Assembly: GCA_037141995.1 (NCBI GenBank)
Contig: JBAXBM010000050.1
Span: 1-11,466, forward strand
DNA from: Candidatus Omnitrophota bacterium
GTDB taxonomy: Bacteria > Omnitrophota > Gorgyraeia > Zapsychrales > Fredricksoniimonadaceae
Reading direction: 5' to 3'
Length of the DNA stretch: 11,466 nucleotides
The position numbers and the translations under genes are program-made. Shown here one piece after another: positions 1-11,466 of this stretch. Under the pieces are notes generated by a model. It ran no database searches. It was not told the DNA's origin and saw only the letters and a program-made list of their open reading frames with translations. How positions within the stretch are numbered: the stretch's first letter is position 1; each line of letters starts with the position of its first letter.

Positions 1-7
1 GTCTTCA

Positions 8-721
8 ATGTCTATTTTGATGATGATGAATATATTGGGTTTTATTCTTTGTACTATTGGGACTGTGATTTATTTCTTGGTGCGATGGTGGCATCTTAGA
101 AAACAAGGACGAGAATCCTCACGGGAGATTGGCTATTTTAATCTTATTGGCATTGCTTCTTTTATAGCCGGATTGAGTTTGTTTCTTTTCTGGTATTGTC
201 CTGTTTGCCACCTTGCGAGTGTCATTTTTACGTTAAACTTTAAGGGCATTGAGCTAGCATTTCTAAATTCCTGCATGATGTCCGGATTAGTATTCTTGAT
301 TTTTAAATTAAAATCACGATGGCGTTTTTTGCTAGTGATTCCTGTCGTTTTGATTGTTGCGTTATATTTTCTTCAAATGAAAAAGACATATGCTTTTGTC
401 AATATCTTTGAAAGCGCACGTTATGGAGGAATATCATCGGAGAAATTCTTTCAGCTATTGAAAGCTGATGGGCGTGGCTATGAGTGGATCCTTTACAGAA
501 GTCTTGCGAAGAACACGGGCTCTGATGCCAAGATATTGAGATTCTTGTTTGAACAAAAGAATTTTGATATTGATCGCCTTTTGTTTGACAATCCCAGCAC
601 GCCGGAAGATATCATGAACGAATTTTTCAAGGGCCAGTCGCAATACACATTAGCCATGCGATCAAGCCTGGATGACACTACGAAGAAGTATCTTATTTCC
701 CAGATGTTGTTGCGAAGGTGA
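8..721 (+). CDS. Hypothetical integral membrane protein. About 4 predicted TM helices in the N-terminal 125 aa, then a soluble ~110-aa C-terminal domain. May be 5'-truncated by the window edge, because the frame is open back to position 2.
   Basis: 237-aa ORF with strongly hydrophobic N-terminal segments (ILGFILCTIGTVIYFLV, IGIASFIAGLSLFLFWY, MMSGLVFLIF, FLLVIPVVLIVALYFL). Notably low GC (~37%) relative to the rest of the window. No family recognised. Confidence 0.45.
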   Translation: MSILMMMNILGFILCTIGTVIYFLVRWWHLRKQGRESSREIGYFNLIGIASFIAGLSLFLFWYCPVCHLASVIFTLNFKGIELAFLNSCMMSGLVFLIFKLKSRWRFLLVIPVVLIVALYFLQMKKTYAFVNIFESARYGGISSEKFFQLLKADGRGYEWILYRSLAKNTGSDAKILRFLFEQKNFDIDRLLFDNPSTPEDIMNEFFKGQSQYTLAMRSSLDDTTKKYLISQMLLRR

Positions 722-761
722 TGTAAGGTATTTTAAGAATCACATGGTTTATTGGCCGTAG

Positions 762-783
762 GGGCGGGCCCATGTGTCCGCCC
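762..783 (+). terminator. GC-rich hairpin (GGGCGGGC / loop CCATGT / GTCCGCCC) in the ORF1-ORF2 intergenic region, followed by an A6-TTTATTT tract. A weak candidate intrinsic terminator for the upstream gene.
   Basis: Seen in sequence: an 8-bp stem (one G-U pair) with a 6-nt loop. It is not followed by an uninterrupted T-run on either strand, so the terminator assignment is tentative. Confidence 0.25.
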
Positions 784-819
784 GAGAAAAAATTTATTTA
801 ATCCTATGTGAAAGATCAA

Positions 820-878
820 TATAATATTTGACAATACCGTCGTATGTGTTAAATTTGCTAATTAGGATTAGCAAATTT
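820..878 (+). promoter_or_regulatory. Candidate sigma-70 promoter for the AAA+ ATPase gene, with an overlapping palindromic operator. Exact TATAAT at 820..825 and TTGACA at 828..833. The operator at 851..878 is a perfect inverted repeat AAATTTGCTAAT-TAGG-ATTAGCAAATTT.
   Basis: Hexamers and the 12-bp/4-bp/12-bp perfect palindrome were read directly from the sequence. A related mini-palindrome TAAAT-TAGG-ATTTA lies at 914..927, just before the start codon at 934. Confidence 0.45.
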
Positions 879-933
879 GATAATCACAGTGAGCATATTT
901 ATTTATGACGGATTAAATTAGGATTTAGATACG

Positions 934-2130
934 ATGAATGTTACTTATTCGCATAGGGTTACAGAGATTCTTAGGAGCAGGCTTAAGGAGCCACGCAGGA
1001 CCATTCAAATTGTTCTTGGCCCACGGCAAGTGGGGAAATCAACCGCTGTTCGGGGGGTTCTAAAACAGCATGTTGGGCCGGTTGTTTATGCGTTAGCGGA
1101 TCAATCCATGCCACTAGGTTCAGAGTGGATCGCGCGTCATTGGGCTGAAGCGCGGTTGCAGGTTCAGAAAAATGAACGTGTGATCCTTGCGTTGGATGAA
1201 ATTCAGAAAGTCCCTGGTTGGACCAGTGATGTCAAGCGGCTTTGGGATGAAGATACATACAAAGAACGGGATATTCATGTTGTCCTGACGGGGTCTTCAG
1301 CGTTGACTTTGCAGAAAGGGCTTACGGAAAGTCTATTGGGGCGTTTTGAAGTGATCTGGATGCCGCATTGGTCTTTTGTAGAATGCCGGGATGCTTTCGG
1401 TTGGGGGCTTGAAGATTATTTCTTTTTCGGGGGATATCCTGGAGCAGTTGCTTATTGTCAGGATGAAGACCGTTGGCGTAATTATATGATGACGTCGATG
1501 ATCGAGCCGGTATTGACGCGTGATATCGCCCTGTTGACGACGGTACATAATCCCGCGCTATTGCGGAGATTATTGTTCCTGACGTGTGAATATGCTTCCC
1601 AGGAATTATCATACAGGAAAATCCAGGGAATATTTCAGGATGTCAGCAATACTGTGACGATCTCAGCCTATCAGCGAATGCTCGAACAGTCTTTCCTGAT
1701 AGCGGGTCTTCAGAAATGGTCGGGCGGTGCGCTTCAGAAACGAAATTCAAGCCCCAAGTGGCTGCCGTTGAACACCGGGCTTGTTACGGCTATTCAGAAT
1801 AAAAACAGAGCCGAGTTAAAGAATGATCCTGTATTCTTTGGTCGCCTCGTAGAAACGTCCATCGGGGCGCATCTTTTTAATCAGGCGATGCTTTTTAATT
1901 TTGAAGTTTATTATTGGCGTGACGGGAATATGGAGATTGACTTTATTTTCAGGAAAGGGAATAAACTGGTAGCCATTGAGGTGAAAAGTGGTTTGAATAG
2001 CGATACCAAGGCGTTTACAGTTTTTCTTAAGAAATATCCCGAGGCCAAAGTGATGCTTGTCGGAGGGCAAGGAATGCCTCTCGAAGAATTCCTAACAACA
2101 CCGATAAAAAGTTTTTTTGAGTCGATGTAG
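934..2130 (+). CDS. AAA+ superfamily ATPase of the COG1373 / DUF4143 family (predicted ATPase, function unknown).
   Basis: Walker A GPRQVGKST near the N-terminus and Walker B hhhhDE (VILALDEIQ). The C-terminal half has the typical DUF4143 pattern (YRKIQ..., ...TSIGAHLFNQ..., EIDFI...KLVAIEVKSG). Length 398 aa is typical for this family. Confidence 0.85.
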   Translation: MNVTYSHRVTEILRSRLKEPRRTIQIVLGPRQVGKSTAVRGVLKQHVGPVVYALADQSMPLGSEWIARHWAEARLQVQKNERVILALDEIQKVPGWTSDVKRLWDEDTYKERDIHVVLTGSSALTLQKGLTESLLGRFEVIWMPHWSFVECRDAFGWGLEDYFFFGGYPGAVAYCQDEDRWRNYMMTSMIEPVLTRDIALLTTVHNPALLRRLLFLTCEYASQELSYRKIQGIFQDVSNTVTISAYQRMLEQSFLIAGLQKWSGGALQKRNSSPKWLPLNTGLVTAIQNKNRAELKNDPVFFGRLVETSIGAHLFNQAMLFNFEVYYWRDGNMEIDFIFRKGNKLVAIEVKSGLNSDTKAFTVFLKKYPEAKVMLVGGQGMPLEEFLTTPIKSFFESM

Positions 2131-2171
2131 GGATAAAGCGAAGGGGCAGGCATGACCATCAAGGAGAAATC

Positions 2172-2990
2172 ATGAAAATCATTCATAATCTGGTGTACTT
2201 TTTTTTATCAATAGCCCTGGCACAGTTGTTAACGGGAATTTTCATCCCAGCCTGTATCATCCTTTCTATTTATCTTCGAATGAAGAAAGGGATATCTCTT
2301 AAGGAATTCTGGAAGCATGTCCCTAACATTTATGTTTCTATGATTTCGAGTATTTACCCGTTGGTATTTCTGGGATTTCCCGCCTTGCGCCTGATGGCCA
2401 AGAATGCCGGGAAAGGCTCAGGCGGAACGGCCCCTTTTATCATCGATACGGCGAAGCTTCAGCCCGGGGATGTGATCCTGACGGGCAAGGAGCGTACGGG
2501 TGCGATACAGCTGGCGAATATCCTGTCGGCGGGGATCGAGCATTGCCAGTGGACGCATGCGTGCATTTATATCGGTGATGAAAAGGTCATTGAGGCCCAG
2601 GCCAATGGCAAGGGTGTTATTCAGACCAATCTGCGCACATTTTACCTGGACCAGGGGTATCGCCTGAAAGTTTTAAGGCATAAGTTTCTGCCGGTAGACA
2701 AGATGTCCAAAGTGCTTGCCTATTGTGCCCAGGAGAAGGATAAGAATGCTTCTTACGATACCTGGGGCGTTTCCTTTTATGTCCTTGCCGCCATGATCCC
2801 GCCCATGTTCAGCGCCTGGCTTGACGGTGATTTCGCCGAGAAGTTCTTTGATGTCAGGGATGCTTACTTTTGCTCCGAACTTATTGCCGACGCTTTCAAA
2901 GCCGCTGACTGTGCCGTATTCGGCGAAAAAAGCTGGCGTGTTAAGCCTTTGGATTTCGCCTTTAATCCGGTGTTTCATGAGGTGGTGTGA
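2172..2990 (+). CDS. Membrane-anchored YiiX/DUF830-like permuted papain-fold protein of the NlpC/P60 superfamily. Putative amidase/acyltransferase-like enzyme with an N-terminal TM segment.
   Basis: Good RBS (AAGGAG 7 nt upstream). N-terminal hydrophobic helices. Catalytic-region motifs match the YiiX pattern: LQPGDVILT..., ...W THACIYIGD (His), and C-terminal YFCSELIADAFKAA (Cys in a CSEL context). This order (His before Cys) is diagnostic of the permuted papain fold. Confidence 0.55.
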   Translation: MKIIHNLVYFFLSIALAQLLTGIFIPACIILSIYLRMKKGISLKEFWKHVPNIYVSMISSIYPLVFLGFPALRLMAKNAGKGSGGTAPFIIDTAKLQPGDVILTGKERTGAIQLANILSAGIEHCQWTHACIYIGDEKVIEAQANGKGVIQTNLRTFYLDQGYRLKVLRHKFLPVDKMSKVLAYCAQEKDKNASYDTWGVSFYVLAAMIPPMFSAWLDGDFAEKFFDVRDAYFCSELIADAFKAADCAVFGEKSWRVKPLDFAFNPVFHEVV

Positions 2991-3003
2991 GGCGGTGGGG
3001 ATG

Positions 3004-3069
3004 AAATATTTTCATGGTTTTCTGCTTTTTTATGTGGCATACTTGTTTCTGGTGGGTTTTATCCAATAG
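3004..3069 (+). promoter_or_regulatory. Copy A of a ~66-bp conserved intergenic element, also found at 4752..4817. It ends 18 nt before the start codon of the SPFH gene. Contains TGGCATACTTGTTTC (sigma-54-like -24/-12 spacing; -12 element imperfect).
   Basis: About 85% nucleotide identity to copy B over 66 nt. The position relative to the downstream start codon is identical in both copies. Confidence 0.5.
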
Positions 3070-3086
3070 ACCAAAAGGACAGATAT

Positions 3087-4067
3087 ATGCAGAATGAACA
3101 GGGATTGATCTTTAAAGGGATATATGAGTTTGAAGATCCGCTTGGCGTTCTTGTTGCCGCTAAGGTTCCGTCGGTTGGTACCTTGGATCTTTATTCCGGG
3201 ACGGCTGTTTTGGTCAAGGCCAATCAGTGCGCGCTGTTTATTTATAACGGCAAGATCGCCGATATTTTGATGCAGGGCTTGCACGAGGTCAAGACCGAGA
3301 ATTTTCCGCTTTTAACGCGGCTGGCCAACTGGCAGTTTGGGTTTGAAAGTCCTCTCCGGTGTGAGGTATGGTTTTTTTCTGGCGCTGTTTACACCAACAG
3401 GCGCTGGGGAACGTCTCAGCCAGTGATCTGTGATTTTCCGGATCACGGGATAGTGCCGGTGAGGGCGTACGGGATCTTTAATGTGGTCATGCGTGATCCC
3501 AATAAATTTTTTATGACGTTGATCGGGACGCGCAATGCGTACGATATAACTGAACTTGAGGGTCTGGTTCAGGCTCAGATCACGGAAATTCTTCCTGCGG
3601 CCATGCATGTTGTCCCGTCACTTCAGGACTTAAACAAGTCACAGACGCTGGTGGCAAAAGAACTGCAGGGGTTGGTCAATAAAACGATCGAGCAATACGG
3701 CATTGAAATTGTGAGCCTGCAGGTGATCTCGATGATCCCGTCGAAAGAGATCATGGAGGCGCTCGATGCCAAGGCGTCCATGAACATCATCGGCAATAAA
3801 CAGGAATATCTGCTTTATAAGGCGGCCAACAGCTTGATCGGGAGTCATGAGGGTGGTCATGCGAAAGGTTCCAGTGATTCCATGCAGTTGATGATGGGGT
3901 TGATGCTCGGGAAAAGCCTCCTGGATGCCAAGGAAAAAGAGCACACCATGCTGCTGAAAACAGAAGAAGCGCCTCCGATGATTGAAACAAGGTCATGTTC
4001 AAAATGTAAAGCTGTTGTCAAAGCCAGCGACAAGTTTTGTGCGTCCTGCGGAACGGAGCTGAAATGA
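3087..4067 (+). CDS. SPFH (stomatin/prohibitin/flotillin/HflK-C)-domain protein of the COG4260 type with a C-terminal zinc ribbon (YdjI-like).
   Basis: RBS AAGGA 7 nt upstream. The N-terminal region matches the COG4260 signature (GLIFKG..., NQCALFIYNGKIADI, NWQFGFESPL, EVWFFSG..., RWGTSQPV, GIVPVRAYGIFNVVMRDPNKFF, LIGT). C-terminal CSKC-x14-CASC zinc ribbon. Confidence 0.8.
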   Translation: MQNEQGLIFKGIYEFEDPLGVLVAAKVPSVGTLDLYSGTAVLVKANQCALFIYNGKIADILMQGLHEVKTENFPLLTRLANWQFGFESPLRCEVWFFSGAVYTNRRWGTSQPVICDFPDHGIVPVRAYGIFNVVMRDPNKFFMTLIGTRNAYDITELEGLVQAQITEILPAAMHVVPSLQDLNKSQTLVAKELQGLVNKTIEQYGIEIVSLQVISMIPSKEIMEALDAKASMNIIGNKQEYLLYKAANSLIGSHEGGHAKGSSDSMQLMMGLMLGKSLLDAKEKEHTMLLKTEEAPPMIETRSCSKCKAVVKASDKFCASCGTELK

Positions 4068-4738
4068 ACTTTGATATCATATGCCCCAATTGTGGTGCGG
4101 CATCTTCCATTGTGGTGGGTGTTTGCCCGTATTGCAAGACGGTCTTGTCTATTAATTCTGAGAAAGGGGATCATTCTCTGTCGGCGGTGAAAGCAGCCCA
4201 TGAAGCCGGAAAAACGGACAGGTCTCTGTCACTGGTGACGGCACTTGAACAGGAAAAGCCGGAGCTGCTGGATAATATTGAATTTGTTTTGTTGTATACC
4301 AGAATTCTTTTTGAAGTGGATGGGCCTTCCAGCAAGATCAAGTCTTTGCTGACCAAAGCCCTGATCCTGGCGCCCGGTCATCCTGATGTGTTGGAATATC
4401 TGGAAGTGATCGAGGCCGAGTCCATGATGACCCGGGAGCCCAATGATGAAGGTGAACAGCGTCTCATGCGACTCATTCGCCGCTCGCCCAATAATGTTTA
4501 TGCGTTGTTTTTCCTCGGGAGTCATTTGTTTTGGGTTCAAGGAAACGGTGGTGCTGCCCTGAAGTATCTTGAGCCGTGCGTCAGGTTGCGCCCTAATTTT
4601 ATACGGGCCAAGGCCTGTTTGGCGATGATCTACAAGGAATTAAACAAGCCGGATATGGCTAAAAGATTTTTTGATGAGTGTGCCGCCAGCACATCGAGCA
4701 ATAGGACGAAGTCATTTTTCAAAAGGCTTACGGATTGA
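4064..4738 (+). CDS. Zinc-ribbon plus TPR-like helical-repeat protein, translationally coupled to the SPFH gene through an ATGA overlap.
   Basis: Start ATG at 4064 overlaps the upstream TGA stop (4065..4067); the ORF track shows a longer 4037 start that is less likely. N-terminus is CPNC-x13-CPYC. The remainder is alpha-helical repeat-like, with LLYTRILFEV, ALILAPGHPDVLEYLEVI, ALFFLGSHLFWVQG and ACLAMIYKELNKPDMAKRFF resembling TPR units. Confidence 0.65.
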   Translation: MNFDIICPNCGAASSIVVGVCPYCKTVLSINSEKGDHSLSAVKAAHEAGKTDRSLSLVTALEQEKPELLDNIEFVLLYTRILFEVDGPSSKIKSLLTKALILAPGHPDVLEYLEVIEAESMMTREPNDEGEQRLMRLIRRSPNNVYALFFLGSHLFWVQGNGGAALKYLEPCVRLRPNFIRAKACLAMIYKELNKPDMAKRFFDECAASTSSNRTKSFFKRLTD

Positions 4739-4751
4739 TGCTCTAGCGGCC

Positions 4752-4817
4752 AAAATATTTTTTGGTTTTTTGCCTTTCTATATGGCATACTTCTTTCGGG
4801 TGGATTTTATTCAATAG
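4752..4817 (+). promoter_or_regulatory. Copy B of the ~66-bp conserved intergenic element. It ends 18 nt before the start codon of the 703-aa secreted protein and contains TGGCATACTTCTTTC.
   Basis: Alignment to 3004..3069 shows one 1-nt indel plus scattered substitutions. Same spacing to the start codon. A Shine-Dalgarno-like AAGGGGG follows. Confidence 0.5.
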
Positions 4818-4834
4818 TCTTAAGGGGGTTAAAG

Positions 4835-6946
4835 ATGTTGGAAAAACTGTATTCATTTGCCGGATTCCGGAAATTGATTTGTTGGTTGATGGCTGTTGTT
4901 TTTTTGACGGGATCAGTGATGCCCTTATATGCGCAGGGTGTGGCCGGCCTTTCATCTTCCGGGATGATGAACGTAAGCCGGACATTCACGCCGCCGATTG
5001 TCAGGGGGATGACGATTGATCCCAAGGATCCGTTTGCTTTTAAGTTTCTGATGGACCGCGGGGATGACAAGGGGTTGTCCCTGGAGGCTCGGACGGCAGT
5101 TTATGAGAAGTTGATCAAATATTTCATGGCGTCATTGGCGGTGCCGGAAGAAGATGTCTGGGTCAACCTTTCTCCCTATGAAGGGGATCGTTTGATCGCA
5201 GATAATTTTGGCATGACCGTTATGGGGCGCGACCTTCTGGAAATGGATTATGCGTTAAAGCGTGTCACGGCATCGTTATTTCATCCTGATCAGGAGCCGG
5301 GGAAGGCGTTCTGGAAGAAGGTTTATCAGGCGGCCTATGAACGTTATGGGACAACGGATGTGCCGGTCGATACGTTCAACAAGGTCTGGATCGTTCCGAG
5401 TGAGGCAAAGGTTTATGAGGACGGCAATTCTGTTATTCTGGTGAAAAGCCATCTCAAGGTCATGCTGGAGCAGGATTATTTGGCGCAGAAAAAGAATGCC
5501 GCGGTACACCCCGATAACAAGAATGATAAAGATTCCCAGTTTTCCCGCGATATTGTGCGTGAAGTCATGATTCCTATTCTTGAAAAAGAAGTCAATGACG
5601 GCGAAAATTTTGCAGTGTTACGTCAGATCACCGCATCGCTGATCCTTGCCACCTGGTATAAGAAAGCCTGGAAAGATGTTTTGTTGAACCAGGGATATAC
5701 GGATCATTCCAAGGTCAAAGGCGTTGACCAGGATCCTGCTAATAACCAGATTATCTACAACCAATATGTGGAAGCATTCAAGCAGGGCGCTGTGAATCTG
5801 GTCCGTGAAGAATATGATACGTTATCGCAGGAAATGATGCCACGGAAATATTTCTCCGGCGGTTACGGCACAAAGATGACAACAGATGATGGGCAGACAA
5901 CGTCTTTACAGCAACGATTAGAAGAAGTATCTCAGTCGCCGATGTTGGATCCAAAGAAAACGGAGTTGGTGGCGGCGTCTTTGATGCCAACGGCAAGAAC
6001 AACAGTTGCCGGGTTATTCCGACCTGTTTCACGCTTGGCGCTTCTTATTGTGTTGTGGACAGGGGCTTTCTTTCAACCAACGACAGCGGCTTTAGCAGAA
6101 TATAGAAGTACACAAAGTTTTACATATACGAACGGTTCTAGAACTCAAAAAATGGAGTTGATTGTTACTGATCCTGGCGTTGTTGTGACAGATGTGTGGG
6201 ATACTCAATCAAAGATGCTACGTGATTTCACGGATACTGTAAATACAGTAATTATAATGTCTAGGAGTAATGAGTTAGGGGCCTTAGATACACTTGGGAA
6301 GCTTGAAGCAAGAGTCAAAGCAGGGAAGGCCTCAGAAGAGGCGATATTGAAGGGGTTGGTTCAAAAGCAATTTGTTGCTTTATTAATGAATGGGAAAAAG
6401 CCTGTTGATATATCTCCGTTTCTTCAAGCGTATACTGATTGTTTGCAAGAGATAGGGCGGGTACGAAAGACTATAGACAACAATAATAAGATACGGGCTT
6501 ATAATGAAGCTGTGGAGCAGAATAATGCTAAAGCACGAGAATTCAATAAAAATCAAGCGAAGTATTCCTCTGTTGTGAAGGGGTATGTTGAGATTTTTAA
6601 TAAGAAGCAACGTGACCCAGTAGAAATGAAAAAATTATCGGTAAGCATAGGTCAACTTCTTGCGCAACCAGATTTGCCTTCAAATTTCAGGGCAACTCTT
6701 CAGCAAATTAAAACATGGATAGATAAGGCGGAGAATGTAAAGAAACCAAAGCTTGTGACAGATAAGAATCTTGGTGGTATTGATTTGAATGCCAATTCTT
6801 TTAACCTTGAGGTTGAATCGCGTAAGGAAGCCAGGGGCTTGGTGTCTCCTGTTTTGGTTGATCTTGTTGCCCTTGAAGGCTTGAGCCCACGGATATTGTC
6901 CGTCACGTCCGCCAGTGAATATGTAAAGATGTTTTCAGGAAAGTAA
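4835..6946 (+). CDS. Large secreted or exported protein of unknown function (703 aa) with an N-terminal signal peptide. Possibly a fusion or two-domain protein with an internal hydrophobic signal-like segment near residues 384-420.
   Basis: Signal peptide MLEKLYSFAGFRKLICWLMAVVFLTGSVMPLYAQG. No recognisable catalytic motifs. GC falls from ~50% to ~40% after about nt 6040. Confidence 0.6.
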   Translation: MLEKLYSFAGFRKLICWLMAVVFLTGSVMPLYAQGVAGLSSSGMMNVSRTFTPPIVRGMTIDPKDPFAFKFLMDRGDDKGLSLEARTAVYEKLIKYFMASLAVPEEDVWVNLSPYEGDRLIADNFGMTVMGRDLLEMDYALKRVTASLFHPDQEPGKAFWKKVYQAAYERYGTTDVPVDTFNKVWIVPSEAKVYEDGNSVILVKSHLKVMLEQDYLAQKKNAAVHPDNKNDKDSQFSRDIVREVMIPILEKEVNDGENFAVLRQITASLILATWYKKAWKDVLLNQGYTDHSKVKGVDQDPANNQIIYNQYVEAFKQGAVNLVREEYDTLSQEMMPRKYFSGGYGTKMTTDDGQTTSLQQRLEEVSQSPMLDPKKTELVAASLMPTARTTVAGLFRPVSRLALLIVLWTGAFFQPTTAALAEYRSTQSFTYTNGSRTQKMELIVTDPGVVVTDVWDTQSKMLRDFTDTVNTVIIMSRSNELGALDTLGKLEARVKAGKASEEAILKGLVQKQFVALLMNGKKPVDISPFLQAYTDCLQEIGRVRKTIDNNNKIRAYNEAVEQNNAKAREFNKNQAKYSSVVKGYVEIFNKKQRDPVEMKKLSVSIGQLLAQPDLPSNFRATLQQIKTWIDKAENVKKPKLVTDKNLGGIDLNANSFNLEVESRKEARGLVSPVLVDLVALEGLSPRILSVTSASEYVKMFSGK

Positions 6947-7050
6947 TAGTGGCAGGGTATTGAATATTTCATCGACAAAATCACAATCAACCTTATAATG
7001 GCGCTGTTCAGGCGGGATTAATGGCTGGCGGCGCTATGAGAAAATCGTAG

Positions 7051-7183
7051 ATGTTTAGCGCCTTGTGTGCTCGCCGCGCCGAGCGCCGAGTGCTTTTTCG
7101 CCTGGAACGAGGGGGTTTATCCCCCGAGAGAAGCCGAAAGAGTGGCGCGGTATGGCAGGCGAGAAATCGAATGCGCTAAACAT
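7051..7183 (+). ncRNA. Copy 1 of a ~133-nt structured repeat element, immediately upstream of ygiQ and overlapping its start codon. Candidate cis-regulatory RNA or MITE-like structured repeat, with four helices supported by covariation against copy 2.
   Basis: P1 7051..7061 pairs with 7173..7183 (ATGTTTAGCGC / GCGCTAAACAT). P2 7070..7080 pairs with 7144..7148 plus 7158..7163. P3 7093..7100 CTTTTTCG pairs with 7135..7142 CGAAAGAG. P4 is the hairpin GGGGG-TTTAT-CCCCC at 7111..7125. Confidence 0.6.
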
Positions 7184-8960
7184 GCATAAAAAAACTTCGT
7201 TTCTTCCCATGTATCTTGATGAGATGGCGGCTCGGGGGTGGGGTGAGCTGGACGTTATTATCATCAGCGGCGATGCGTATGTGGATCATCCTTCCTACGG
7301 CACGGCATTGATCGGGCGTCTCCTGGAAAGCAAGGGTTATCGCGTGGGTATTATCGCCCAGCCGGACTGGCGGTCGCTGGATGATTTTACGCGCCTGGGG
7401 CGTCCGCGTTTGTGCGTTTGTGTGACGGCGGGCAATGTGGATTCCATGGTTGCCCATTACACGGCCAACAAGCGGCGGCGGCAGGGGGATGATTTTGCGC
7501 CGGGCGGCAAGGACGGCTTGAGGCCGGATCGTGCGGCGATTGTGTATGCTAATCGTGCTAAGGCGGCATTCAAGGGCCTGCCGGTGATCCTGGGCGGTGT
7601 TGAGGCCAGCATGCGGCGCTTGGCGCATTACGATTACTGGGATGATGCGGTGCGGCGTTCGGTATTGATCGATGCCAAGGCGGACATGATCATTTACGGC
7701 ATGGCAGAGCGGCCTGTTGTGGAAGTGATGGCGCGGCTGGCGCAGGGTGAGGCGATCGCAGCGATCCGTGATGTGCGCGGCACCGTGGTGCGTGTGAAGC
7801 CGGCGGAATTTCCTGCGGGGACGATAGAATTGCCGTCGTTTGAAGATATCAGCCGTGACCCTGAAATTTTTAACCAGGCATTTCGCCTGGCTTATGCGGA
7901 AATGTCGCCGGAAGACGGCAAGCCTTTGGCCCAGCGGCATGCGGATCAGTGTGTGCTGCAATTGCCCCCGGCATTGCCATTGACACCTCAAGAACTTGAC
8001 GCCGGTTATGATCTGGCGTATGCGCGCACATGGCATCCGTCGTATGATGCCTTGGGCGGCGTGAAGGGTTTAGAGACAGTGCGCTGGTCGATCACAGCGG
8101 TGCGCGGCTGTCCCGGGGAGTGTCATTTTTGCGGGATCACGTTCCATCAGGGGCGGATCGTGCAGAGCCGGAGCGTGGCGTCCATTGTGCGGGAAGCTGA
8201 AGGCCTCGCGCGCGACCCGGCGTTTCGGGGGACGATTCAGGATGTGGGCGGGCCGACAGCGAATTTATACGGTGCCAGTTGTGCCAATTGGAATAAAGGC
8301 CGGGTATGCCGCGGCAAGCAGTGCCTGATGCCATCGAAATGCCCGTCGCTGGATCTGGGGTGCCGGGAAGCGGTTTCCTTGTATGAAGCGATACGGCGTG
8401 TGCCGGGCATAAAACATATGTTCGTGCAGAGCGGTTTGAGGTATGATCTCTTGCTCGAACCGGCGGCGCTCGATTATTTCAAGGTGTTATGCCGTTATCA
8501 TGTCAGCGGGCAGATGAAGGTGGCTCCCGAGCATACATCCGACGAGGTTTTAGCGCTCATGAACAAGCCGCCCTATGCGCGGTATGAGGCTTTTGTCCGG
8601 CTTTTCAATGAGATCAATGCGGGGCTTGGCAAGAAGCAGTTTCTGGTGAATTATTTTGTCAGCGCGCATCCCGGGGCAGGGCTTAAGGAAGCGTTTGATT
8701 GTGCGTCAATGCTTTTATCCCGCGGGATGCATCCGGAACAGGTGCAAGATTTTCTGCCTTTACCCATGACGGTATCGGCGTGCATGTATCACACGGGGAA
8801 GCATCCTCTGACGGGCAAGAGTGTTTATGTGCCGCGGAAAGACAATGAACGCGCGATGCAGAGGGCCCTTGTGCAGTCGCAGAATCCTGGTAATGCGCCC
8901 TTGATTGACAAGGCGCTTAATATTTTAGGTAAACAGGGAGTTAAGAAAAAATTTAAATAA
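7182..8960 (+). CDS. ygiQ: YgiQ-family radical SAM protein (UPF0313).
   Basis: The N-terminus FLPMYLDEMAARGWGELDVIIISGDAYVDHPSYG matches the conserved YgiQ N-terminal domain. Radical SAM cluster motif CPGECHFC (C-x3-C-x2-C). Start chosen at the MHKK methionine (7182) rather than the 7065 start in the ORF track, which would read through the structured repeat. Confidence 0.85.
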   Translation: MHKKTSFLPMYLDEMAARGWGELDVIIISGDAYVDHPSYGTALIGRLLESKGYRVGIIAQPDWRSLDDFTRLGRPRLCVCVTAGNVDSMVAHYTANKRRRQGDDFAPGGKDGLRPDRAAIVYANRAKAAFKGLPVILGGVEASMRRLAHYDYWDDAVRRSVLIDAKADMIIYGMAERPVVEVMARLAQGEAIAAIRDVRGTVVRVKPAEFPAGTIELPSFEDISRDPEIFNQAFRLAYAEMSPEDGKPLAQRHADQCVLQLPPALPLTPQELDAGYDLAYARTWHPSYDALGGVKGLETVRWSITAVRGCPGECHFCGITFHQGRIVQSRSVASIVREAEGLARDPAFRGTIQDVGGPTANLYGASCANWNKGRVCRGKQCLMPSKCPSLDLGCREAVSLYEAIRRVPGIKHMFVQSGLRYDLLLEPAALDYFKVLCRYHVSGQMKVAPEHTSDEVLALMNKPPYARYEAFVRLFNEINAGLGKKQFLVNYFVSAHPGAGLKEAFDCASMLLSRGMHPEQVQDFLPLPMTVSACMYHTGKHPLTGKSVYVPRKDNERAMQRALVQSQNPGNAPLIDKALNILGKQGVKKKFK

Positions 8961-8962
8961 TG

Positions 8963-9098
8963 GTATTCAGCGCCCTGTGTTTTCGCCGCGCCAAGCGCCG
9001 AGTGCCTTTCCGCCTGGAACGAGGGGGCCGCAGCCCCCGAGAGAAGCCGGAAGGGTGGCGCGATAAGGCAGGCGAAAAGATCTGATGCGCTGAACGTG
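8963..9098 (+). ncRNA. Copy 2 of the ~133-nt structured repeat element. It lies between the ygiQ stop and the ybiT start, ending about 27 nt before the ybiT start codon.
   Basis: About 85% identity to copy 1. Every helix is preserved through compensatory changes: P1 TTCAGCGC/GCGCTGAA vs TTTAGCGC/GCGCTAAA; P2 TTCGCC/GGCGAA vs CTCGCC/GGCGAG; P3 CCTTTCCG/CGGAAGGG vs CTTTTTCG/CGAAAGAG. The P4 stem is kept while its loop differs. Confidence 0.6.
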
Positions 9099-9125
9099 TG
9101 CAATTAAACAAGAGAGGTAATCAGC

Positions 9126-10745
9126 ATGATCACGGTTAATAATGTTACGCTTCAATATGGCCAGCGGAAACTTTTTTCCGGTGTTAATATCAGTTTCTCC
9201 CAGGGTAATTGCTACGGCCTTATCGGCGCCAATGGATCCGGCAAATCAACGTTCCTGAAGATCTTGTCCGGCGAGATTGACTCAACCGAAGGTACAGTGG
9301 CCATTGATCCCGGCAAGCGCATGTCGGTGTTGCGCCAGGATCATTTTGCGTTTGATGAGCAGACGGTTTTGACAACGGTCATCATGGGGCACAAGCGGCT
9401 TTTTGATGTCATGCTGGAAAAAGACGCCATTTATGCCAAGGCAGATTTTACTGATGCCGACGGCATGCGTGTTTCCGAGCTGGAAGCCGAGTTTGCGGAA
9501 ATGGACGGGTGGAACGCGGAATCTGATGCCGGCAAACTCTTGGCGGAACTGGGGATCGCGACCTCAGCGCACACCCAGCAGATGAAACAGCTCGAGGGCG
9601 GCGACAAGGTGCGTGTGCTGTTGGCCCAGGCGCTTTTTGGCAATCCCGATATCCTTCTTCTCGACGAGCCGACGAACCATCTTGATGTCGAGACCTGCAT
9701 GTGGCTGGAGGAATTTCTTTCCCGTTTCGAGAATACGGCGATCGTTGTTTCCCATGACCGCCATTTTCTCGACAATGTGTGCACGCATATCGCCGACATT
9801 GATTTCGGGAAGGTTAAGATTTACTCCGGCAATTATACGTTCTGGTCGGAATCAAGCCGCCTCGCCGCAAAGCAGCGTAGTGAAGAGAATAAGAAGGTCG
9901 AGGACCGCCGCAAGGAATTGCAGGATTTCATCGCACGCTTCAGTTCCAATTTGTCAAAGTCGCGTCAGGCAACAAGCCGTAAAAAGATCCTCGAGAAACT
10001 TGTCATCGAGGACATTGAACCGTCTTCGCGTAAATATCCGTATGTGCATTTTGAGCAGGAACGCGAGGCCGGCAACGACCTCTTGGGGGTGGATGATCTG
10101 GCCAAATCTTTGGACGGGCAGGTCATGTTCAAGAAGTTATCATTTACGATTGAAAAGGGAGACAAGGTGGCTTTTGTGGGATCCAATGATCTGATCAAGA
10201 CGACACTTTTTCAGATTCTCATGGGCGAACTTCCGGCGGATAAAGGGACGTTCAAGTGGGGCTTCTCGACAAAGCGCGCCTATTTCCCGAAAGACAATGC
10301 CGAATATTTCAAGTCTGATCTCAGTGTCGTTGACTGGCTGAGGCAGTATTCCGAAGAGAAGGCCGAAGTTTTTATCCGCGGCTTTTTAGGCAAGATGCTT
10401 TTTACCGGTGAAGAATCCCAGAAACCGGCCAAGGTCCTTTCAGGCGGCGAGAAAGTCCGCTGTATGCTTTCACGCATGATGCTCATGAAGCCCAACGTTG
10501 TGATTCTCGACGAGCCGACCAGTCACCTGGATCTCGAGTCGATCACCGCACTCAATGAGGGGCTGAAGCGCTTTAAGGGCACGATCCTTTTCTCGTCGCA
10601 TGACCATGAGCTGGTGCAGACCGTCGCCAACCGCATCATCGAGATCACGCCGGCGGGCATGATCGACCGTACGGGTACAACGTTTGATGATTATCTGTCC
10701 GATGAACGCGTCAAAACCCTGCGGGCAGAGTTTGCCAGGGTTTAA
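9126..10745 (+). CDS. ybiT: ABC-F family ATPase (tandem ABC domains, no transmembrane domain), YbiT/EttA-like.
   Basis: Near collinear similarity to E. coli YbiT as I recall it: NVT.QYG...GLIGANGSGKSTF.KIL, RQDHFAF.E.TVL.TVIMGH, RVLLAQALF..PDILLLDEPTN.LD, SHDRHFL..VCTH.AD.D. Second half has KPAKVLSGGEK, ILDEPTSHLD and SHD. RBS AGAGAGG upstream. Confidence 0.9.
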   Translation: MITVNNVTLQYGQRKLFSGVNISFSQGNCYGLIGANGSGKSTFLKILSGEIDSTEGTVAIDPGKRMSVLRQDHFAFDEQTVLTTVIMGHKRLFDVMLEKDAIYAKADFTDADGMRVSELEAEFAEMDGWNAESDAGKLLAELGIATSAHTQQMKQLEGGDKVRVLLAQALFGNPDILLLDEPTNHLDVETCMWLEEFLSRFENTAIVVSHDRHFLDNVCTHIADIDFGKVKIYSGNYTFWSESSRLAAKQRSEENKKVEDRRKELQDFIARFSSNLSKSRQATSRKKILEKLVIEDIEPSSRKYPYVHFEQEREAGNDLLGVDDLAKSLDGQVMFKKLSFTIEKGDKVAFVGSNDLIKTTLFQILMGELPADKGTFKWGFSTKRAYFPKDNAEYFKSDLSVVDWLRQYSEEKAEVFIRGFLGKMLFTGEESQKPAKVLSGGEKVRCMLSRMMLMKPNVVILDEPTSHLDLESITALNEGLKRFKGTILFSSHDHELVQTVANRIIEITPAGMIDRTGTTFDDYLSDERVKTLRAEFARV

Positions 10746-10749
10746 CTAT

Positions 10750-11466
10750 CTATTTTAGTATTGTTATCAGTTCCTGCGGGGAAACGATGCGGACGAAATC
10801 GACGGCGCGGGGATGCTCGACCGGGCAGACACAATAACAGGGGACGTCAGGATATTCCGTGTGAAAGGCTTTAAGGCCTGTCAGGTCGCGCAGGCCAATA
10901 TGCGGGGTGGATTTGCATTCAATGGCATAGAGGATGGACGCTCCGCGGCTGATCAGCAGGTCAACTTCAGCTCCATTGTTTGTGCGCCAGAAGTTGAATT
11001 TCCAGTCGAGCTGGTGGTATTCATTGAGGTGTGTCAATTCCTGGATAACCCATTGTTCAAACAGTCGGCCTTGTTGGATCGGGTTGTTGTTGTCTCTAAG
11101 GGTTCCCAGGATCGAGCGGGTGACGCCATTATCAAAGAAGTAGAATTTCGGGCTATGGCTCATCCTTTGACGCAGGCTTTTCAAATAAGGGAAAATAAAA
11201 AAGCCGATGAGGGTATCTTCAAGGATGGCGTAATATTCCCGGACCGTTGATAATGAAACCTGGCATTCCCGGGAGACGGAAGAAAAATTGATCTGTTGGG
11301 CAAATTGAGCCGCCGCAATATCAAGAAAATTCTGAAACCCGTTAAGGTTTCGCACCAAAGCTTCGGCTTTGATTTCTTCGCTGAGGTAGGCAACGGTGTA
11401 GGCGCGCAGGAGATCTTGTGCCTGGTCCATTTTATTTTCCAGTAGCAGGCTGTAAATTCTTGGCAT
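10750..11466 (-). CDS. C-terminal DUF4143 portion of a second COG1373-type AAA+ ATPase. It is 5'-truncated at the window edge; the N-terminal ATPase domain lies beyond position 11466.
   Basis: DUF4143-like motifs: NFSSVSRECQVSLSTVREYYAILEDTLIGFFIFPY, KFYFFDNGV, LFEQWVIQEL, EVDLLI...AIECKS. These parallel the C-terminal half of the 934..2130 protein. The frame is open to the window end. Confidence 0.75.
   Translation of the reverse strand: MPRIYSLLLENKMDQAQDLLRAYTVAYLSEEIKAEALVRNLNGFQNFLDIAAAQFAQQINFSSVSRECQVSLSTVREYYAILEDTLIGFFIFPYLKSLRQRMSHSPKFYFFDNGVTRSILGTLRDNNNPIQQGRLFEQWVIQELTHLNEYHQLDWKFNFWRTNNGAEVDLLISRGASILYAIECKSTPHIGLRDLTGLKAFHTEYPDVPCYCVCPVEHPRAVDFVRIVSPQELITILK

Follow-up and report, generated by a model that had tools for sequence, protein, structure and literature searches.

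The window analyzed here, a stretch of 11,466 nt, is one whole contig of a MAG of Candidatus Omnitrophota. The bacteria of this phylum are uncultured, widespread and very small, and may depend on hosts. The window carries, one after the other, genes for an SPFH protein with a zinc ribbon, for a zinc-ribbon-TPR protein and for a 703-aa protein (Table 1). The ATG of the TPR gene overlaps the SPFH stop codon (ATGA), and the two genes are therefore translationally coupled. A block of 66 nt stands twice at this locus, once before the SPFH gene and once before the 703-aa gene. A separate 140-nt hairpin repeat lies at about 7051-7190 and 8963-9105.

Table 1. Positions in the window of the two block copies, their parts and the flanking genes
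Feature	Position	Strand	Remarks
Block copy 1	3004..3069	+	5' of SPFH-zinc-ribbon gene; about -47 to +19, counted from the predicted start near 3051
AT-rich palindrome ATGAAATATTTTCAT, then T-rich run	3001..3015	+	-7.8 kcal/mol with flanks
-35-like TGGTTT, copy 1	3015..3020	+	17 bp 5' of -10 hexamer; weak, 2/6 to TTGACA
Putative extended -10 TG-G-CATACT, copy 1	3035..3043	+	TGGCAT was the sigma-54 -24 box of the initial annotation
GGTGG, copy 1	3051..3055	+	predicted transcription start region; 7 nt 3' of -10 hexamer
Shine-Dalgarno AAGGA, SPFH gene	3075..3079	+	beyond the conserved block
SPFH (Band_7_1) and C-terminal zinc-ribbon protein, 326 aa	3087..4067	+	
Zinc-ribbon and TPR protein	4064..4738	+	true start is ATG 4064
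Block copy 2	4752..4817	+	5' of 703-aa family gene
Counterpart palindrome CCAAAATATTTTTTGG, then TTTTTT	4750..4765	+	-7.4 kcal/mol
-35-like TGGTTT, copy 2	4763..4768	+	
Putative extended -10 TG-G-CATACT, copy 2	4783..4791	+	
GGTGG, copy 2	4799..4803	+	
Shine-Dalgarno AAGGGGG, 703-aa gene	4822..4828	+	beyond the conserved block
703-aa protein, N-terminal signal/TM segment	4835..6946	+	belongs to a very large paralog family specific to Omnitrophota

The initial annotation had described the two segments as about 85% identical. This value holds for the 55 nt of the 3' part (47/55, 85.5%; 3015-3069 versus 4763-4817) but slightly overstates that of the whole 66 nt, of which 53 (80%) are identical. 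The placement it had given was confirmed: each segment ends 18 nt before the ATG of the next gene (3087 and 4835), with a Shine-Dalgarno sequence in between. The copies are in register at an offset of 1,748 nt, and the intergenic spacers that hold them are both exactly 96 nt long (2991-3086 and 4739-4834). The bounds of the repeat are sharp, since outside the block identity is at background (5/13 positions to the left, 7/17 to the right) and the coding sequences adjoining the copies are identical at only 11/50 and 16/50 positions; no similarity extending into the flanking genes, or between the flanking proteins, was found. The copies share a 21-nt core, TGGCATACTTNTTTCNGGTGG, without a mismatch, and none of 200 dinucleotide-preserving shuffles contained it. 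There are only two copies of the block in the window. Both are also present in L001 (ENA) and copy 1 is present in L002 (Logan), and since these two independent assemblies contain the repeat, an assembly artefact is ruled out.

The block is non-coding for either downstream gene, no in-frame start codon being present 5' of 3087 or 4835. We regard it as very improbable that the block is a dispersed small repeat (REP- or MITE-like) or that it codes for a leader ORF or a small hydrophobic peptide. Copy 1 does contain a Shine-Dalgarno sequence followed by ATG, 22 codons and TAG (3001-3069, MKYFHGFLLFYVAYLFLVGFIQ), but copy 2 has neither a start codon nor a Shine-Dalgarno sequence at the homologous position, and of the codon differences between the copies 3 are synonymous and 8 are not, with L>P, L>R and G>D among the latter; a small ORF was thus rejected. 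As to a dispersed repeat, the 11-kb contig holds one more pair of intergenic repeats, unrelated to the block, and the genome therefore does carry repeated intergenic elements. However, terminal inverted repeats and target duplications are absent, and in 185,579 species genomes, JGI metagenomes (241 million records) and a viral collection the exact core occurred only as chance coding matches (5 in genome contigs and 6 in metagenome contigs, all coding and with flanks unlike the element). This exact pattern was too strict in hindsight; a looser motif gave one chance match in viral contigs, located in an AT-rich phage spacer. A structured RNA was rejected as well: neither spacer, on either strand, folds significantly more stably than its shuffles (z-scores of -1.35 and -1.42), and the consensus fold of the aligned spacers has 12 pairs, one of them compensatory. 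Rfam gave 0 matches over the whole window at E<=1.

The block is best read as a complete sigma-70-family promoter cassette, which would span roughly -47 to +19. At its 5' end, the AT-rich palindrome and T-run look like a weak terminator hairpin of the upstream gene, an UP-like element, or perhaps both; in copy 2 the stem ends of the palindrome are changed and pairing is retained. The weak -35 TGGTTT would follow and, after a spacer of 17 bp, the extended -10 TG-n-CATACT and the G-rich start region GGTGG, with predicted starts near 3051 and 4799 and hence leaders of about 36 nt, each ending in the gene's own Shine-Dalgarno sequence. All 13 differences between the copies (3004-3069) spare the 19 positions of the -35, TG, -10 and GGTGG (hypergeometric P = 0.007). 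Extended -10 (TGn) sigma-70 promoters are known from E. coli, where galP1 is the type, and from many Gram-positive promoters. As in that class, TG stands at -15/-14 in both copies, one base before the -10, and the hexamer keeps the two critical bases, A at -11 (position 2) and T at -7 (position 6); an AT-rich tract lies upstream, and the predicted start, about 7 nt downstream, is purine-rich. Unlike in that class, the hexamer matches at 4/6 positions only, its first and fifth bases being C, and the spacer and start region are conserved too among the family promoters described below. The candidate -35, at a spacing of 17 bp, matches TTGACA at 2/6 positions only, and the site is not called by a simple sigma-70 consensus scan. 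Canonical sites of the TTGACA/TATAAT type precede other genes of the window (828-855 and 6972-6999) and occur in locus L018, and the RNA polymerase of the phylum therefore uses -35/-10 promoters. To our knowledge, no Omnitrophota promoter has been characterized by experiment, and we know of no transcription start or polymerase data for the phylum.

Block-like regions in other genomes were found to sit upstream of paralogs of the 703-aa gene. The family is Omnitrophota-specific, with more than 2,700 matches. In its proteins the N-terminal domain (about 345 aa) is conserved, the middle is a variable "cargo", and the C-terminal part carries the conserved motif GGIDLN...IKRDG...PxIL. One family paralog is encoded in the same MAG (P0176, locus tag WCI27_06755), and the closest family relative is P0122. 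The N-terminal domain had no sequence matches in Pfam, NCBIfam or PDB, and its AlphaFold model (pLDDT 69.6) gave no Foldseek match to the PDB at E<0.1. We compared eight family promoters from six genomes. Their layout, TnGTTT, 17 bp and yATAyT, corresponds to TGGTTT-N17-TGgCATACT in the window, the TG not being general among them. The foreign -10s are TATATT (L020, twice), TATACT (L022), CATACT (L018), AATACT (L017) and TACACT (L024), and exactly 17 bp 5' of each stands TnGTTT or TTGAAA, the readings being TTGTTT (two times), TTGAAA, GTGTTT and TCGTTT. All lie 40 to 71 nt before the start codons, a distance which fits a promoter and not a translation signal. A matrix built only from five foreign sites gave its best score in the window, 13.6, at position 4776 and its second best, 13.5, at 3028, versus 9.3 for the next of about 22,900 positions, with the reservation that these training sites had been chosen by eye for their likeness to the window element, so that only the reverse scan is unbiased. 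In that scan, a 55-nt matrix of the two window copies was run over nine foreign loci, and two family-upstream sites, at L020 6180 and L018 9937, ranked first and second of 236,886 positions, about 0.5% of which are family-upstream windows; a third, on the minus strand of L024, ranked fifth. Taken together, these data make it most likely that the block is the 703-aa family's own promoter cassette, of the sigma-70 type, copied here before the SPFH-TPR operon. The promoter type would then belong to this large Omnitrophota-specific family, and would offer a concrete, testable promoter architecture for the largest lineage-specific gene family of the phylum.

The initial annotation had proposed instead that TGGCAT-N5-TTTC is a sigma-54 (RpoN) -24/-12 promoter, activated by an enhancer-binding protein and serving an envelope-stress response. 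TGGCA (TGGCAT at 3035-3040 and 4783-4788) and the spacing from GG to position 14 do fit the consensus of sigma-54 promoters such as that of E. coli pspA, as does the distance to a T-rich -12 region, and both putative boxes are identical between the copies. Nevertheless, the -12 GC reads TC in both (TTTC at 3046-3049 and 4794-4797, G being replaced by T), while GG-N10-GC, according to the 1999 compilation of Barrios et al., is reportedly what defines sigma-54 promoters and hardly ever varies. None of the homologous family promoters (GGGTATATTTGTCAA, GGGTATATTTATATA, GTCTATACTTATTAC, GTACATACTTACTTC and GAGAATACTTATACA) has GG-N10-GC; it is lacking at the aligned position in L020a, L020b, L022, L018, L017, L024 and L005, whereas a -10-like hexamer is kept in all homologous upstream regions where CATACT stands. 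Hence the -35/-10 positions are conserved and the sigma-54 positions, both GG and GC, are not. Sites of the form TGGCAY-N5-TTKC with at most one mismatch are not commoner in the window than in shuffles (6 versus 4.4 expected), and the canonical TGGCAY-N5-TTGCW has no site in 130 kb of Omnitrophota DNA. Neither an upstream activator site nor an enhancer-binding protein is evident, and the retrieved Omnitrophota gene tables, a small sample, contain no Sigma54_activat gene. A literature search on sigma-54 and sigma factors in Omnitrophota returned nothing usable, the one match concerning Elusimicrobiota. We thus give the sigma-54 reading very little credence. The tempting psp or envelope-stress annotation is likewise unsupported; it had been based only on sigma-54 and on links between SPFH proteins and PspA, and no finding made here bears on such a module. 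A Bacteroidota-type -33/-7 promoter was also rejected, TAnnTTTG being matched only in L020a and the spacing of TTTG being wrong.

Returning to the sigma-70 reading, conservation reaches beyond the hexamers to the start region and to TTTATAGnG in the spacer, which is more than an ordinary housekeeping promoter requires; some additional factor, or a dedicated sigma factor, may therefore take part. An alternative sigma factor had also been allowed for in the initial annotation. The block could accordingly be the promoter for a dedicated alternative factor of the sigma-70 family, or a promoter plus operator for a specific transcription factor, with the paralog family and, here, the SPFH-TPR operon as a real regulon; we consider this rather unlikely, yet clearly more probable than sigma-54. 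The T-rich GTTTTTTG of the -35 region, the spacer TTTATAGnG, a T after the -10 and GGTGG recur in L020a, L020b and L022, and in part in L018 and L017, and the canonical TTGACA/TATAAT sites of other genes in the same loci look different. On the other hand, the L024+ site is a plain TTGAAA-N17-TACACT without GGTGG, duplicated paralogs would have common flanks through descent alone, and no candidate factor gene is consistently adjacent. A shift of 3 nt yields GTTTnn-N12-GGGTAT/TGGCAT (GTTTTy-N12-TGGCAT in the window, GTTTTT-N12-GGGTAT in L020a and GTTTAA-N12-GTACAT in L018), which resembles GTTTAA-N12-15-GGGTAT, the consensus of Bacillus SigB general stress promoters. However, the best-conserved columns, ATAyTT, lie downstream of a SigB-type -10, which would leave them unexplained, and correspond to an ordinary -10; moreover, SigB/Rsb genes were not seen and the phyla are unrelated. 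It is conceivable, if doubtful, that TnGTTT(TTTG)-N-TTTATAGnG-yATAyTT-N5-6-GGTGG marks a phylum-wide program for the exported-protein family, with an alternative sigma factor or a specific regulator in control, and that into this program the SPFH-TPR operon (a membrane scaffold) would have been recruited here. The block alone is an ordinary kind of feature and would be worth more if the motif defines a regulon.

SPFH-TPR orthologs were found in three other genomes (L003, L004 and L005), with differing neighbors; L005 has an integrase there, and L004 has a HepT/MNT toxin-antitoxin pair. None has the block or a 703-aa neighbor; before the SPFH ortholog of L005, TATACTT stands at the corresponding place, without GG. 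PADLOC, which looks for anti-phage defence, gave no matches for the SPFH, TPR and 703-aa proteins, and no relatives turned up when viral contigs were searched at the protein level. The initial annotation had suggested a dedicated regulon of SPFH, TPR and 703-aa genes; these orthologs give no support to one that is conserved, and a conserved envelope-stress regulon is not supported. What does find support is the annotation's claim of a shared upstream regulatory region before two consecutive transcription units: this region most likely holds their promoters, and a common transcriptional input to both is plausible.

The bracketing of the SPFH-TPR pair by the repeats could also mean that the copies are mainly a recombination scar, i.e., direct repeats left by the insertion of a 1.75-kb SPFH-TPR cassette into or beside the 703-aa upstream region, in which case at least one copy need not function. 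The bracketing is exact, the SPFH-TPR pair is a portable two-gene module whose neighbors differ in the three other genomes, and the equal length of the two spacers would also fit. But the differences between the copies spare the promoter positions, the repeat begins and ends within the spacers and not at gene boundaries, and no recombinase gene was found nearby in the window. We therefore judge a mere scar to be quite improbable; a scar origin is compatible with two active promoters and so is not truly exclusive of the promoter cassette that we favor. Under the latter, the copy may have reached the SPFH-TPR operon in this lineage through duplication or recombination, and the SPFH-TPR and 703-aa units would probably receive the same transcriptional input. 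The direction of copying, from the family to the operon, is what we infer from the family-upstream position of the related sites and from the lack of the element at the SPFH orthologs. This would be one case of a family promoter copied before an unrelated membrane-protein operon, a small example of regulatory rewiring by promoter duplication.

A known system of comparable form is the "upstream homology box" of the Borrelia erp/ospE/ospF genes, a shared upstream homology of a paralogous surface-protein family. Unlike there, one copy here stands before a non-family operon (SPFH-TPR), and conservation across genomes is partial. The two systems are alike in that a promoter-containing 5' flank, which in Omnitrophota remains a predicted one, travels with an expanded exported-protein family and would place its members under common expression control.

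The 11,466-bp window makes up a whole contig of a Candidatus Omnitrophota metagenome-assembled genome, the name under which its SPFH and 703-aa proteins are also recorded. The two copies of the element, ahead of the SPFH-TPR operon and of the 703-aa gene, were found to be in register, offset by 1748 nt in the window, and identical at 53 of 66 positions (47 of 55 when restricted to 3015-3069 of the first copy). Identity fell to background just beyond the block, with 5/13 and 7/17 matches in the remaining spacer, and amounted to 11/50 and 16/50 in the adjoining coding sequence. The 21-nt core occurs twice in the window, where no occurrence is expected by chance, both intergenic spacers measure exactly 96 nt, and the block sequence was reproduced by independent ENA and Logan assemblies. 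The initial annotation of a conserved element ahead of both genes was confirmed. Each copy stops 18 nt ahead of the start codon, just before a Shine-Dalgarno sequence. The block is a real duplicated region of predicted promoter function.

Coordinates of the genes and of the two copies in the window, and sites upstream of 703-aa family members at foreign Omnitrophota loci
Feature	Position or locus	Strand	Sequence or remark
Gene of unknown function	8-721		
AAA_14/DUF4143 ATPase	934-2130	+	
C92 permuted papain-like amidase	2172-2990		
Element, copy 1	3004-3069		
SPFH + zinc ribbon	3087-4067		
Zinc ribbon + TPR	4064-4738		start overlaps SPFH stop codon as ATGA
Element, copy 2	4752-4817		
703-aa protein	4835-6946		N-terminal signal/TM segment; no Pfam domain
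YgiQ radical SAM protein	about 7206-8960		
ABC-F ATPase	9126-10745		
DUF4143 fragment	10750-11466	minus	
Family-upstream site	L020a		TTTTATAGGGTATATTTGTCAAAGGTGG
Family-upstream site	L020b		CTTTATAGGGTATATTTATATAGGTGG
Family-upstream site	L022		GTCTATACTTATTACGGTGG
Family-upstream site	L018		ATATATAGTACATACTTACTTCTGGGG
Family-upstream site	L017		GTTTATAGAGAATACTT
Family-upstream site	L024		TTGAAA-N17-TACACTT

Other readings of the block were considered. A known or stable RNA was discounted on the empty Rfam result and unremarkable folding energies (z about -1.4). Copy 1 accommodates a 22-codon ORF, but a peptide gene was ruled out, since copy 2 lacks the start and the substitutions between copies comprise 8 non-synonymous versus 3 synonymous changes. 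A widespread repeat is unlikely as far as public sequence collections of other genomes and metagenomes show, in which the exact core gave only chance coding matches. At its 5' end, each copy has a palindrome of AT-rich sequence that leads into a run of T (ATGAAATATTTTCAT and CCAAAATATTTTTTGG). The two palindromes differ at the ends of the stem but remain paired, and this part could act as a weak terminator of the upstream gene, as an UP-like tract, or as both.

Related sites were found 40 to 71 nt before the start codons of 703-aa family members in other genomes. Stacking anchored on these foreign sites gave a layout consisting of a yATAyT hexamer with TnGTTT exactly 17 bp upstream, a conserved T directly after the hexamer and, in most sites, GG(T)GG 6 to 7 nt further on. 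Of about 22,900 positions scored with a matrix built from the foreign sites alone, the window copies ranked first and second. Conversely, when a 55-nt matrix built from the window copies alone was run over 236,886 foreign positions, family-upstream sites took first, second and fifth place; family-upstream windows make up about 0.5% of these positions, so that both top ranks would fall there by chance with a probability of ~1e-5. By these reciprocal ranks, the element is akin to the upstream region typical of the 703-aa gene family, the copy ahead of SPFH-TPR being the exception. At L020, two adjacent family paralogs carry nearly identical upstream motifs (CTTTwTATAGGGTATATTT...GGTGG, 6193-6220 and 9920-9946). 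This repeats the arrangement seen in the window, with neighboring units sharing a putative promoter; at L020 it is accounted for by tandem gene duplication.

The element had tentatively been proposed to be a sigma-54 promoter of an envelope-stress module. However, the -12 GC is replaced by TC in both copies, GG-N10-GC is absent from all homologous foreign promoters compared, no canonical sigma-54 site was found in 130 kb of Omnitrophota DNA, and the retrieved gene tables contained no enhancer-binding protein gene; neither the sigma-54 call nor the envelope-stress reading was supported. The conserved features are instead a -10-type hexamer, in which position 2 is A and position 6 is T, and a T.G-type -35-like element at canonical spacing; in the window copies, TG stands ahead of the hexamer at -15/-14. 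None of the 13 changes that distinguish the copies falls on the 19 predicted promoter positions (P = 0.007). Elsewhere in the window, and in L018, genes are preceded by near-consensus TTGACA/TATAAT sites, which indicates that the phylum uses -35/-10 promoters. We conclude that the block is a putative extended -10 promoter of the sigma-70 family, with transcription predicted to start near 3051 and 4799. The additional conserved positions in the spacer and start region could also point to a dedicated alternative sigma factor or a bound regulator acting on the block; duplicated paralog promoters could share such positions through common descent alone, and the data fit both. Of the proposed co-regulation, the common transcriptional input to both units probably holds.

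SPFH orthologs at three loci in other genomes (L003, L004 and L005; 67 to 73% identity) retain the SPFH-TPR pair next to other neighbors than in the window, with neither a 703-aa homolog nor the element, and none of their upstream regions scored in the matrix scans. This gives no support to a conserved SPFH/TPR/703-aa module. The two genes of the pair are translationally coupled and form a conserved module of their own. Its neighbors are unrelated from genome to genome, L004 having a HepT/MNT toxin-antitoxin pair beside it and L005 a phage-type integrase, which suggests that it is mobile. In the window, the repeats bracket exactly this portable pair. In the simplest history, it would have been placed beside a family gene, with the family promoter duplicated in the process; alternatively, it could have replaced a family paralog. 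A duplicated promoter region is an ordinary kind of feature, here in an unstudied phylum.

The 703-aa family (2,785 matches at E<1e-5, Omnitrophota only, several members per genome) is unusual in its architecture, conserved N- and C-terminal parts surrounding a variable middle. Its members, among them P0121-P0240, combine a signal/TM segment with a conserved ~345-aa N-terminal domain in which WVNLSP, MGRxLL, FNKVWI and PRKYFSGG are invariant, a highly variable middle harboring WD40, NUDIX, glycosyltransferase, methyltransferase or HATPase domains depending on the member, and a conserved C-terminal motif of ~50 aa (GGIDLNxxNLxLQIKRDGxGVPLP...IDGLxPxILxIxP). The 703-aa protein matched nothing in Pfam, NCBIfam or PDB sequences, and the AlphaFold model (pLDDT 69.6) had no Foldseek match in the PDB at E<0.1. 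In L001, assembled independently and at low coverage from the same population, a nonsense change at about 3127 (window about 5255) converts codon 141 of the gene from L to stop, which may reflect a truncated allele in some cells or a sequencing error.

The region is bracketed by two AAA_14/DUF4143 ATPase genes (+ and - strand), the complete one matching the PADLOC candidate defence family PDC-S01 (E = 4e-151). A second in-register intergenic repeat, GC-rich, about 140 nt long and about 88% identical, lies upstream of the YgiQ gene (7051-7190) and of the ABC-F gene (8963-9105), both on the + strand. The ORF from the mechanically listed YgiQ start, GTG 7065, crosses this repeat; its Radical_SAM_N match starts at residue 46 and TIGR03904 aligns from ATG 7206, and the true start is probably 7182 or 7206. 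The repeat matched no Rfam family, and the other loci examined contain no copy of it. One long hairpin fold is common to both copies (-66 and -71 kcal/mol), with 42 predicted pairs, 6 of them showing compensatory double changes between copies and 0 broken; of the two strands, + gives the more favorable fold, with several G-U pairs. The repeat looks like a selected structure, either a structured RNA of a new kind or a hairpin element of the REP/MITE type.

Follow-up and report, generated by a model that had tools for sequence, protein, structure and literature searches.

A two-gene SPFH and zinc-ribbon-TPR module of Omnitrophota and Bdellovibrionota as a candidate variant of the SamI/YdjI-type scaffold

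Introduction

SPFH proteins are universal membrane organizers, and those of solved structure form cages. Membrane-anchored SPFH cages are exemplified by HflK/C-FtsH, QmcA-YbbJ/NfeD, flotillin, stomatin, and prohibitin: a transmembrane (TM) segment or hairpin serves as the anchor, the walls are long coiled coils, and the SPFH oligomer is paired with a dedicated partner encoded alongside it, either a protease or a membrane protein of the NfeD type.

In Bacillus subtilis, SamI/YdjI is an anchor-less SPFH protein of the PF13421 type that combines a low-complexity linker with a zinc finger at its C-terminus and requires both YdjH and the zinc-ribbon protein YdjG (PMC8581546, PMC11237479). Both function and localization of this SPFH protein need its operon partners (PMC8581546, PMC11237479, bioRxiv 10.64898/2026.02.06.704340): YdjG, with two N-terminal ribbons and a TM segment, and YdjH are required for recruitment of SamI/YdjI to the membrane (PMC8581546; PMC11237479; bioRxiv 10.64898/2026.02.06.704340). 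YdjG starts with MIISYKCPNC, as read from a cloning-primer sequence (PMC8581546). In B. subtilis two-hybrid assays the reported YdjI partners are YdjH and PspA, with none reported for YdjG (PMC8581546). The view of COG4260 proteins as largely uncharacterized, taken in the initial annotation of the locus described here, is thus outdated by the experimental work on SamI/YdjI (PMC8581546; bioRxiv 10.64898/2026.02.06.704340). PF13421 SPFH proteins are also found in polyamine-linked operons of the order DUF350 - PF13421 SPFH - DUF4178 - speD, exemplified by a Ralstonia megaplasmid and by Gemmatirosa; variants of these operons are described in PMC11237479.

Considered here is a pair of overlapping genes in an 11,466-nt window (the whole stretch of DNA that was analyzed) from a Candidatus Omnitrophota bacterium. 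By analogy, the pair is best read as a previously undescribed variant of the SamI/YdjI-type membrane-stress scaffold that would operate without a membrane-spanning partner or PspA.

The locus and its gene junction

Gene 1 encodes an SPFH protein and gene 2 a zinc-ribbon-TPR (ZnR-TPR) protein (Table 1). The 4-nt ATGA overlap of the two forward-strand reading frames, pointed out in the initial annotation, is confirmed in the sequence. Gene 2 starts with the ATG of position 4064 rather than with the TTG given at 4037 in the open reading frame list, since residue 1 of M-[SN]-F is where all homologs begin to align.

Table 1. Features of the two-gene module and its flanks (positions in the window)
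Feature	Position	Strand	Description
Promoter/5'-leader element, repeat copy 1	3010..3078	+	69-nt direct repeat, family D1; ends 9 nt before gene 1 ATG
Gene 1 (SPFH)	3087..4067	+	326-aa ORF; soluble SPFH protein (PF13421 Band_7_1) with C-terminal zinc ribbon
N-terminal beta-strand domain, gene 1 residues 10-68	3114..3290	+	AF2 strands 12-67; motif F-K-G-I-Y-E-F-E-D-P
Hydrophobic helix P-L-L-T-R-L-A-N-W-x-F-G-F, gene 1 residues 72-90	3300..3356	+	Conservation 0.80; AF2 helix 74-83, pLDDT about 57
SPFH alpha/beta core, gene 1 residues 90-236	3354..3794	+	Pfam, AF2 (pLDDT 89-97), Foldseek
Met/Gly-rich hydrophobic motif D-S-M-Q-L-M-M-G-L-M-L-G-K-S-L-L, gene 1 residues 263-280	3873..3926	+	Conserved island between non-conserved linkers
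Zinc ribbon 1, C304-x2-C307-x10-C318-x2-C321	3996..4049	+	Gene 1 C-terminus; Zn_ribbon_3 E 1.5e-7; AF2 pLDDT 87-89
Shine-Dalgarno-like GGAG of gene 2	4055..4058	+	Within final gene 1 codons, 5 nt 5' of gene 2 ATG
Gene 2 (ZnR-TPR)	4064..4738	+	224-aa ORF; N-terminal zinc ribbon and TPR-like helical repeat, without TM segment
Start/stop overlap ATGA	4064..4067	+	ATG 4064-4066, TGA 4065-4067; termination-reinitiation type
Zinc ribbon 2, C7-P-N-C10-G-A-x8-C21-P-Y-C24-K	4082..4135	+	Gene 2 N-terminus
TPR-like solenoid, gene 2 residues 39-223	4178..4732	+	12 helices, about six TPR-like hairpins
Promoter/leader repeat copy 2	4758..4826	+	Directly downstream of gene 2; ends 9 nt before next gene ATG

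The geometry of the junction is nearly fixed. Genome loci (n = 47) have a junction of -4 nt in 35 cases, -1 in 6, 0 in 4, and +7 and +28 in one each; metagenome loci (n = 39) have -4 in 34, -1 in 3, and 0 in 2, so that junctions of -4, -1, or 0 nt account for 84/86 loci. In ATGA loci the second codon of gene 2 has to start with A and accordingly encodes S or N, as against G or A in -1 loci; the sole base fixed among loci in the final codon of gene 1 is the last one, A. GGAG, GAGG, or AGGA lies at -18 to -5 before gene 2 in 30/40 pairs, and in many loci this Shine-Dalgarno sequence is formed by the ribbon 1 codons TGYGGAGG (Cys-Gly-Gly/Glu). A programmed -1 frameshift joining the two genes was rejected, no conserved slippery sequence being present 5' of the stop.

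The SPFH protein

Pfam matches and fold comparison uphold the SPFH, zinc-ribbon, and TPR assignments made initially. Gene 1 belongs by both profile and fold to the PF13421 branch of the SPFH/Band 7 superfamily: residues 37-233 match Band_7_1 (E 7.5e-45, 153.6 bits, cut-off 24) over profile positions 13-210 of 211, Band_7 is matched at E 3.3e-11 (44 bits, cut-off 23.6), and C-terminal residues 300-325 match Zn_ribbon_3. The AF2 model has a mean pLDDT of 79.9, with the SPFH core at 89-97, and Foldseek pairs it with stomatin, prohibitin, HflK/C, flotillin, erlin, and QmcA at probability 1.00 and E about 1e-9 to 1e-6. QmcA is the only solved structure matched by sequence (E 1.5e-4), and a search of NCBIfam matched no family. 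Homologs are 292-390 aa long.

The N-terminal beta-domain has a mean conservation of 0.72, with D17, G20, P28, G31, L35, Q47, G55, and G64 invariant; its F-K-G-I-Y-E-F-E-D-P stretch is a subfamily motif. The hydrophobic helix that follows is a candidate membrane- or partner-contacting element, and a related motif, LPxLTxLxNW, is also found in the Ralstonia and Gemmatirosa PF13421 proteins. Beyond the core, linkers predicted to be disordered (252-264 and 284-297) lead to the ribbon at 300-326 in the AF2 model. The Met/Gly-rich motif between them, modeled as a helix at 265-291 with pLDDT of about 50, has a conservation of 0.75 vs 0.27 in both linkers beside it, and D264, Q267, M269, G271, M273, L274, and G275 are invariant in the homolog alignment (A1). 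The highest 19-residue Kyte-Doolittle hydropathy is 1.17, giving no TM helix. Residues 74-84 and 264-282 cannot be asserted to be amphipathic membrane helices, their hydrophobic moments being low (0.34 and 0.05, respectively).

The zinc-ribbon-TPR protein

Gene 2 is placed in the TPR class by its matches to TPR_19 (29.2 bits, cut-off 25) and TPR_14 (24.0 bits, cut-off 23.5) and by the helix-turn-helix solenoid of its AF2 model (mean pLDDT 87.7). The N-terminal ribbon is below cut-off against Zn_ribbon_3 and Zn_ribbon_LapB. Fold matches are to generic TPR proteins and name no client; sequence matches to solved structures are likewise generic TPRs only, those in NCBIfam are TPR families only and all sub-threshold, and public annotation of the family is generic TPR only. 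Homologs form 84 clusters, all of 164-233 aa, and an exhaustive HMMER search of 1.84 billion representative proteins returned 33 matches at E <= 1e-30, all of <=268 aa and aligned from residue 1. TM helices are absent from both proteins in all 40 pairs (top 19-residue Kyte-Doolittle hydropathy 1.59).

LapB/YciM, with TPR repeats and a rubredoxin-type zinc domain, is an adaptor for FtsH and is functionally tied to an SPFH-regulated protease in E. coli. Gene 2 resembles it in having both TPR repeats and a zinc module of four Cys. The domain order is reversed: LapB starts with a TM helix and has its zinc domain at the C-terminus, whereas gene 2 carries the zinc module at the N-terminus and lacks a TM helix. 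Scores against Zn_ribbon_LapB (17.8 bits, cut-off 25.7) and NCBIfam LapB (18.3 bits, cut-off 474) place gene 2 outside the LapB family, and the comparison gave no evidence of homology beyond generic TPR.

The two zinc ribbons

The initial annotation described ribbons of CxxC-x14-CxxC and CxxC-x13-CxxC; the ribbons are present, but both are spaced CxxC-x10-CxxC (C304-SK-C307...C318-AS-C321 and C7-PN-C10...C21-PY-C24), a spacing kept in 43/47 loci for ribbon 1 and 47/47 for ribbon 2. Gene 2 opens with MNFDIICPNCGA...CPYCK, and the motif M-x-F-x3-C-x2-C-G-A...G-x-C-P-[YF]-C-K is invariant in homologs, the fixed residues being M1, F3, C7, C10, G11, A12, G19, C21, P22, C24, and K25. Ribbon 2 is modeled with low confidence in the gene 2 monomer (pLDDT about 62).

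By sequence profile, the two ribbons fall into separate classes, and distant PF13421 systems contain a counterpart of each: cross-matches between the ribbon 1 and ribbon 2 HMMs have E > 0.9, the ribbon 1 HMM matches the C-terminal ribbon of the Gemmatirosa SPFH protein (E 1.4e-8), and, in a set of 7112 ORFs, the ribbon 2 HMM scores best beyond the family against the ribbons that open DUF4178 proteins encoded beside PF13421 genes (Ralstonia E 0.002, Gemmatirosa E 0.012), a likeness that is weak (14-16 bits) and drawn from a small and biased ORF set. The pair of ribbons and the close junction are found again in the 47 genome and 39 metagenome loci although protein identity is down to about 40-55%, and because of this recurrence across 86 diverged loci the arrangement is more than chance.

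Linkage and distribution

A ZnR-TPR gene lies directly 3' of the SPFH gene, on the same strand, in 47/47 species-representative genomes, these being the loci of the forward search that contain the SPFH 3' end. The reverse search, from the TPR protein, found the SPFH gene directly upstream in 39/39 metagenome loci. The neighborhood comparison proposed in the initial annotation thus shows a ZnR-TPR gene accompanying this SPFH subfamily in 86/86 informative loci, and the suggestion of obligate partners made there is well supported: adjacency in every locus examined makes it very probable that the two genes are an obligate pair. The two proteins also diverge together, their pairwise distances giving a Pearson r of 0.86 and a Spearman coefficient of only 0.46. 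No third gene family is conserved, none occurring in >6 of about 50 loci examined. Presence of the ribbon in the TPR family tracks SPFH adjacency; ribbon-less TPR relatives of gene 2 (E 1e-23 to 1e-15) have an SPFH neighbor in 0/3 informative loci.

The hosts are mainly Omnitrophota, Bdellovibrionota, and "Deltaproteobacteria", and identity to homologs tracks taxonomy (Omnitrophota 58-73%, Bdellovibrionota 42-53%). Genomes with two matches hold either complementary fragments at contig ends (L043/L050, L047/L049, L018/L052) or one short terminal fragment (L028/L051), which fits a single gene copy per genome. Distant plasmid members of PF13421 served as outgroups and are not the same module.

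Flanking sequences and neighboring genes

The two copies of the 69-nt repeat that flank the module are 80% identical. An extended -10-like TGGCATACT lies at 3034-3042 within copy 1, and other Omnitrophota have TGTTATACT or TGGTATACT some 35-45 nt 5' of the ATG of the orthologous gene; a duplicated promoter/leader explains the repeat better than the flank of a mobile element does, and copy 2 marks the 3' boundary of the module. A consensus promoter scan of 2900-4900 returned nothing above shuffle expectation and did not call the TGGCATACT element; no terminator 3' of gene 2 was found in a scan of the same interval, and an Rfam search of the whole window gave nothing at E <= 1. A sigma-54 reading of the repeat (TGGCAT-N5-TTTC) was rejected, the -12 GC being absent, and is also countered by the TGnTATACT extended -10 boxes in orthologous upstream regions.

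The next gene (4835-6946, 703 aa) has no family match and adjoins the pair in no other locus. Upstream, an unrelated gene at 934-2130 encodes an AAA_14/DUF4143 ATPase that matches PADLOC PDC-S01 and ends 957 nt before the module.

Comparison with described systems

The parallel with pspA-ydjGHI drawn in the initial annotation is apt as regards the soluble YdjI, its zinc finger, and its dependence on YdjG; the zinc-ribbon gene was wrongly taken to adjoin ydjI, from which it is separated by ydjH. Gene 1 shares with SamI/YdjI the PF13421 domain, the lack of a TM anchor, the linker, and the C-terminal ribbon, and gene 2, as an operon partner beginning with a CPxC zinc ribbon, can be likened to YdjG by description. 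It carries TPR repeats, in contrast to YdjG with its two ribbons, NTF2-like domain, and TM segment. No PspA_IM30 or TPM domain was found by Pfam among the nine window proteins, which bears out the absence of PspA recorded initially, and across the window and about 50 loci the module is linked neither to pspA (ESCRT-III/IM30) nor to a homolog of the TPM-domain protein YdjH, nor does it have a TM protein inside or conserved nearby. The order is also reversed, with the SPFH gene first and the genes directly overlapping, and the hosts are Omnitrophota and Bdellovibrionota rather than Firmicutes.

The DUF4178 operons share the PF13421 SPFH protein, at only 27-35% identity to gene 1. In these operons the Gemmatirosa SPFH protein has a C-terminal ribbon, as here, whereas that of Ralstonia ends without one, in a SHOCT-like segment recognized by eye rather than by family search. 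The protein after the SPFH protein starts, like gene 2, with a CPxCGA...CxYC/CxFCK ribbon, but the ribbon spacing is x15-16 vs x10 and, in place of TPR repeats, the body of the protein is a beta-rich DUF4178 domain followed by a TM segment at the C-terminus. These operons are larger than the two-gene module and include membrane and polyamine genes. The membrane-anchored SPFH cages share with gene 1 the SPFH fold and with the module the general logic of an oligomer and its partner, but gene 1, known here from sequence and a monomer model, lacks both their anchors and their coiled-coil walls, and its partner is a ZnR-TPR protein.

Proposed organization and alternatives

The module is proposed to be a self-contained operon whose two genes are translationally coupled and encode the subunits of a scaffold, an SPFH oligomer co-produced with a ribbon-docked TPR adaptor; the probability of this reading is put at roughly 0.55. 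Gene 1 would be a soluble SPFH protein of the SamI/YdjI type, composed of beta-domain, SPFH core, short helix, flexible linker with the Met/Gly motif, and terminal zinc ribbon. Like other SPFH proteins, it may be expected to assemble into a large ring or cage, which would probably sit on the cytoplasmic membrane at its inner face. Gene 2 would be synthesized in fixed proportion to it by termination-reinitiation at the ATGA and would dock on the oligomer through its invariant N-terminal ribbon, each docked subunit presenting a peptide-binding TPR module that may recruit one or more client proteins. The partner ribbon would then be a conserved docking element and the C-terminal domain the exchangeable part: NTF2-like with a TM segment in Bacillus YdjG, DUF4178 with a TM segment in the proteobacterial operons, and TPR here. 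The docking step is without direct precedent because no YdjI-YdjG two-hybrid interaction is reported. Association of the complex with the membrane is conjectural, because neither protein is anchored and the hydrophobic motifs lack the moment of a classical amphipathic helix (0.05-0.34); the complex could be cytosolic.

The initial annotation offered two other ways of relating the ribbons. Assembly through paired ribbons, in which the interface would consist entirely of the SPFH C-terminal ribbon bound to the N-terminal ribbon of its TPR partner, is consistent with the juxtaposition of the ribbons in all loci, with the low pLDDT of ribbon 2 in the monomer, as expected of an element that orders upon binding, and with the tracking of SPFH linkage by the TPR-family ribbon. 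It is somewhat weakened, and doubtful, because one lineage (the related Bdellovibrionales MAGs L040 and L044) has lost the first CxxC of ribbon 1 while the partner is intact, and because the ribbon-less Ralstonia PF13421 protein, ending in its SHOCT-like helix pair, still precedes a protein led by a ribbon-2-like CPxCGA...CxFCK; the embedded Shine-Dalgarno sequence is moreover a confounder of the conservation seen in the second ribbon 1 knuckle. Division of an ancestral SPFH-double-zinc-ribbon-TPR polypeptide between its ribbons, the halves reassembling through them, is very unlikely. The termini of genes 1 and 2 joined in silico do match Pfam DZR (PF12773) over positions 1-44 of 45 (E 5e-11, 43 bits, cut-off 27.3), each terminus alone being below cut-off (27.0 and 20.2 bits), and the ribbons, both x10-spaced, are separated across the junction by a constant 11-13 residues that reproduces DZR spacing. 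However, DZR comprises two ribbons on one polypeptide and would match any two adjacent ribbons, only the artificial fusion passes, and the ribbons here are mutually dissimilar and lie on two proteins. No fused SPFH-ZnR-TPR protein occurs among the 84 homolog clusters or the 1.84 billion representatives, as the lengths of the homologs of both genes also show, and distant PF13421 proteins already end in one ribbon without TPR, so SPFH-ZnR is the older state.

That the two proteins are co-transcribed and physically independent, the TPR protein acting on other targets and being merely co-regulated with the SPFH protein, fits the promiscuity of TPR proteins and the generic fold matches of gene 2; it is rendered improbable by unbroken adjacency and a near-invariant overlap across phyla while other neighbors vary, by the co-divergence of the two proteins, and by ribbon-less TPR relatives that are unlinked to SPFH genes. 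Least probable of all, and rejected, is that the module is mobile and serves defense or conflict, as a toxin-like or anti-phage system built on SPFH that moves between genomes. Variable neighborhoods, the direct repeat flanking the module in the window, and the PDC-S01-type ATPase upstream would suit such a system, but PADLOC-DB matches neither protein, 2.9 million viral contigs (IMG/VR) hold no homolog of either, phage records lack gene 2 and give a single match to gene 1 at 21% identity, and plasmids carry no close relative, their best matches being PF13421 members of 23-36% identity in other operon types. The single copy per genome, the tracking of identity with taxonomy, and the reading of the repeat as a duplicated promoter/leader also count against it.

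Significance

In this module the anchor-less PF13421 (SamI/YdjI) type of system is pared down to a pair of soluble proteins, one of about 330 residues and one of about 225; its fixed junction and the lack of any other conserved partner make it convenient for reconstitution and cryo-EM. The ZnR-TPR partner constitutes an unnamed protein family of about 33 representatives (50% identity, E <= 1e-30). The module is concentrated in lineages of predatory or epibiotic lifestyle, which could tentatively hint at a role in membrane remodeling during such lifestyles.

The module is also suited to asking whether zinc ribbons couple the PF13421 branch of SPFH proteins to their partners. On a tentative, broader view, the N-terminal CPxCGA...CP[YF]CK ribbon might serve PF13421 SPFH assemblies at large as a docking tag, carried by interchangeable effector domains, and the Omnitrophota/Bdellovibrionota pair would be the minimal form, a decorated SPFH cage, membrane-peripheral or cytosolic, with many TPR modules recruiting clients. 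If ribbon docking is true, the ydjGHI, DUF4178/polyamine, and ZnR-TPR operons, differently annotated, would fall under one principle.

Organization of the gene pair

Gene 1 of the pair encodes an SPFH protein that ends in a zinc ribbon (ribbon 1), and gene 2 encodes a TPR protein that opens with a zinc ribbon of its own (ribbon 2). Pfam profiles bear out the SPFH, ribbon and TPR domains assigned in the initial annotation: gene 1 matches Band_7_1/PF13421 (E 7.5e-45), Band_7 and, at the C-terminus, Zn_ribbon_3 (E 1.5e-7), and gene 2 matches TPR_19 and TPR_14 above the cut-off, with ribbon matches at residues 5-27 that are sub-threshold. The ATGA overlap described there is likewise seen at the ORF ends (4067/4064). 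The x14 and x13 spacings given for the two ribbons were wrong; by sequence both are CxxC-x10-CxxC, formed by C304/C307/C318/C321 in ribbon 1 and by C7/C10/C21/C24 in ribbon 2. A longer, TTG-initiated ORF from 4037 was ruled out as gene 2; all homologues begin M-[SN]-F at ATG.

Features of the window and of the gene 1 protein (nucleotide positions unless residues are stated)
Feature	Position	Strand	Basis or remark
AAA_14/DUF4143 ATPase gene	934-2130	+	PADLOC candidate defence family PDC-S01, E 4e-151
Permuted papain-like amidase gene	2172-2990	+	Peptidase_C92/YaeF-like, E 4e-9; upstream of gene 1
69-nt direct repeat, copies 80% identical	3010-3078 and 4758-4826	+	brackets the two-gene module
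Gene 1 ORF, 326 aa	3087-4067	+	ORF reading
GGAG	4055-4058	+	sequence; 5 nt 5' of gene 2 ATG
Gene 2 ORF, 224 aa (WCI27_03985, NCBI)	4064-4738	+	ORF reading; ATGA overlap with gene 1
Gene for 703-aa protein	4835-6946	+	hydrophobic, signal-peptide-like N-terminus (by eye)
~130-nt intergenic repeat, ~89% identical	~7054-7182 and ~8966-9096	+	5' of YgiQ-like radical SAM and ABC-F genes
Radical SAM ORF, 631 aa	7065-8960	+	ORF listing; listed start GTG 7065
Second AAA_14/DUF4143 ATPase gene	10750-11466	-	cut by contig end
Gene 1 N-terminal beta domain	residues 12-67		AlphaFold2
Gene 1 conserved helix	residues 74-83		AlphaFold2, low confidence
Gene 1 SPFH core	residues 90-235		AlphaFold2, confident
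Gene 1 short helix	residues 238-251		AlphaFold2
Gene 1 helix between two disordered linkers	residues 265-291		AlphaFold2, low confidence
Gene 1 terminal ribbon	residues 300-326		AlphaFold2, confident

Conservation of the pair

In a pattern scan of GTDB r232 (one genome per species), an SPFH alignment picked up 54 loci. Their sources are Omnitrophota, many Bdellovibrionota/Bacteriovoracia/Oligoflexia, several "Deltaproteobacteria"/Thermodesulfobacteriota MAGs and a single "Planctomycetales" bin. A cultured carrier of the pair is Bdellovibrio sp. HCB337 (NZ_CP178621.1, about 2,663,055-2,664,676). A gene 2 homologue lies directly 3' on the same strand in all 47 of the loci that contain the SPFH 3' end, and the reverse search of JGI metagenomes with the TPR family found SPFH directly 5' of the TPR gene in 39/39 loci with an intact 5' end; the proposal that the ribbon-TPR gene is a conserved neighbor therefore holds, for this SPFH subfamily, in both directions. 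The junction is -4 nt (ATGA) in 35 genome loci, -1 in 6, 0 in 4, and +7 and +28 in one each; among the metagenome loci it is -4 in 34, -1 in 3 and 0 in 2. The x10 spacing is found in 47/47 genome loci for ribbon 2 and in 43/47 for ribbon 1. Residue 2 of gene 2 is S or N in ATGA loci, because the overlap fixes A as the first base of its codon, and G or A in -1 loci. A GGAG-type motif precedes gene 2 in 30 of 40 pairs and is often made by the Cys-Gly-Gly/Glu codons of ribbon 1.

When all neighboring ORFs were clustered, no third family was conserved in more than six loci, and the flanks vary even within Omnitrophota; pairwise distances of one protein correlate with those of the other (Pearson 0.86, Spearman 0.46). 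Given this invariant linkage, the varying flanks and the correlated divergence, genes 1 and 2 constitute a self-contained, co-inherited two-gene operon. Three loci resemble decayed copies of the module: in one (L054) only SPFH profile positions 3-29 remain, with TPR positions 47-224 directly after them, and in two (L048 and L105) a 5'-truncated TPR gene stands beside SPFH. These remnants may be pseudogenes or assembly artefacts.

Predicted structures

The AlphaFold2 model of gene 1, built with 67 homologues, has a mean pLDDT of 79.9, and Foldseek comparison with the PDB matches its fold to stomatin, prohibitin, HflK/C, flotillin, erlin and QmcA (E 1e-9 to 1e-6), SPFH proteins that build cages or rings; QmcA is the only solved structure detectable from gene 1 by sequence. 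Gene 2 (pLDDT 87.7) is modeled as 12 confident helices with a poorly defined ribbon (~62). No TM-like segment is present in either protein across 40 pairs (19-residue hydropathy maximum 1.59).

Conservation in gene 1 peaks in the hydrophobic helix 72-90 (0.80), the helix 238-251 (0.77) and the beta-domain (0.72). A Met/Gly-rich island at residues 263-280 also stands out (0.75, versus 0.27 in the linkers on either side), and distant, outgroup PF13421 proteins carry related Gly-rich hydrophobic stretches at the equivalent position. The island is probably the counterpart of the 'low-complexity region' of YdjI; it may dip into the membrane, act as a cap element or be a ligand for the TPR protein.

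Origin and distribution of the ribbons

Small profiles of each ribbon were run against 7112 ORFs from the collected loci. Ribbon 1 matches the C-terminal ribbons of distant PF13421 proteins (Gemmatirosa, 1.4e-8; Nocardia, 0.007), and the best matches of ribbon 2 outside its family are N-terminal ribbons of DUF4178 proteins encoded beside PF13421 genes (Ralstonia, 0.002; Gemmatirosa, 0.012); the two profiles do not recognize each other (E > 0.9). These profile matches are weak but consistent evidence that an SPFH protein with a ribbon-led partner, the body of the partner being swapped, is an old theme of the PF13421 branch.

The HMMER search of 1.84 billion representatives described below for fused forms also detects a second tier of relatives (216-225 aa, E 1e-23 to 1e-15) that match the TPR part only and lack the N-terminal Cys ribbon; they share a conserved HHLFWK motif and form a separate small family. 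None has an SPFH neighbor in the three informative contigs; a divergent rmuC lies upstream in two (L058 and L059), and in the third (L061) the divergent upstream gene has no family match. Ribbon presence therefore tracks SPFH linkage. In metagenome loci L107-L112 (for example, L108 3221-5089), stop-to-stop ORFs of ~620-630 codons carry two tandem ribbon-2-like ribbons, contain no TPR and lie beside no SPFH gene; these belong to an unrelated ribbon-bearing family.

Other features of the window

Each copy of the 69-nt repeat stops exactly 9 nt before an ATG, that of the SPFH gene (3087) or of the 703-aa gene (4835), and carries TGGCATACT, an extended -10-like box; the promoter-like repeat is common to the 703-aa gene and the SPFH operon. 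The repeat is probably a duplicated promoter/leader, in which case the two would be co-regulated, in this genome only. The 703-aa protein has no match in Pfam, NCBIfam or PADLOC, and ORF clustering did not find its gene conserved beside the pair at other loci. By the same clustering, the upstream amidase gene, whose product has hydrophobic N-terminal segments (by eye), grouped with no other locus, and an AAA_14/DUF4143 ATPase homologue lies near the pair in a single locus (L001).

The ~130-nt element folds into one long, imperfect hairpin; of its 39 consensus pairs, 4 differ between the copies in a compensatory way. Its single-copy z-score is -2.1, and it has no Rfam match. It is either a REP/MITE-like element or a structured RNA. 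Because the listed GTG of the radical SAM ORF falls within this hairpin and Pfam Radical_SAM_N is matched from residue 46 onward, the start is probably an internal Met (MHKK...) at ~7182.

Relation to known SPFH systems and possible function

In Bacillus subtilis, membrane localization of YdjI (SamI) depends on the membrane proteins YdjG and YdjH, and PspA foci require YdjI (PMC8581546). YdjG combines an NTF2-like domain and a TM segment with two zinc ribbons at its N-terminus, and YdjH has a TPM domain (PMC11237479); SamI, for which a higher-order oligomer is predicted, restrains SamGH signaling (bioRxiv 10.64898/2026.02.06.704340). Polyamine-linked operons with DUF350 and DUF4178 are a further setting for PF13421-type band-7 proteins (PMC11237479), one seen among the loci examined here as well. 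No description of the SPFH-ribbon/ribbon-TPR pair was found in the literature searched.

The initial annotation had suggested, as one of two alternatives, that one ancestral polypeptide was split in two. The joined termini do give a full-length Pfam DZR match in silico (E 5e-11), which carries little weight because any two adjacent ribbons would do so, but no fused homologue was found anywhere searched: the 84 gene 2 homologue clusters are all 164-233 aa, the gene 1 homologues among the matches listed are 292-390 aa, and in an index-free HMMER run of the TPR-family profile over 1.84 billion representative proteins, all 33 representatives at E <= 1e-30 are at most 268 aa and match from residue 1. 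Gene fission is thus very improbable. That the products are independent proteins, merely co-transcribed, fits poorly with 86/86 coupled junctions and is distinctly unlikely, and a mobile defence module, for which PADLOC, phage and viral-contig searches gave no support, is the least probable reading.

A pure heterodimer, in which ribbons 1 and 2 bind each other, is a less remote prospect, though still a doubtful one, since some lineages can dispense with ribbon 1. In two related Bdellovibrionales MAGs (L040 and L044) its first CxxC knuckle is gone and the partner is intact; the SPFH C-terminus (...PRERSLSHPRFCPSCGEPLP) keeps the second knuckle and the ATGA overlap, and both zinc binding and the ribosome-binding site embedded in it may constrain this knuckle. 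Similarly, the Ralstonia SPFH protein has a SHOCT-like end (by eye) instead of a ribbon, and its DUF4178 neighbor is still ribbon-led.

The two-gene module is real and strongly conserved, and it has not been described so far. For its function we infer, with a probability of about 0.55, a co-produced complex: the two products would be made in stoichiometric proportion, the SPFH protein would build a SamI-like oligomer, and the TPR protein would dock on it through its ribbon as an adaptor that recruits clients. In contrast to the SamI/YdjI system, the module has no TM partner and no linkage to PspA; it is a variant of the SamI/YdjI-type PF13421 SPFH systems.

Follow-up and report, generated by a model that had tools for sequence, protein, structure and literature searches.

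MITEs are non-coding, non-autonomous DNA transposons, which are typically AT-rich, although this is not a defining feature. Both the ERIC sequences of enterobacteria and the Correia elements, which are MITEs of Neisseria, duplicate TA, and the Correia elements also carry promoter elements and an IHF site. Prokaryotic MITEs are shorter than 500 bp, bear terminal inverted repeats (TIRs) of 4-30 bp, are flanked by direct repeats that decay, and occur between genes in multiple copies, the copy numbers ranging from 1-22 to hundreds; once transcribed, they are often predicted to form very stable hairpins (PMC10969869). The repetitive intergenic consensus of enterobacteria (ERIC or IRU, ~127 bp) is now also regarded as a MITE, and the inverted-repeat hairpin of the Correia elements is a substrate of RNase III (PMC10969869).

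Candidatus Omnitrophota is largely uncultivated, and its mobile elements have been little described in the searchable literature. Here, we explore a stretch of 11,466 nt of Omnitrophota DNA (the window), in which two copies of a hairpin-forming element stand before the adjacent genes ygiQ and ybiT. The element is most probably a non-coding, non-autonomous DNA transposon (MITE) of Candidatus Omnitrophota, ~138-140 bp in length, which makes a 9-11-bp target duplication and is moved in trans. No paper linking Omnitrophica or Omnitrophota with MITEs was found in the literature, and the family is undescribed in Candidatus Omnitrophota as far as the searched literature shows.

Among the described systems, ERIC is similar in size, is likewise an imperfect palindrome over most of its length and occurs in either orientation. 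Like the present element, ERIC is strictly or mostly intergenic and yet lies inside transcription units, its sequence is highly conserved across species, and its presence or absence differs between related genomes, with copy numbers from tens upward (PMC10969869). However, the two have no sequence similarity, since copy 1 had no match in 5,426 complete E. coli genomes (blastn, word size 11), and the present element belongs to a different phylum, is GC-rich and has a target duplication of ~9-11 bp. QMITE2 of Coxiella burnetii and Chunjie of Geobacter, with direct repeats of 7-9 bp, share with it the layout of direct repeats, TIRs and core, a full-length transcript predicted to form a very stable hairpin, an intergenic or 3'-UTR location, and direct repeats that decay with age (PMC10969869). 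Their sequences and hosts are unrelated to those described here, for which fewer copies have been documented so far and in which the core itself is fully palindromic and better conserved than the termini. The Correia elements are similar in being co-transcribed with neighbouring genes, and by analogy their cleavage by RNase III is a plausible model for the effect of the window copies on the ygiQ-ybiT mRNA; unlike the Correia elements, to which they have no sequence relation, neither window copy contains a promoter-like site.

The two copies at the ygiQ-ybiT locus

The two copies are ~138-140 nt long, ~88% identical and both on the + strand (Table 1). In the repeat search, 7054-7115 pairs with 8966-9027 and 7121-7165 with 9034-9078 (89% identity each), and in the pairwise alignment the likeness reaches ~7050-7187 and ~8962-9101, with matched stretches 85-89% identical; the ends given in the table were fixed by the flanking target duplications. 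The second copy had been placed at 8963-9098 in a preliminary description of this DNA, which is essentially right and is refined here to 8962-9101. The same description held that both copies are in + orientation and 5' of + strand genes, as the coordinates of ygiQ and ybiT bear out, and that these genes encode a radical SAM protein and an ABC-F ATPase, with which Pfam agrees for both. Copy 1 lies directly on the 5' side of ygiQ, whose start (ATG 7182) it overlaps, while copy 2 fills the gap from the stop codon of ygiQ (8958-8960) to the ATG of ybiT.

Table 1. Features of the ygiQ-ybiT locus in the window, with the two element copies and their flanking duplications.
Feature	Coordinates	Strand	Remarks
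Predicted sigma-70-like promoter of ygiQ, TCGACA-16 nt-TATAAT	6972..6999	+	11/12 matches; catcgacaaa...tataatggcgctgttc also in L019 6566-6615
Left target-site duplication, copy 1, ATGAGAAAATCGTA	7036..7049	+	Orphaned ancestral ygiQ ATG (7036-7038), then TAG (7048-7050)
Probable MITE, copy 1	7050..7187	+	Subfamily A; apical GGGGG-TTTAT-CCCCC; termini GATGTTTAGCGCC ... GCGCTAAACATGCAT; 169.9 bits (covariance model)
ygiQ (radical SAM, 592 aa)	7182..8960	+	Pfam Radical_SAM_N/DUF3362
Right target-site duplication, copy 1, AAAAAAACTTCGT	7188..7200	+	Encodes YgiQ residues 3-6 (KKTS)
Left target-site duplication, copy 2, AATTTAAATAAT	8950..8961	+	Holds new ygiQ stop TAA (8958-8960)
Probable MITE, copy 2 (element between ygiQ and ybiT)	8962..9101	+	Subfamily B-like; apical GGGGG-CCGCAG-CCCCC; termini GGTATTCAGCGCC ... 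GCGCTGAACGTGTGC; 164.9 bits (covariance model)
Right target-site duplication, copy 2, AATTAAACAA	9102..9111	+	Followed by retained ybiT Shine-Dalgarno GAGAGG (9112-9117), ATG 9126
ybiT-like ABC-F ATPase gene	9126..10745	+	Pfam ABC_tran, ABC_tran_Xtn, ABC_tran; overlaps ygiQ by 14 nt in relatives

Each copy folds into one long imperfect hairpin. The rod of copy 1 has a predicted energy of -66.1 kcal/mol (z = -5.4), with no shuffle equally good, and that of copy 2 has -69.4 kcal/mol (z = -4.1), with 0 of 200 shuffles as good. The apical loops are TTTAT in copy 1 (7116-7120) and CCGCAG in copy 2 (9028-9033), and the G5/C5 stem below them is kept in both (7111-7115/7121-7125 and 9023-9027/9034-9038, respectively); a loop that differs over a conserved stem had already been noticed from the letters, and the coordinates agree. 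Read from the alignment, four compensatory double changes distinguish the copies: the outer stem has one from U-A to C-G, the second stem one from C-G to U-A, and the long middle stem two from U-A to C-G.

The promoter predicted upstream of ygiQ is conserved in the element-free relative L019, and copy 1 therefore falls within the 5' untranslated region of ygiQ. Both copies are probably co-transcribed with the ygiQ-ybiT operon from this promoter. No intrinsic terminator (GC hairpin followed by a T-run) was found at 7050-7187 or 8962-9101, the downstream sequences being CATAAAAAAA and AATTAAAC, and the whole window has no Rfam match at E <= 1.

The element is GC-rich and contains few stop codons, so that both ORF finders and publicly available gene calls run straight across it. 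For example, the longer ygiQ ORFs starting in copy 1 (GTG 7065, 631 aa; ATG 7152, cf. 602 aa in P0001) are read-through artefacts, and a spurious 41-aa ORF is found within copy 2 on contig SESG01030993.1 (L001, 1768-1893). In annotation, the two hairpins should not be labelled riboswitch-like leaders, and the ORFs running through them should be treated as artefactual.

It should be noted that this SESG01 contig is identical to the 3' part of the window except for one base in 4,274 compared, at 8977 (G in the window vs. T), within copy 2. The T variant is present in other copies, so that the difference may reflect repeat copies mixed up during assembly or a divergence between strains.

Insertion junctions and their probable local effects

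In the closest relatives, L019/L020 (YgiQ 86% identical), as well as in L021 (74%), ygiQ and ybiT overlap by 14 nt, and the same overlap occurs at three further places among those listed. Upstream of ygiQ, L019 has a spacer of only 72 nt, which is element-free, and no element was found with the covariance model over 58 kb around the ygiQ-ybiT loci of these relatives. The insertion junctions were read directly, since the global alignment was uninformative owing to the large gap. At both window sites, L019/L020 and L021 are without the element, and the sequence that they carry in a single copy is duplicated on either side of each window copy. The absence of the element from orthologous sites in close relatives points to recent insertion, and therefore argues against a gene-specific regulator.

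For copy 1, a single ATGAAAAAATCTTCC (L019) or ATGAAAAAAACGCCG (L021) stands at the start of ygiQ in the relatives. The last six bases of copy 1 carry an ATG (7182-7184) that aligns with the ygiQ start of the relatives; the N-terminus of YgiQ reads MHKKTSFLPM in the window vs. MKKSSFLPM in the relative, and the DNA at the start is MHKKTSFLPMYLDEM vs. MKKSSFLPMYLDEV (L019). Copy 1 would have landed on the start codon of ygiQ, cutting the gene off from its original Shine-Dalgarno sequence and ATG, and the terminal ATG of the copy, together with the right target duplication, would restore a relative-like N-terminus. The donated ATG would sit in the outer stem, where occlusion of the ygiQ start is possible.

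For copy 2, the relatives have a single ATTTCAAACAGAGAGG / ATTTCAAACA (L019) or AATTTAAACC (L021), just before the Shine-Dalgarno sequence of ybiT. In the window, AATTTAAATAA to the left of the copy (8950-8960) supplies a new TAA, and YgiQ is 9 residues shorter than in L019 and L021. This copy would have inserted 9 codons short of the ygiQ end, within the region where ygiQ and ybiT overlap, and would thereby have shortened YgiQ, made a spacer of 165 nt and uncoupled ygiQ from ybiT while leaving the ribosome-binding site of ybiT intact. In the ygiQ-ybiT mRNA, both copies would form very stable rods, and processing by RNase III or RNase E is possible. We infer that any effects of either copy on expression would be incidental to insertion and would not reflect dedicated regulation. 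The locus is a clean natural illustration of the consequences of such insertions, with one insertion that replaced a ribosome-binding site and start codon, apparently donating a new ATG, and another that split an ancestrally overlapping gene pair.

The repeat family, its hairpin and its termini

When one genome per species was scanned for the exact pattern of the apical part, three matches were obtained, all in Candidatus Omnitrophica MAGs, and a looser pattern, with the apical stem-loop left free, matched 14 stretches in metagenome contigs. With duplicate loci removed, 17 distinct copies are present in Candidatus Omnitrophota MAGs and metagenomes, all intergenic, at non-homologous sites and ascertained via a 23-nt exact anchor. 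Viral contigs, plasmids, phages and E. coli genomes yielded no sequence match to the element. Among the 17 copies, 11 come from metagenome Ga0114951 and five from SESG01 and the window population (four in SESG01); for a single MAG, AM4_bin-704, at least three copies lie on matching contigs. The median pairwise identity is 87%, and two subfamilies can be distinguished. The covariance model built from the 17 copies scored every one of them at 131-181 bits in the 160 kb searched, and found nothing further there except weak opposite-strand echoes of known copies (19-34 bits). The cmsearch matches are 141-152 nt long with short flanks included, the element itself being 138-140 bp. The GC content of the element is 0.52-0.63 in the cmsearch table, and that of the window mostly 0.37-0.63.

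The length from anchor to anchor varies among the copies (31-34 nt), so that the reading frame past the apex is not kept and the element is non-coding. A coding reading was considered, as the + strand frame is open from the terminal ATG in some copies, and it was rejected because the differences in loop length shift the frame.

The consensus structure consists of 38 pairs, with 98.1% of the cells paired and double changes in 8 pairs, compared with 4.0 pairs in column shuffles and 0-2 pairs when the partners were slid by 1-3 columns. Within it, the outer helix has 7 pairs, 94% of cells paired and 3 pairs with double changes. Therefore, the suggestion first drawn from the two window copies, that the stem and not the loop is constrained, holds family-wide. 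The non-anchored part of the interior is 92-95% conserved vs. 73-80% for the termini, and in 16 of the 17 copies the + strand gives a more stable fold than the - strand, by 7 kcal/mol on average, an advantage to which two conserved G-U pairs contribute. Compensatory changes confined to a single copy occur in L012, L017 and copy 2 of the window (win2). Changes private to one copy number 0.29 per paired column vs. 0.63 per unpaired column, about half, although the counts are small and gaps inflate those for loops. Such a deficit in paired columns would not be expected from neutral decay following insertion, and it hints that the hairpin is under selection; some constraint, related either to transposition or to the RNA, may act on it.

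The inverted termini of the element are (C)ATGTTTAGCGCC ... GGCGCTAAACNTG, and they are flanked by AT-rich direct repeats of ~9-11 bp. For the duplication test, the boundaries were placed family-wide 4 nt ahead of TTTAGC and 6 nt beyond AAAC. Over the 17 copies, the best match between the flanking 10-mers averages 6.47/10, compared with 5.09 when the left flank of one copy is paired with the right flank of another, and matches of at least 7/10 are found in 10 of the 17 copies vs. 9% of the controls (permutation p ~5e-5). Clean duplications are seen at L016 (CATTCTTTT), L015 (TCTTGATT(A)GTT), L018, L003 and L007; most of the target duplications are degenerate, with 5-8/10 matches.

A sibling repeat of ~190 nt (L022, 19287-19476) has the same termini as the element, TATGCTTAGCGG ... 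AACGCTAAACATAC, around an unrelated interior, and it is also a full-length rod (-94 kcal/mol, z = -10). The termini common to both are ATGYTTAGCG...CGCTAAACAT. Two families that share only their ends are expected if a single transposase recognises those ends. A transposase encoded elsewhere would bind the shared termini and move the element in trans, with cuts staggered by ~9-10 bp in AT-rich intergenic DNA. The parent insertion sequence was sought in the 195 kb of loci with the terminal 18-mer (up to 3 mismatches) and with short terminal motifs; the searches returned only small elements and the L022 sibling, and neither an autonomous insertion sequence nor a transposase with such termini was found in these 195 kb. 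With their common termini, the two families define the recognition sequence of a transposase, by which the autonomous element could be sought.

L022 is a more distant Omnitrophota genome (GCA_974330525.1; YgiQ 73% identical). A partial or rearranged sibling copy, with an internal tandem duplication of ~60 nt, is located in the ygiQ-ybiT spacer of that genome (L022, 11771-12010), so that the same junction was hit independently by the sibling family.

Taken over nearly its whole length, the element is an imperfect palindrome. It is shorter than 500 bp and non-coding, with terminal inverted repeats, target duplications, dispersed intergenic copies and presence/absence polymorphism; its composition is GC-rich instead of the AT-rich composition typical of MITEs, and it is the target duplications that are AT-rich. 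Since the size, TIRs, direct repeats, intergenic multicopy occurrence and stable hairpin match the published description, the element is assigned to the MITEs.

Neighbouring genes, orientation and competing readings

The gene context of each copy was taken from codon-usage-scored gene calls, with most strands checked by Pfam or tRNA matches. Where the flanking genes are co-directional, 7 copies are sense (win1, win2, L004, L005a, L011, L012 and L017) and 7 are antisense (L002, L005b, L008, L009, L015, L016 and L018); the other three (L003, L007 and L014) lie in a divergent region or at a contig end. The neighbours are functionally unrelated, including a GAF-ANTAR regulator, glutamine synthetase III, a FabA-like dehydratase, a lumazine-binding-domain protein (riboflavin synthase type), ThiF, a PLP enzyme, fructose-bisphosphate aldolase, shikimate kinase, an RNase T-like exonuclease, a class I (Glu/Gln-type) aminoacyl-tRNA synthetase and tRNA-Val.

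Two of these loci have further peculiarities. In L005, inverted copies at 3615-3749 (+) and 5120-5254 (-) bracket one GAF-GAF-ANTAR regulator gene, with a gene for a type III glutamine synthetase just downstream of it. A composite transposon was considered for L005 and rejected, as the enclosed gene is the GAF-ANTAR regulator beside glutamine synthetase III and no transposase is present. In L004, the copy at 6277-6410 ends 13 nt before tRNA-Val (6424-6497) on the same strand, and its right end is apparently truncated (GCGCTAAATAATACG).

These contexts bear directly on whether the hairpin could be a shared cis-regulatory leader or attenuator, that is, an RNA sensor or attenuator controlling ygiQ and ybiT. 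Such a role would suit the two window copies, which are sense, 5' of their genes and inside the transcript predicted from 6972-6999, and it would suit the stable structure with covariation, the better folding of the + strand in 16 of the 17 copies and the two conserved G-U pairs. The likeness to the leader or attenuator RNAs of antibiotic-resistance ABC-F genes is one of position only, in that a structured RNA lies 5' of, and on the same strand as, an ABC-F gene. Unlike those leaders, however, the element is not conserved with the gene: it is missing from the orthologous loci of the closest relatives, where ybiT is leaderless and overlaps ygiQ. It has no leader peptide, no terminator/antiterminator alternative and no T-run, matches nothing in Rfam at E <= 1, lies between target duplications, and stands antisense to the flanking genes in 7 of the 14 co-directional contexts, beside genes of unrelated function. 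We consider a leader or attenuator extremely unlikely.

The preliminary description offered two readings. The first, a shared cis-regulatory leader or attenuator thought plausible from ABC-F attenuation, is contradicted by the leaderless orthologous ybiT and by the 7 sense vs. 7 antisense copies. From the second, the structured repetitive extragenic element stands, while the proposed role as a terminator falls away, there being no GC hairpin with a T-run at either copy. Dispersal of dozens of copies through the genome, with no positional preference, had been named as the finding that would speak against a gene-specific regulator, and the outcome is of that kind in spirit: the 17 copies, 11 of which come from a single metagenome, show no preferred orientation.

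The element might also be a domesticated mobile RNA module, which spreads as a MITE while its + sense transcript has a selected function, such as an RNase III/RNase E processing site or an mRNA stabiliser. The interior that is better conserved than the termini, the private changes that are ~2-fold rarer in paired columns, the compensatory changes in the single copies L012, L017 and win2, and the + strand more stable by 7 kcal/mol on average are all consistent with such a function, and precedents exist in the RNase III cleavage of Correia-containing mRNAs and the RNase E effects of ERIC (PMC10969869). However, half of the co-directional copies are antisense and would therefore be transcribed as the less stable strand. 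In addition, conservation at paired positions may stem from the transposition competence of master copies or from arm-to-arm repair of the palindrome, and the comparison is affected by small counts, gap-inflated loop counts and ascertainment through the 23-nt exact anchor. A selected function of the + sense transcript is regarded as unlikely. Taken more broadly, the rod hairpin could be a selected structural module, serving either transposition (e.g., as a single-stranded or cruciform intermediate recognised full-length) or a function of the RNA in host transcripts. Such a module would account for the better conservation of paired positions and inner loops than of the termini, the single-copy compensatory changes, and the two unrelated full-length rods behind the same termini; in our judgement it is rather unlikely.

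Finally, a GC-rich, palindromic and strictly intergenic sequence with a strand-asymmetric fold, near which no classical transposase was found, could be a palindrome of the REP/BIME type that a RAYT transposase (IS200/IS605-like, single-strand) mobilises, or a small-RNA gene in multiple copies that carries its own promoter. REPs are 20-40 nt long, and insertion of the RAYT or IS200 type does not duplicate the target, whereas the unit here is ~140 nt with 9-11-bp duplications; no RAYT gene was seen among the neighbouring genes scanned. As to a small RNA, the similarity stops abruptly at the termini, so that no conserved upstream promoter travels with the copies, the window copies have neither a promoter-like nor a terminator-like site, and no Rfam family matches. 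Both possibilities are very unlikely, and a MITE moved in trans remains the preferred reading.

Apart from the element, the window holds a second, unrelated direct repeat of 69 nt (3010-3078 and 4758-4826, 80% identical), which lies just upstream of an SPFH/zinc-ribbon gene (3087) and of a 703-aa gene without Pfam matches (4835). It contains TGGCATACTT(G/C)TTTC, which resembles a sigma-54 -24/-12 promoter, and the repeat may be a shared promoter region. Several paralogous AAA_14/DUF4143 ATPase genes are also clustered around the locus, at 934-2130 (+) and 10750-11466 (-) in the window and at 3558-4709 (-) and 4890-6095 (+) in L001.
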